Source: Lama glama
Lineage: Eukaryota
Reading direction: 5' to 3'
DNA: 64,000 bases
NCBI GenBank assembly: GCA_028534125.1
Contig: CM052816.1
Span: forward strand, 7,626,001 to 7,690,000
The notes beneath the pieces were generated by a model, which saw nothing but the letters and a program-made list of their open reading frames with translations, had not been told where the DNA came from and did no database searches. The translations under genes were made by a program, and so were the position numbers. Positions 1 to 64,000 of this stretch are shown piece after piece; position 1 is the stretch's first letter, and every line of letters begins with the position of its first letter.

Positions 1-1712
1 AGAGCACTTAGTCCAATGCTTGGTACATGTTAATTTTAAGAATTACTATTAGTGTTATTATTTCCTAACCATCTTGGCTTACTTTGATTTCTCAGACTGA
101 GATGCTCTGAACTTTCGGATTTCCTTACAGTGTCAGCATGGAAGGTCCCTTAATGATCATCTAGCCTGATTCCTTCACATTATGGAAGGGGAAGCTGAGG
201 ACCAGAGAGGGGAAGGGACTTGCCCAGGGCCACACAGCAGAGCCAGGACTCAAACTCAAGTCTTTTGGTAACCCAGTCTTCTTTTTCCTTAATGTCTATC
301 CCTTGGCCTGAACAAGGAAGGCACTTTCAGGGAATCCATGGCTCAAAGAAGGAAGAGGGGGAAGAGAAGGTGGGAGAAGCTGACTGCTCTCAGCATTTCA
401 GCAGGGAAAGCTCAGAGCTAATCCTCCAGGGTGCGCAAGCCAAGTGTTCTAACTGGAGATTCCAGCTCTTTGAGCCTCCTTAGCCCTTCAAGTTCTTTCT
501 GCCATTTAAGACTCCATGAGCAAGAACCAGTCCAAGCTGTGCTTCATGGATTCACAGAGGATCAATGACGATTGTGGCCTCTGGAGAGAAATTTTCATGT
601 ACAGGGGAAATATTGCAATCCAGGAGCAACAAGGCTGAATTACACATTCTACCGATGGGGAATCTGAAACTCCATTTCCTAAAGGAAGGGACATTGCTCA
701 ATTTCACGGAAGGCTCTGGCTGACTCAGGGGGCTTATGCCAGGCTACCAAGAGGCTTCACAAAGGGAGAAAGGGACTAGATCTCTCTCCCTGGTGCTGAG
801 TCTTGCCACCATCCCAAATGCCTGTTACTGATCTGTTGGAGACATGCGCAAGGGAGGCCTTGCAACTTGGTACAGGAGGGCAGAAATGGCAGCATCTGAC
901 AGTGTGGGTGTGAGAAGGTATATTTTTACTCCCTGCAGAGAAAAGGGTTTTTGAGCAAGGAAGCGTATCGTCCTTTGCGCCTGGTCTAGCGCGAGGACCG
1001 GTGTCATTAGTCCTGTAGAACTTTCTGTGCAGTTTGGTATGGTAGCTGCTTGCCACGTGTGGCTGTTGAAACATTTAAAAAGTAGCCAGTCCAACCGGGG
1101 GACTGAGTGTGGTGTGAGAAAGAGCACTGGACTAGGAGTCAGGAAGTTCCTTGATTTACTCACTCGGAAAGTCATTTCCACTGTCTGGCCTTGACTTCCA
1201 CATGCGTAAAGTGAGGCTGTGGGGCCAGGACATCTCTCTAGCATTGCCCGGGCAATCCCAATCTGAGGGACACAGAGGCAGTTGAGGGTCAGATTCAGTG
1301 GACTCCCCGTCTCTCACCCCCAGTCCACTGCCTCCCAATGCTCTGCCCAGGGCTGATGTGGCCCCTTGATACCTGATCCTGCTTATTTCTTCAGATCCAC
1401 CTTTGTTATTTCCCCTTGCTTGCTTCAAACTCCATGGTCCTCTCAGAGTGAACAATTTCCAGTTCTCTGAATATACTCTCTCTTTGCATATTCTATTCCC
1501 CTTGCTGAGAATACCCTTCCTTATGCTCTTGCTTGGCTACTTCTGGGTCTCAGCTAAGGTGTCTCTTCCTTTAGAAAGACTTCCCAGTCCCAAATCTTGG
1601 CCAGATGCTCCCTTGTCCAGGCTCCTATAGCTCCCTGTGTTTCTCCTGCCAAAATACATCTCTACCACACTTTACTGTAACTACCTAGTTAATTTGCCTA
1701 CAGCCCCCAGAG

Positions 1713-1904
1713 CAATGCTATCCAACAGAACTTTCTGTGATGATGGAAATGTTCTATACATGTGCAATCTAATGTGGTAGCCACATGTGGCTACTGAGTA
1801 CTTAAACTGTGGCTGGTGCTATTGGGGAACTGAATTATTAATTTTAACTAATTTGTATTTAAATAGCCACATGTGGCTAATAGCTACTGTGCTGGACAGG
1901 GCAG
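1713..1904 (+). mobile_element. MER3-like hAT-Charlie MITE
   Basis: TCCAACAGAACTTTCTGTGATGATGGAAATGTTCTATA ... TAGCCACATGTGGCTA ... CTGGACAGGGCAG follows the MER3 layout as I recall it. Confidence 0.75.
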
Positions 1905-2349
1905 TATCAGAGTCTGTGAGCTCTGAGTGGGCAAGAAGTGGATCTGACTTGCCCATTCCTATGTCTTCAGTGGTCTATAATATTGTGTAAGAATGAAGAA
2001 ACTCCAGAACCAGGAATGATGGAGAAAGGCCAGCTCATTCAGATGGTCCCCCTCCATCCCCTCCCTAGGCATCTTTTCAGCAGATGATGAACTGAGTGAG
2101 CCCTTATGTTTGTAAAGTGGTCAACAGTTTACAAAGGAAGTCTGTAAACTATCATTTTGTCTTAATCACTGTTGCAGGAGGTGGGCAAAGCAGGACTCCT
2201 GATCCCCACTCTACAGCTGGGGATCACTGAGGCTCAGGATGGCGAGGTGAGGTGCAGGAGCACTAGCTGGTTGGTGCCGAGCTGGGCTGCTCCGTGGTGG
2301 ATAGGACCCTGAGGCCCCACACTACATCCAAGAGATCCGGCACAGAGGG

Positions 2350-2894
2350 AAGGAGTGGGCTTTCCTCTTCCCTATGGACAAGCCACAGAAACTAAGTGGA
2401 AACAGATGGGACAGGACTGGGGGCAGGAGGATGTGGGCTGGGTGTCTGGTGATTTCCTCAGGACCCTGGGCGCTGGAATCCCCCAGCTTGGGCAAAGGAA
2501 GAGATGGAGGTCCTCAGGAGAACCTGGGGGCGGGGTAGGGTGGGCTGGCCGGGTGGCCTCTGCCCCTGTGTCAGTTCCCAGTCCAGCCACAGAACCGTCA
2601 GGCTTCCGGCTCTTCCCCGGAGCCCCCTCCCCTCCCTGGAATTCACAGCAAGTGACAGCCAGTCTGGGAAGTGACAGGTGGGGAACTGACAAAGAAGGGC
2701 CCTGTGCTCTGCCAGGGGGCGGGATGGGGCCTCAGCTGAGTCTGCGGGGCTGCCTGCTCCTCCATCTCGGGGGAATTCCCCTCCTGCCTAAAAGTCAGCC
2801 CAGCCCTCCCTCCCTCCTTCCTGCAGACAGTCAGCCGAGGAGCCTCCGCGCTGGGGCACAGACCCTGTCTTCTCCTGCTCTTCCCCAGGTGAGT
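2350..2894 (+). promoter_or_regulatory. TNIP1: Probable distal TNIP1 promoter / alternative non-coding first exon ending at 2888
   Basis: GC-rich block, palindromic kB GGGGAATTCCCC (2770-2781), GGGCTTTCC (2357-2365), strong donor CAG|GTGAGT at 2889, ~5.7 kb upstream of the CpG-island exon. Confidence 0.55.
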
Positions 2895-3280
2895 GAGCTG
2901 GCGCAGGGCGGGAGCCAGGACAGGGAAGGGCTCACTGCACAGGACTGCAGGGCCACCAGGCCCTCCGGGCTCTGGGCCACGAGCTTCCTGGCCTCCCGCC
3001 TCGCTGCCAGCTGGGATCGGGCTGCCGGCCCCAGCCCCCTGCCCCTAGGCTTGGGCTCCGGCCTCTCTCACCCCTTGCCTGGCCTCATTCTCCTCTTGCT
3101 TGTCTCCCTCTACTTCTGATTTTGTCTTCCTGCCCTCCTCTCCTTGCGCTGCCTTCTCAGCCAGGCTTTTTCTCTCTGGTGGCTGCCAGTTTTTCCAAAG
3201 AGAAGGAAAAGAAAGACCTATTTTTTGTCTTATCCTTTTCCCAAGACAAGGGAGTAGGTTCATGAGTTTGAACGCAGATA

Positions 3281-3500
3281 TGTGTGTATGTGTGTGTGTG
3301 TGTGTGTGGATGTGTGTCTCTGTGAGAGTGTGTCACACCTTACATCTCCCGGCGTGCCTGTGTGTATGACCGTGTGAGCGAAAAATGTGTGAGCATGTTT
3401 ATGTGTTTGTGTGTGAGTGTGTCTGTGGGTGTCTGTGAGTGTCTGGGTCATTACGTGAATGTGTGTCGGTGACTCTTTGAGGGTGAGTGTGTGGGCGTGT
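3281..3500 (+). repeat. Degenerate (TG)n tract
   Basis: tgtgtgtatgtgtgtgtgtgtgtgtgtgga... extending as an imperfect TG run. Confidence 0.85.
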
Positions 3501-6500
3501 GTTGGGCACTTTAGTGATCTAAAGCTAGACAGGAAGAGAGCAGGTGGGAGTCTGCCCCTGCCTCCCTTGGGAACACAGTGGAAGGCTGGGGCCCTCCCTA
3601 ACCCTGGGGCAAAAGGACCTCTGGAGGGCCCTCCCACCTGCTCTCCTCCCAGGGCCAGCTGGACCTTTCTGTGGTTGAGCCTTTAGCAGAGACAGAGCCT
3701 GAGGCACTTGGAGTGGGTGACAGGCTGGCAGACAGTGGTGATGCGGTCTCCTCTTTGATCACAAACAGTCCAGATTTTCCAAAGCTCATCAGAGGCCCAG
3801 CCCAGGGAAGTCCCTGGCTAGGAGGGGCAAGGAATGGAAGCCAAGTCACTGTCACAGTGGCTCCTGGGCTGGAGAAGAATGGAAGGGGAAGCGGGAGGGG
3901 CCCTGGAAGAGGGAGCACAGGAGAGAACTTGGGGTGAGGCGGTAGGAGGGCTGCTCTCAGGGCCCTGAAGGGCTTCCCACGATTAGGAAATGCTCTGGTT
4001 CCCATGGGTCTGCCTCCTTCAGGGGCTGGGCTGGGCCTGACTGACCTCTCCCTACTTCCAAGAGGATGACAAGAGGCAACTTTGGGTCCAAACCCAGATC
4101 AGCTTGACACTCTGAGCTGGAGACAGGGAGGCCAGAGGGAGAGGAGCTGGAGTAGGGGAGGCCTGGGCTCCTAGAGCTGTGGGAGGGGCCTGGCCAGGCC
4201 ACGTATGCTACAGGCCAGGGCCGGGAATTTCCCCCAGTGTCACTTGGCCCTTTCCTCCCCTGCAGTGGGGCCATAGAAAGCTCAGAGTAACAGGCAGGCC
4301 CAGGGATGCAGGGGAAGCAGCTAGGATGGAGAAAGAGGAAAACAGGAAAGACCCTGGAGAAAAAATCAGGAGGAATGCCTTCTAGGCCTGGTGTTTCCGA
4401 GGACGTGTTGCGAAGTCTAGGGCTAGTTCCTCCACAGCTCTGGGCCCTGAGGTCCTCACTGGAAAGAGGAGATTACTGATCCCTGCCCACTGCACTGGGT
4501 GGATGATCACTGCCATTGCTGCCTCTCACTGATGCCAGGCTCTCGGGTGTCTCATTCTTTCTACCCTGTGCACTGGGCACAGTTCTAACCTTCATGTTAC
4601 TAATGAGGAGGCCAGGAGGGGCATCATGAGGGGTAAGTGGCAGGACTGTGATCTGAGCCCAGGCTGTCTGACTCCAGAGCCCACATCCTAACCCTTGTAT
4701 GACATGCCTTGTGGAAGTAGGGCAAATTGTGGATATGAAATGGTTTAATTCACCTTAAGGTGCTGAAAAAGTTTGAAAAGTTATACATTTCTTACCGCTG
4801 TGGTATCCATCCCCTTATGCAGTTATTGGGAGGTAGACGGAATTAAAAATGCCTTCTCGGGCTGAGGGTGGGAAGCAGGGACCATAGTCTCTGCTCACTA
4901 ATTTACTTCTTACCCCAAAATACGATTACCTAGTACAATTTCAGTCAACGCCATGTACTTGACATGCATTTCTCATTTATCACTGAAATCTCTCTCTCAT
5001 ATAGACACACACCCAACACCAAAAAACACCCAGAATCCACCATAGGCCTTTACATTCCTGAGATTGCCTCTGGCTATGGGGATGTGAGACTGCATCTGAG
5101 GAAGGGACCTAGACCCAGGACTGTTCTTTCCTCAGTTCATTAGCTGCTTGCCCAGAGTTTCATTCACCCCCAGCCAAGAACCCGACTTGACTAATTCACT
5201 ACAAGTGGGGCATGTGCTTGTTTGCTTTAGAAGCTCCATTTCCCATCACTAGGGTGTGTGACAGTAGCACTGCTCTGGGAGCAGGAGACTTAAGTACTAT
5301 CACAAACTCGCTGGAAGACCTCAGGCAAGTCCCTGCCGTCAGTGGCTTCAACCCCATGAGAAAAAGGCTGGGTCTGATCCTTTCGAAGGACCCTTCAAGG
5401 ACTGGCATTTTGAGTTCTATGCCTTGCCAAGCTGGCAAGATTCCATAGCATGTAGCTTAAGCGGGTTAAGAGTTTAAGAGCCTGGATCTTCACATTCCAG
5501 TGACCTGGTGCTATTTAAGACCTTGAATAAGTCACCTAACACCTCAGAGCCCCAGTTTCATGTGTGAAGTGGGGAAGGGGATGGTACTGACCTCAGAGGT
5601 GGGTTGGGAGATACATTATGTGAAAGTGCAGACCTAGCACGCGGCAAATACCCCACAAACGCCACCTTCTGATGTTTGTCACATGCAGCCTCCACTCCTC
5701 TTCAGGCACTGGATTTAGAGCTCAATCATTTACACGTGGAGTTTGGGTTTTGTTGTTAATGTTTTTCATTTCCCTCAAATGCGGATTTAAGTCTGACTTC
5801 CGAGCAGCCTTGGTGGAGGTGGTAGAGAGAGAAGGAAAGGTAGAAGAGATACTGGGAAGTTTTGGGTCTCAAAACCAAACAAAATGAAACAAAACACAGG
5901 CCTTTTGATTCTCCTCCCAGGTAGGGCTTTGTGGGGTGCTTGTCATCACCCTGGAAGAGCAAAAGTTTCCCAGCTGCCTGAGTCACCCAGTTTCCAGTGT
6001 CAGTCCCAGCTTCTCAGCTTGGAAATCTCCTTCCAGCTATGGGCGTATCAGGGGTGCCAGGCTCTGGGGGGCTGTTTCCCACTCTGCCAGGCCCCCAGAG
6101 TCTAGGGTCCCACAGAGGATGTGGATGGTGGGATGGAACCTAGGGAGGCTGAATTCCTGGGTTTAACAGTGAAATTCTACTCAATGCATGCAATCCACAT
6201 CTACAAACCACTACCATTTCTCCAATGCCTACTGTGTGCCAAACTTTGAGCTTTACTTGCATTATCTCATTTATCTTCATGATCACCTAAGAGGTAGGTA
6301 TTTATTATCTCCATTTTTCAGACAGGAACAGAGGCTTAGAGAGGCCACCCAGGAAGTAAGCGGTTGAGTCAGGGTGAGAACCCCATTAGTTAGATCCATA
6401 GCCTATGTTCATCATGAGTGTTGAGTTTCTGTAAGAAAGAAAGAAAAACCAGGACATTGTAAAGACAACATGGTGCAGTGGAAAGAGCACATATGACTGG

Positions 6501-8079
6501 GAGCCAAGGTCCAGGGTTCCAACCCTGGCTGCATCACTCAATATGCTTGGCCTTGAGGAAGTCCTTTACTACACTGAGGACTCTGTCTACCAATCTGTCA
6601 AATAGAGGGTTGTAATCAGTGGTCTCCAGGGCCTCTATAACATGATGAAATGCTCTGAACTCAGACTGAAAACGATGGAACAGGTAGGTGTGGTCATGAC
6701 TTTGAAGAGATGAGTGTTCTCACACATTGTAATTGTTAAGAAGAAGTATCCACAAGTAGGCAATCAGGCAAAAAGACGGCTGTGTGAGCTTTTTATGCCA
6801 TGCTAGACCATTGTTCAACAAGCCACCTCTAGGAGTCATCTGGCACTTTGGGGAATGAAGCTATTTGCCTAAGTCTCTAAGATCAGACCTTTACAAACAC
6901 AGCTAAAACAGTTTGGGGAAAAAATGCAAATAGTTGGAGACTTCATTTTTTAAAGTAAATTTCAGGCATGAGAAGAGTTGGGTTGGGATTAGAAAGAGAG
7001 CATTCTAGGAAGAAGCAAACTAGGAGTTTCGGACAAGAGCAGGAAGGAAACTGGACTGCGGGCCCTGATGGGTGAGGTGATACCTGAGAGCTGTGGTGAG
7101 AACCAGCCTGAGATTCTAATCTCCCCATACCTTCCACACTGGTAACGCTCAGTGTTGCTTTGGTGTTCAAATCCCTTTCTCCCTCCCTCTCTTCAAAATC
7201 AGGGTATGTGTGTACTTATTTTCATAATTAAAATGAACTAGAATTGGTACTGTTTTGAGAATTTGATAACTCCTTTGAAGTAACTGAAGGCATCCCATGA
7301 TGTCACAAAGCCTGAGAGTCCTTGGATTAGGCATACACGTGGGTAGGGATGTGTGTGTTTTTTCATATAGTCACAGTAGATTGACAGATTTCTCCTGTGA
7401 AATGAGGACCTATGTCGAATAGGTCCCCAAATCCTTTCTGAGAATGAGGCCCTGTCAATGACTAAATTTTCAACAGTTCCAGTGAAATACCTCTTTTGGA
7501 GTAAGGTTTTCATAAAACTGTATTTACCCAATTTAAAGAGCTGTCCTTTAGTCCAAGGTTAGGCCTTTCCAGTTTTTGAAATAAAAACTCAACCTCTTTT
7601 AAATAAAACGGTGAGGTTAAAAAAAAAAAAAAAACCAGTGTTCCCAACCTTAAATCAAGCTCCTGCCCCTTACTGGTCTGGAAGATCCCACAGTGTGTTT
7701 CCATGGTCTGGGCCACATATAAGTAGGCAGGGTAGGAGGTGGGCTCTAGATTTGCCTACTTAGGTTTGAATCTTAGCTCAGCCATTCACTAAGGTCATCT
7801 AGCTTCCTTGTGCCTTGCATATTAATTTATTTATAGTAAAAAATGATAAAACCATCACATTACGGTGGCTGTGTGGATTAAATAGCGCATGCAAAGCGTC
7901 TACCAAGTCTGGAGCAGTAAGTACGCAAAAAAAATGTTAGCAGTGACAGTAAGATTCTTTAAAGGTCCTTTCAGTTCAGAATTTCCATGAGCTCTGCTAA
8001 GTCCAGGAGCGCCGTGGAAGGAACCCTAGGGCCCTGCGCTCTAGCTCTGGCTCAGCTCCAGATGCTTTTGGCAAGTCCT

Positions 8080-9020
8080 CTCCCCGCGCTCTAGCCTGCG
8101 TGCCCCTGGCCCAGAGAAGGGGTGGGTGGTCTCCGCGGCTCAACTCTGCTCTGCAACTCCGGCTTTTAGGGTGGCCCCAGCCTCATTCCGGCGCCTGGAG
8201 TTTCCGGAGTAACGAGTGCCGCGAGGGGCTGCCCGGACCCGGGGAGGTCGCCGCCCGAGGCAAAGCCTGCCGAGGGGCCGGCCTGCTGGACGCGACCCCG
8301 GCGGCCATTCCTCACACCCCTGGGCTCTCCAGCCCCGGACCTCCGGCAGCTGCTGTTTACCTCCTTGCGTCCCACCCCAGCGGCCGCGAGCTCGACGAGA
8401 CGGCGCGGCGTGATTGGGCGAGCTGCCTATCAATCACTTGGGACTTTCCCAGGGGTGGGGCTGTCCAGCCCCCGGCACTTCCTAGTCCCAGGCCTCTTCC
8501 CCCTGCCCAGGCCCGGGAACCCGCGGAGTGCTGCCGGGCCAGAGCCTTGCCTGGGCCTCTACCCCCGTCCCTGGACCAGGGGCTGGACGCGGAGAGCGGG
8601 GCATTATCCCCCAGGGCCCCCACCCTCGGGTAAGCCGGCGGGGCCGGAGCAGGGATGGAACGGGAAGAACGAGTCCGGTACTGGGCCGTTCGAGCCTCGG
8701 CAGTGTCTGGCTGTGGCGGGGGGCGGGGCGGGGAGGGGAGAATCAGGCCGGGCCAGGTGGCCCAGGCTTCTTGGCTCCTGGGCTCTGGTACGCGAGTTCC
8801 CCGGGCACGGGGCGCCTCCAGGGGCGGCGGGGTCCGGCTGAGCGGGGAATCCCTGACCCGCGCGGAGGGTGGTGGGCGCGCGTGCGCACTGCGTGGGGGA
8901 GCCCGCCTGGGAACGGCGTGCAGGCGTTGTGCACAGCGTGCAGACCAGCCAGGTGGGGGTGTGTGCGCGGGCGTTGGTCTGTTTACAGTGTGGGAGACCG
9001 GTTTTGGAAGCAGTGTGCGT
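8080..9020 (+). promoter_or_regulatory. TNIP1: TNIP1 CpG-island promoter with non-coding first exon ending at 8629
   Basis: Dense CpG. Donor CGG|GTAAGC at 8630. kB sites GGGACTTTCC (8440-8449) and GGGGAATCCC (8844-8853), inverted CCAAT (8413-8417), FOXO-type TGTTTAC (8354-8360, 8980-8986), GC boxes ~8715-8740. Confidence 0.8.
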
Positions 9021-11512
9021 GCATATGTAATGAAGAGGAAAATAACTCCTATTGGGCGCTTTCTAAGTGCTGGTCTAAACCCCTTACATATATTAAACTC
9101 ATTTAATGGTCGCATATCCATACTCAAAATGAATATGATCATTATTATCCGGCTTTTACTATCCGCATTTTACAGTTTAGGAAACCGAGATACTTGGAGA
9201 TTGGGGTCACACAGCTAGGGAGTTGCAAAGTCAGGATGTGAACTCACGTTTGACTCCAGACTCCCTGCTGTGCTGTTGAACATATTTTGTCTGCTGTTAG
9301 AGACAACATTTGTGTGCATGTGCACGGTAGCTGTAGTGAGTTTATGTTGTGGAGTTATTCTATATGTGGGTGAGTTTTCCACCGTATAACATTCGTCTAC
9401 AAGAGTGTGTGAGGTTGTGTGTATGTGAAAGTGATTGTATTATGCATTCATTGTGTATGGGAGTGAGTGGGAATTTTGTGTGACTGGGTGAGAAATTGTG
9501 TTTTGGTTGAGGGCAGGGGGACTTTTGTGGATGATGCAGAAGAACCAGCAACGTCCGTCCACGCCCCCTTGCAGAATGACAGTGCAGGGAAATCTGTAGA
9601 TTCCTAATGCATCATTTTTATTTCACAGTATTGTCAAAATGGAATTTAATCAGCTCTTACTCATTTTCCAAACAATGGTGTATGGTAGAGGGGAATTTGG
9701 CATCTGATGCGAGGTCAGGAAAGGGGACTCTCAATTTTTTTTTCATTCGTGACAATGGATATTGGATTTAGAGGCTGGAATATTTATTGGCACAAACTCA
9801 TAGCAATCCTGTGATGTATTAATATCCCTATTTTACAGCAGAGAGAACTGAGTCCGTGAAAAGCCAATAATGGCAATAGTAACATTTTAAATATGGTAGC
9901 TTATATTTATCAGCACTTACCGTGTGCCAGGCACAGTGCTTTACATTTTAGTATCTCATCTTTTCACCAACTCTAGGAGTTGTTAGTAGCCTCAATTTTC
10001 AGATGAGAAACCTGAGCCCCCAAAAGGTTAAGACTTGTCCAAGTCTAGTAAGCCTTGAACCCTGGGCCTTGTTTCCTTTCCACCATCCTGGCTGTGTCCT
10101 GGGAAAATAATGTGATCAAGGCTTGGCGCTTCACAGAAGCCCTTGATCCTGTGTCCCTCTGGAGGCTGCAGCCTTGAGTGTCCTGTGTTCTGCATCCTTA
10201 CATGACCCTGTTTTCCCCCACCCATGAGTGTCCGAAGGTAAGGCTCATGCTGAGGGTTGCTACCTGCCCCTATGCCCACACCAGGTCGTTTGGGGCCCCA
10301 GGAAGCTGTGGGGTCTGATTCATACCCTTACCCCAGTGCTGCCTATAACTTGGGGCCCGGATGTCCTGAGTTGGGTCTGCCGACCTGATTTGAGTACCTC
10401 AGTGTTGTGGAAGGTCGGCTGTCTGCCTCCCTCTCTGGGTACTACGGGGTACTACTTTTACTTCTGCACTCACTGCGATTTAAACACTGCAGTCTGCTTC
10501 TCTTCCCCCTCCAACATGCCAAGCTTATTCTTGCCTGAGGCCTTCGTACTGTTCCTTCTGCCCAGAACGTCTTTCCCCAGCTCTTTCCATGGCTGGTTCT
10601 TCCTTATCTGCCAAGTCACAGCTCAAATGTCACCTCCTCAGAGGGGCCTTCCCTGACCTTTCTATGCAAAGTAGCCCCTTTTTTCACTTTCTATCATATT
10701 ACTATTGTATTTTTTTCATACAGTCATCACGCTTTGCAATAATCTTGCTTATTTGCAAATGAGAAAGTGTATATGTATGGAGCTTAGTGTCTGGCATATG
10801 ATAATTTTTAGTGTTTACCTGTTTGTTAGCTTTCTCTTTTCCTAGAATAGGAAGGTGAGAGCAAGGACCCCTTTAGTCTTCACAGGTGCATCCCTGATAC
10901 TAGGTAAGAGTATCTGGGGTCAGGGTCTGCTGGGTTTGTTCAATGAATGAATAGAATAGAAGAAACCAGGATGATGGTGCATTTCACAGATGAGAAAACT
11001 AAGGCCTAAAGATGGGAAGGCACTTGTCCCAGAGAGGTAGTGGCAGAGTCAGGGGGAATTGCTCCCTTGCATTTTTTTCCCTTCCAGTAGTCCGCAAACA
11101 TTTTTGGTCACGCTTGTATCTGTTGCTCAGGGGAATAAGGTACTGGCTCTGTCCAGGAACTTGTAATAGAATGGGCAGAAATGTGCCACGGGCACTAGCT
11201 GGAGGGCATTGTGTGCCAGCAGGTGCTCGGCAGTGAGTCTCCCTGGGTGTGGAGCAATTTGGGGGTGCCAGATGGTCAGGGGGCTTCCAGAGGGAGCTGA
11301 TTTCAAGGCTGGGCCCTCCAAGAGGATGAGGTGCAGACTGGGGCCTAAGCCCCTTTTGGAACTTAGTAGGCCAGGTAGAGGATTTGGGGTAAGGCTCTGC
11401 TGGGTTGAGGGAGCTGACCTGCTGCACTAGGAAAAACCCTAAGCTCTTGACTACCAGGCAGAGAAGTGTCAGCTGTTCCCGGTCGGTCGGCAAGATTGGG
11501 GAGTGATTAGAA

Positions 11513-11648
11513 CAGTTGGTTTGCAAACCCAAGAGTGCATCAGAATCCCCTGGGAGGCTTGTTAAACAGATTGCAGGGTTGCACCCCCAGAGCATCTGAT
11601 CCAGCTGGTGGTGGTGACGCTGCCAGCTGCTCTTTGAGAACCCATGGT
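11513..11648. mobile_element. MER5A-like DNA transposon fragment
   Basis: GTGCATCAGAATCCCCTGGGAGGCTTGTTAAACAGATTGC...TTTGAGAACC. Confidence 0.6.
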
Positions 11649-14600
11649 GTAGCACGTATGCTTTAAAGTCCGGCACACCTGGGTGGGTGCTGTGTCTGCT
11701 CCCTCATCTGTAAGATTCTGTGACGTAGGTGCTACTAACAGAGTGGTACGAATTAATGAGACAGTGCGTGTCAAGCACTCAGCACAGGGGTAAGCAATGA
11801 GTAAAAGCTGCTGCATATCATTAAGGTTAATGATGCTAATCATGAGGGTACTGAAGGGATTTCAGTAGATGATGGGGATGGTCTGATGTTCCATGCTTTG
11901 GAACAGCTTGCCTTTAACCCTCTGCCACCTCTGGACCAGGCTGTGCCTTCTCTGGACGGGTCATCCTTTACTTTGTCTTAGATGTCGTCTTGTCCCTAAT
12001 TGGAATAATGAAAAGTGTGCATGTGGGTGGGCTGCAGAGGAATCTGGCCCAGATTTCATCAACAGCACCCAGCACCCCAGCAGGTGATCATCCAGCCCCT
12101 GCTTGACCCCCGCCCCAGGGTAGGGAGTGCGCGCCCTTGTAGGCAGCCCGTTCCAGTGTTCTTACAGGTGGCTTGCTCATGTGGGCCCTCCTCCTTCCTC
12201 ACCCCCTCTTTTTTCCCCCTCAGTGCTCACCAGCCCACTTGGAGGGAGGGGTGGGGAGGACAGTAGGAGGTGTGGAAGAAGAGCTCACAGCTGGCCCCCA
12301 GAGGACCGAATTTGCCTCCCCTCTGTGTCACTACAGTCCCTGCAGCCTTGGGCAGGCCCTCTTTGCTGGCTTTGGTGTCCCAGCTGCAAAACGAAGGGGT
12401 TGCACTGGCTGGTGTCTTAGGGTATCCTCTTCCAGCCCTGATTGGGTGTCCTCTTCCAGCCCAGTGATTGGGCTGCCCTCTCTCCGGCTCCAGCAGTTTC
12501 TGAGTTCTTCCCGCTGGGCCAAGCCTTTCTGTGCCCACCCTCCCAGCTTCTTGCTGCAGCACCCCCGCTCCCCGCACCGGCCTGTCCCTCCTTTTCCTGT
12601 TCCTCTTTGGAGAGAGGGTATCTGGGACCCCCGGAGAGTTGCCAGAAGGAAGGCACAGGGAAGCAGGGAGAAGCACCCTGTCTCCTGTGGGGAGCAGAGC
12701 CCCCGACCTGCAGAGACAAACCTTGGCAGGCACTGCAGCCTGGCCACTTGCAGGAAGTTCTGGATGTATTTCCCCCATGACTGGCGTGGGACAGTCACGC
12801 TTCCGATAGGAACATAGGAACGGATGACTGGGCTGAGGAGCAGCTGTCTGTCTGTCTGAGGGCCGTCCCCAGGCGGGGCTGAACTCTTCTCTCCCCAAGG
12901 ACCTCACCCAGAGGCTGTTCGCTGTGTCGTGAGCACCTGCGGCGTGGACAGACCAGGCGGCCCAGACAGATGTGTGTGTGGGGGAAGGGCGGGGGGAGCT
13001 GTGGGAGTCATGCCACCAGAGTCATGCTCAGAGGCCAGAGCTGGTATTTTTAGGGTGGGCGTAGGGGGGTGACCCATGAGTCAGGGGCCCTTGGTTTGAT
13101 CTCCACCCACACTGGAGCCTGCTCACACCGCTCTCGGCTGGCCGGAGACCACGGTCTGCGCCTTTGTCACAGCCAGCCTCGTCAGTGGTCTGAGGAACCC
13201 TGGTCCCCCCGCCCCTCCACTTTTGCCTCTGCAGGTGCTCCCCCCATCCCGACCTCTGCAAAGAGGAACGGGGGTCTGAGGACAGCAGCGTTGACTTTTA
13301 GAAAGTTTGAGGGACTCTTTCAGACATAGAAGGGAATGTGCAGACAGTTGGGCACCCACCCACCCTACTTAAGAAATAACGTATTTTCTATACACCTGCA
13401 ACTTCTCCCTGATCATCCCCACCCTTCCAGAGGGAACAAGCGTTCTGAGTTTATTCTCTTGTATCTCTCATTCGTTGTATTGTATGTATGCATCCCTAAG
13501 TAATATGCAGTATTGTTTCATATGTTTTAAAACGTTATTTAAATGCCATCATACTCTGTTCTACAACTTGCTTGTTTTGCTTAATATTTGTGAGATTCAT
13601 CCTCGTTTATATCTCTAGCTCTGGCTCATTTGTTTTTCACAGCTGTATAGTGTTCCCTGATGTGAAATGGCCCTGGTGGATTTATTCATTTTCCTCTTCA
13701 TTAGGGTGTTTCTAGCCTTTGCTGTTGAAACAAGACATCTTTGGCTTTTATTCCCTAGAATAAGGAACAAGATGCCCTTCTTCTCCACTTCAGCTCAGAG
13801 GAGATTTGGAACCTGCAGTGTTCTCTTGGAGCGGCTCAGCCCTTATTCCCCGCATTGTTCCTTATAGGGATTGACTTCCAGACCCCTCCCGACTCACCCC
13901 CCCAACCCTCCACCCCTACCCTATCTGTAGCTGGTCTTGAAACTGGACACCACACCCCAGGTGTGGTCTGTCTCACCCAGCAGAGGACCTTTCACCTCCA
14001 CCCTTTTAGGAATCATGTTTCTATTGATATAGCCTTGTGTACATTTGCTTTTCTTATGGTTAGGTTTCCCGTAGTAAAGAATGTCCTTTCTAGATGATGT
14101 CAGCAATCAGGCTTTTATGCCTGGCTGGCCGAGAACAAAGTTCTCTTGTAGAAAAGCATGTCTGAGGAGGTTTCAATTATCTCCAAGGCCAGAGGTAACT
14201 GATTCGGTAATCCCCTACTTAAGAAGCTAGGAATCTTTGTATCACTACACACAGGGGCTAGGCAAAGATGTGCACTGCCACATACTTTGTAACAGCAAAA
14301 AAAATGTCCTGAATGTTCATCAGGAGGGGACTAGTTTCATAAACTATGGGACCCCAGATGATGGAGTAAGGGCCAGTGGGAGCAGAACTGGGAGTAGCCA
14401 AGCGACAGTCAATGCTGGCTGCCTAGCAAGACTCCTTGAGGAGGAAGTTGGTCTGGGTCACCAAAGGTGGTCAGCTGGAGTCCCTTGACTCTCCGGGGAC
14501 TGGATAAGCACAGGACTGAATTTCCCGAGATTCTAAGCCCTGGTGACTTCAGACAGTCAGGGACAGACTGGTACCTGACAGCATGCAAAGGTAGAGACAC

Positions 14601-15420
14601 ATAGAGGCAGGGGCTGGGAACCTGGGGGCTTGTTCCAGGTAGTGGGACAGTAGGACGAGTTTCCTCCCCCTGAGCCTCAGCTGAGTCCCTCTCAGGCAGT
14701 GAAGGCCACTGGAAAGGGCATCAGTGTTGGAGTCTCACAGATGGAGGCTGGATTCTTTGTTTTGCCACTAACCAGCTGTGTGTCCTTAGACCAGTGACTT
14801 AACCTCTCTGAGTCAGCTTCCTCATCTGAAAAGTAGAGAGTATGCTATACAGCTGAGAGAATTGGTTTCCTTGCTGGAAAACAGGGATAATAATTTTTAT
14901 CTCTGTGTGGTGAGAAGAAAATGAGGTAATAATGTGTGTAATGATACAGCTCAGTGCTTGGAATACGGTAGCATGTAACTGTTAGGCCCTCTCCCAGCTC
15001 TAGTTAGTTGGTCCTTGGTCTTCTTTTGCAGCGTTTCCAGCCAGCTGATGGTCCTGGTCCTCCCGACTATCCCTAGGCTGATGGTGTGGAGCCTGGGTCT
15101 TGGAGGCTAAGTGGAAGGAATGGGGCTCCCTCTGGGGGTGAATCAGTGGAGGGGAGGGGAGGAAGAAGGACACAGGAGATGCATGCTGTCTTTGAAGGAC
15201 ACAGTCCTCATGCTGAGCTGAAGCCTGGGTGCAGGCCAGGGAGGAGGAGGGGACCTGGGGAAAGACTGCAGACATCATCTAGGGGTTTCTGCTTACTCTT
15301 GGGGAGGTAATAGCGCTTATGGGAGGACCGCGTGGGCGTTAGGAGGGATTGGAGCTGGGGAGAGTAGCCTTTTCAAGGTCAGAGGGTTTTAGAAACTGTT
15401 GATAATAAATTGCAAGTTCT

Positions 15421-15592
15421 GGGGGGAGGGTATATATAGCTCAATTGGTAGATCTCATGCTTGTCATACAGGAGATCCCAGGTTCAATCCCCAGCACCTC
15501 CTCCAAATAGAAATAAATGAACAAACCCAATTACCACCCCTGCTTAAACAAACAAAAGAAGCCAAACATGTGCTTTGGTATGAAAAATAAAA
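15421..15592 (+). mobile_element. tRNA-derived SINE (camelid Vic-1-like) with target-site duplication
   Basis: GGGGGGAGGGTATATATAGCTCAATTGGTAGA (A box), GGTTCAATCCCC (B box), A-rich tail; TSD AATAAATTGCAAGTTCT (15404-15420) / AATAAATTACAAGTTCT (15593-15609). Confidence 0.85.
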
Positions 15593-18500
15593 AATAAATT
15601 ACAAGTTCTGGAATGTTCAAACTAGAAGGGGCCTTGAAGATTGTCCAGTCTACCCCCTTATGTTGTATTATTGCTATTGTTGCCAACCCCTCCTCTTAGA
15701 AAACTGAGGCCCAGCGGTGGAAGATGTTTGCCCTGGTGTACCTTGACTAGATCCCCGATTCCGGTTCCTCATATTACACCCCAGACATGCAGCCAGGACG
15801 GGCTCCCTGAGTACACACCCTCTAAAGTAGGTGCTGTGTCTTTGCTGACAGTCATCGAGAGGGCACCTTTGGTGGGTGGACCAGGAGCCACAGTTACCCT
15901 GATGGTGAAATGGGCGGGGAGGACTGGAGGTCATCACAAAGTGCAGATGTGGACAGATTTTTTTTACTTTAGTTTGCGAAGTGCTTTTGATGCCTCACTT
16001 CCAGTCGTCTCTCGGGGGAATTGCTGGATATTCCCATTTACAACTGAGAAAAATGAGACTCAGATGATTCTTAATCTCTCATGAGCGTGGGCTTCTCGTA
16101 GCTACAGCTTCACCAGCTGTGGTGTTGTCCCAGTGTCCCTTCTTAACGGTTGTTTGCAGATACCAGAAATTGAGTAGATGCCACAGCCAGTCAGCTGGGC
16201 ACAGTTACGGGGCTGTCTCAGCCTTTTAGTAAGAACCTACTACGTTCCGGGAACTTAGTGATGTACTATTATTATTATTGTTTACTATTATTATTGTTTT
16301 GGAAATTTTATTACAAAATGCGTACCTTTCTTTGTTAAATAGATCAAAAATCAAGAAGTAGAAAGTGAGGACTCCCAACTGTACATATATTGTTTCATTT
16401 CATGTCTTTAATCTGACATCCAGTGGATTCTATTATTATTCCTGTTTTGCAGATGAGGCAGCGGAGGCTCAGAAAAGGAGAGGGGCTGGGCCAGTGTCAT
16501 ATAGCCCGCGGGGGTGGGCAGAGCTGAGACCAGGGCGAGGCAGGCACCGGTGAGGCCCCAGGTGCAGCATGTGAGGCGGGCCCCCATCAGTGTGGCACCC
16601 TGTCTGCCTCACCTGCTTCACCCCGGATCCTTTTTTTCTTGACTGCAAGGCTGTATTATCTCCAGTGTGCTGGGTCCTCTGTCTTTCCTTGCTTTGCTGC
16701 TGGCTCCCAAGTCTTGGATCTCTGTCGATCCTTAGGCCAGCTTTAAAACATCACCCAGTTTCTCTCTAGTCCAGGCTCCTTCCTGTGCCCATGAGAGAAC
16801 TGAGGTGCAGGGAGTGGACAGCTTGTCCATGGCCATGAGAGTGGGCATCAGAGTAGATGCTCGGACCTCTGACTTTCTGTCCTGTGCCTTCTTCCCGGAG
16901 GCCCTGTCCCTTCACCACACTGCATTCCCCACCCGCCGGCGTCCCTGGCGGCCCCTGCCTCTGCCTGAAAAGGAGACCACTGGCCATCATGACCTCACAA
17001 CTCCCAGGATCAGAGATCTACTCGGGCTTTTCCGTCTGGGCCATGGAGAACATCACTCCCCAGAGTTGCAGGGTCTAGCTGACCCCAGGGTGCAGCCACT
17101 GCCCAGCAGCATTAGATCCAACGGATTAAGTTCCCAAGTAGGCCTGAGTTTCCTCATCTGTCCAACAGATATCAGCCCTGCCTTGCTCCCAAGGCTGTTG
17201 TGACAATCCGATGGGGAAACAATGCTTGGGAAATGCTAGGTATTTTGCAGATGTTCCTGGCCATGCAAATTTACATCATCTAGGGGACCCAAGAGCCCCC
17301 ACTCCTGGCACCAGAACATGGCTAATCGCAGGACAGTCTCAGATGGGCTGCATTTCAGCACAGAAGTTGAAATGTAAATATAATTCTGAATCTGGCCTTT
17401 TTCAACCTTCTTCTTCTTGGGGAGAGGCTGCAACTTGGGCCACGCTCCCAACACCCCCCCACCTCCTTAGCTGCTCGTCTGTCATCCTGTCTCACCACCT
17501 TCTTCTCCTCTTTCTGCTGGCGCCTCCTTCAATTTCAACAGCATCACCTCCATCCTTACTTAACGTTCTATGGTTGCTGCCTGCCCTGCCATCTGTCTGA
17601 TACCTTTTCTGCCCCCAAACTGGGCCTTTCTGGTTCCAGCAGGCATCCCCAGGCCTCTCAGGGTGTGCTGTGGGACCCCACCCCCACCCCCACGGAGCCA
17701 AGATCTTGTTTTGGAACAGGGTCTGAGCTGGTGGCCTCTTCCCCAGCGGTTGTTCTGTTTTTGGAAGGCAGGTTGGTGTCCACTGCTTGTAGGTCACCTG
17801 ATCTGCAGCTGCTGGAACCAGGCCCAGGTGGATGTGGAATTCAGGCCAGACTTGGCAGGAACATGGGTGGGACCTCTGCTTGTGGTGTGATCGCAGCACA
17901 GGAGCAGAAATGGGGGGTGAGGGCAGTGGCAACCTGGAGGGAGAGCTGGGACCTTCTGGTCCAACTCCATCCTACATTTTGTGTGACCTTGGTTTCCATG
18001 CTCTGGGCCCTGACCGCTGCCCTCAGACTGTGACGGAGAGTCAGATGAGCTCATGCCCCAGGACGCCCAGGCACTGAGCTCTGGTACTGCCCCGTGCGGG
18101 GGTGCGCTCAGCGCCTTCTTCCCCGCTCCACACCTACTTGCCATCTGTGACGTCTGTGACTTGGGGGAGACGTGCCATCAGCCCGGGAGGTAGGTCAGTG
18201 ATGCAGCCCCTCATTCAGAGAGCCTTGGGAGCGCTTGGTAATGGGGTTGGCCTCATTGCCCTTGGAGATTCCTATCCAGCTTTGTCATCCTGGGAACGAG
18301 AACCCTCTCCAGGAAAGGAACTGACGCTGACCATCTGGGCATGAGGTCAGCAGGACTTGGAAACTCCCTGTTCCTCTCTTTGTGTTTCTTTCCTCCGAAG
18401 TCCAGGCCTTCCCTTGGGTGGCTCCTCTCGTCTCCAGAGAGACTTTCTCATAGTAGACTGTTGGGTCTGGACTCCCTCTGCCTGCAGCCCGTTCTCTCTC

Positions 18501-19829
18501 CATGTCCTCAGGCTCTGCCTGCCGAGGCTGGAGTCGGGAGAATAGCCCTGCCTGTCCCTCCGCTGCTTCCTCTGAACCCTCTTCCCCGTTGGCTCCCCCG
18601 TGCTGAGCAAGAGCACGTGTGGTGTGGAGAACATGGAGATGGGGTTTCATTTCCTGTGTCCTGTATCCTGTATTCTGCTCTGTCGCTTGGGCTTACCTCC
18701 GGGCATCTCTGAGGGAGCATGGCGGTGCCAGCCCCGATTCTACACCATATGGCTATCAGGTGCCTCTGGTCAGCGGGTCTCAGTCAGGCATTAAGGATGT
18801 TTGCACTTGGCCTCTCAGGAGGCAGAGTCAGGGTCAAGGGCCCCTCTGGTTCTTTCAGCCTCTCTGCTCTGTTTGGAGGTTTATTGGGGCTTTATTCTGG
18901 ACCATGCCGAAGATACCCTGGTAGACCAGATGGACTCAGCCCCTGCTCTCATGGAGCTTCTAATCTACTGGGCAAGCAGATGTGGAGTAAAAACATACTC
19001 AAATCATCACATAGCGTCAACTGTGAGTTCTGTGTAGGGTGAGCAGGAACTTGGACACCTCCTGTCACTTTCCCCGGGAGTGGCTATAGCCCCTTCCAGC
19101 TCTCCATCTCCCAGTTTGTAAACTCCATTCAGCTCTCAGTCTTGGCTCACCCTCCAGGTGCCAGGCCTGTGTTGGCAGCAGAGGTGAGGAAAACACGCTC
19201 CCGCCTCCAGAAGTTCTCAAATGCGCCAGTGCTCGAACCAGTCATATCCACGCCTTACTGGGCGGTGAGTGCTTGCTGGAGAGGCACAGGAGGAGACGGG
19301 GAGCACAGAGGAAGGACCCCCCCCCGCCCACGTCTGCTAACATTTCGAGCTCCTTGCTATATGCCAGTCGTTGTGCCCAGTGCCCTACCCACACTATCTT
19401 TTATTTCAATTCCGTGAATACATCAGTGCTTTATTGCTCTGTAGTGTAAAGTTGACCTTTCAAGTTAAAAACAACCCTAAGCTGACTGGTGACTTTCGTG
19501 TTGAGAATGTGGGCGACTGTCCTTTGCCTCTGTGGGGCTCAGCAGGGCGTGGGTGCCTCTCGAACCATGTGTTTATCTTGTTTGTCAGTCTTTGAGGGAG
19601 AGGTCCCACTCATTAGAACTTTGTTTTCGTTTCTGGCCCGCGGCATCCCAGGGTAATGTAGACCCTCTAGACGAAATCTTTGTTGTCTCCTGTGCTACCG
19701 GGCAGGGGAATCAGCCCAGCGGGTGCCCGATACCTAGCGTCATGTTACCTTGCAAACAGGCTTGCACTTGCATTCTGCCTCTCTGGCCTGAGTCTTGTTG
19801 GGGAGCTGTGTGAGGAGAGCAGGGATTTA

Positions 19830-20050
19830 GCTCAGCCTCCTTAGTCAGGTGGAACTGGATTTGCATTTCGGCCCTTACTTGCTGGCTGTGTAATCCCGGC
19901 TGAGTTACTTAACCTCTCTGAGCCTCTCTTATAAAATGAAGATAATTTAGCACGTATCTGAGGGTTGTTGTGCAGCTTCACTGAGATAATGCAGCTGAAG
20001 CGTTTAATGCAGTGCCTGGTGAGTAGGTTAATGAATGGTGGTTGTTATTA
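19830..20050 (+). mobile_element. MIR SINE (representative; many others, e.g. ~5470, 6200, 14700, 35040, 43970, 47450, 50290, 55440)
   Basis: MIR core TGAGTTACTTAACCTCTCTGAGCCTC...AAAATGAAGATAAT...GGGTTGTTGTG. Confidence 0.65.
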
Positions 20051-21507
20051 TTGGTTCTTTTTCACACTTGCTTTCAGCAAGCACTGTATGGGTGATCAAA
20101 GGGCCTTTGAGAACTTGTAACTGAAATGGTGATCCTGGGAGGGAGGTTTCAGGGTTCCAAGTCCTTCCGAGGTCCCCAGTGGGGGCTTTTGGAGATCTTT
20201 GCTGGTTGATGAGCTCTTGGTAGGGCTGGGGGCTGAATCAGTTCTTCAGCCTCAGGGCCTTTGCACTTACTGTTCTCTCTGCCTGAAATATCTATTCCCC
20301 TAGATATCTGTGTGGCTAGTTCCTTCACCTCCTTCAGGTCTCTGTTAAAAATAACTCCTCTGTGAGGCCTTTCCTGACAGCTCCATTGAAAATTAAAGTC
20401 CCTGTCTCACATTTCCCTGCTTAATTTTTGTCCATAGATGTTTTCATCATCCCTAATACTGTGTTCATCTCTCTCTATCTACTTTATCTGCCTCCACTAC
20501 TAGAATGTAAGCTCCATGAGGGATTTTTGTCTATTTTGTTTGCTGATAATTTCCTAGCACCTAGACTAGTACCCAGCACAGAGTAGATACTCAGTAAATA
20601 ATTTTTGAATGAATGCAAGAAGGAAGTTTCTCTACTAAGTCACAGAACTGGGATTCTGAAACCACTTTGCAGTGCTGTTTCAAATGAAATAAAGTAGGGG
20701 AAATTGAACAGAGTAGTGCAGAGCACTTGCTGCATAAGTAGATGGTGGTTTGATGGAAAATCCATCTGTTCATTAGAACTGGAAGGGACAGACCATACAT
20801 GACACGAGACTGAAAGAGGAGGTTGACAGTGTCAATTCGTATATTAAATATTAGTCAGGGGGTTTTCTTCTTCGTCTTTCTTTTTTAAAAGATAACATAC
20901 ATATAAATGGAACTTTGGATTGGATTGACTTGCTTATCCCTCTGGGCACAAGTATTTCACTTTAAAGATCACTGATTTAGTGTAAGACTTTCATTTCCCC
21001 TCCTCAGAGAGGGGAGGGGACTGCCCGTGATCCCGCAGTGAGTTAATAGCTAGATCATGTATTCATTCGGTAAGTGTTTGTTGGGTATTCACGTCATAGC
21101 TGATACCGTGCTTGGCACTGGGGGTGCAGTGATGCAGGGTCCCACTCCTGGACCCGGTCAACAGGCCACGAGCTCAAGTTTTTTGACTCCAAGGCCAGGG
21201 CTCTCTTGTACTCCCCATGGCACCTCGCAGTTGGCTGCTGTTCCAAATGAACCGGCAATGCAGTGAGCTGCTGAAAGAAACTGATGTCATTCTTAGGTTG
21301 TGTTAATAAAGGCAGAGTGTCCAGATCAAAGGAGGTGACTGTCTTGCTCTCCTGTACCATGGCCAGACCAGCCCGAAGTGCTGTGTTCTCTTTTGGGTTA
21401 TGGGGCCTTGACTGACTAGGATGCCTCCGTGGCTTGGCCAGCCCCCTGACATACTGCTGTTGTCCTTACAGCCAGGCGGGCACCACGGCAGGGGCTGAGC
21501 CACCCTC

Positions 21508-21643
21508 ATGGAAGGGAGAGGACCATACCGGATCTACGACCCTGGGGGCGGCGTGCCTCTGGGAGAGGCATCCGCAGCTTTTGAGCGCCTAGTGGAGGAG
21601 AATTCCCGACTGAAGGAAAAAATGCAAGGGATAAAGATGTTAG
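21508..21643 (+). CDS. TNIP1: TNIP1 first coding exon (exon starts at 21472, ATG at 21508)
   Basis: MEGRGPYRIYDPGGGVPLGEASAAFERLVEENSRLKEKMQGIKML; acceptor tccttacAG ends 21471; donor TTAG|GTAAAG. Confidence 0.96.
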
Positions 21644-24600
21644 GTAAAGCACTCTGTGCTCTCCCTGCAAGCCTCTTCCCTGCAACCTGCTGTGCCAGCT
21701 GGCATGTGCTTCTGCCCGAGACATCCCTCTCCCTCCTGGTCCACAGCTGTGTCTTCATGCACTTCTGTACATGGTGGCTGCACCCCCAGCCCCAAGTCCC
21801 TAGCACCCCAGAACCATGATGACAGACTCAGAAAGCCTTGGGGGACTGAGAAGGAGGCATGGGGTGGGGGAGAGGGAGCTGAAAGGCCCAATTTGTGGGC
21901 ATGGAAGCAGAAATGGGGAGAGCTGGCATCACCAGGGCAACCCGAGAACGGTCCCCACGTGTTGGAGCAGGGAGCCGAGCTTGGCTTGAAGCAAGGTGGG
22001 AGGAGGCCCCTGGATTTCTCTGTTCCTGGCTTTTGCTCAGTCTGCCACCACTGCCTAGAACAAGCCCGCTGGCCTCCACATGACTTAACAGTCCCTGTCC
22101 ATCAGCCGCCAGCTCAGGTGCCCTCTCCTCCTCCAGGCGAGGCATTCACTGACTTCCTCGTCCAGAGGGGGTCTCTTTTTCCTCCATACTCCTTAAACTC
22201 TTCCTTTGCCTTGCTGCCATCTTCTCAGGGCTTATTCATCTTTGGGGGCGAGCACAGCTCCTAATTTTCCAAATGCTTTTTCCTTGCTTGGCGAGTCTCT
22301 GCTTAGAATGGCATACTGGGGAAGGAGGACTGGAGTTTCCCTGTCTCCACCTGTAAGAGAAGGAAAATTGAGGCCTGGAGGGGTGGTTGATGTTACAAGG
22401 GTCTCCTCCCTTCAGGCAGCCCCTGACTGTGGGCCGTAGGCTGTGGGGAGCCCCCCGGGGACCATGATGGTGGGCCTAAGAGAGCCCCTGGCTCTGTGGA
22501 GTCCTCAGCCAGATGTGGCGGGAGTGAGGAAGGAAGCAGGGGCCAGGGGCCAGGAGTTTGTTCTAGACTCCCCTCTGCTCCTTTTTCGTGATTGCGAGAC
22601 CCCTTCCTTCTCAGGCCAGTTTCGGGTTGTGGGCAAGAATGATGTGTGCCCCACTCAGCCCACAAGGCGATGGGGGAGTGAAGCCCAGGGCCTGGAGCAT
22701 CAGAAGCCAGGCAGAAGCAGGCTTAGGAGCCCAGGGCAGGAGAACCAGCATACTGAGCTGAATAATTCCTTTTGCTCCTCCCTTCCCCATTGTCCCCCCA
22801 GGGGAGCTTTTGGAAGAGTCCCAGATGGAAGCGTCCAGGCTGCGGCAGAAGGCAGAGGAGCTGGTCAAGGACAGTGAGCCGCTCCCACCGCCGTCTCCCT
22901 CTTTGGCCTCCTTCGACCACCTGGCCGAGCTCACAGGTACACAGAGAACCCAGGTTGTCCTCTGCCTTCCCTGATCTTCTACCTCTCTAATCCCTTAACC
23001 GTGGACTCTCTCCTTAGTCAGAAATCCACATCTCCTTCATTCATCCCTAGGCCGCAGGCCATCTTCCCAGTCATGTTTTGGCTAAACCATCCCCCAGAAA
23101 GTCAGATGTGCAAGGGACTTCAAAATAATCCTGTCCCAAAGTGGCTGGTGATTCAGCACCCCTGCGGCCCTGGCAGATGTTACAAATGGATCACCACACA
23201 CTGCACTCAGAATATGGACTCAGGATCTTTACCAGGACACTTATTCAGCAAATTTTTAATGAGCAGCTACTATGTGCCAGACATCATGCTCCAGGAAGCT
23301 ACTTTGGGTCGCTCGAGTTGGCATCTGAGTCAAAAGCTCTGTGGTCTGGCCCCCTCTTTCCATTTTATAGCTGGGGAGGCTGAGGCCCGTGGAAGAACTG
23401 GACTTGCCCATCAGCCTGCTGCAGTGTCTGTCAGATGTCAGGTTTCACGTACTACCTAGTAAAGGAAAGCGTTGACTGTGGCTAAGGGTTAAAGTCCTGT
23501 GTGTGGTCACCTGCATTCCTCTGGCATGTCTCCAAGTCCAGAGCAAGGTCTGGGACTCAGGAGGAGAAGGTTCCCACACATGGGGCTCACATGCCCCCTG
23601 CTGTACGGCTCTACCTTATGGTCTCAGCCCAGGCCGATGTGCCTGCCTTCTCTTTGGCTGCTGGTTACATTTGCTGAATGGACACATGGAGGAAAGCGAT
23701 GATCTCAGAGTCTGCTGGGCTGCCGGCGGTGGGCATTTCCAGCCTCCACTTGTCCATTGAGCAATGTCTCCTGAGTCCCGGGTGAGTACTGGGCCCATCC
23801 CCAGAGGGAGATGTGCAACTACCCTCAAGGGGCTCCCTGTGGCAAGAACTGCAGGAGGTCAGGGAGGGAGAGCCAAGTTCAAGTTCTGGTTCTTCATTTG
23901 CTGGCTGTGTGACCATGGGCAGGTTGTGACCTTTGTATGTCTCAGTTTCCTTACCTGAAAATGGAGTACAAAGCTGTCCTGTGAGTTGGCTGAGATGATA
24001 AATATAAAAACATTTCATTAATTGTAAATTGTCATACTTGTCACATTGAGGCAGGTCCAGGGTAGCAAGGAGCAGTGACCACCTTGGGATTTCCCCAGCA
24101 AGTCCAGGGAAGATGGACTCTCTCTGCCCATGTTCTGCCCCATCATTCCTGAGCCAGTTGTTTTCCCAGGCCCCCTGGCCATGCTGGGACCCCCTCCCAG
24201 TTTCCTGGACTCTGAAGAACTCCTCTGGCCAAGGCTATCCTTAAGAAGGTGGCATCTGGGCTTTTCTCTTTTCCCTGCTGCTTATCCACGTTTTCTCAAT
24301 TCTCCAGGAAAGGATGCAGATGTCCCAGCACCTCCCGCTGACCCTGCACGCCCCTGCGACAAGCCAGAGCCAATCCCCAAACCTCCATCCAGTGTAAGTT
24401 GTATTTGGAGTCATGGCTGAAAGTCGCCTGGATTTCAAGGTCCCATGGGCAGGAACATGATGAGAGAGGGCTGGGGTCAGGAAACCTAGCTTCTTACTTG
24501 CTGGGTGATATTGGCAAGTCGATCTCAGTCTGTCTGGGGCCTCGGGTTCCCCATTTTCAAGTGAAGGTTGAAGTTGAATCTTACCAGGAGGACCCTGATA

Positions 24601-27600
24601 TGCACAAGGAGTGCCTCCCATTTGCTAGGTTACATGTTGTTCTGCATGAATGGACTGCGCAGTGCTAGGAAAGCAGACAGATGCGACATGGAACTCACAT
24701 TCTCAGCAGGGGCTCAGCAACTGTCTTCTGCAGATTTGCCTTGAGAAGTTTTGCTTGGTATCCTAGGACTGGAGGGGACCCAAGTGGTCATATCATTTAG
24801 AGTCTCCATCCCACAGATCAGATCCAGAGAGAGAAGAGCATTTTCCAGGGTCACGCAGACAACTAGCAAAAGGGAGAGGTGAAAGGGAAACTTTCTAGGG
24901 TGGTGCCGAGATCCAGAGCTGGGTTCTTGGTGGCCATGAGGCTCAGCAGAGGCTGAGCACAGAGCTCCTCCCACCCCTGCCCTTTCCTGGGACCAGGGAA
25001 GGCTGAATTAGCCTTTGTTAGGTTTAGGAGCAAGTCCAGAGCCAGTTGCTGGTTCAGAGGGACCATCGGCCCATCTGTTGGTTGCACAACCAGTACCTTC
25101 TACTTGGAGTGGCTGGGAGGTGTGGGAAAGCCTGGAGTCCTTAGCCACTCTGGATTTGGGTGTGTCTTGAAAAAGTCTCTTCAGGCTTGTCAGCACCTCT
25201 CTGGGACTTACCACAGATCAGTCCACTCCTCTGGGATCCCTGGGACTGGGCTGGGAAGGCTAGCACGGGACCACTGTGGCAATGGCCACGGTAACTGCTG
25301 TCTGTGACCAGTTGGAGACGGTGCCACAGCAGGAGTGCTGGATTTGCAGTCCTTACTTTTGCATTCAGTAATGATATATCCTCAGTTTCCTCCTCTGTCC
25401 AAAGGTGATGCAACCTTCTGACCACTCCATGGCTTGCTTTAAGAAAAACTGGAGTTCAGGAAGACATTTTAAAAGTGCAAGGCCATTAAAAAAGATACGA
25501 TCCTGAAGTGCTAAAGCGATTTGAAGTCAGCTAGTCCAGTATCCCTGTTTTACCGATGAGGAAACGGGCAACAGAGGGTTGTGACCTCGACTCACACTGT
25601 GGGTTGCGGGCGGACTTCCCGGGATTCCCACTTCACGGTCTCTGAGCTTCTCCTGGGCTGGCTGCCCTCACACGGAGGGGCGTCCAGGGGACTTGGACAT
25701 GATAAGGGATTTTGTCCTTCCATGTCTGCCCCTCGATGCTCTCAGCCTCGGGACCCAAGAGGCGGGGTGAGGTGCTTTTCTCTCAGGCAGCCCTTGGCTC
25801 CCTTCTTCTGCACAGGGCACCTCCTCTGAATTTGAAGTGGTCCCCACCGAGGGGCATTCTCCACCAGAGAGCAGTGGCCGCACCAGAGACACGACGGTGA
25901 GTAGACGGCAGGTCCCTGGGCATGTCCCCCGTCTCCTCTCTGTTTCAGTCACCTGGCTCCGGGGGAGAGGCGTAGGACCTGCTCTCGTCCCCTGGGCACC
26001 TTGGAGTCACCTGGGGATACATGAGGGGCCAGTGCAGGCGGGGCGGCGTGTTGAGGGGGGTGCTTCTTGCTCACATATGCAAATGCCTGGCTGGTGACTT
26101 TCCCATGGGCCGCACAAGCAGACAACATTGTGAAATCCTGGGCACCTTGCCAACCCCGCTGATTTCTGCCAGGCACCAGGCACCTCCACGTTATGACTCA
26201 GCCTTTGGGCCTGTGGGCTCCTAGCCCGGGCAGAGTAGAAAGGGTCAGAGAGGCCCAGACTGGCTTACAGCAGGTGATTGGCCCTTCTGTGCAGGCTCCC
26301 AGTTCCCCCCAGGCTCCCCTTCGGGGCATACAGGGAGGAGGGTAGACCTTCCACTTCCACACACACATGCACACACACACGCACATACACACATGCGCAC
26401 ACACGCACACACAGCCCTCCGGCCCTGGGGTGTCCACCCAACATCCTCATCCTGTACCTTATCCTACTTGCTGCCTTTACTCCAGCTCTGTCCTCCTGCT
26501 CTCTCTTAAAATGGCAGTCTTTTGGAGAACCATTGCAAAGGTCTTAAAGACCTTCAAAAGTCTTAAAGTCTTAAAATGGTCTTAAAGACCTATTCTCTCC
26601 TCCTCCCTCCCTCCTCACTTTGAGATTTTTTTTGGCTGTTATACAGGCAGTTTGTGGTCTAACCGTTCACTGTTAACCTCGGTCTCCACTGCCTCATTCC
26701 ACCAAGGATTTGGGACACAAACGTTGCTCTTTAGTTCACTGATTGCCTCTGTGCAATCAGTGCAGTCCCCATGCAAGGTCGTCCCCATCACATGATCCTC
26801 CAGCTTGCACTGGCATACCTTCAGTGACGAGGGGCTCACAACCACATCAGGCAGCTCTGAGGATTAGAAGGGTCTGTGTTTCGTCTCCTGGGAACCTCAG
26901 TCCCTTGTCCTGTTGTGTCCCTGAGAGCTCTGCAGAGCTGGTTGAGGACCCCTGCTCAGAAAGTATTTCACTCTTATAACCTTGGGCCAGTAACTTCATC
27001 TCATTAATAGGTTCCTCCTTAGCCCCACTATGTGTGTAACCTGTGCTGAGCAAAGACAAGACAGCCTCCATGCCCTCTGGGGGCTTATAGGCCAGTCAGA
27101 GAGGTCAGAGGGATGAGGCAATTTATGAGGCTTAAATAGAGCATCATTTGCCACCTGAGATCCTTCGTGGAAAGAGGCAGTGGGGAAGGAAGGCAGAATT
27201 GAGGAAGCAGCGGTATCTGTTAGAATAAGGCGCTAACAATATTATCTAGGCATTCACTGAACACCACTGTGGCTGTCAGGGCATTTCCAGTGCTGCAGAG
27301 TTCAGATGCAGGAAGTCACTATGAGACAGGGAGTCAGGAAGCCCAAGTTCCAGTCCTGACTGACTCACCGGGCGACGTTGGACAAGTTCCTTCTCCACGT
27401 ACATTGGTTTCCAAGCCTGAACCTGGAGGCTCCCCATAGCTCTCACTTCCTGTGGCTCCCATATATGTTTAGGGGAGGCCTACAGAGCAGCTGAAACAGG
27501 GGCAGGGCCGGGAAAGACGAGCAGATGGGACACGGTGGGAATGAAGCACAAGGAGGCGTGGGGGCTCCTGCAGGGTAAGGTGGGGCCTCGGATGCCTGGG

Positions 27601-30600
27601 AGGTGAACTGAGCTCGATGCCATCAGCTTCAGGTGCCCCTGTGGAACCTTGGGCACTGTCTATGGTGAGAGTGTTCTAGAAAGAGGAGAGATGGAAAGGA
27701 GAGAGACAGGGAGAGAGAGAATGAATTCTGACTGGACTATCTGGCCCAGGGTTTGCTTCTTTTCTTCTATTCTCTACTAGTTTGGGGTCCTTTGAGCTAT
27801 CTAGAGCTAGGATTCTTAACCTGGCCCGCAATCCCTGAGCCAAAGGAGCAGGGCTGCACGTGGAGGGGTACCCTTTCCTGGGCCCCATGCTTTCTCTGCA
27901 CGAGGACCCTGTGTGGTCAGAGGGCAGAAAGAGGGCGTGGACATTTAGTAACTGAGGATTCTGAGGCCCAGTGGACAAGTGATCTACCCACAGGCACTCG
28001 GCGAGGCCTGGAATGTGGGAGGCAGGTGGCTCCACGACTGGTAAGCCAGCCAGTGGCCTGGGAGTCCCAGGTCCTGCCCTGTGACTCAGCCCCAGACAGG
28101 GAACCTGCGTAACTGGAGAATTTCCCCGGGCTGAGCTGGGATGAGGGGAAACTGAGTCATGAGGAACGGGGAAGTGGAGGGGGAATGGCTGGTGTCACCT
28201 ACTCAGATGGTGCTGAAGAGCAGTCTGCATTCCCCGCCCCCCAGTACCTGGGCCCCCTGCCCCACGAGGACAGCAACCTGATGCTGCACCTGCAGCGCCT
28301 GGAGACCACCCTGAGCGTGTGTGCCGAGGAGCCGGACCGCAGCCAGCTCTTCATGCACCTGAGCCGCATGGCCCTCGAGTTCAACCGGCTGGCCTCCAAG
28401 GTGCACAAGAACGAGCAGCGCACCTCCATCCTGCAGGTGAGGCCGGGCCGGGGAGGGTGGCCTGGGCTGCGCTGGGCTGTGTGGTTCCCCTTCCGCTTCC
28501 TCCAGCTCTGCTGGGGAGTCCAGGGTTCCTCGGGGACTTCTGAGGGTGAGGTTGGGGGCCCGACCTGGGCTTCTTGTTCAAGATGGTGAGCAGGGTAAGG
28601 AAGTTGTGGGAAGGGACGAGGAAGAGGAAGGAAATTGGGAAATAATGGGGTGGACGATGCAAATTTCATGGTTGGGTTTACCCCTGAGCCTCTGGCTGTG
28701 GGTAGGTCGGCAGCAGCTTGGCCTTTCTTGTTCTTCACATACAGGTGGGGAGAGAGGGGACAGAGGATGGCCTCTCGTATGTCTGCCCCACCCCTGCGGT
28801 AGGACCATCATTATCCCCACCATAGCTCTCAGAGGTGATTTTTTTTTTTTTTTTTTGCCTGAGATCACCCAGCTAGTAGATGGTGCAGCTGGGATTTGAA
28901 CTTTGATCTGTCATGTCCCAAAGCCCATGCTCTTAACTCCCATAACCTGCCTCCCCCAAGAGAGGGAGCTTTCTTTCATAACCCTCCTTGTTACGAAAAT
29001 GGGAATGAAGTCAGATTTTCTTCCTAGACCAGGCCAGGCCTTGGGCCATTTGGTCCTTGGTTCCAGCAGTGACTCTTTGTTGCTCTCTGACCTTAAACAA
29101 GTCACTTATCCTCTCTGTCCCTCAATGTCCTCATCGGTAACATGGGTCTGGAGCTTCCTCCCTCAGGGAACTGCAGTGAGTATTAAATGAAGCCCCTAGT
29201 AGCGTCGAGAACATAGTAAGTGCTTGAAAAGTGGTTAGTGATTTTGTGGTGATTGGGCATCCACACTGGGCAGGGGATCTGAGCCTCGAGGGCTTGGGAG
29301 TAGGGAAAGGTTCACAGGTGGTGAAACTGAGGCTCCAAGAGGGCCTGCTTAGGCCCTGAGCACTTGTCCCCTTAGTGACAGAGCTGTAACTGGAAGCCTT
29401 CCTCCCTCCTCTGTGCCAGTCACCGCCCTGTGGTCTCACTCATGTCTGTAACATTGGAGTGACCAGTTGATGGGTGGCGGGAGGTGTTAGCTGTGTGCAG
29501 CCTTGGGAAGGGCCTGGGTCGGCAAGAGCAGGAGGGGTGTCCAGGCGGAAGACAGATGAGGGGCTACTCTGGGAGTAGTGACTGGAGCCTGGAGGGCCAG
29601 GCTGAGGGAGACAGCCTTCGGTTGTCAGTCGGCGAGGCTCGGGATGTCAAGGTGAGCTCTGAGCAGGTGAACCTGGTGCACTGCATGGAATGGGATCACT
29701 CTGAGTGTCTCCTTTTCAGCTTTGAAATGAGGATTGATACTAGGCCTCATAAAAGGGGTCCTGCCAACCTGTTATTTTTATACCAGACTCCCGTTTGTTT
29801 CCTTCTTAGCTCTTCTCATAATTTGTCATAATTTTATTTTATTAAGCGGTTTACTTACTTTGTGTTTTTCCCCTTGTGCTCCCTGCTAGAATGTAAGCTC
29901 ACAAGAGGGGCAGGTACCTTGTCTGTGTATTCACCACTGTACCCCAATGTCTGGCACTTAATACGTGCTGAGTGTGCATTTGGTGAATGAACGAATGAAT
30001 GAGTGAACAAAGGAGCTCACAGAGGAGCTCTCGTAACCCCTTCGGTGGAAAGTGATGACCTTTGTGATGAATTCTGTCCATCAGCTGCTTTGTGCCCAGG
30101 ACATTTGCCCAGAGACTCGGAGGAAATAGCCCTCTAGCCTGGAAGGGCAGAGAGCATGTGAGGCCTTGTCCTGGCCTCCTGTAGTGACCACAGCAGGGCG
30201 TTCTGTTCCCTGGAGGCCCTGCCCAGGGCCATGGCATCCTGGGTATTTGCCCAACCTGTGGGTGGAGGCAGAATAATCCGGTTCCTCCTCATTCATACAC
30301 TGATTGGTTTCTTGGTTCACTCAGCACTTCCAAGGCCAGGTTTGGCACAAGGCCTCTGCTGGGCACTGCAGCCAGTCACAGTGGTTTTCTCTTCCTTCGT
30401 GTCTGAGTCCCCACCAGTTCCAGGCTGTCTCCTCCATCCAGGCTTCCCAGGTCTCCCCTGTGTTGGGCAGGAGGGGCTCGGTTTTGCTGTGGAAACAAAC
30501 AACTCGTAACGTAAAAGTTTTCCCTCACGTCTGTGTGGCTGGGGCTTGTTTCTGCTCTGCACTCACGTAGAGGCCCACTGTCCTGTGCCCTTTGGAATAT

Positions 30601-33600
30601 GAGGCAGCCTCTGGGAAAAAGAGACCAGAGGATGGTGCATGGCCGAGCCCAGAAGTGACACTCGTCCCTTCCACTCACCTTTCATCGGCCAGAACTAGTC
30701 ACGCGATCACGGCGAACCTGGGAAATAGATGCAGGAGAGTGTCTGTGCCCCCAGCCCAGCTCACAGGCTGCCATCTCCCTTCTCTGCTCCTTCATCACAG
30801 GGGAAGGAGGCACAGTTTAGGGTCTGCCAGATGGAGGTTAAGCCCGGTGGTGATTCTTAATAGTGGTACAACCTCCTGCAAATTATGTCACCTGCATTTA
30901 GCCTACCTTTAAAACAGAGTCAAATATGTAGCTTTGGTCCCTGTCTTCCATGCCCCCCACCTCATTGCACTCAGACGCAAGTCCTTAGGTGTTATCAAGT
31001 GCCTGGCAGCTCACAAGTCACTTGCACTCGCCCTGTCTTCTTTGTCCTCACAGCTCCTAAAAGGGGGGAGGGAAGCAGCAGGTGTTCCATTTTGTAGGGG
31101 AGGGAACTGTGACTCAGAAGCAAGGGAACCCTGAGCCACACCAAGGAACTGGTGAGGTTTTGACCAAGTGCCCTGTCTTCCGACTTGCCATCTCACAACC
31201 TCGCACACTGTCCAAATTCACTAGGCTTTAGGCCTCCTAGGACTCAGGTTTTCCTGTTTCATTTATTCATTTAGCCATTTAGCCATTCAGTCTTCCTGCA
31301 ATGGAGTTAAATGACAAACTGTGCTGGGCCCTGGGCTGGGGATCCGGCAGAAATCCCTAGGATAAGAGAGTGGTGAGGGGGTCCCAGCCCTCTGGGAGTT
31401 CATGGACTAGCAGTGGGTGGGGAGTGGGCATTAAGAAAGTAGCACCACCACTGGTTCTTTAGCTCTAATTATCACAGGTACAGAGAAGGGTGAGAACAGT
31501 GGAGGATAGTGGAGGTGACCTGACTCACTTGAGATGTAGGAGTCAGGGAGGACTTCTCTGAGGAGGTGACATTTAGGCAGAGACTTGAAGTAGGAGTAGA
31601 AGTCAGCCAGGGGAAGGCTGGTGGAGAAGGGCATTTTAGGCTATGGGAACAGCAGTGAAGGAGGAGGAGGAGGGTTGATACTTTTTGCCTTGGGAGTCCA
31701 GAAGGCCCTTAGGCTGATTCTTGATCAGGCATCCTCACGGCTAGCTCCTGACGGAGACGATGCATAGAGGAGCCTGAATGGGCCTCATGGTATGGCTCCC
31801 ACTGTCCCAAGAGGGATTGGCTGAGGCCATGCAAAGGGGATGCTGTGTTGGGACCTGGTGTAGCTATGATGCCTCCCCTGCCCTCCAGTATCAACCTGGA
31901 TTTGGGATGCACCCCTTCCCTTACCTTGCCCCCGTCTCCCTCTCTGCCCCGCAGACCCTGTGTGAACAGCTTCGGAAGGAAAATGAGGCCCTGAAGGCCA
32001 AGCTGGACAAGGGCCTGGAACAGCGGGATCAGGCTGCTGAGAGGCTGCGGTGAGTCCAGGCTCCTCAAGGAAGGGGTGAGGAGCAGATGGGCAGGAAGAG
32101 GGCGGCTCTGGTTTCTGGGCTGAGAGCTCTGAGGCCTGTGCCCAGGGCCCTGCTTTGGATGTCAGGTCTCTTGTTCCTTCTCCTTGGGTACCTTGGTGTT
32201 TTGTCTCTGGCTCTTTTAATACCTTTGAGAGTACCTGTTTATAAAGTGCCTTGAGAGTTTTAGAAGGTCTATACAAGGTACACTCCATCCTTGGGAACTT
32301 GCGCCCTCAGCCTGTTAATCGGGCGGGCTGGCTGTTGGAGAGAGGGCCCAGGACTTTGCTGCCCCCTGCCGGTCACCATCCTGTCTTGCTGTTTTTCTGA
32401 GAACAGTCAGGGGTTGCTCATCCAGGCTACCGGGTCTTAATTGTGCATCAAGACCACCGAGGGTCTGGGAAGGCATTACAAGTTTGCCCTCCCCGCCCCT
32501 TCTGTGCTGAGATTCTCGTTCAGTGAGCCTGCGGAGAAGCCTGGGCACCTGCATTTTCCAGTGGGCCTTCGAGATTATGATGTGGGTGGGCCCAGGATGG
32601 CACTTGAGAAGCACTGATCTTGACTGTCAGAGCTCGGAGGGCCCTTTGAGATTATGTGGGCCAAACCCTTCATCGTGCAGAGGGAGACCGAGGCCAAGGG
32701 AGGCCCAGAGGGAGTTGTGTGAGACTACCACTGTGCGGTTTCCAGGCCATATGTGTTGATTGACTCCTGGATGGCCAAGCAGTTGGAGTTTTATAGCCAT
32801 AATGACTCCACCAAAAACCAGGGCTGGAGAAAAGACTCATGATTAGGAGGCAAGAGGGCCAGTCCCCACTGTTTGACCTTGGGAAAGCCACTTTACTTCT
32901 CTGTTTTCCTATTATTGTGTGGGAACCCAGCTGACAAATAGAATATGAAGAAATAGTTTCTATATTTCAATCGTACCTGAATCCACATCACCGTTTTTCT
33001 TATGCTTTGTATCACCCACCCTATTATTTACTCAAGAATTCACGTTAATTTGTATCATGCTTTTACTTAAAATTATTATAAAGAAAGCTTGCACTAGAGT
33101 AAATGAAAACCAGCATGACCTGCAGTAAATAGAAGATAACTCCAACAACAAATGCAGTGAAGATGGAGGGATGGTGGTTAGTTCTGGCTGATTGCCCACT
33201 GAAGTCTCCGAGCCTGAAGCCTGTGCTTTCTCTGTTAACGCAGGAGACTAGCAGGTACCAGAGAGGTGCTCCAAACCTGCAGCGCTAAACTGAGACTTGG
33301 CCTCGCGTTCTCTACACAGGGAGTCTGAGGATCATTGGAAAGGGTGTCACTTCTTCAAGGAGTGTGGTCCAGGGTTATTTAATGCAGCGTGGGTGCATCC
33401 TGAAGATCTCACGTGTTCAGACATCCCACAGTTGGGGAAACCCTGTGGTGAGAATCAGAGGCTTCTAGGGAAGCCCTGCAAAGTGGCTTAAGGATGCCCT
33501 TTGTGGTTGCACCTAAGGGGCAGGTTTCAGGCACTTGCCTTTCTCCCCAGGACTCACCTGCAACTGAGATGAGTAGTAGGTCCGAGGCCCCCAGCCCCCT

Positions 33601-36600
33601 CAATGCAGGGCCAGCAGTGTGACCTCTCTGTCTGCCTCCAACCCAGGGAGGAAAACCTGGAGCTCAAGAAGTTGTTGACGAGCAGCGGCAAAGATGGTGC
33701 CTCCGGGCAGCCAGGCTCACCAAAGCTGGAAGGTGCGGGCAAGAAGGAGGTGGCCCCACAGCCACAGGTATGTGGTCAGCAGCTCCTTCCTCAGCACCCC
33801 GACTGCCCAGCCTCTAATCACAGTGAGCTCACCTCCTCCTGCTGCAGCCACTTCCACTGTTAAAAGGTTCTGGTCGTCAGTCAGCCTGACAGTTCACCGG
33901 TCAGCCTGACAGTCCGCCTCCCTAGGTCTTACACTCCTCGGCCCTTATTCTGCCATCAGCCACACAGAGCATCCTGTCCCCTGGGGCAGGCGCCCAGGCC
34001 GCTGGGGACTGTGGCTCCGTGGCCCCCACAAGCCTTTTCTTCTCCAGGCTGAGTAGCTGCAGTTCCTTTGGTCATTGCTCATAAAGACACGTCATTTGTG
34101 CAATCTGGGCATGTCCCCTAAACTCATTCCAGTTTGTCAAGATCTGGTACAGGGTGGCTGTAAATAACAGTTTAACTCTGATTCTCCTAGTGGAATTAGG
34201 GTGTTAGGTTGAGAAAGCCCCTGAGGGGACTCTGTTAAGCTCCTGTGATTGCGCCCTGGGGCCTCTGACATGCAGGGAGGAGGGTGTGGGCCAACTTGCA
34301 GGGCCTGTTAATGCCTTGGGCTGGCGGACTTGCCCCCTCTGTGTGGCTGCTCCCAGCACTGGCTCACATCCAGTTCCTGAGCAGGAGGGAGCTGGCTGTC
34401 CCCTTGGCCAAGTCTGTGCCTTTCCCCTTGCAGAGCTGAATCTCAGCCTTTTCACTGATACGCTTTCCCCCTTTAATGAGGTTTAACGGCTGCACAGCAG
34501 GATTCAGCGTCTTTAACAAACCCCACACCTATGTAATACTAACAATTATCCTAATAACTTAATTATCCATGACTATGTGGCAATGACGAGTTTACTTAGA
34601 ATTTGCAAATCCATTATCTGATTTGGACCTCCTTCTGCATGTCAGGAAGGCAGGACTGGGACTCTTGCTCCATGGCAGGAGTTTTGGAAAGGGCCTGTGA
34701 CATCACATCAAGATTCCCGTATCCACCTGCTCTCAGGCAGACGGGGTGTGGGTAGGCAACATGCTGATGAATGGCCTCCTGAATCCCAGCCCGTGAAGCC
34801 CCTCTCCTCTTCCATTTACCCCTCAACTCAGAGCCTGCTTTGCCTGCCCTCTTATGGAAGTGACTTGCCGACTCTCCTAATCACCCCTGGCTTCTCGGAA
34901 GTCTGTGGGCAGGCCCCTTCTCTCACCCAAAGCCCTCAACATCAGCTCATCTCACTGGACTCCTTGGAAAGGCCAGATGCTCTTATCGCCCTGCCAGGGA
35001 GGAAGGCCCCACAGGGGGCGTGCATTGTGGGCGGTGGTGAAGCCCATACCCTGGAGTGTCATGAGTTGAATGCTGGCTCTCCTTCTTGTTGGTGCATCTG
35101 TCTTGGACAAGTTGCATAAACCCTCTGGCCTCAGTTTCCTCCTCTGTAAAATGAGATAATAACACCTACCCCAGAGGGTGATTAGCGGATTCAGCGATGT
35201 GACATTTGTAAAGTAGATCTAACACTTGGCATGTGGTGGACAGGGAGCATTGGCCATTGCTTTTAATGGCAGATTTGGTGCCGGCAGCCAGGTCGGCGGA
35301 CTCCTCTTTTTCGTGGAGGTTAGGGATGCGTCCCTAGGAGCATGACACACCTTCTTCCTCCTCCTCCAGTAAGGCTAAGCACAGCTCCCCTCCAGGAGGC
35401 AGCTGGCTTCTAGGGGCAGGCCCATCTCTCACTTTCCTTAAAAGAGGTAATGGTCCCTGGAGGGTGTCCCCCCAGCCCTCCCTCTCCCCCTACTCCCTGG
35501 TTCTGTGATGTGCTTACAGACCTTAGCCTGTAGGGGGCACTTGAGCCCCACAAGTTCTGCACTCAGGCCCCACCAAAGCCACGGAGGAGTGTGGAGGAGT
35601 TTGGGAAGGCAGGACATAGAATGTGGGCAGTGACTCTGGGACAGTTGCTGTCAGGCCCTCAGACTGTCAGAGGCTGGGGCCTTCAGAGACCATCCTGACT
35701 GGTCTTCTCCTTGTGCCGAGGCCCAGAGAAGGTGTGAGTCTTGGCCTCCATCATGCAGGGCCTTGGAGGTAGAGCTGGTGCTCAACGTCTGGATTGCTAG
35801 CTTCGTTCTGCCATTTCACCTCAACAGTTCTTATTTTAAAAAATAATTTTTTAAACTTTGTATTTTGAAATAACTTTAAACTTAGACAGAAGAGAGGCAA
35901 AAATAGTCCAGAGGGTGCCCATATCCCCATCCCCTTAACATCTTACATGACCGTGGTTCAGTTAATCAAAACCAGGAGAGGAACACGGATGCAGGACTAT
36001 GAACGGAGCTACAGACTTTGTTCGAGTTCACCAGTTTTTACTCATGTCCTTTTTCTGTACCAGGATTGAATCCAGGACCCCCCATTGCATTTAGTTGTCA
36101 TGTGTATCTTTGGCCTCCTCTGTCTGTGACAGTCCCCAGTGGTTCTTATCTCTCACGTGCTTGAGGCTTTTGAGTTACACTGGTCAGTTACTTTGTGGGA
36201 TGTCCCTCAGTCTGGGGACCACCTGATGTTTCCTCATGCTGAGGCTGATGTTATGGACTTGGACGAGCAGACCGTGGGAGTGACATCTTGCATCATGTCA
36301 AGGGTACATGATGTCACTGTGTCTATTTACTGTTAATCTTGGTTGTTTGACTAAAGGAGTGTCTTGTCAGTTTTCTCTGTAGTAAAGGGATCGATCTCCC
36401 CTTTGTAATGAACAAATACTTACTTTTTTAAAACAAATACTTATCTTTGAGGAGAAACTTGGAGGCTGCAGGTGTCCTCTGTTTCCATACACTAATTTTG
36501 GCATCCCCTGGGGGATCTCACCGGCAGTGATTTTTATCACGAACTATTCTAATGGCGATTTTGTATTTCCCTCATTCCTTCTCTGTTTATTCATTGGAAC

Positions 36601-39600
36601 TCTCCTGTAAAGAGGAGTTGTTCCTTCTCCCCCATTTATTTATTTATTCATCTATTTCTTTCTATTAATACGGACTCAAGGATATTTATTTTGTTCTTTG
36701 GTTTATAATCCAACATAATCGCAATTTATTTTCTCGTTCACGTTTTTCCAGCTTTGGTGATAAGAAGCTTTTTCAAGTTGTCCCCTTTGCCCATGTGACA
36801 CGCCCATCTCCTTCTTAATATTATTCTGATGACCAAGCACTTCCTTACTTTCTGGCCCTGTAAGGTGTTTCCTACTCACTGTATTTTCCCTGCCCCAGCC
36901 CTGAAATTGACCACTTCTCCAAGGAGCCCTGTTTCTTTTAGTTGGAGAATGGCATTTAGAAACCAAGATCTGTGCTCACTGCCATTGCAGTGACATTGCT
37001 TTGGGTCCTCTGAGAGGTCAGAGCCAGGAAATCCATGTACTCATCACCCATGCACACACATCTTTATTTGTGTATCTTTTTAAAAAAAACATTAAAGAGC
37101 AAACATTTTGTAAAATGTTAAAAAAAAAAAAACATGTAACACTGGCCTCCTTGGCCAGAGGATTTTTGGCTGATGGGAGTGGAAAGGGAGGGCAGCTGGC
37201 AGTGCTTAGAGCTAGAGCCTGGGCAGGGAAAGAAGTGGCCATCGGGAGGAGGGGGAGGGGGAGGGAAGAGCCTAGGAGGCCCTGCCATCAGGGGTGGGGA
37301 ATAGTGATCTCCATGTCTTCTGGAGGCACTCAGTCATGGCTGGGATGTGTAGCAGTGTCCTGATGGGTGGGAGGGTACAGAGGCAGGAGACAGAGGGCTG
37401 GGTCTCAGGGCTGGGCAGCCTTAAAGAAGCACTGAATGGGTGAGAGAATTGTTACTTGAGGCTTTGCTGAAGGCACCTCTGTGCTTCTCCTCAGGCTAGT
37501 GTGACAGCAGGTAAAATCTCAGAGGTGGGGGCCTTGGGTGCAGCTGAGAAGAAGGTGAGGATGCTGGAGCAGCAGCGCACTGAGGTAGGTGGCTGGACGG
37601 GGTGGTGGTGGTCAGGAAACACCCTTCCTGCCTCCTGGGACCAGCGGGGCAAAGGCCTTCCTTGGCCTCCTGGCTCCAGCTAGTTCCAGGTCACTGTGAC
37701 CGGTTGCCATGGTGACCGCTGAGCCATCTGCCCACAGCTGAGACATGCTGCCTTGCCCTGGGCTCTTGTGTCTTGATCAGTCCCCCTGCCTACAGGAGTC
37801 ACTCTGAGGAGGAGGCATTTGGGACATGGTCTAAAATTGTTGAGGGGGTAATTTAGGAAGGCTCCTGTGGTAAACCCTGGATGGTGGAAAGAGGTTGTGA
37901 TAAGAGGCAAGTTTCTGCATCAGGAAAGGGGAGTCTGGAGTTCATCTGTCACCACACAGCTGGTTCAGGGAGAGACTGTCACAGACAGAGAGAGCCCATG
38001 CCTACTTGTAGCACTGCTTCTAATCAGCTGGGAGTCTGCAGAAGTTGGGGCTCTTCCCTTGTATCTCCTGCCTGTTCCTCCTCTGTCTCCCAGCGCTGGT
38101 ATTTCTGGACCAGGGTGGAGGCCTGGTCGTCTCTGTTCTCTGAGCCCCTCCTCTCCACACGGCTCAGGTGCTTGTCCAGTCCCTGGGCCTTTCTGCCCTC
38201 CCTGGTCCTCCAGCACATTTGAGAGTCAGTTTCTATTGATCTTTTGTTTATGTGCATATTTATTTTTATTTTATTTTTGTATTGCTGTTAAGATATTTTT
38301 TTCGATTACTTAAGTAATACAATGCTCATTATATAAAGATCGAGAGTCTCACTGGCTGGGGATGACCACAGCTGAAAAAGTTAATTGCATATGCCTCAAT
38401 TTTTGCTATGTACTTACTAGTGTATAATGTTTGTAAAAATGACATCACACCTACTGCATTACAGATTGCTTTTCCTTTCTTTTCTTAGAATTAACTCTGT
38501 CTTTGAGGATATTTATGTATCAAACATACTCTCTGTTCCTTTCATTCTGAATACTTTTTATCATATATTAACGTTTCTGAAATTGGAATACCCTTTCCCA
38601 TTGTTTCATCTATTTAATGTGTTAGGTTCTTTCTTCTTCCCTGAAGGATTGCTGTTATATCAAGATTATGGCAAATAATTAGTGTCATCCTAGAGCAGAG
38701 GCAATGTATTAGACACTTGACTTTCTGAAGAGCTCCCCAGTCCTCCCTTCTCTGTTTATTCTATAATTTCCTTAACTTATTTCCAATGCTCACGTTGGCC
38801 CCTAGGTTTTCTTGTTTTTTGCAATATAAACATTGCTGAGATGATCAGCAGTGCCCGTATTTCTTACACAGCTGTTCAAGTGCTTCTCTTGGTTACGTTT
38901 TTCAGAGTGGAATTATTTGGCTAAAGAGAAGCAGAACTTGATGTTTTAATACATGGTCCCATATTGCCCTGTACATGGGTGTGTGTTCCATAATTCTAAA
39001 CCAAAACTGTGTACTGCTTCTGTGCCTTGGTGCTAGTCTTCCTTTCCTGGCAGTGGTAAAATGTGGTGGTTGATAAAAGTGACTCCCTTTGAGGAAGGTG
39101 TTTGAGAAGCGCAGGATGGAGGCAGTGTGCGTAGCCGCCGTCCACACACGCTCCATGCACCTGGGAAGCTGGTGTGGGTGGAGTTGGCTCTCTTTGGTCC
39201 TTCTCTGCTCACCTCCTGCCCACCCCAATGTCTTCCCCGCAGCTGCTGGAAGTGAACAAGCAGTGGGACCAGCATTTCCGGTCCATGAAGCAGCAGTACG
39301 AGCAGAAGGTAGCGTGGGGGTGACGGGAACTCAAGGCTGGACCCCTGCTTCTCAGCTGGGCTCTTGGGGCCTCCCCAGCGTTCTGCACGCTGCTTCCCTC
39401 ACAGCAGCCATTGAACCTTGGACATTCACCCTGGCCCTCACACGCTCTGTCTCTCTGCCTCTGAACCCAGATCACCGAGCTGCGCCAGAAGCTGGCGGAC
39501 CTGCAGAAGCAGGTGACTGACCTGGAGGCTGAGCGGGAGCAGAAGCAGCGTGACTTTGACCGCAAGCTCCTCCTGGCCAAGTCCAAGATTGAAATGGAGG

Positions 39601-42600
39601 AGGCAAGTGTGACTGCTGGCTCTGCAGGTTCAGCTCCGGGGGCCTGCTCTCCCCTCCCGTCATCCTGGAGCTCAGTGGAGTCGACATGCAGGGATGGGAG
39701 GCAGGGACCGGGCTTCCGGCTCTGGCTCTCGTGCTCAAGGGCTGTGTGGCCCAAGGCAAAAGCACATCCCTTCCCGGTGCCTCAGTTTCCCATCTGAAAA
39801 CTGAGGGGCTTCAATTAGCTATTCTTTTCTTTTTTTTTTTTCTTGTTTTCATACAGAAGAGCTTTTTGTTCGATTACAATCTTTAGGGAACTCTAGAGGG
39901 AAGCACGAATGTAAAAGGGATTCAGCAGACTCTGTTACACTTGATGGGGTGGGTGCTCTGGGTGTTTCCCGTGGGGTCTGCTGTTTGTGGGGGAGGGGCT
40001 CCAGCACTAGACAAGCTCCCTTTCGTCATTCTCCTAGTCACTGTTCAGCAGATCATGCACCGGCGCTGTGCTGGGCACAGAGACTCAGCGGTGACAGTTC
40101 AGTCCTTCTCTTGGGGGAAGAGATGTGGAATGTTTAATTACAGAAGCGGATGAATAGAAGTGTGTTAACTATGGCACAGGAGAAATTACAGGGATCAGGG
40201 AGAGGGCATAAAGGGGGACTGGATTCATTCTTGGGGGGTGCCCAGGGGCAGGTCCCCTGAAGAAGTAGCATCTGATCTGTCTTATGAGTAACTGACACCA
40301 ACCAAGGCCCTTCAGGAAAAGCCATTTGGCCTCCAGACTCTGGAGATTTTATTTATGCCACGATGTCTTCTCCTTCATGAGAACTGGGCATCGGCCGGGC
40401 TTTTCCCTGACTTAGAAATGGCCGTTTCCAACATAGGCCGCATTTCAGAGTTCCCTCCCGTCAGCATGTGACACCCAGGGGCCTTATCGCCCAGCCTGCC
40501 TTGATGACCGCCCCGTGCCTTGGAGAAGCATGTTTGGGAGGACACTGCCTGTCTTTTCTCACAAGTACACAGTCACACCTTGGCCTGTCAGCCGGGCCCG
40601 GGCTCACACCGGATGTGAGACAAGTCCCTGGCACCAGTACTTCCCTGTCAGCTGGGGGAAAGGTGGGATGTTTCACGACGAAGTGTGGCCCTGTGGATAA
40701 GGATGCATGGTGACAGAGGCCACATTGACCCGAGAGCCTCTTAACTGGGGAGTCAGCAACGACTCCCACAAGATGGGACCAAGTCTGCCCTGAGTGATCT
40801 CTGGCTGGAAGCACCTCACCAGCTAGCTTGCAGAATATCACGCAGGGCTGGGATGAAAACAAACCCCTGTGGCCACCTCCTAGTCCACATGCTGTGAATA
40901 CATAGGTGTGAAATGTCCACATGACACAGATACAGTGAGAGGTTCCCTGGACCATCTCCCCTCATCACCTCCATCCCCCAGTTCCAGGCCCTCCCCAGTG
41001 GTAACCACTGTACCATTTCGGTGTGTCTTTCTCGGCCTCTTATCTCTTGTACACACAAAAGTAGACGGTTTAATGTGGGGGTGCAGCGTGCTGCCCTCTT
41101 CTATTTTAAACAATTCCTTTGGCTTGCAAGGGGGGAGAGAGCCCCGGAATTAGGAGACCTGGGTTCTTGCCTAGCCCCAGCTACTGTGTAGCTTGAGTAA
41201 GTCACTGCCCCTCTCATTTCCTGTTGTAGAAAAGGGCTAGGACTTGATGCCCTCTAAGGGCCATTCCAGCTGTGGCTCTTTGCAGTGAAGCACTTTGATT
41301 GTTCCATAGTAGGTATGGAGCCAACGCTTCCACCTTGAAGCCTGCCCTGGTTTCTTTTCAGCTTAGTGTTCTCTCTGTAACCTCACGGTACTTTGCTTCT
41401 CTGTGCAGGAACCCTTTTTGCCTTATGCTGTGTTTATTTCTTTGAGGGCCTTTTCTCCTCTGGGCTCAGAGACCGTAAGAGCTGAAAGGACCTTTGGAGA
41501 CCTTCAGTTTATCACTTTCTGTGCATCATAGAAGACCCCTGTGTTAATCTGGTGGAAAGTATGGCTTTTTTCTCTAGAAAGTTGCACAAAATTTTGCTCT
41601 TAGTTTGGGAGCTCACGGACCTCCCGAAGCCCATCCATGACTCATGTTATGAGCCCCTTGTCCATGGCAGATAGGTGAGCTTAGGCGAGAAAGGGCTGTG
41701 ACAGTGCCTGAGGGCTCAACTCGCTGTGAGAGGAGCCAGTGGCGGAACCCAGGGCCTTTCACTCAGCTGAGCAGCCTCTTCCTTGAAGACAGAACTGTGC
41801 GGACATTACCGCTCTCACCAGAGCCTTGTGCATGAAATCTTGGGGACTGCGGGGTGAGAGCGAGGAGAGGCATGGCTGCGTGTGGGGTGGGGCAGGCAGT
41901 CAGGAGCCCAGGCCCGCTGCTTACCAGCCCTGTGTTCCCTGCAGACCGACAAGGAGCAGCTGACAGCAGAGGCCAAGGAGCTGCGCCAGAAGGTCAAGTA
42001 CCTGCAGGATCAGCTGAGCCCGCTCACCCGGCAGCGGGAGTACCAGGAGAAGGAGATCCAGCGGCTCAACAGGGTGGGCATCTCGGCCCTGCTCCGTGAG
42101 GAGGCCAGGCTTCCCCAAGCCCTGCTGCAATGCCCGCCCTATGGCAGTGTCCCCGGACCCTCAGCTCAGGAGGGCTGATTCCTGGGTCAGGGCGCGGGCG
42201 CTGAGAGCCTCGTTGCAGCCCCGTGGTCCTCACCATCTGTCTTCCCACTCCCGCATGCTGAGCCGGTGCTCGCTCCCCTGCAGGCCTTGGATGTGCTATT
42301 CGCCCCCAACGTGCCGCCTGCTCATTGTTCAGGTTTCACTTTAGTGCTGCTTCCCCTGTGAGGCCTCCCTCCCCACTGAGTCTCCTTTGGGTCCCCCTGC
42401 CTCCCTGTTCCATGTGCCTAAAGCACCAGCAGCTCCTTTCACACCCCTTCCAGCACTTCCTTGTGATGGTATCTTGATGGTCTGTCTGCCCGTCCAGCAC
42501 TGGGAGGTGTGCGTCTTCACCAGGGCACCACCCCGGCATGTGCTCAGGAAAAGCTTGCTGAAGGGGATGGATGAGCACAGGCTGGGGTTCCTGCCCTTGA

Positions 42601-45600
42601 GAAGGGGGACCCAGGAAGACAGGGCCTGGGTGGGTGTGGGGGGGCCCCGGTAAAGCAGAAACCCTCTGCTCTGAGCCAAGGCAAAGGGCGGAAAGGCCGG
42701 GCCAGGCTGGGGCTGGTTCTGGTCCCAGCTTATAGCCCCTCAAACCTCTCTGGGCCTCAGTTTTGCCATCTGAACCCTAGTTGGGATCAGGCTAGTCCTG
42801 CCCACCTTCCATTGCAGGGGTTAAAGAAGCGAGCTGACAGGAGGGGCTTTAAAAGGAAACATTCTCCAAAGGCTCAGCTTTTCCTCCTTTGAGTCAATGT
42901 TCAGCTTTTCCTCCCTTCCTGTGTGTCTTACCTTTCCCCTCTGCCTCCTCATTTGCATTCACTGGTCCCTAGCCCTGCTGGTGTAACCCTCTCTGTTTGG
43001 TCTTGGTGTTTGATAAGCATTGGTGATGCTAAGTCTGGGGCCTTGGGACCTGTTTTCAAGAGAAAAGAGTGACCTGACCCAGGCTGGGGGATTTAGGGGT
43101 GTAAATCCAGGCAGAGTATTGTACGTGGTGCTGGTTGTAGAGATGCCCCAGGCAGGTTTGCTGCCCTCCAGGTTTCTGTGGCTTATCTGGGGCAGACGCC
43201 GGTGGGGATGATTAATGCAAGGCTCCCCCTGTCCTTGGACCTCAGTCTTCTCATCTAAAAAACAGGGAAGATGGAGGAGGAGGAGGATAACATGGAGTCA
43301 TCGCCTCCCCTCACAGCATCCTGAATTTACTCTTGGCTCAGCAGTTTCCTCGTGTTTCTGGGGACGTTGAGGGACCAAGTGGGGCCCAAGTCCAAGTTGG
43401 GGAGGATTTCCTTTATCTCCCCCACGGTCCAGGGAGGCACTGTGAGCAACGCTGACGCGTGGCCAGCAGAGCCCCCTGTCCAGGGAGTAAAGTCCAGGTG
43501 ATGATGAGGGTGGCTGGTCTGTGGAGGTGTTCCAGAGTTCTCAAGCACCATGTTAACAGGGTTGAAGGAGAAACCCAGTTAATGGAAAACTTTTAAGAGG
43601 ACGTGAGCACACTGTTTACGTAAGGAAAAGTATTTTGTGAACATGGTAACATAGGGGTGCTTTTTAAATTTTCAAAATGTTATTTAGTGATGTTTCAGGC
43701 CATTTTCAGGGTTGGAAAGGTAAAATATTAAGTCAAAATTAAAATCCATTCTAATCTAACCACAGAAGAGGTAGAGATGGAGGGGTTGGCTTGATGGGAA
43801 TGGGTTGCAGAAGCTGAAGAATCTCAGGGCAGGCAGTTGTCAAGGAGACTGAAGCTTCTGCCCCCAAAGGACTTAGTGTTCTTTCTAGGTCTGGATGCTG
43901 AGAATTGAGGCACACCTTTTCAGAGAGGGGGACACTCTCCTTTCCACATGAAGACCCCAGTTCAGGCTGCTGGTTAAGAGCACATGCTGGCTTTGAATCC
44001 ATGCTTTGCCACTTACTGCTATATGACTTTGAACAAATCACTTGAAGTCTCTGAACCTCACTTATCACATCCATAAAATGGGGACGATGGTCACAATCTT
44101 TTCTTTAGAGGACTATGGATGGAGAGAATTCAATGTAATGAGGTGTGTGTACAAACAAGGTAGCACTTATTAAATAGTGGTGGTTATTGTTGTTATGAGG
44201 AAGGGGGCCCAGAGGATGACCCTGCCAATGGGGCCTGACTTCTGGGGGCTTCTGGTGATGAGTCCATCTCCTCTCTTCCTGATCCCAGGCCCTGGAGGAA
44301 GCACTGAGCATCCAGGCTTCCCCAGCATCTCCACCAACAGCATTTGGGAGCCCGGAAGGAGCTGGAGGCCTGCTGAGGAAGCAGGAGCTGGTCACACAGA
44401 ACGAATTGCTGAAACAGCAGGTGAGGCTTGGGGAAGAGGGCAGACAGGAGGTGTTGCTCAGTGGAGCTGGAGCATTCCTGAGGGCCCAGGATGGGCCTTG
44501 AATCACGTGGAAGCTGTAATCTGTAGTCCACTTTCTGGCCATCGGCCAGGACCCCTGTCTGGTTATAGGTTTACCCTTCTCATCATTTAGATCATTTCCC
44601 TACCACCTTCATGATTTAACCATCTCTGTGTTCCAGCTGTGCTGTTATTTACCTAGTATTTTAAAAACAATTTTTAAAATAAATTTAATAAATACATTTG
44701 AAAGGGAACTTCAGATTTCTTCTATAAATGGAAAAACCTGTTTATTATCTGTCATAAATAGTAACTCGGGGGAGGGTAATAGCACAGTGGTAGAGTAGAG
44801 CTCATGCTTGGCAAGCTCAAGGTCCTGGGTTCAATCCCCGGTACCTCCATTAAAAAAAAAAGTAACTACAAGCAGTAAATGCAGTAAAGACAGAATAGTG
44901 CTATTAAACTCTAACTGGATACTCTTGCCTGATGAAAACTCTGAACTTGAGTCTTCTTTCCCTTCATTTAAGGGAAATTAACAAGTACTAGAAAGCTGTC
45001 AAAGACATAGCAGCATAAAATGGAGACTTTGTCCTTGAGGGACACAGAGGATTGAAAGGAAATGGAAGAGGTCTTGGCTCCCTCATGTGTTTCTGTGCTA
45101 TTTGGTGCCATGCTTTGGGTCCTTTTAAATCATCTCGAACCTGGTTAGCATCTCCCTGATCTGCAGTAAGAAGTGAAACTGCAGAAGCGGAGACGGGGCC
45201 CCGCGCCAGGGCACCCCTCAAGCCTTGCGACAGGTGTGTGGGTCCCCTGCTCTCGGAGCCAGGATACCAGTCCTCCGCTCATACCTGTTTCTGTGGCCTC
45301 CACCTCACTGTGGGCCTCAGCAGAGTGGGAGGATTGGACTGGTTGATGGCTATCAACCTTTTTTTTTTTTTTAAGCCATGGATCCTTTTTTCCAATAGAG
45401 CCCTGTGTTGAAGCCCAGAACATAAAACAGAGGCACCCAGAACTACTGTCTAAAGTTGAGAGTGGGGGGCTGGAGGTGCACCTGTTCCCCTCCCCACAGG
45501 GATTTTTGAGATGGGGTGAAGCCAGCTCTCATGTCTGACTCCCATCAGGAGGCTTGGGGCTCCGGGCCTTCACCCAGAGCTGCTCCTCCTCCCCACCCCT

Positions 45601-48600
45601 CCTCCCCGCCCCTTCAGGTGAAGATCTTTGAGGAGGACTTCCAGAGGGAGCGCAGCGACCGGGAGCGCATGAACGAGGAGAAGGAAGAGCTGAAGAAGCA
45701 GGTGGAGAAGTTGCAGGCCCAGGTCACCCTGTCGAACGCCCAGGTGAGAGCAGCTGGACCACAGAAGGGGCAGCTGGCTGTCCTCGTGGGGCGGGGGCCC
45801 TGGGTTGGAAGGTCCCTGGTGAGACTGGATGTCAGGACACTCACTCATTCTCCTTCCAGCTCTGCTGCCACATTTCTCTGTCCCTCAGAGAGGCTCTTCC
45901 TTTCTCTGACCTCTAGCTCTGATTTTCCATCATCAGTTTTGATGCCTTAAAAGGGCAAATTTAGAAATTAACTCCGAGCCACCCACTCTCCCCCAGATTG
46001 GAACCAAAAGGTATTAATATGGAAGCCCTCCTGACCTGTGTTCAGACTACGTACAAGGAGCAGGCCTTACCTGCGGGCTGCACTCCGCACCCCCCCGGGC
46101 CCTTTCCCGGGGCTGGGCCAGGCAGGACAGCCCAGAGTGGAGGCCTCGTGCATTGGCCGGTCAACCCTGGGGCTGGTTAGGCCTGGATCCAGGCCTGGCT
46201 AGGAAGTGCCTGTGCCAACAGTCTTCTCCCCTTCCCGCCTTCTCTCAGCTAAAAGCCTTCAAAGATGAAGAAAAGGCGAAAGAAGCCCTCAGACAGCAGA
46301 AGAGGAAAGCAAAGGTGAGGAGGCTTGAGGGAGGAAGCAGCATTTAGCTTGTCTTACCTTCTCCTGGAAGCTACAGTCTGATGGGAGAGGTGTTGTTTGC
46401 ACAGGTGTCCAGCTCACTAACGAGGTAATGCAGGCAGAGCTTTTAGAACAGTGCTTGGTATAGAGTAAGTGCTCGGGACGCATTAACTGTCATCATGGTT
46501 GATGCTCTGTGCCGTGTGCCAGCCTTCTATGCCCACGTGCCAGTCTTCAGAGAACTGAGATTCTAAGTAGAGGTGGGGAGGTCGGATGGGTGTCACTGGG
46601 GATGGCTTGTGCAGCCTGTCACAGCCCAGAACCAGATGTCAGTCTTTCTTGCAGACCTCAGCAGACCGCTACCACGTGGAGCCCCACCCGGAGCACCTCT
46701 GCGGGGCCTACCCCTACGCCTACCCGCCCATGCCCCCCATGATGCCGCACCACGGCTTTGAGGACTGGTCCCAGATCCGCTACCCTCCTCCCCCCACGGC
46801 TATGGAGCACCCGCCCCCACATCCCAACTCACGCCTCTTCCATCTGGTGAGTCTGTGCCCCTCCCTCCCTGCAGGACACGCACAGACCACCCGGACACAC
46901 TCCAGAGGGCAAGGGCAAGGGCAAGTGCCGGGTCAGAAAGCGCATCCTTGGCCCGGCCCATCTGAACAGCACTGTGGGGTGCGGCCTGCTGTGCAGGGGC
47001 AGGACTTCCAGCCCCGGGCTGCTCTGGGTCACTGGTGTGGGACAGAAGAGGCCGAGGAAGGGAGCGGGGCAGGAAGGAGGGCTCCCTCCAACCAGCCAGG
47101 CCCAGGGCACCAGAGCACGTGACCTCCACCTGTGACCAGGTGCCAGGCCCCCACCAGCCATTCTCTCCCTTTGCTTCTCCTTCTCTTTTCCCTTCTCAGT
47201 TTCCTTTCCTTTCCTCTTTTCTTCTTTTTTTTTTTTTGCTTTTTTCCCCCTTGCTTATCATTTCTGTCCCCAGCGAGCTGCTGTCACACATCCCATCCTC
47301 TCTGGTGCCTCTGCCACAGCCCCTTCAGGCTTTCCCACTCTTACCCGGACAACAACCACTGCCTCCAGTCCGGCCTCTCCCCCAGCTTCTCAACCACAGC
47401 CATTCCTTCCACGCATCTTCTTTAAACACTGGAGTATCGTGTGGAACTTAAGCGATCTGCTCTGGGGTTATGAAGACCTGGGCTCAAATCAGAGCTTGTC
47501 TACTTGCCTAGCTGGACAAACTTCTTCAAGTTACTCAACCCCTCTGAGCCTCAGCTTCCTTTCCTGTAAAGTGGGGGTGGCAACCTGGGTTGTTGTAAGG
47601 ACTCAGTGATACTTGATTAATGTGGACTTAGCACTCTTCCTGCACAGTGGCTGCTACCATACTTTTCCAGTATGGTTTTTGATTACTAAGCGCCGGTTTT
47701 GTTGCAGCCAGAATACACCTGGCGGCTGCCCTGTGGAGGGATACGGAATCAGAGCTCCCAAGTGATGGACTCGCCCGCAGCCAGGCCTGCAGAGCCAGGT
47801 GAGCCGGATCCCCTGGCCCTGGGTCTTGTCTTCCACCGGGGAAGACCATTCTTAGCTGCCAGGGTCGCCCCGGTTTGGGGACGCTGTTGCTACCTCCTGA
47901 TCTGGTTGGAAGATAGGCCCAGCTTTCTGAAGCAGTCTTCTCAGAAGGGGATGGTGACTGCAGGGCGAGGGGATTGAAACCATTCCTTCATTCATTATAG
48001 TTTACCGTCCACCTGCCAGGCACTGTGCTGGCCAGGACAGAGCAGAAGCAGATACGGTCCCCACCCTTATGACCTTACTGTCTACTGAGGAGCACAGAAA
48101 TGAACAGTAAAGGTCACACCAGTGGGCGTACAATTGCACTCAAGCACCCTGGGGGAGGAAGAGCAGATTTCTGTGAGAGCGGACAGCAGGGGAACCCGGC
48201 CCAGCCTGGAGGCACTGGCGTTTGTGTTGAGACCCTCGGAATGAGCAGCATTAATGAGTGAAGGAGAAGCAGAGGATGTTCTTGCAGAGAAAGGACAAAT
48301 GCAAAGGCTTCAGTGGGAGGGAGTGAGGAAGTGTGGCCGACTTGAGGCTGGAGAGAAGGTTGGTGTGGCTGGAGCCGGGAACAAGGTCGGGGAGGAGATA
48401 GGGGCAAGGCGAGGAGGTCAGGGAGGTCGGCGGGTCCCGGCCGTGAGGGCCTTGCAGGCCACGACAGAAGGCTGGTCGTTATCCTAAAGAGGATGTGCAG
48501 GCCTTGGGTATTTTAAAATCAGAGTGGCATGACAGGTTAAATTTGCATTTTAAAAAGCTCCCTTTGGTCATGGTATCCGCCATAAACAGTTGGGGACTGG

Positions 48601-49374
48601 AGGTCTGTTTGCTAGTCATGAAAGGACCCCGGGCCCTTAGTCGCTCTGTTCACTTTCTGCGAGGCTCTTGTGGGGCAGAAGGCACTGCCTGGCCTGTGGG
48701 GCTTCTGGGAACAGGATTGCGTCTAGCGGCTAGGCGATAGGGAGGCCAAGTCCATCTCAGCAGAAAGAGGAGTTTTGAAAGCTGTGCAGAAATGGAGCCA
48801 GCTCTGCCAGGAGGTGGAGCGCCTGCCGCAGGAGGGGTGTGAGCAGAGGCTGCAGGGCGACTTGGAGGGAGCGTGGTTTGGAGGAGCCAGTGGTTGGAAG
48901 GCTGTGTTGGGTTGATCAGTCATTTTTCTAATGGTTCCTCGCAAAGTCCTGGAGGTTCTGTGGCGCCCCTTGGAGGCTGCTTTGATGAGGACACAGGGTG
49001 GCCAGATGGGCAGGGCTGTCCCCTCCCTAGAACTACTCCGCTTCGGGGTCCAGAACCGACTGACTAGGCTCCAGCACTTCCTAGACCTGGGGCTTCAGGC
49101 AAGTTCTTTAAAACCTCTCTGTGTCCCTGTTCCCTCCCCCATAAAGAGATGACAATCTGCCTGCTTCCTAGGGCCAGGGCAAGGATTGAATGGCAAACGT
49201 ACCTATGGCACTTTGCCCAGGGCCTGGCACACACCCAACAACCCTGTTTTTCTCCACTCTTACTCTGTTGGTTTCCACAGGACTTTGAAACCTACTGCAC
49301 CACATCATCTTTAAGTCCTCAAAATTTTTGTTTATTTAGAGTCTACCAAAAATGACCACGAGGGGCCTCAGTGA
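21508..49374 (+). CDS. TNIP1: TNFAIP3-interacting protein 1 (ABIN-1/Naf1), spliced CDS of 17 coding exons, 1905 nt / 634 aa
   Basis: Exons join in frame from MEGRGPYRIYDPGG to ESTKNDHEGPQ*. Exon lengths 136,135,86,81,192,95,121,90,66,132,129,132,126,66,192,91,35 sum to 1905. Contains LIR EFEVV, AHD1 EALSIQ..LLRKQEL and the UBAN motif DFQRERSDRE. Confidence 0.97.
22802..22936 (+). CDS. TNIP1: TNIP1 coding exon 2
   Basis: (G)ELLEESQMEASRLRQKAEELVKDSEPLPPPSPSLASFDHLAELT; ccccAG acceptor, ACAG|GTAC donor. Confidence 0.95.
24308..24393 (+). CDS. TNIP1: TNIP1 coding exon 3
   Basis: (G)KDADVPAPPADPARPCDKPEPIPKPPSS; tctccAG acceptor, GTAAGT donor. Confidence 0.93.
25816..25896 (+). CDS. TNIP1: TNIP1 coding exon 4 (LIR motif SSEFEVV)
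   Basis: GTSSEFEVVPTEGHSPPESSGRTRDTT; ctgcacAG acceptor, GTGAGT donor. Confidence 0.94.
26358..26413 (+). repeat. Imperfect (CA)n microsatellite in a TNIP1 intron
   Basis: cacacacacatgcacacacacacgcacatacacacatgcgcacacacgcacacaca. Confidence 0.85.
28245..28436 (+). CDS. TNIP1: TNIP1 coding exon 5
   Basis: YLGPLPHEDSNLMLHLQRLETTLSVCAEEPDRSQLFMHLSRMALEFNRLASKVHKNEQRTSILQ; GTGAGG donor. Confidence 0.95.
31955..32049 (+). CDS. TNIP1: TNIP1 coding exon 6
   Basis: TLCEQLRKENEALKAKLDKGLEQRDQAAERL(R); CG|GTGAGT donor. Confidence 0.95.
32420..32616. mobile_element. MER5-family DNA transposon fragment
   Basis: GTGCATCAAGACCACC...CTGCATTTTCC...CACTTGAGAAGCACTG. Confidence 0.5.
33647..33767 (+). CDS. 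TNIP1: TNIP1 coding exon 7
   Basis: EENLELKKLLTSSGKDGASGQPGSPKLEGAGKKEVAPQPQ; CAG|GTATGT donor. Confidence 0.94.
35830..37010 (-). mobile_element. Old L1M-type LINE 3' fragment
   Basis: AT-rich 1.2-kb block with TTTGTATTTTGAAATAACTTTAAACTT, TCCAGGACCCCCCATTGCATTTAGTTGTCATGT and CCACTTCTCCAAGGAGCCCTGTTTCTTTTAGT motifs typical of L1MB/L1MC 3' ends. Confidence 0.65.
37495..37584 (+). CDS. TNIP1: TNIP1 coding exon 8
   Basis: ASVTAGKISEVGALGAAEKKVRMLEQQRTE; GAG|GTAGGT donor. Confidence 0.94.
39243..39308 (+). CDS. TNIP1: TNIP1 coding exon 9
   Basis: LLEVNKQWDQHFRSMKQQYEQK; AAG|GTAGCG donor. Confidence 0.95.
39471..39602 (+). CDS. TNIP1: TNIP1 coding exon 10 (followed by a GC donor)
   Basis: ITELRQKLADLQKQVTDLEAEREQKQRDFDRKLLLAKSKIEMEE; donor GAG|GCAAGT keeps frame with the next exon (TDKEQL). 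Confidence 0.92.
41945..42073 (+). CDS. TNIP1: TNIP1 coding exon 11
   Basis: TDKEQLTAEAKELRQKVKYLQDQLSPLTRQREYQEKEIQRLNR; AGG|GTGGGC donor. Confidence 0.95.
44289..44420 (+). CDS. TNIP1: TNIP1 coding exon 12 (AHD1 region)
   Basis: ALEEALSIQASPASPPTAFGSPEGAGGLLRKQELVTQNELLKQQ; CAG|GTGAGG donor. Confidence 0.95.
44768..44861 (+). mobile_element. Short tRNA-derived SINE (same family), nested in an older element
   Basis: GGGGGAGGGTAATAGCACAGTGGTAGAG...GGTCCTGGGTTCAATCCCCGGTACCTCCA + poly(A); flanking AGTAACT duplicated. Confidence 0.82.
45618..45743 (+). CDS. TNIP1: TNIP1 coding exon 13 (UBAN ubiquitin-binding core, DFxxER; Asp472 codon at 45636-45638)
   Basis: VKIFEEDFQRERSDRERMNEEKEELKKQVEKLQAQVTLSNAQ; CAG|GTGAGA donor. 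Confidence 0.97.
46249..46314 (+). CDS. TNIP1: TNIP1 coding exon 14 (basic, NLS-like QKRKAK)
   Basis: LKAFKDEEKAKEALRQQKRKAK; AAG|GTGAGG donor. Confidence 0.94.
46655..46846 (+). CDS. TNIP1: TNIP1 coding exon 15 (Pro/Tyr-rich)
   Basis: TSADRYHVEPHPEHLCGAYPYAYPPMPPMMPHHGFEDWSQIRYPPPPTAMEHPPPHPNSRLFHL; CTG|GTGAGT donor. Confidence 0.95.
47708..47798 (+). CDS. TNIP1: TNIP1 coding exon 16
   Basis: PEYTWRLPCGGIRNQSSQVMDSPAARPAEP; ttgttgcAG acceptor, CAG|GTGAGC donor. Confidence 0.93.
48000..48575 (+). mobile_element. L2 LINE relic (one of several, e.g. ~1360-1700, 10490-10960, 20270-20620, 31430-31660, 61760-62400)
   Basis: CATTCCTTCATTCA...TGCCAGGCACTGTGCT...TTTGCATTTTAAAAAGCTCCCTTTGG pattern. 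Confidence 0.55.
49340..49374 (+). CDS. TNIP1: TNIP1 last coding exon, proximal acceptor (alpha-type C-terminus)
   Basis: tttgtttatttAG acceptor; (E)STKNDHEGPQ-TGA. Confidence 0.9.
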
Positions 49375-49413
49375 GACCAGATTACGTCACTTGGCTCCAC
49401 CTTCGTCTTACAG

Positions 49414-49445
49414 AGCCAGCTGACTTCAGACTACCGAAAAACTAG
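49414..49445 (+). CDS. TNIP1: TNIP1 alternative last exon, distal acceptor (beta-type C-terminus, 633-aa isoform)
   Basis: ccttcgtcttacAG acceptor in the same phase; (E)PADFRLPKN-TAG resembles the human isoform ending PADLRLPRN as I recall it. Confidence 0.8.
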
Positions 49446-50087
49446 AGGCCACGTGCTCTGTGTGGCCAGAGCCTCCAGGAGGCTGAGATGGATGGCCAAC
49501 TTGTGCTCTGGCCCCAACCCGAACTGTTTCCAGACTGGGGAGGCTCCATCCAGAAGGCATCCGTCCGGGCCTCTCCTTTGGAGTGATCGGGAAAAACTCA
49601 CTACTCTGCCACTGAGTGGAGAGAAGCGTCATGTGGCCTTGGCCTGCCATCCTCTGCAGGAGCTGCCGGGGGATGTCAGTCTTTAGTGGGGTGCAATCAA
49701 GACCCCTTCGTTTCAAAACTTCCCCAGAAGTGTTTCAGCAGCCCCTCTGGGGACCACATTCAATTCATGTGTTTTATTTTTGCTTCAAGCTCTGCTGTAG
49801 CAGGACCTGCCCCATGCATACCCTCTCTACTCCGAGGGGCTGCGGGAAGAGCAGGTTTGCCTCCAGGAGCAGAAGAAAACCACGAGTCATCCTGCTGCTG
49901 GGCCCCCGCCCATGGCAGCCTCACCAGTGCCACTGCAGCCCGGGATGAAGGCCATCCCAGCCACATCTGCCAACAGCCCCAGCCTGAAGCTGCCAGGCCC
50001 TCGGCCTGTAGCTGGAGGCCTGTGGTCCCGGAGGCCTGGATTGGGGTGGCTCTTGATCCCTGGGCAACTGTTTGCACGAATCTTGGA

Positions 50088-50093
50088 CATAAA
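50088..50093 (+). terminator. TNIP1: Candidate TNIP1 polyA signal, variant CATAAA
   Basis: I saw no AATAAA/ATTAAA downstream of the stop; CATAAA is followed ~20 nt later by a GU/U-rich tract (ttttgtgactggtgttcttt). Confidence 0.55.
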
Positions 50094-50506
50094 TCCAAGT
50101 TGAAGATCAACATTTTGTGACTGGTGTTCTTTGATGCCCTGGCTAATGTTCCCCTCCCAGTCAACCAGAGTGTGGCTTTCCTGTTGCCTCCCTCGGTGCT
50201 CTGTTCCTCCCAGACCCCCTGAGAGCATCACCATTACTCTTGGCAGATGTCTCCTGGGGCCCTGCTCAGAGCCGCCACGAGCGCTGGGCGTCCAGGGCCT
50301 GGGAGTCAGGCAACCTGGATTTATATTCGGTCCTTCCCCTCACTTGTCAGGAGACCTTGGACAAGGCCTGGCCCTTCTCTGAGCCTCAGTTTCCTCATCT
50401 GTCAAACGAAACCACCACATCTCAGCCCTAGCTGCCTTAGAGAATGGTGGGATGAGAGGAGACGTGGACTGGTCTTATAAACTCCAAATGCTGACCGAGG
50501 AAGCAG

Positions 50507-50590
50507 AGCAGGCCTAGGTAGAAACCAAAAAGCAAGGGTCCAAAGCACTGCCTTCATTTTGTTTTCTCTTCTCCTCCCTGCCTCCCGCCC
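50507..50590 (+). repeat. Left arm of an ~84-bp inverted repeat (partner 53429-53511)
   Basis: AGCAGGCCTAGGTAGAAACCAAAAAGCAAGGGTCCAAAGCACTGCCTTCATTTTGTTTTCTCTTCTCCTCCCTGCCTCCCGCCC equals the reverse complement of 53429-53511 apart from 3 substitutions and 1 indel. Confidence 0.93.
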
Positions 50591-50648
50591 TCACTGGCGC
50601 AGCCGCTTGAGGAAGCACCACAGGAGGCTGAGCTGCTGCAGAAAGGCC

Positions 50649-50654
50649 TTTACT
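50649..50654 (-). terminator. GPX3: Candidate GPX3 polyA signal, variant AGTAAA
   Basis: Minus strand CCT-AGTAAA-GGCCTTTCTGCAGC, ~120 nt after the SECIS; I saw no canonical AATAAA in the 3'UTR. Confidence 0.65.
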
Positions 50655-50769
50655 AGGCACACAGGGATGAGTCTAACGCCAGTGGGTCAGGGTGAGGGGA
50701 GAGGGCACGTCCTCCGAAGGAGCGGGGGTGGCATCCCTGCCCGGGGGCTTCAGCCTGAATGCACTAAGG

Positions 50770-50845
50770 GCTGGCCCTTCAGACAGGCTCAAGGGAGGCC
50801 CGCCCACTAGGGCTTCGGGCCCCTCCTTCATTCAGATGCCGCCTC
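50770..50845 (-). promoter_or_regulatory. GPX3: SECIS element (type II) in the GPX3 3'UTR
   Basis: Minus strand reads AUGA(50831-50828)-AGGAGGGGCCC-GAA-GCCC-UAGU-GGGC-GGGCCUCCCU-UGAG(50791-50788): AUGA/GA core, helix II, unpaired AA and an apical mini-stem. Confidence 0.92.
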
Positions 50846-51467
50846 TGACCTGGCGAACGTGGTCCTCGCTCTCACAGCTGCCTTGGCCACTCTCAGGGAA
50901 CACTGTGGGGTGGGTAGGGGGCTTGGGAGGGCCCTCAGGAAGGAGAGGAGGGAGGTTGGGCAGTGTGGCAGACCCAGAAGCTTCCAGGCACTTCAGTGTT
51001 GGTGTTTAGAGGCAGTGGGGGATGCTGGCGCCAAGGGTTGACGTTTAGGTAGGAGCAGAACAATTGAATCTAGAGCTGGTTTTTTCCTTTGGGCTCAGCT
51101 GAAAGTGAATTGGTATCATTGGAACAGAGAGCCGGAGAGAAAAGGGAGTTATTCTCTGGTACTCTCCACGGCATACAGCTGTGGGCACACAGACAGTACA
51201 CATTCCTGGATATTCGTGCAGGTCAACACATATGGCTGTACACTCACATGTGTGCACACACGGTCACACACACCCATAGGCATAGAATGCAGACACCCAC
51301 GTGCACAGCAGTACAGACACAATCGTATGCGCACATTCCTGTCAGGCTGGGGCTTTGTGTAACAGGGTCTAGAGTGGGAGTGTGGTGTGGTTGGAGAAGT
51401 GGATTCCTTCCTGCACAGGGTCCTCCCCAGCCCCTGCACGGTGGACATAGGTTGGGGTGGGCCTCAG

Positions 51468-51689
51468 TTACTTCCCCTTGGCCTCCAGGGCCGCCCGCCG
51501 CCGCATGTAGGCCAGGATGTCCATCTTGACAGTGTTGACCGTGGTCCGGTGGTACCAGCGCATGATGGGTATACCGTCTGGCCCCACCAGGAACTTCTCA
51601 AAGTTCCAGCGGATGTCGTGGACCTTCATGGGTTCCCAGAAGAGGCGGCCAGGTGAGCCCAGGAGCTCCGAGGTAGGAGGACAGGAGTT
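51468..51689 (-). CDS. GPX3: GPX3 exon 5 coding part
   Basis: [76 protein letters not shown]. Confidence 0.96.
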
Positions 51690-54600
51690 CTGGAGCGGGC
51701 ATGAGAGTAACGTTAGCCCTGCTTGGGGCCCCTCCCACTGCCTCCCTAGGCCTTTTTGTGGGTAGGGGAATAGCCTGGCACTGGGAAAGAACACCAGTTT
51801 CAGAGTTAGAAAACTGAATCCCAGCCCTGGCTCTAGCAGATTGTGAGACCCTAAGCTTGTCCCTTTTGGGGCCCACCTGTAAAACGGGCTGGTGAGACCC
51901 TAAGATCTGCAAAGCTTTCTAGCTGGAATAACAATCAGATGCCAAGAAATTCCCCAGGAGCCCAGGAGCAGAGGAGGTTGGCACGGCCCTTGCCTACATG
52001 GGCTGGAGCCAGGAGCAGCTGCAGCCCCGTCCAGAGCCAGCATCCGCCGGGCAGAGAGGCTCCTACAGAGCTGGCTGTGAACTCACCTTCAGGAATGTGT
52101 AGAACTTCTGCTCTTTCTCCCCGTTCACATCCCCTTTCTCAAAGAGTTGGAAGTTCGGAACGAAACCCCCACCTGGTCGGACATACCTACAAGGAATGTT
52201 CTTATGTGGGTCCCAGGAAGATGGGCACAGGGCTCAGAAATGAGAGGAAGGGCTAGAACAGGGGAGGGGTGTTGGGAATCCGTGAATTTTGCTCTATAGT
52301 GGGCAGTGGGAGCTGATGAATATTGAGTGGGCAGAGGCATAATGTGGGTCTGCAGTCTTTTTCCAGTTTGGTACTGTCTCAGTCACCCCTGGCCCGCACT
52401 GTCCTCCCTGACCCTGGTCATGCAGTCACAACCAGTCATCCCTGTCCCTGTCCCTCTCCTGTCCCTCTTCCACTCATTCCACTAATCGGGGTTCCTGGAA
52501 GGGGACAGTAGTTCTTGGTGGTGTCCATCATGAGTAGGGGTCAGTGCAAGAGATGCCCAGAGCCTGGGCTGGGGGGCAGGGTGGGATGTGCTAGCGGAGC
52601 CTTCTCCAGACACCGAGCGAGCACTCACTTGAGACTGGGTAGGATCTCCGAGTTCTCTCCTGGTTCCTGTTTTCCGAATTGGTTGCAGGGGAAGCCCAGA
52701 ATGACCAGACCAAATGGCCCCAGCTCTTCCTGTAGTGCATTCAGTTCTGGGCCAGGGAGGGAGAGAGCAGAGATGAGGGGGTAGCCTGGCACGGAGCCCT
52801 GCCTGCCATGTACCACTCCACCTGTTCACCCACTGTACAGATGACATCACTGAGGCCTGACGGGAAGAGACTTGCCCAAGATCCCCCAGTGAGTGTGGCA
52901 ATGCTGGGACTCAAGTCCCAACCTCCCGGTTCCAACGTGGCTGGGCTGGAGGTTGGGGGTAAACAGCAATACGCTTCCTCGTCAGTAGTCAGTCGCCCGC
53001 CCATGGCCAAGGTCCACCCCGTGGCCCCGCAGGCTGAGGGCTCCTTCAGGCCTCTCAGGATTGAGTTTCCTGGAGCAGGAACCAGACAACTTCCCCAGGG
53101 TGGGGTGGAGTGGGCCCTCACAACCCTCCTCTACTCAGAATTCAGGAATCCCAGGGAGGTCGTGCCCAGCTCCCCAGATCACTTTGCCTGCGATTCTCAA
53201 CATTCTGCGTCAGACTGCCTTTGCCTGCCCCCCACCCCCACTAGCAGACTGTGCTCAGCCCCAAAGCACTTTCTTGTGGGTGCTGTCAGGTGCCTTTGGC
53301 TTGGCTATTCCCTCAGGCTTTTAACTCTGCCCCAGCTAGGGAGAAAGGAGTGAGGATACTAGGGATCGTGAAACCTGGGGGAAATGCCCGGTTCTGCCAC
53401 GAACACACATACTCTCAGGCCCCTGCTGGGGCGGGAGGCAGGGGGAGAAGAGAAAACAAAATGAAGGGAGTGCTTTGGACCCTTGGTTTTTGGTTTCTAT
53501 CTAGGCCTGCTTTCCAGGGTCCAAGAGAAGCACTAAGGCAGATGGGGCCGAGGGCAGGTGAGAAATTCTCAGCAAGCTAACGCTATTATTTCTTACTCCA
53601 GTGAAAGGCACAAACCCAGTCTCCCCCATCCCTCTGCTTTTAGGGCTGTTGAGGTGCCCAGGGATGAAGGGTAACTGAGAATCTTCTAGTACACGTTTGA
53701 AGGCGATCAGACTTCAGGCTTATATAATCATTTTCACAGAACCGTGGAACACAGCGGAACTGGGATACAGGGTTTGGAATCTCATGATCACCTTACCCCT
53801 TCCGCCTTGCACCAGAAAAGCTCCTGTGACTGGAATGTACCCAACTGGCAGAAGCAGCCCCAAATAAAGCAGGGGAGGAGGGATGGGCTCTTACCAATGT
53901 ACTGGCTTGTCAGGCCTCAGTAGCTGGCCACGTTGACAAAGAGGATGTATTTGCCAGCGTAGTGCTTAAAGGGGATGTACTCCTCCCCATCGATGGTGAG
54001 GGCTCCGTACTCGTAGATGGTGCCGCTCGCTCCAGTGTGGCAGTCCGTCTGGAGCAGAAGCCAGGGAGCGGTCAGAGCGGGAAGGGAACTTGGACGCCAG
54101 TTTTCAGGATAACAGGGAGAGGTGAAACTGACTTGCCCAAACGGTCTTGACTCGCGCAAGACCACTCCAAGAATTAGAGCTGGACTAGCACTGAGGTCTC
54201 CTAATTGCTCGTATAAGATAATAATTTTGAAAGCACTTAATAAGCTGGTGAGTGCTATGGAAACTTGGAGAATTACTCACTACGGCCATTATACTTCTGG
54301 GCTACACATCAATTAATCAATGTTCAGCAGGCAGGTTCTGAGGGAGACGACCGTGATGCTGGTGGTTGTGTTCTTGGATGGGCTGGTGGAGACTGCCTGG
54401 GGGGCTGTTGCAATGACGCAGGCAGGTGATGATGGGAGCCTGAACTAGAGCATTGTGAGGAAGAACCGAACCGAAAGGAGGAAGCAGCAGTATGGAGAGT
54501 GGTGATTCAGAGGTTCCAAATNNNNNNNNNNNNNNNNNNNNNNNNNNNNNNNNNNNNNNNNNNNNNNNNNNNNNNNNNNNNNNNNNNNNNNNNNNNNNNN

Positions 54601-57600
54601 NNNNNNNNNNNNNNNNNNNNNNNNNNNNNNNNNNNNNNNNNNNNNNNNNNNNNNNNNNNNNNNNNNNNNNNNNNNNNNNNNNNNNNNNNNNNNNNNNNNN
54701 NNNNNNNNNNNNNNNNNNNNNNNNNNNNNNNNNNNNNNNNNNNNNNNNNNNNNNNNNNNNNNNNNNNNNNNNNNNNNNNNNNNNNNNNNNNNNNNNNNNN
54801 NNNNNNNNNNNNNNNNNNNNNNNNNNNNNNNNNNNNNNNNNNNNNNNNNNNNNNNNNNNNNNNNNNNNNNNNNNNNNNNNNNNNNNNNNNNNNNNNNNNN
54901 NNNNNNNNNNNNNNNNNNNNNNNNNNNNNNNNNNNNNNNNNNNNNNNNNNNNNNNNNNNNNNNNNNNNNNNNNNNNNNNNNNNNNNNNNNNNNNNNNNNN
55001 NNNNNNNNNNNNNNNNNNNNNTTCAGCAGGCAGGTTCTGAGGGAGACGACCGTGATGCTGGTGGTTGTGTTCTTGGATGGGCTGGTGGAGACTGCCTGGG
55101 GGGCTGTTGCAATGACGCAGGCAGGTGATGATGGGAGCCTGAACTAGAGCATTGTGAGGAAGAACCGAACCGAAAGGAGGAAGCAGCAGTATGGAGAGTG
55201 GTGATTCAGAGGTTCCAAATCTGGAGGACTGGAAAGCTGAGGCTGTTGGTGTAAAATAGGGAAGTAGGACCAGGGCCAGGACTGGGGCCAGGACCCGGGC
55301 GAGGCCTGCCGTGAGGATTTGCTGTTGGTCACGGTGAAGCCCCAGTGCCCAGCAGGTGTTCCTGGTAGGTGAGTAATTGTGACGATGACCATGATGCCTC
55401 TTCTTTGCCTAACTGCTGCTCCAGAACTCGTCCGGATGGTGTACAATGGACTGCGTGTTAGGGGACCTGGATTCCACGTCCAGCTCTGCCACTAAGTTCC
55501 TGTGTGGTCTTGGCTAACCCTTGCTCTTCTCTGGGTCTAAGTTTTCTCATTTTTAAAGTGAGAACCTTGAACGGGACCAGCTATTCTCCACGATGGCTGG
55601 ACAGCTTCCCTCTCAGTGGAAGAGGAGGGGATGGATTACTGCTAGCAGGCGGGATACTGCCTTTGCCCCTACTCAACCTCTGCCTTGTCTCTACCATTTT
55701 TGGTACAGACTCCAAAAATCTGGGTCTACTCTTGAAAGGGTCTCATGGCATCAGTACCACAATCAGCAGGTGGGTCAGTTGTGATGAGGAAGGAAAAAGC
55801 TTGCCAGCCCTGTATCAGAGGATCTCTAAGGTCCTTTCTGGCCCTGCCATCCGATGACTGGTATAAAAACAGTGAACAAATCGAGTGCAAACTAGCAGCA
55901 TAGCCCAGGAGAGGCAGAGACAGGTGGTTGGAATTAGAGAAGCAAATTCACGCCCTTTCTTCCCATCAAGTCTGGAAATCCTGTCATCAAGGCAGGACAC
56001 CTGGGCCCAACTACGTGAAGCGTGAAGCATGAAGCAGGCTGGCAGGGCGGGGCCCCAGGAGGGTGTAGAAAAGCAGCCTCTGTCTTAAAGATGCTGCAGC
56101 CCTGTTGAGCTAGAAGAGGCTGGGCTCCCTCAACAAGGCCATTCGCTGACAGCCGCAAGCTCTCCTCTTGGCTCAGGTACGTAGTCCCTGCTTTATGTGA
56201 GTAATACTCCATGCCCCGTGACTTGTGGTGGATGCTGGAGGCAGGCCTGAGCCCTAAGCTCAACATTCCTCCAGCCCCTGAGCCTCCTTGGCCCTGGCGG
56301 CAGGGGTCAGTTCCACCTCCACATACAAACAGCCGGGACACAACCAACACACCCCAGCTGGCCACAGACGTCTAGCAGCCAGAAAGCAAGGCCTTTTGCG
56401 TGCCTCTCCACCCCCTCCACTCTGCCTCACCCGAAAACTGTGAAATGGGGAGAAAAAAGCCAAGAGGTTGCTCAAGTAATGGGAGCTCGGAAGCTTGTAA
56501 ACAGCAGGACGATCAGCTTCTGAGCAGTTTCGGGGGGAGTGGCGGGGGTGGAGGGTCAGGGGAATCTCCTCTCATTAGATTTGAGCCTCTGCTGGCTGTG
56601 TGGCCCTGGGCAGTCATTCTCTGCGCCTCCATCTGCTGACAGGTGAGGATAATATCACCTGCCTCCCAAAATGGCTGTGAGAATTTGCTAACAGATCAAA
56701 ACTGTCTTGAAAGCCTCCTGGAAACAAATCCCCCCATTAAGGGATAGTGAGGATTCTGCCTGAGGCCAGGGTAAAGGGTCCTGACGTCCCTACCTTGTTG
56801 TGAAGAGGAGAGGTGATCCTCTTTGATGTTCCTCAGCCAGTATGAAGACGATGATGCTCTGGGCAGGGTGTCTCCAGGAGGAGATGTGTGACAAAGCCTC
56901 CACACTTTCTACTGGGGCCAGTGCTGTGAGTTCAGACTGGGGTGGGTCAGAGGGTACCCAAGGTGGGGGAAGCCATGGCCTGCGTTCACCACCGAGCGTG
57001 CAGCCCAGTCCTTATGGGAGTCCGCTTCCCTCTCCTGGGCCCAATGGAGTCCCAGAGCCGTTGCACCTTAACCAGGAGGCCAGAGGGGGAGGAAGGGACA
57101 GGTAGTGAGGGTGCCTCAGTCCTCCCACAATTGGACAAGATAGGTGAGTTCTGATGGCTTAAAAGTGGGAGTGGGGACCCAGCCAGGACCCCGGCTTGAG
57201 TTGCTGGTCCTGTCTCTTTCTCCTCACCCACCCTACCACTCCCATCAACGTGAAGGTGTGAAAGGAGAGCTAGACTGGGGGCAGGAGCCCTGAGTTCTGG
57301 GTCTCTGATCCTGTGTGACCACTCCTGTGCCCTCTTTGGGGCTCTGTTTCCTCCACTGTGAGATGGCGTCAGATTCAGTGCTGTCTTAAGGGCTCCTCAG
57401 CTGACTGTCAGCCTGTGGTTCCATGATTCTCTCTGCCTGGTTTAGTCACCTAGAAACCAGCAGTTACTAGGATCCCACGCACGTCAGCAGTTGTTACTCT
57501 CTCTAGCCTCCGCAAAGTCCTTTTGTAGAGGAAGGACAGGGAGGCCGGGCAGCCTTAAGCTGGACTGGAGAGCAGACGCAGCAAGGAAAGGATTCCTTTT

Positions 57601-59568
57601 GTCTCCCAGCCCCTCCCTTTGAATTGAGAGGAGACAAACATCCCTCTGGGGCTGTTACCCTTTGTCCATCCCATTCTCCACCTGCCCCTTGCCCCACCCC
57701 ACGTTGCTGGAGTTGGGGATAAGGGGTTGAGTCCTAGAACCCAGGGCTATGACATTTCGACTCTCTGAGGACCTGAGAGGAGACATGGGCATGCCCAGGC
57801 TGACATTAGCTAGCAGGTCCTACTGGTTGCAACTGATAGGATCATACCTCACTCTAAGTCTTTTCTAGACTATACCCATTCTGTTTTCTCTGAATCCATC
57901 TGTTCCTCCCCAGAGTTCTATAGAGAACACACAATGATGATGAGTTATTCATGGCATCCATGTTCTTACCGCCAGCCTTTTTGAAGCAGGGCCCAATCTT
58001 CCCTTCTCCACATCTCCCAAAACTGAGGTTACAGGACTGACTCCACGATAACTGGCCTGCCTATGGTCTACCCCTACTTCTTGAAACTCACTGCCATCCC
58101 TGAGCTGGAAGATGCCTTCTGAGTTGGAAATAATGAACAGGACTGGATACAAAGCCAGAGGCTTGAAGGAAGTGGCCTCATAACCATCCAGTCTCTAGGC
58201 TGACTTCAAGGAGGGGCAGACTGAATGGAATTTAGGCTGAGGACAGGATGGAGGATAGAAACAGACAGAAGGAACCTTGCATTTGGAATGGGTTTCCTGT
58301 GCAGTAGATAGGATTTGGAAACAAAATCATGGAGTCCAAGATCTTAGAATGAGGACCTGGAAGATTTGAGAAACACAAAACTCAAAGCTGCTTCTTGAGC
58401 TAATATAAGCGTGGTGCATGTGCATGTGTGTGTTGGGAAGCTGGAGACAAAAATCTCTCTCTTTGGGTGTATTCTGTGCCTGGCTTCTGCCTCCCCACCT
58501 GGGGAAGAGGAGAAGCCTGCATGGCCCACCTTGGCATATTTGTCCAGGAGATCAGCATGCTGGGTCACCCCTGCTCCTGGCTCAGTATCCCCGCTCTAGC
58601 TCAGGGGCACACACTCTGCTGGAGGGAGACTAGGGCTCAGGAGAACTCTGCCCCTCCTATTGAGCTGTCAGCCCCCACTTTCCATAACTACCAGGTGTGC
58701 TCAGGCCAATATGGGCAGTGGGTGGTGGGTCGGGAGGCTGCCCCCAAACAGGAAAGCCTTCTGAGAACGGCATCTGGGTGTTGCTGCTTCTCCGTGCATC
58801 CCCTCTGCCATCATCAGCTGCATTGTGTCCTGTCCTCCCACCCCCTGCAGATGGGGGAACTGACACTCAGACAGGCTTAGGGAACTAGTGAGCATCGTGG
58901 GTGTTCTGCGCTGCCAGCTCAGAGCTCTTTCTGTCACAGACCTCTGCCTCTCCTGCCAGTGTCCCAGAATCCAAGTGGGCATTTCCACCCGTATTTCTGC
59001 TTCGGTTAGACGAGGACCACTCAGCTGCGTTGTCCTTCCCTTGCATCTTGCCTGCCAGTCCCCATGGAAACCTCCGCAGCCAACCCAGACCTGGAGTCTG
59101 CAGGCCTTTTTCTGTGCCCCCACCCCCTTCAGGCCCCACTGGACGGGAGTATCCAGAAACAGACGGTGGCGTGGATGCAGAAAGGCGACCCTGAGGTAGC
59201 TGTGGGGAAGAAAGCGTGAACTCGGGGGAGAAGGACCTTCCTCCCCAATTCATTCTGCCCACCCGGCACACCCAGGTCTCCGACAGATGGAAATACGAAG
59301 AGTCTGAGGAAGGTCCGGGTGCGCCACAGAGGGAGGCAACGGGAGTTAAAGGCGTCTCACGCACGTAGGTGTCACCCTTCTGGAGGGGAGCCCGGGAAGA
59401 GGGGTGCCTGGCCACTCACTGAGAGATGGACACCTGCGGGCTAGGTTAGTTCACCAGTCCCCCACCCCAAGGCTCACTCACCTTCAACTTCTCCTGTCCC
59501 CGGCTCGGCGGGACGAAGCCGGCCAGGAGCAGGGAGAGAAGGCAGGATGCCCGGAAGAGCCGGGCCAT
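51468..59568 (-). CDS. GPX3: Glutathione peroxidase 3 (secreted selenoprotein), 5 coding exons, 681 nt / 226 aa
   Basis: Exons 87+154+118+100+222 = 681 nt in frame. Signal peptide [24 protein letters not shown]; catalytic motifs [29 protein letters not shown]; SECIS in the 3'UTR. Confidence 0.97.
52087..52186 (-). CDS. GPX3: GPX3 exon 4
   Basis: [33 protein letters not shown]; ttgtAG acceptor, AAG|GTGAGT donor. Confidence 0.96.
52629..52746 (-). CDS. GPX3: GPX3 exon 3
   Basis: (E)[38 protein letters not shown](K); donor AA|GTGAGT. Confidence 0.96.
53429..53511 (-). repeat. Right arm of the inverted repeat, inside GPX3 intron 2
   Basis: GGGCGGGAGGCAGGGGGAGAAGAGAAAACAAAATGAAGGGAGTGCTTTGGACCCTTGGTTTTTGGTTTCTATCTAGGCCTGCT, complementary to 50507-50590. 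Confidence 0.93.
53895..54048 (-). CDS. GPX3: GPX3 exon 2 with in-frame UGA = Sec73 (53917-53919)
   Basis: [53 protein letters not shown]; donor G|GTAAGA. Confidence 0.96.
54522..55021. other. Assembly gap (500 N) in GPX3 intron 1
   Basis: Run of exactly 500 N; flanks 54323-54521 and 55022-55220 are identical. Confidence 0.98.
59482..59568 (-). CDS. GPX3: GPX3 exon 1 coding part (signal peptide)
   Basis: [29 protein letters not shown]; strong Kozak cccgccATGG; donor AAG|GTGAGT. Confidence 0.95.
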
Positions 59569-59569
59569 G

Positions 59570-59860
59570 GCGGGCTGGGGGCGCGTCTCGGGCTCGCCGG
59601 AGACGCTGTCTGATCCCAGGTCACCGTCCGTCTGAGGTGTCGGCCGTTCTCAGCCACCTTTCAAGCCCTCAGCGATGACCAATCCGCGGCCGGGCCCGAG
59701 TCCTTGTAGCCAATCGCAGGGCGGCTGGCATTTCAGGGGCGGGCACTACTTACCCTCCGCTTCTGCCCCTCCCCAGCCCCTGAGCTGCGGTGACATAAGC
59801 AAGTCTGGGAAGAGAGATGGGAGCCAGGTCCCAATGAACCCGTGAGGCGGCCCCCTCTTC
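59570..59860 (-). promoter_or_regulatory. GPX3: GPX3 CpG-rich 5'UTR/core promoter
   Basis: CpG-rich; two CCAAT boxes 31 bp apart (59679-59683, 59710-59714); GC box GGGGCGGG at 59736-59743. Confidence 0.75.
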
Positions 59861-60512
59861 CTTCGACTCTATAAAGTGCAGGGAGAGGCTGGCACAATGT
59901 CCTCCAGCACAGCCAGGGAAAGAGCTTTAAACCAAGAAAACTGATGGAACACCCACCCCATGGGGTTCCCTGCTCCCTCCCGCCTCCATTCTGGTTGAAG
60001 GGATGCTGAGGACTTAAAGTGTCAGCAAGATTTGAAGTGAGACTTCCAGGAAAATTTACTCTAGGTAGGTTTAGTGCTTAAGAAGCGAAGAGTAAGTGCC
60101 CTGGGACTTTGGGTGCAGCCTCGCCCGGGGAAGAACACTGGGACTCCTGGTTTTGGAGCAGAAAATACATTTGCTCCCTGTGTAGTCTTGAACATGTTGC
60201 TCCCCCTCTCTGGGCCTCACTTTCCCTCACTGTGTAATGATGGCGTTGGTTGATCTCTAAGGCCCTTCTTTTTCTGGCTTGATGACTTCCTTCTAAAATA
60301 AGTGTCAGACCTAGACCAGGAAACCTCTGGGAGTAGGGACCATAATCACCAGCTGGCACAGGGCCTAGAACACAACAGGTGCTTAATATTTGCAGCATTA
60401 GTCAACCAATGAATTCATTTCTCTGCCTGGAGATGCTGATGATCAAGTAAGGCAGCTCTAGGTCTGGGCTGTCTATGCAAGTTTCTGTCCACAGACAGGG
60501 GAACGCGCTGGG

Positions 60513-60645
60513 ATCATTGCTTCCCAAATCTGACCATCAGAGTCACCTGAGAAGCTTTTCATACAGATTCCCAGGCCCCGTTCAGAATCACTGCATTAGA
60601 ATCTCTTGTCTGTCTTCAGACATGTTCCAAAGGTGATTCTCTGTC
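60513..60645. mobile_element. MER5-family DNA transposon fragment
   Basis: CTTCCCAAATCTGACCATCAGAGTCACCTGAGAAGCTTTT...CAGATTCCCAGGCCCC...GGTGATTCT. Confidence 0.5.
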
Positions 60646-62128
60646 TTCTGATAAAGAAGTGACCTTGAGATAACATGCTTTTACTATGATTTAAGGGAGT
60701 ATTGTCTCCGTGGGAATTTGTAAGTTCTCTCTCAAGTCCCACATTCTCTGTGATGCCTCCCTTACCTCAAACCACAGCCCGTTGAAGTAAAGGGAGTCTT
60801 GAAGGCCAGGAATTCTTTAAATGAGTTAAAACTTGGAAATATTTGAATAGTGGCTGACACAGAATATGTGCTCAATAAATATTATTCATTCAACCACTCC
60901 ATTTCACTGAAGCCTAGAGATGGGGAACAATTCACCCAAGTTCCCAAAGCAAATCAGTGGCAGAGAGGAGACTAGAATCCAGGTCTCTGGTCTCCATTCT
61001 TGGGCCCTCTTGACTTTATTTTGTTGTCATTTGAAGGTCATATTTACCAAAAGATACAAACACCTGTATGCATATCAGTTTGTCAGGAATCCATTATTCA
61101 TTAGCATCAGTAGGCATCTAGTGACCCTCAAAATAGTGACTGAACATCATGTCATCACCATGAGAGATGTCAAAGCGTTTTCCGGCAGTAACAATCCCTG
61201 CCCTTGAAGGATGTCCAGCAGAGCCAGGGCTAGGGTGAGGCGAGGGCAGAGCTGGCACCTGAGGGTGAGCGCCTCCTCAAATTTTGCACCCCATGTGCCT
61301 GACTTGCCCCACCCTAGTCCCAGCCCTGGTGTTCATTTTCTCTGGGGGGTGACAAGAAGGAGCCAGAGCCCGAGGCTTGCTGTGGGGCACAGACAAATTA
61401 CTTTCCTTCTCTGGGTCTCAGTTGGTCCACCTGTTAAACAAGGGTCTTTGACAGTCTCTCCGTGGTGGTCTCTGTGGCTCCACAGAGCCAAGGGTCTAAG
61501 GAGGCCAGTGCCACACCAGACTCAGGAGTACTGGCTCCGTGGACAGCGGGGTGGGAGGCTGGGGGAGCACGGTGCAGCATGGGGCTGGGCCTTCATGCTA
61601 CGGGCTGCTTTCAGAGGAGGTCTGAGCCTCAGTACAAAGATCATGAAGACAAGGATAAAAACAGTGCTTGCCTGTCTTTTCACCATCAGCCTTTTTAGCG
61701 CCCTTGGTTGATGTGTTCCCAGGAAGCCTATGTTTTGAAAGATGTTGTTCTTCACCAGGCTGATTCCTCTTGCCCTCAGGTTGAAGTCCAAATTCCTTAG
61801 CGCTTCAGACAGTATCCTCCAAATCCAGCTGCTTCTTCATCTTTTGCCACACTTTTCTTCTCTCTACCCCAGCTGTACTGGACTTTTCCTCAGTTCTTCC
61901 AACATGCGGTTGCCTCTTACCTCCAGGTCTTTTCTGTGTTGTTGCCTCTGCCTGGAGCTCCCCACGTTCCCTCTCTTTTACTGGTTCTCTCCTACCTTTC
62001 TCAGGTCTCCATGTAAATGTCACTTTTTAAGGGAAGAGTTTTGCTCAGGTCCTTTTGCTTTATTCTAGTTCCTAGAGTATTCGACATTTTCTACATCAAC
62101 ACTTTGCTGTACTTTACCATCATTTCTT

Positions 62129-62256
62129 TTTTCTTTTTTGGTGGGGGAGGTAATTAGGTTTATTTATTTATCCTTGGGGGAAGTACTGGGGCTTGAACCC
62201 AGGACTTCATGCATGCTAAACATGCGCTCTACCACTTGAGCTCTACCCTCCCCCTC
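62129..62256 (-). mobile_element. tRNA-derived SINE (camelid Vic-1-like) with 14-bp TSD
   Basis: Reverse strand GGGGGAGGGTAGAGCTCAAGTGGTAGAGCGCATG...GGGTTCAAGCCCCAGTAC...AAATAAATAAACCTAATTACCTCCCCC; TSD TACCATCATTTCTT at 62115-62128 and 62257-62270. Confidence 0.88.
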
Positions 62257-64000
62257 TACCATCATTTCTTGTTTGTCCCTTTTCTACACTAAAACATAAG
62301 GGCCAAAAAGGCTTCATTCTCACCACTTTGCATGGGGTTTAATACACAGTAGATGCTCTAACTATTAAATAAGCAAAGATCAAATAAAACACTATTTGGC
62401 AAACAGAATAAGCAGGGCTTCAGGTCAGCAAGTGCTAACAGGCTTGAGCCCATGAAACTGGTCTGATTCCAGCTGCTGACAAGATTTGCGACACATCAGC
62501 TATGCTGAGTGGTTTGTCAGGGTCAGAGGATGATTTGCACTGGGTTTCAGGAAAGGAAGGGTGGAGACAGATGCTGTAAAGGAATCAGAAGCCAGTTTTG
62601 TTTCCAGCCTGAGAATGTGCCCTACTGCCTCCCAGATGAGTGGGCACCCAGGACCTCTTCACTCTTTTCTAGACACACAAGGAGCTCGCTACTTGCCTGC
62701 TTGGTGGGTGAATGGGGAGTACAGATGACTTAGAAGGAGATTTTTTTCTTAAAGTGCTGATGCTCGGTGTCTTCAAGGAAGAGGGAACATGAGTTAATAA
62801 ATAAGATCTGTAAAAAGCCCAAACAATGGACGCTAGCCCTGTCATTGCTGAGTAAGCGCTGGACTCAGTGCTGGGGGCCAGCCAGTCCAACTGATGGGCC
62901 CCGGTGAGGACAGCGGAATGGAGGCCCAGCCCCCATCACTTCAGTGCCAACCTCAAACCATGCTCCTGTTTCACAATCAAGAAGAGATTGCAGAACCCAG
63001 ATGGAGCTCTGAAGCTACTGGTTTCCTAAATAATTGGCAGATCCAGCCTCAGAGCCAGCCAGCAGACAGGGGGTCCATCAGGAGGAGAGATGGCTAGAAA
63101 CTTTGCCTTCGAAACCAATGCCTTGCCAACTCTGGGCCTCAGTTTCCTCATCTGTGGAGTGAGGAGTTGGATAAGTTCATCTCAAAGGCCAAACTTTTGG
63201 ATGATAAGAGTAATAGCCAACATTCACCCAACATTCTATATAGAATCGTTTTGTTATTCTTTTATTACTTTTCACAATTTTAAATGCTCTCATTCATTTA
63301 TCTACCTACAGTGGTCACTCCCATTCTCCTCCCACCTAGAATGTAAACAGCATAACATCAGAGACCATGTCTTATTCTCTGCTGTAACTCCAGCCCTACC
63401 AGAGTACCAGGCACACACAGAGGGTATTTAATAAATCGTTATTTAAGAACAAACGAATGAACGAGTAAATGAATGAATGAATGAGATAAAAACAAGAGGG
63501 GGAGACACAGATTTGGGAGAGTCCCTAAATCCTTGTACTTTGCCTTTATTTAGAGACAAGCCCTGCCCCTCCCCACCATCCTTAGGCAGGGAGGGGTGCC
63601 ACTCAGAAAGATTCATCTCTTCAGGAAGTGAGGTGCAGGTGAGGATGAGAGACGGGCTATGGAGAAGGATCAAGGTGAGCGGATCCTGAAGCTGAAAGCC
63701 TGAAAGAGATCTGGGCATCAACTTCCTTTTCCTTAAGGCTCTGTGGTCCACAGGAAATAACCTGGCCAAACACTGAACTCCAAAATATTTTAGGGCATCT
63801 AGTCAGAATCAGGTCCTGTCCTACATCTCAGGCTTTGGGCTCTCAACCTCACAGGGACTATCAGACCACAGGGGTCTTTGGGGATGATCTAGCTCCTCAC
63901 TGCTCCAAGTGTGGTCCTTAGACTCCATTGACAGACGTCCCCACAGCTGTCAGCCCTGCTCCCAAGTTTCTTACACCACATTAAATGGACAAATTCATAT

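Follow-up and report, generated by a model that had tools for sequence, protein, structure and literature searches.

Inverted SINE pairs, of which IRAlus are an example, form dsRNA that is edited by ADAR, or promote back-splicing. In primate genomes, template switching is documented to create new inverted repeats in a single step (Loytynoja and Goldman 2017, PMC5453318), and inverted templated insertions occur as inherited human germline variants (MMB-TI; Osia et al. 2021, PMC8421209), the template search of that study having reached no further than 100 bp from the insertion. On the RNA side, long-range pairings in human genes have been associated with A-to-I editing and with 3′ ends (Kalmykova et al. 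2021, PMC8052449).

The case dealt with here is a pair of inverted sequences at the gene for the selenoprotein GPX3. The inverted copy looks young and neutral, as if DNA repair or replication had produced it by accident, and not like a device for coupling splicing to 3′ end formation. More specifically, that the pair arose some 10 My ago by a locally templated inverted insertion and has drifted neutrally since is given a probability of about 60%.

An inverted repeat at GPX3

In the window (the whole 64-kb stretch of DNA that was analysed), positions 50507-50590 of the plus strand are matched in reverse complement by 53511-53429. The two arms, of 84 and 83 nt, are 95.2% identical over 84 columns by both blastn and pairwise alignment (E 2.7e-33 to about 1e-30 in local blastn), and the spacer between them is 2838 nt. 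Their differences comprise three substitutions (50518 G/A, 50532 G/C and 50550 G/C) and a 1-nt indel (50575). The longest identical run common to both is 24 nt, and all 31-mers of the arms are distinct. The near-perfect inverted repeat of ~84 bp reported in the initial annotation is thereby confirmed by blastn, pairwise alignment and a repeat search of the window, and so is its remark that the arms are far better matched than the old repeats around them, with MIR pairs at 72-85%. The arms are as follows.

Arm A: 50507-50590, no strand assigned; 84 nt in the GPX3-TNIP1 intergenic space, probable template (source) copy
Arm B: 53429-53511, no strand assigned; 83-nt reverse-complement copy in GPX3 intron 2, probable derived (inserted) copy

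The repeat search of the whole 64-kb window yielded no other inverted pair with its members up to 6 kb apart, and a third copy of the 84-nt unit is absent from the 64 kb, even when 3 mismatches or a word size of 7 are allowed (positions 49311-49346 were left out of the repeat search, and of the Rfam scan considered below). Anchored alignments of the flanks are no better than those of random pairs (p 0.29 and 1.0), so the unit is sharply bounded. Faint extra similarity just outside the arms was also considered and is not significant against random pairs.

GPX3 is on the minus strand, with exons 1-5 collinear on that one strand. Its exons were mapped singly, and the search with the exon 5 ORF retrieved incomplete GPX3 proteins of several genera, Capra, Ovis, Myotis and Manis among them, together with Logan ORFs. 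The features relevant to the position of the arms are listed here.

GPX3 exon 2: 53895-54048, minus strand; Sec codon TGA at 53919-53917
GPX3 intron 2: 53894-52747, minus strand; carries arm B
GPX3 exon 3: 52629-52746, minus strand
GPX3 exon 4: 52087-52186, minus strand
GPX3 exon 5, coding part: 51468-51689, minus strand; TAA stop at 51470-51468, with the 3′ UTR continuing to about 50630
SECIS candidate in the GPX3 3′ UTR: 50776-50839, minus strand; Rfam SECIS_1, 22.6 bits (gathering score 35)
AGTAAA: 50649-50654, minus strand; the sole hexamer of poly(A)-signal type near the end of the GPX3 3′ UTR
MIR core and 3′ part: 50296-50420, minus strand; adjoins arm A and is outside it

This exon mapping agrees with the placement originally proposed. 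Arm B is in intron 2, 383 nt past the 5′ splice site and 682 nt ahead of the 3′ splice site; the upper end of arm A is 59 nt past the AGTAAA hexamer and ~40 nt past the expected cleavage site; and exons 3-5, as well as the SECIS candidate, are between the two. With one arm intronic and the other past the cleavage site, neither is present in mature GPX3 mRNA.

Repeat-family identity of the arms

The window has ~50 MIR cores, and these were the source of MIR profiles built from the window itself. Neither arm is matched by the full-length or by the 5′-only profile (window MIR copies without locus A), and beside arm B there is just one 3′-MIR-like stretch, of 2.9 bits. Inspection by eye had suggested arm A as the missing 5′ end of its neighbouring MIR, or else a MIR interrupted by arm B. 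Flanks joined with the arm removed were also compared against the window alone. The profiles were unsupportive, one shuffle test (arm A) was ambiguous, and the idea was set aside. In a scan with Rfam covariance models, miRNA precursors among the families considered, neither arm had a hit with an E of 1 or less. In the sense that there is no Rfam or MIR-profile match, the arms are, as first described, not a recognisable repeat.

Transposable element hallmarks sought in the arms were also absent: they have neither long terminal inverted repeats nor a tail of poly(A) or simple-repeat type, and a target duplication is not present at each of the two copies. For an ORF across arm B, protein collections contained no relative, its own locus being missing from them too, and a search of this kind has no power for non-coding DNA such as this. 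Folded singly, the arms give imperfect and weak hairpins (-18 to -26 kcal/mol), with a notable z in one of the four folds (arm B minus strand, z -3.6). An imperfect hairpin in each arm is neither needed nor explained by the simple copy model set out below.

Potential pairing in nascent RNA

The arms could pair if both were on one nascent RNA, the duplex being predicted at -153.4 kcal/mol in the GPX3 sense and at -163 kcal/mol in the TNIP1 sense. As had been noted, the alignment of the arms places an A:C mismatch in the GPX3-sense duplex; the other irregularities are two C:C mismatches and a bulged A, and in this sense the arm differences are plain mismatches, not wobble-preserving changes. The initial annotation had envisaged a long-range duplex that couples splicing to 3′ processing. 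Its feasibility is borne out by the predicted energies in both senses, but the coupling itself finds no support in the plain mismatches, the distance of the U/GU-rich tract from the hexamer, the RNA word shares or the junction signature. As to the word shares, RNA runs contain 0.23-0.24 and 0.41-0.42 of the words sampled from a 5.9-kb stretch around the arms. Mature GPX3 exons alone are expected to account for 0.24 of it, and the upper values are those expected when some 1 kb from the 3′ end of TNIP1 is added to the exons. Since the shares match mature exons, the contigs give, on this rough reckoning, no hint of RNA from intron 2 or from beyond the poly(A) site.

Downstream elements of poly(A) sites act within ~40 nt of the cleavage site. 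The U/GU-rich tract of arm A (50546-50521) that had been proposed as such an element is 103-128 nt after the end of the hexamer at 50649, which is too far, and the proposal fits poorly with a ~40-nt zone. A nearer GU-rich tract, CCUGUGGUGCUUCC, is at 50624-50611, outside arm A.

Junction signature and proposed origin

On the GPX3 strand the intronic copy is bracketed by two occurrences of the same 6 nt.

AGCAGG, first: 53506-53511, minus strand; opens the arm B unit on this strand, arm A starting with the same 6 nt
AGCAGG, second: 53422-53427, minus strand; one base beyond the end of arm B

The chance of such a direct repeat bracketing arm B, estimated empirically, is 0.19% per configuration, or about 1% once the four inspected configurations are allowed for, and the AGCAGG concerned is itself part of the unit common to both arms. 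Inspection of the sequence at arm A found no direct-repeat bracket there. Such a bracket is what would be expected of a switch to another template and back that used junction microhomology, for which it is suggestive and not proof. Its presence at the intron copy suggests that arm B was copied from arm A.

In the event envisaged, a DNA end located in intron 2 of GPX3 would have switched, while the DNA was being replicated or a break repaired, to a template 2.8 kb off, just downstream of GPX3, copied about 84 nt of it as reverse complement and then returned to intron 2. Arm A would be the probable source and arm B the probable insertion, and the intron 2 site before the event would read ...CTGGAA(AGCAGG)GGCCTGAG... 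on the GPX3 strand. The three substitutions and one indel would be later drift between the copies, and suggest an age of roughly 10 My, the margin of error being wide. Sharp ends, youth and the flanking 6-nt direct repeat together fit a mutational accident. From these features of the sequence we infer the mechanism, polarity, age and neutrality of the pair; the insertion is also likely to be lineage-specific.

Rearrangement of another type was also considered. An inversion with duplicated breakpoints is ruled out by the collinearity of GPX3 exons 1-5 on one strand. The earlier suggestion that the arms might themselves mediate inversion does not hold up well, 84 bp at 95% identity being a poor substrate for homologous recombination and the product one that would break GPX3.

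Alternative explanations

The arms might instead belong to an interspersed repeat, of low copy number or unrecognised (e.g. a small hairpin-like element), that happened to land twice in the same neighbourhood, and the imperfect hairpin in each arm, particularly that of the arm B minus strand, is in keeping with such an element. This is nevertheless unlikely: the 64 kb contains no third copy, and the arms show neither terminal inverted repeats nor a poly(A) tail, nor target duplications at both sites. Moreover, two members of a rare family would hardly be expected to have identical ends and to have landed less than 3 kb apart. The two arm patterns also had 0 matches in metagenome contigs (both patterns) and in prokaryote-genome and viral contigs, though this counts weakly as those collections hold little mammalian DNA. 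It is quite unlikely that the pair is instead an older inverted duplication, with the arms kept alike by occasional gene conversion and the 95% identity understating its age. Arms just 2.8 kb apart, and with an identity far above that of the surrounding MIR pairs, are what conversion might leave, but the similarity stops abruptly on either side, without the fringe of decayed homology that might surround a converted core, and 84 nt in which the longest identical run is 24 nt would be a poor conversion substrate. That the assembly placed a spurious inverted copy is the least probable of the explanations: there is a sign of imperfect assembly nearby, a 199-bp exact duplicate flanking a 500-N run, but 14 DNA runs, labelled with four organism names, contain 92-95% of the words sampled from the 5.9-kb stretch, and arms that differ at 4 sites and have no 31-mer in common are unlike a collapsed or mirrored read.

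A different type of explanation is that the duplex was selected, arm B in unspliced intron 2 pairing with arm A in uncleaved RNA so as to modulate cleavage, splicing or read-through, or to be an ADAR substrate. A predicted stability of -153 kcal/mol is very high, delayed cleavage would leave both arms within the GPX3 transcription unit, and in human genes long-range pairings are reported to be associated with A-to-I editing and 3′ ends (PMC8052449). However, mature mRNA contains neither arm, the distance of the U-rich tract from the cleavage site is too great for a core downstream element, the word shares in RNA runs fit mature exons only, and the junction signature indicates a mutational origin. 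Such selection is very improbable, and on the sequence at hand no selected function for the pair is expected. Equally little credence is given to later co-option of an accidental copy, in which a nascent GPX3 duplex would form before cleavage and alter 3′ end formation, read-through antisense to TNIP1 or removal of intron 2, which directly follows the Sec-UGA exon, and would be hyper-edited by ADAR.

Implications

The best reading of the pair, as a locally templated inverted insertion, is that it is of little consequence for GPX3 biology and adds a further fossil to those left by template switching or by break repair from a template. From a broader perspective, templated copies of this type make, in one step, a ready 80-bp dsRNA in pre-mRNAs, and so are raw material for long-range RNA structures. 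Since its selenoprotein gene is highly expressed and the pair is clean and of probable polarity, the GPX3 locus would be a convenient natural test of whether a new duplex has any effect. Co-option, if true, would mean that a long-range regulatory RNA structure had arisen within one lineage at a time that can be dated.

Comparison with known systems

As with IRAlus-type pairs, two inverted copies a few kb apart could give a long, near-perfect intramolecular duplex. The GPX3 arms, however, are not a SINE, and as the last GPX3 exon is without a donor site, back-splicing around exons 3-5 is not expected. PCCRs (PMC8052449) are a further parallel, in that two distant complementary boxes within one transcription unit would enclose exons and a poly(A) site in the loop between them, and the arms have the stable complementarity that characterises them (predicted -153.4 kcal/mol). 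PCCRs are, though, defined by evolutionary conservation (PMC8052449), which is unlikely for the GPX3 pair given its youth, and one GPX3 arm is beyond the terminal cleavage site.

The MMBIR-type events classed as MMB-TI (PMC8421209) are closer. At GPX3 there is likewise a reverse-complement copy of nearby sequence with discrete ends, and a short duplication or microhomology at the junction, AGCAGG at 53511-53506 and 53427-53422, that is suggestive without being proof. The MMBSearch working definition has the template within about 100 bp (PMC8421209), whereas the distance here, 2838 nt, is far beyond that search range, and the GPX3 event is, as far as can be told, fixed or old and not polymorphic. 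In the case of template-switch mutations of the four-point model (PMC5453318; Walker et al. 2021, PMC7954356), the published events are local or short-range, in contrast to 84 nt from 2.8 kb away. Yet they are alike in what would have happened and in what results: one event generating the reverse-complement copy of a nearby stretch, and with it a new inverted repeat that can fold as RNA without selection being needed (PMC5453318, PMC7954356).

Inverted repeat and its setting

Local blastn of each arm with its 30-nt flanks against the window aligns arm A (50507-50590, between GPX3 and TNIP1) with its reverse-complement copy in GPX3 intron 2, arm B (53511-53429), over 84 columns at 95.2% identity (E 2.7e-33), and gives each arm a single partner. 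Pairwise alignment resolves the differences into three substitutions (plus-strand arm A base first, then that of reverse-complemented arm B: 50518 G/A, 50532 G/C and 50550 G/C) and one 1-nt indel at 50575. Plus-strand arm A has G at all three substitution sites. A repeat search recovers the pair too and, within its 6-kb limit, no other inverted pair in the whole window; the near-perfect inverted repeat of about 84 bp reported in the initial annotation is confirmed. Self-comparison of the window, which that annotation had proposed as a check, also recovers it: at E 1e-10 there are two hits only, the arm pair and a 199-bp exact duplicate around a 500-N run, and relaxation to E 1e-3 adds just a handful of old-repeat matches at 72-85%. 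The pair thus far exceeds what chance would give and differs clearly from the sequence around it.

GPX3 (minus strand) and TNIP1 (plus strand) are convergent genes. GPX3 exons were placed individually with partial GPX3 proteins from a protein search, and splice sites were read in the sequence.

GPX3 features, with the adjoining MIR, and the basis of each placement
around 59568-59476, minus: GPX3 exon 1 (protein match and splice-site reading)
54048-53895, minus: GPX3 exon 2, Sec TGA at 53919-53917 (protein match and splice-site reading)
53894-52747, minus: GPX3 intron 2 (splice-site reading)
52746-52629, minus: GPX3 exon 3 (protein match and splice-site reading)
52186-52087, minus: GPX3 exon 4 (protein match and splice-site reading)
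51689 to the TAA at 51470-51468, minus: GPX3 exon 5 (protein match and splice-site reading)
50296-50420: MIR adjoining arm A (window-built profile)

Among the named protein hits, partial sequences from Capra and Ovis are closest to the exon-5 peptide (95% identity), consistent with a cetartiodactyl; Myotis and Manis reach 87%. AGTAAA at 50654-50649 is the sole poly(A)-type hexamer near the end of the GPX3 3′ UTR; neither AATAAA nor ATTAAA occurs near the GPX3 3′ end, the weak AGTAAA variant being used. A SECIS candidate (50776-50839, minus; Rfam SECIS_1, 22.6 bits, below the gathering score of 35) sits about 120 nt upstream of the hexamer. Arm B lies 383 nt past the intron 2 donor and 682 nt ahead of the acceptor, while arm A starts 59 nt past the hexamer; exon mapping, hexamer and Rfam match thus uphold the earlier description of the arms as bracketing exons 3-5, the SECIS candidate and the hexamer.

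Since the plus strand of 47800-50700 has no AATAAA or ATTAAA outside 49311-49346, the 3′ end of TNIP1 is expected within those positions. TNIP1 also has a family of 40-nt direct repeats (GAGCTG...CTGCAGAAGCAGGTGA) at 39477-39516, 41978-42017, 45666-45726 and 48799-48838. At least the 45666-45726 copies are inside an exon stretch reading ...EEKEELKKQVEKLQAQV..., and similarity among coiled-coil coding segments, not a DNA-level feature, probably explains the family.

Repeat, artefact or older duplicate

That the sequence common to the arms is an unrecognised low-copy repeat is unlikely. No third copy occurs in the window, even at word size 7 or with 3 mismatches, and the failure of the initial annotation to recognise a known repeat is matched by the lack of any hit to either arm from window MIR profiles or Rfam families. 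Some 50 MIR cores are present in the 64 kb (iterated nhmmer), and two ways of assigning the arms to neighboring MIR copies were dropped: arm A as a continuation of the MIR adjoining it (window-built profiles made without the arm A surroundings match neither arm), and arm B as splitting another MIR (its flanks, joined without the arm, align to nothing across the junction). One shuffle test on this question was ambiguous. Weak negatives come from collections that hold hardly any mammalian non-coding DNA: two arm patterns have 0 matches in metagenome contigs, one has 0 in prokaryote-genome and viral contigs, and the protein collection contains no relative of an ORF that spans arm B. At blastn E 1e-3 no two places in the window have a younger interspersed repeat in common; in repeat content the window is unusually quiet for a mammalian gene region. 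Each arm alone is an imperfect hairpin of modest energy (GCAGG...AGAAACCAAAA...AAGGG / CCCTT...TTTTGTTTTCT...CCTGC); of the four strand versions, only arm B in GPX3 orientation folds more stably than every one of 200 shuffles (z -3.6).

An older duplicate kept alike by conversion is slightly less probable again. Least credible is an assembly artefact: 14 DNA runs, carrying four organism labels, contain 92-95% of the words sampled from 48200-54100, an interval-wide figure that argues against a gross assembly error but does not single out the arms. The 199-bp, 100% identical duplicate (54323-54521 and 55022-55220), which flanks the N run at 54522-55021 in GPX3 intron 1, looks like overlapping contig ends joined with a gap.

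Potential for an RNA duplex

The initial annotation proposed that pairing of the arms couples GPX3 splicing to 3′ processing. Computed duplex energies are -153 kcal/mol in GPX3-sense RNA (mismatches A:C, C:C and C:C, and a bulged A) and -163 kcal/mol in TNIP1-sense RNA (G:U, G:G and G:G, and a bulged U), the single-arm hairpins being far weaker at about -21 kcal/mol; the A:C mismatch is present as described. Pairing is kinetically conceivable because polymerase may move beyond the poly(A) site before intron 2 is spliced out. The U-rich tract of arm A, likened earlier to a downstream poly(A) element, is 103-128 nt beyond the hexamer; the arm does not include the GU-rich tract (50624-50611) that is found at the usual distance. 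Mature GPX3 mRNA has both arms removed. Of the words sampled from 48200-54100, RNA runs contain 0.23-0.24 or 0.41-0.42, shares that, on a rough reckoning, fit mature transcripts only, since mature GPX3 exons account for 0.24 of the interval and about 1 kb of TNIP1 3′ end would supply the remainder. Human genes are known to have long-range pairings tied to editing and to 3′ ends (PMC8052449), and such pairings are defined by conservation. Nothing here speaks for selection on the duplex, and a selected role for it is very improbable. Inversion at the DNA level, also suggested earlier, is poorly served by arms of 84 bp at 95% identity whose longest identical run is 24 nt, and its product would break GPX3.

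Probable origin by local templating

A young, neutral, locally templated inverted insertion is the most likely explanation, with a probability of roughly 0.6. Arm A would have served as template and the insertion would be arm B in intron 2, the inverted patch being generated by a template switch and return, or by microhomology-primed synthesis during break repair. The ends of the shared unit are sharp, border-anchored flank alignments scoring no better than random window pairs. On the GPX3 strand arm B starts AGCAGG (53511-53506), with a second AGCAGG one base past its end (53427-53422), a bracketing repeat found at 0.19% of random positions; arm A likewise starts AGCAGG but is without the bracket. 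A discrete reverse-complement patch of this kind, with a short direct repeat around one copy that matches the other copy's edge, is the trace expected of either such event.

Divergence between the arms is 3 substitutions in 83 sites (3.6%), split between the two copies, which at usual mammalian neutral rates suggests an order-of-magnitude age of 10 My; as only three events are counted, the true figure could lie anywhere between a few and several tens of My.

In primate genomes, template switching is documented to create new inverted repeats and hairpins in a single step (PMC5453318), and inverted templated insertions are found as inherited variants in people (PMC8421209), though in those events the template is much closer than the 2838 nt that separate the arms here. 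A templated inverted insertion at this site would be an ordinary member of a known mutation class.
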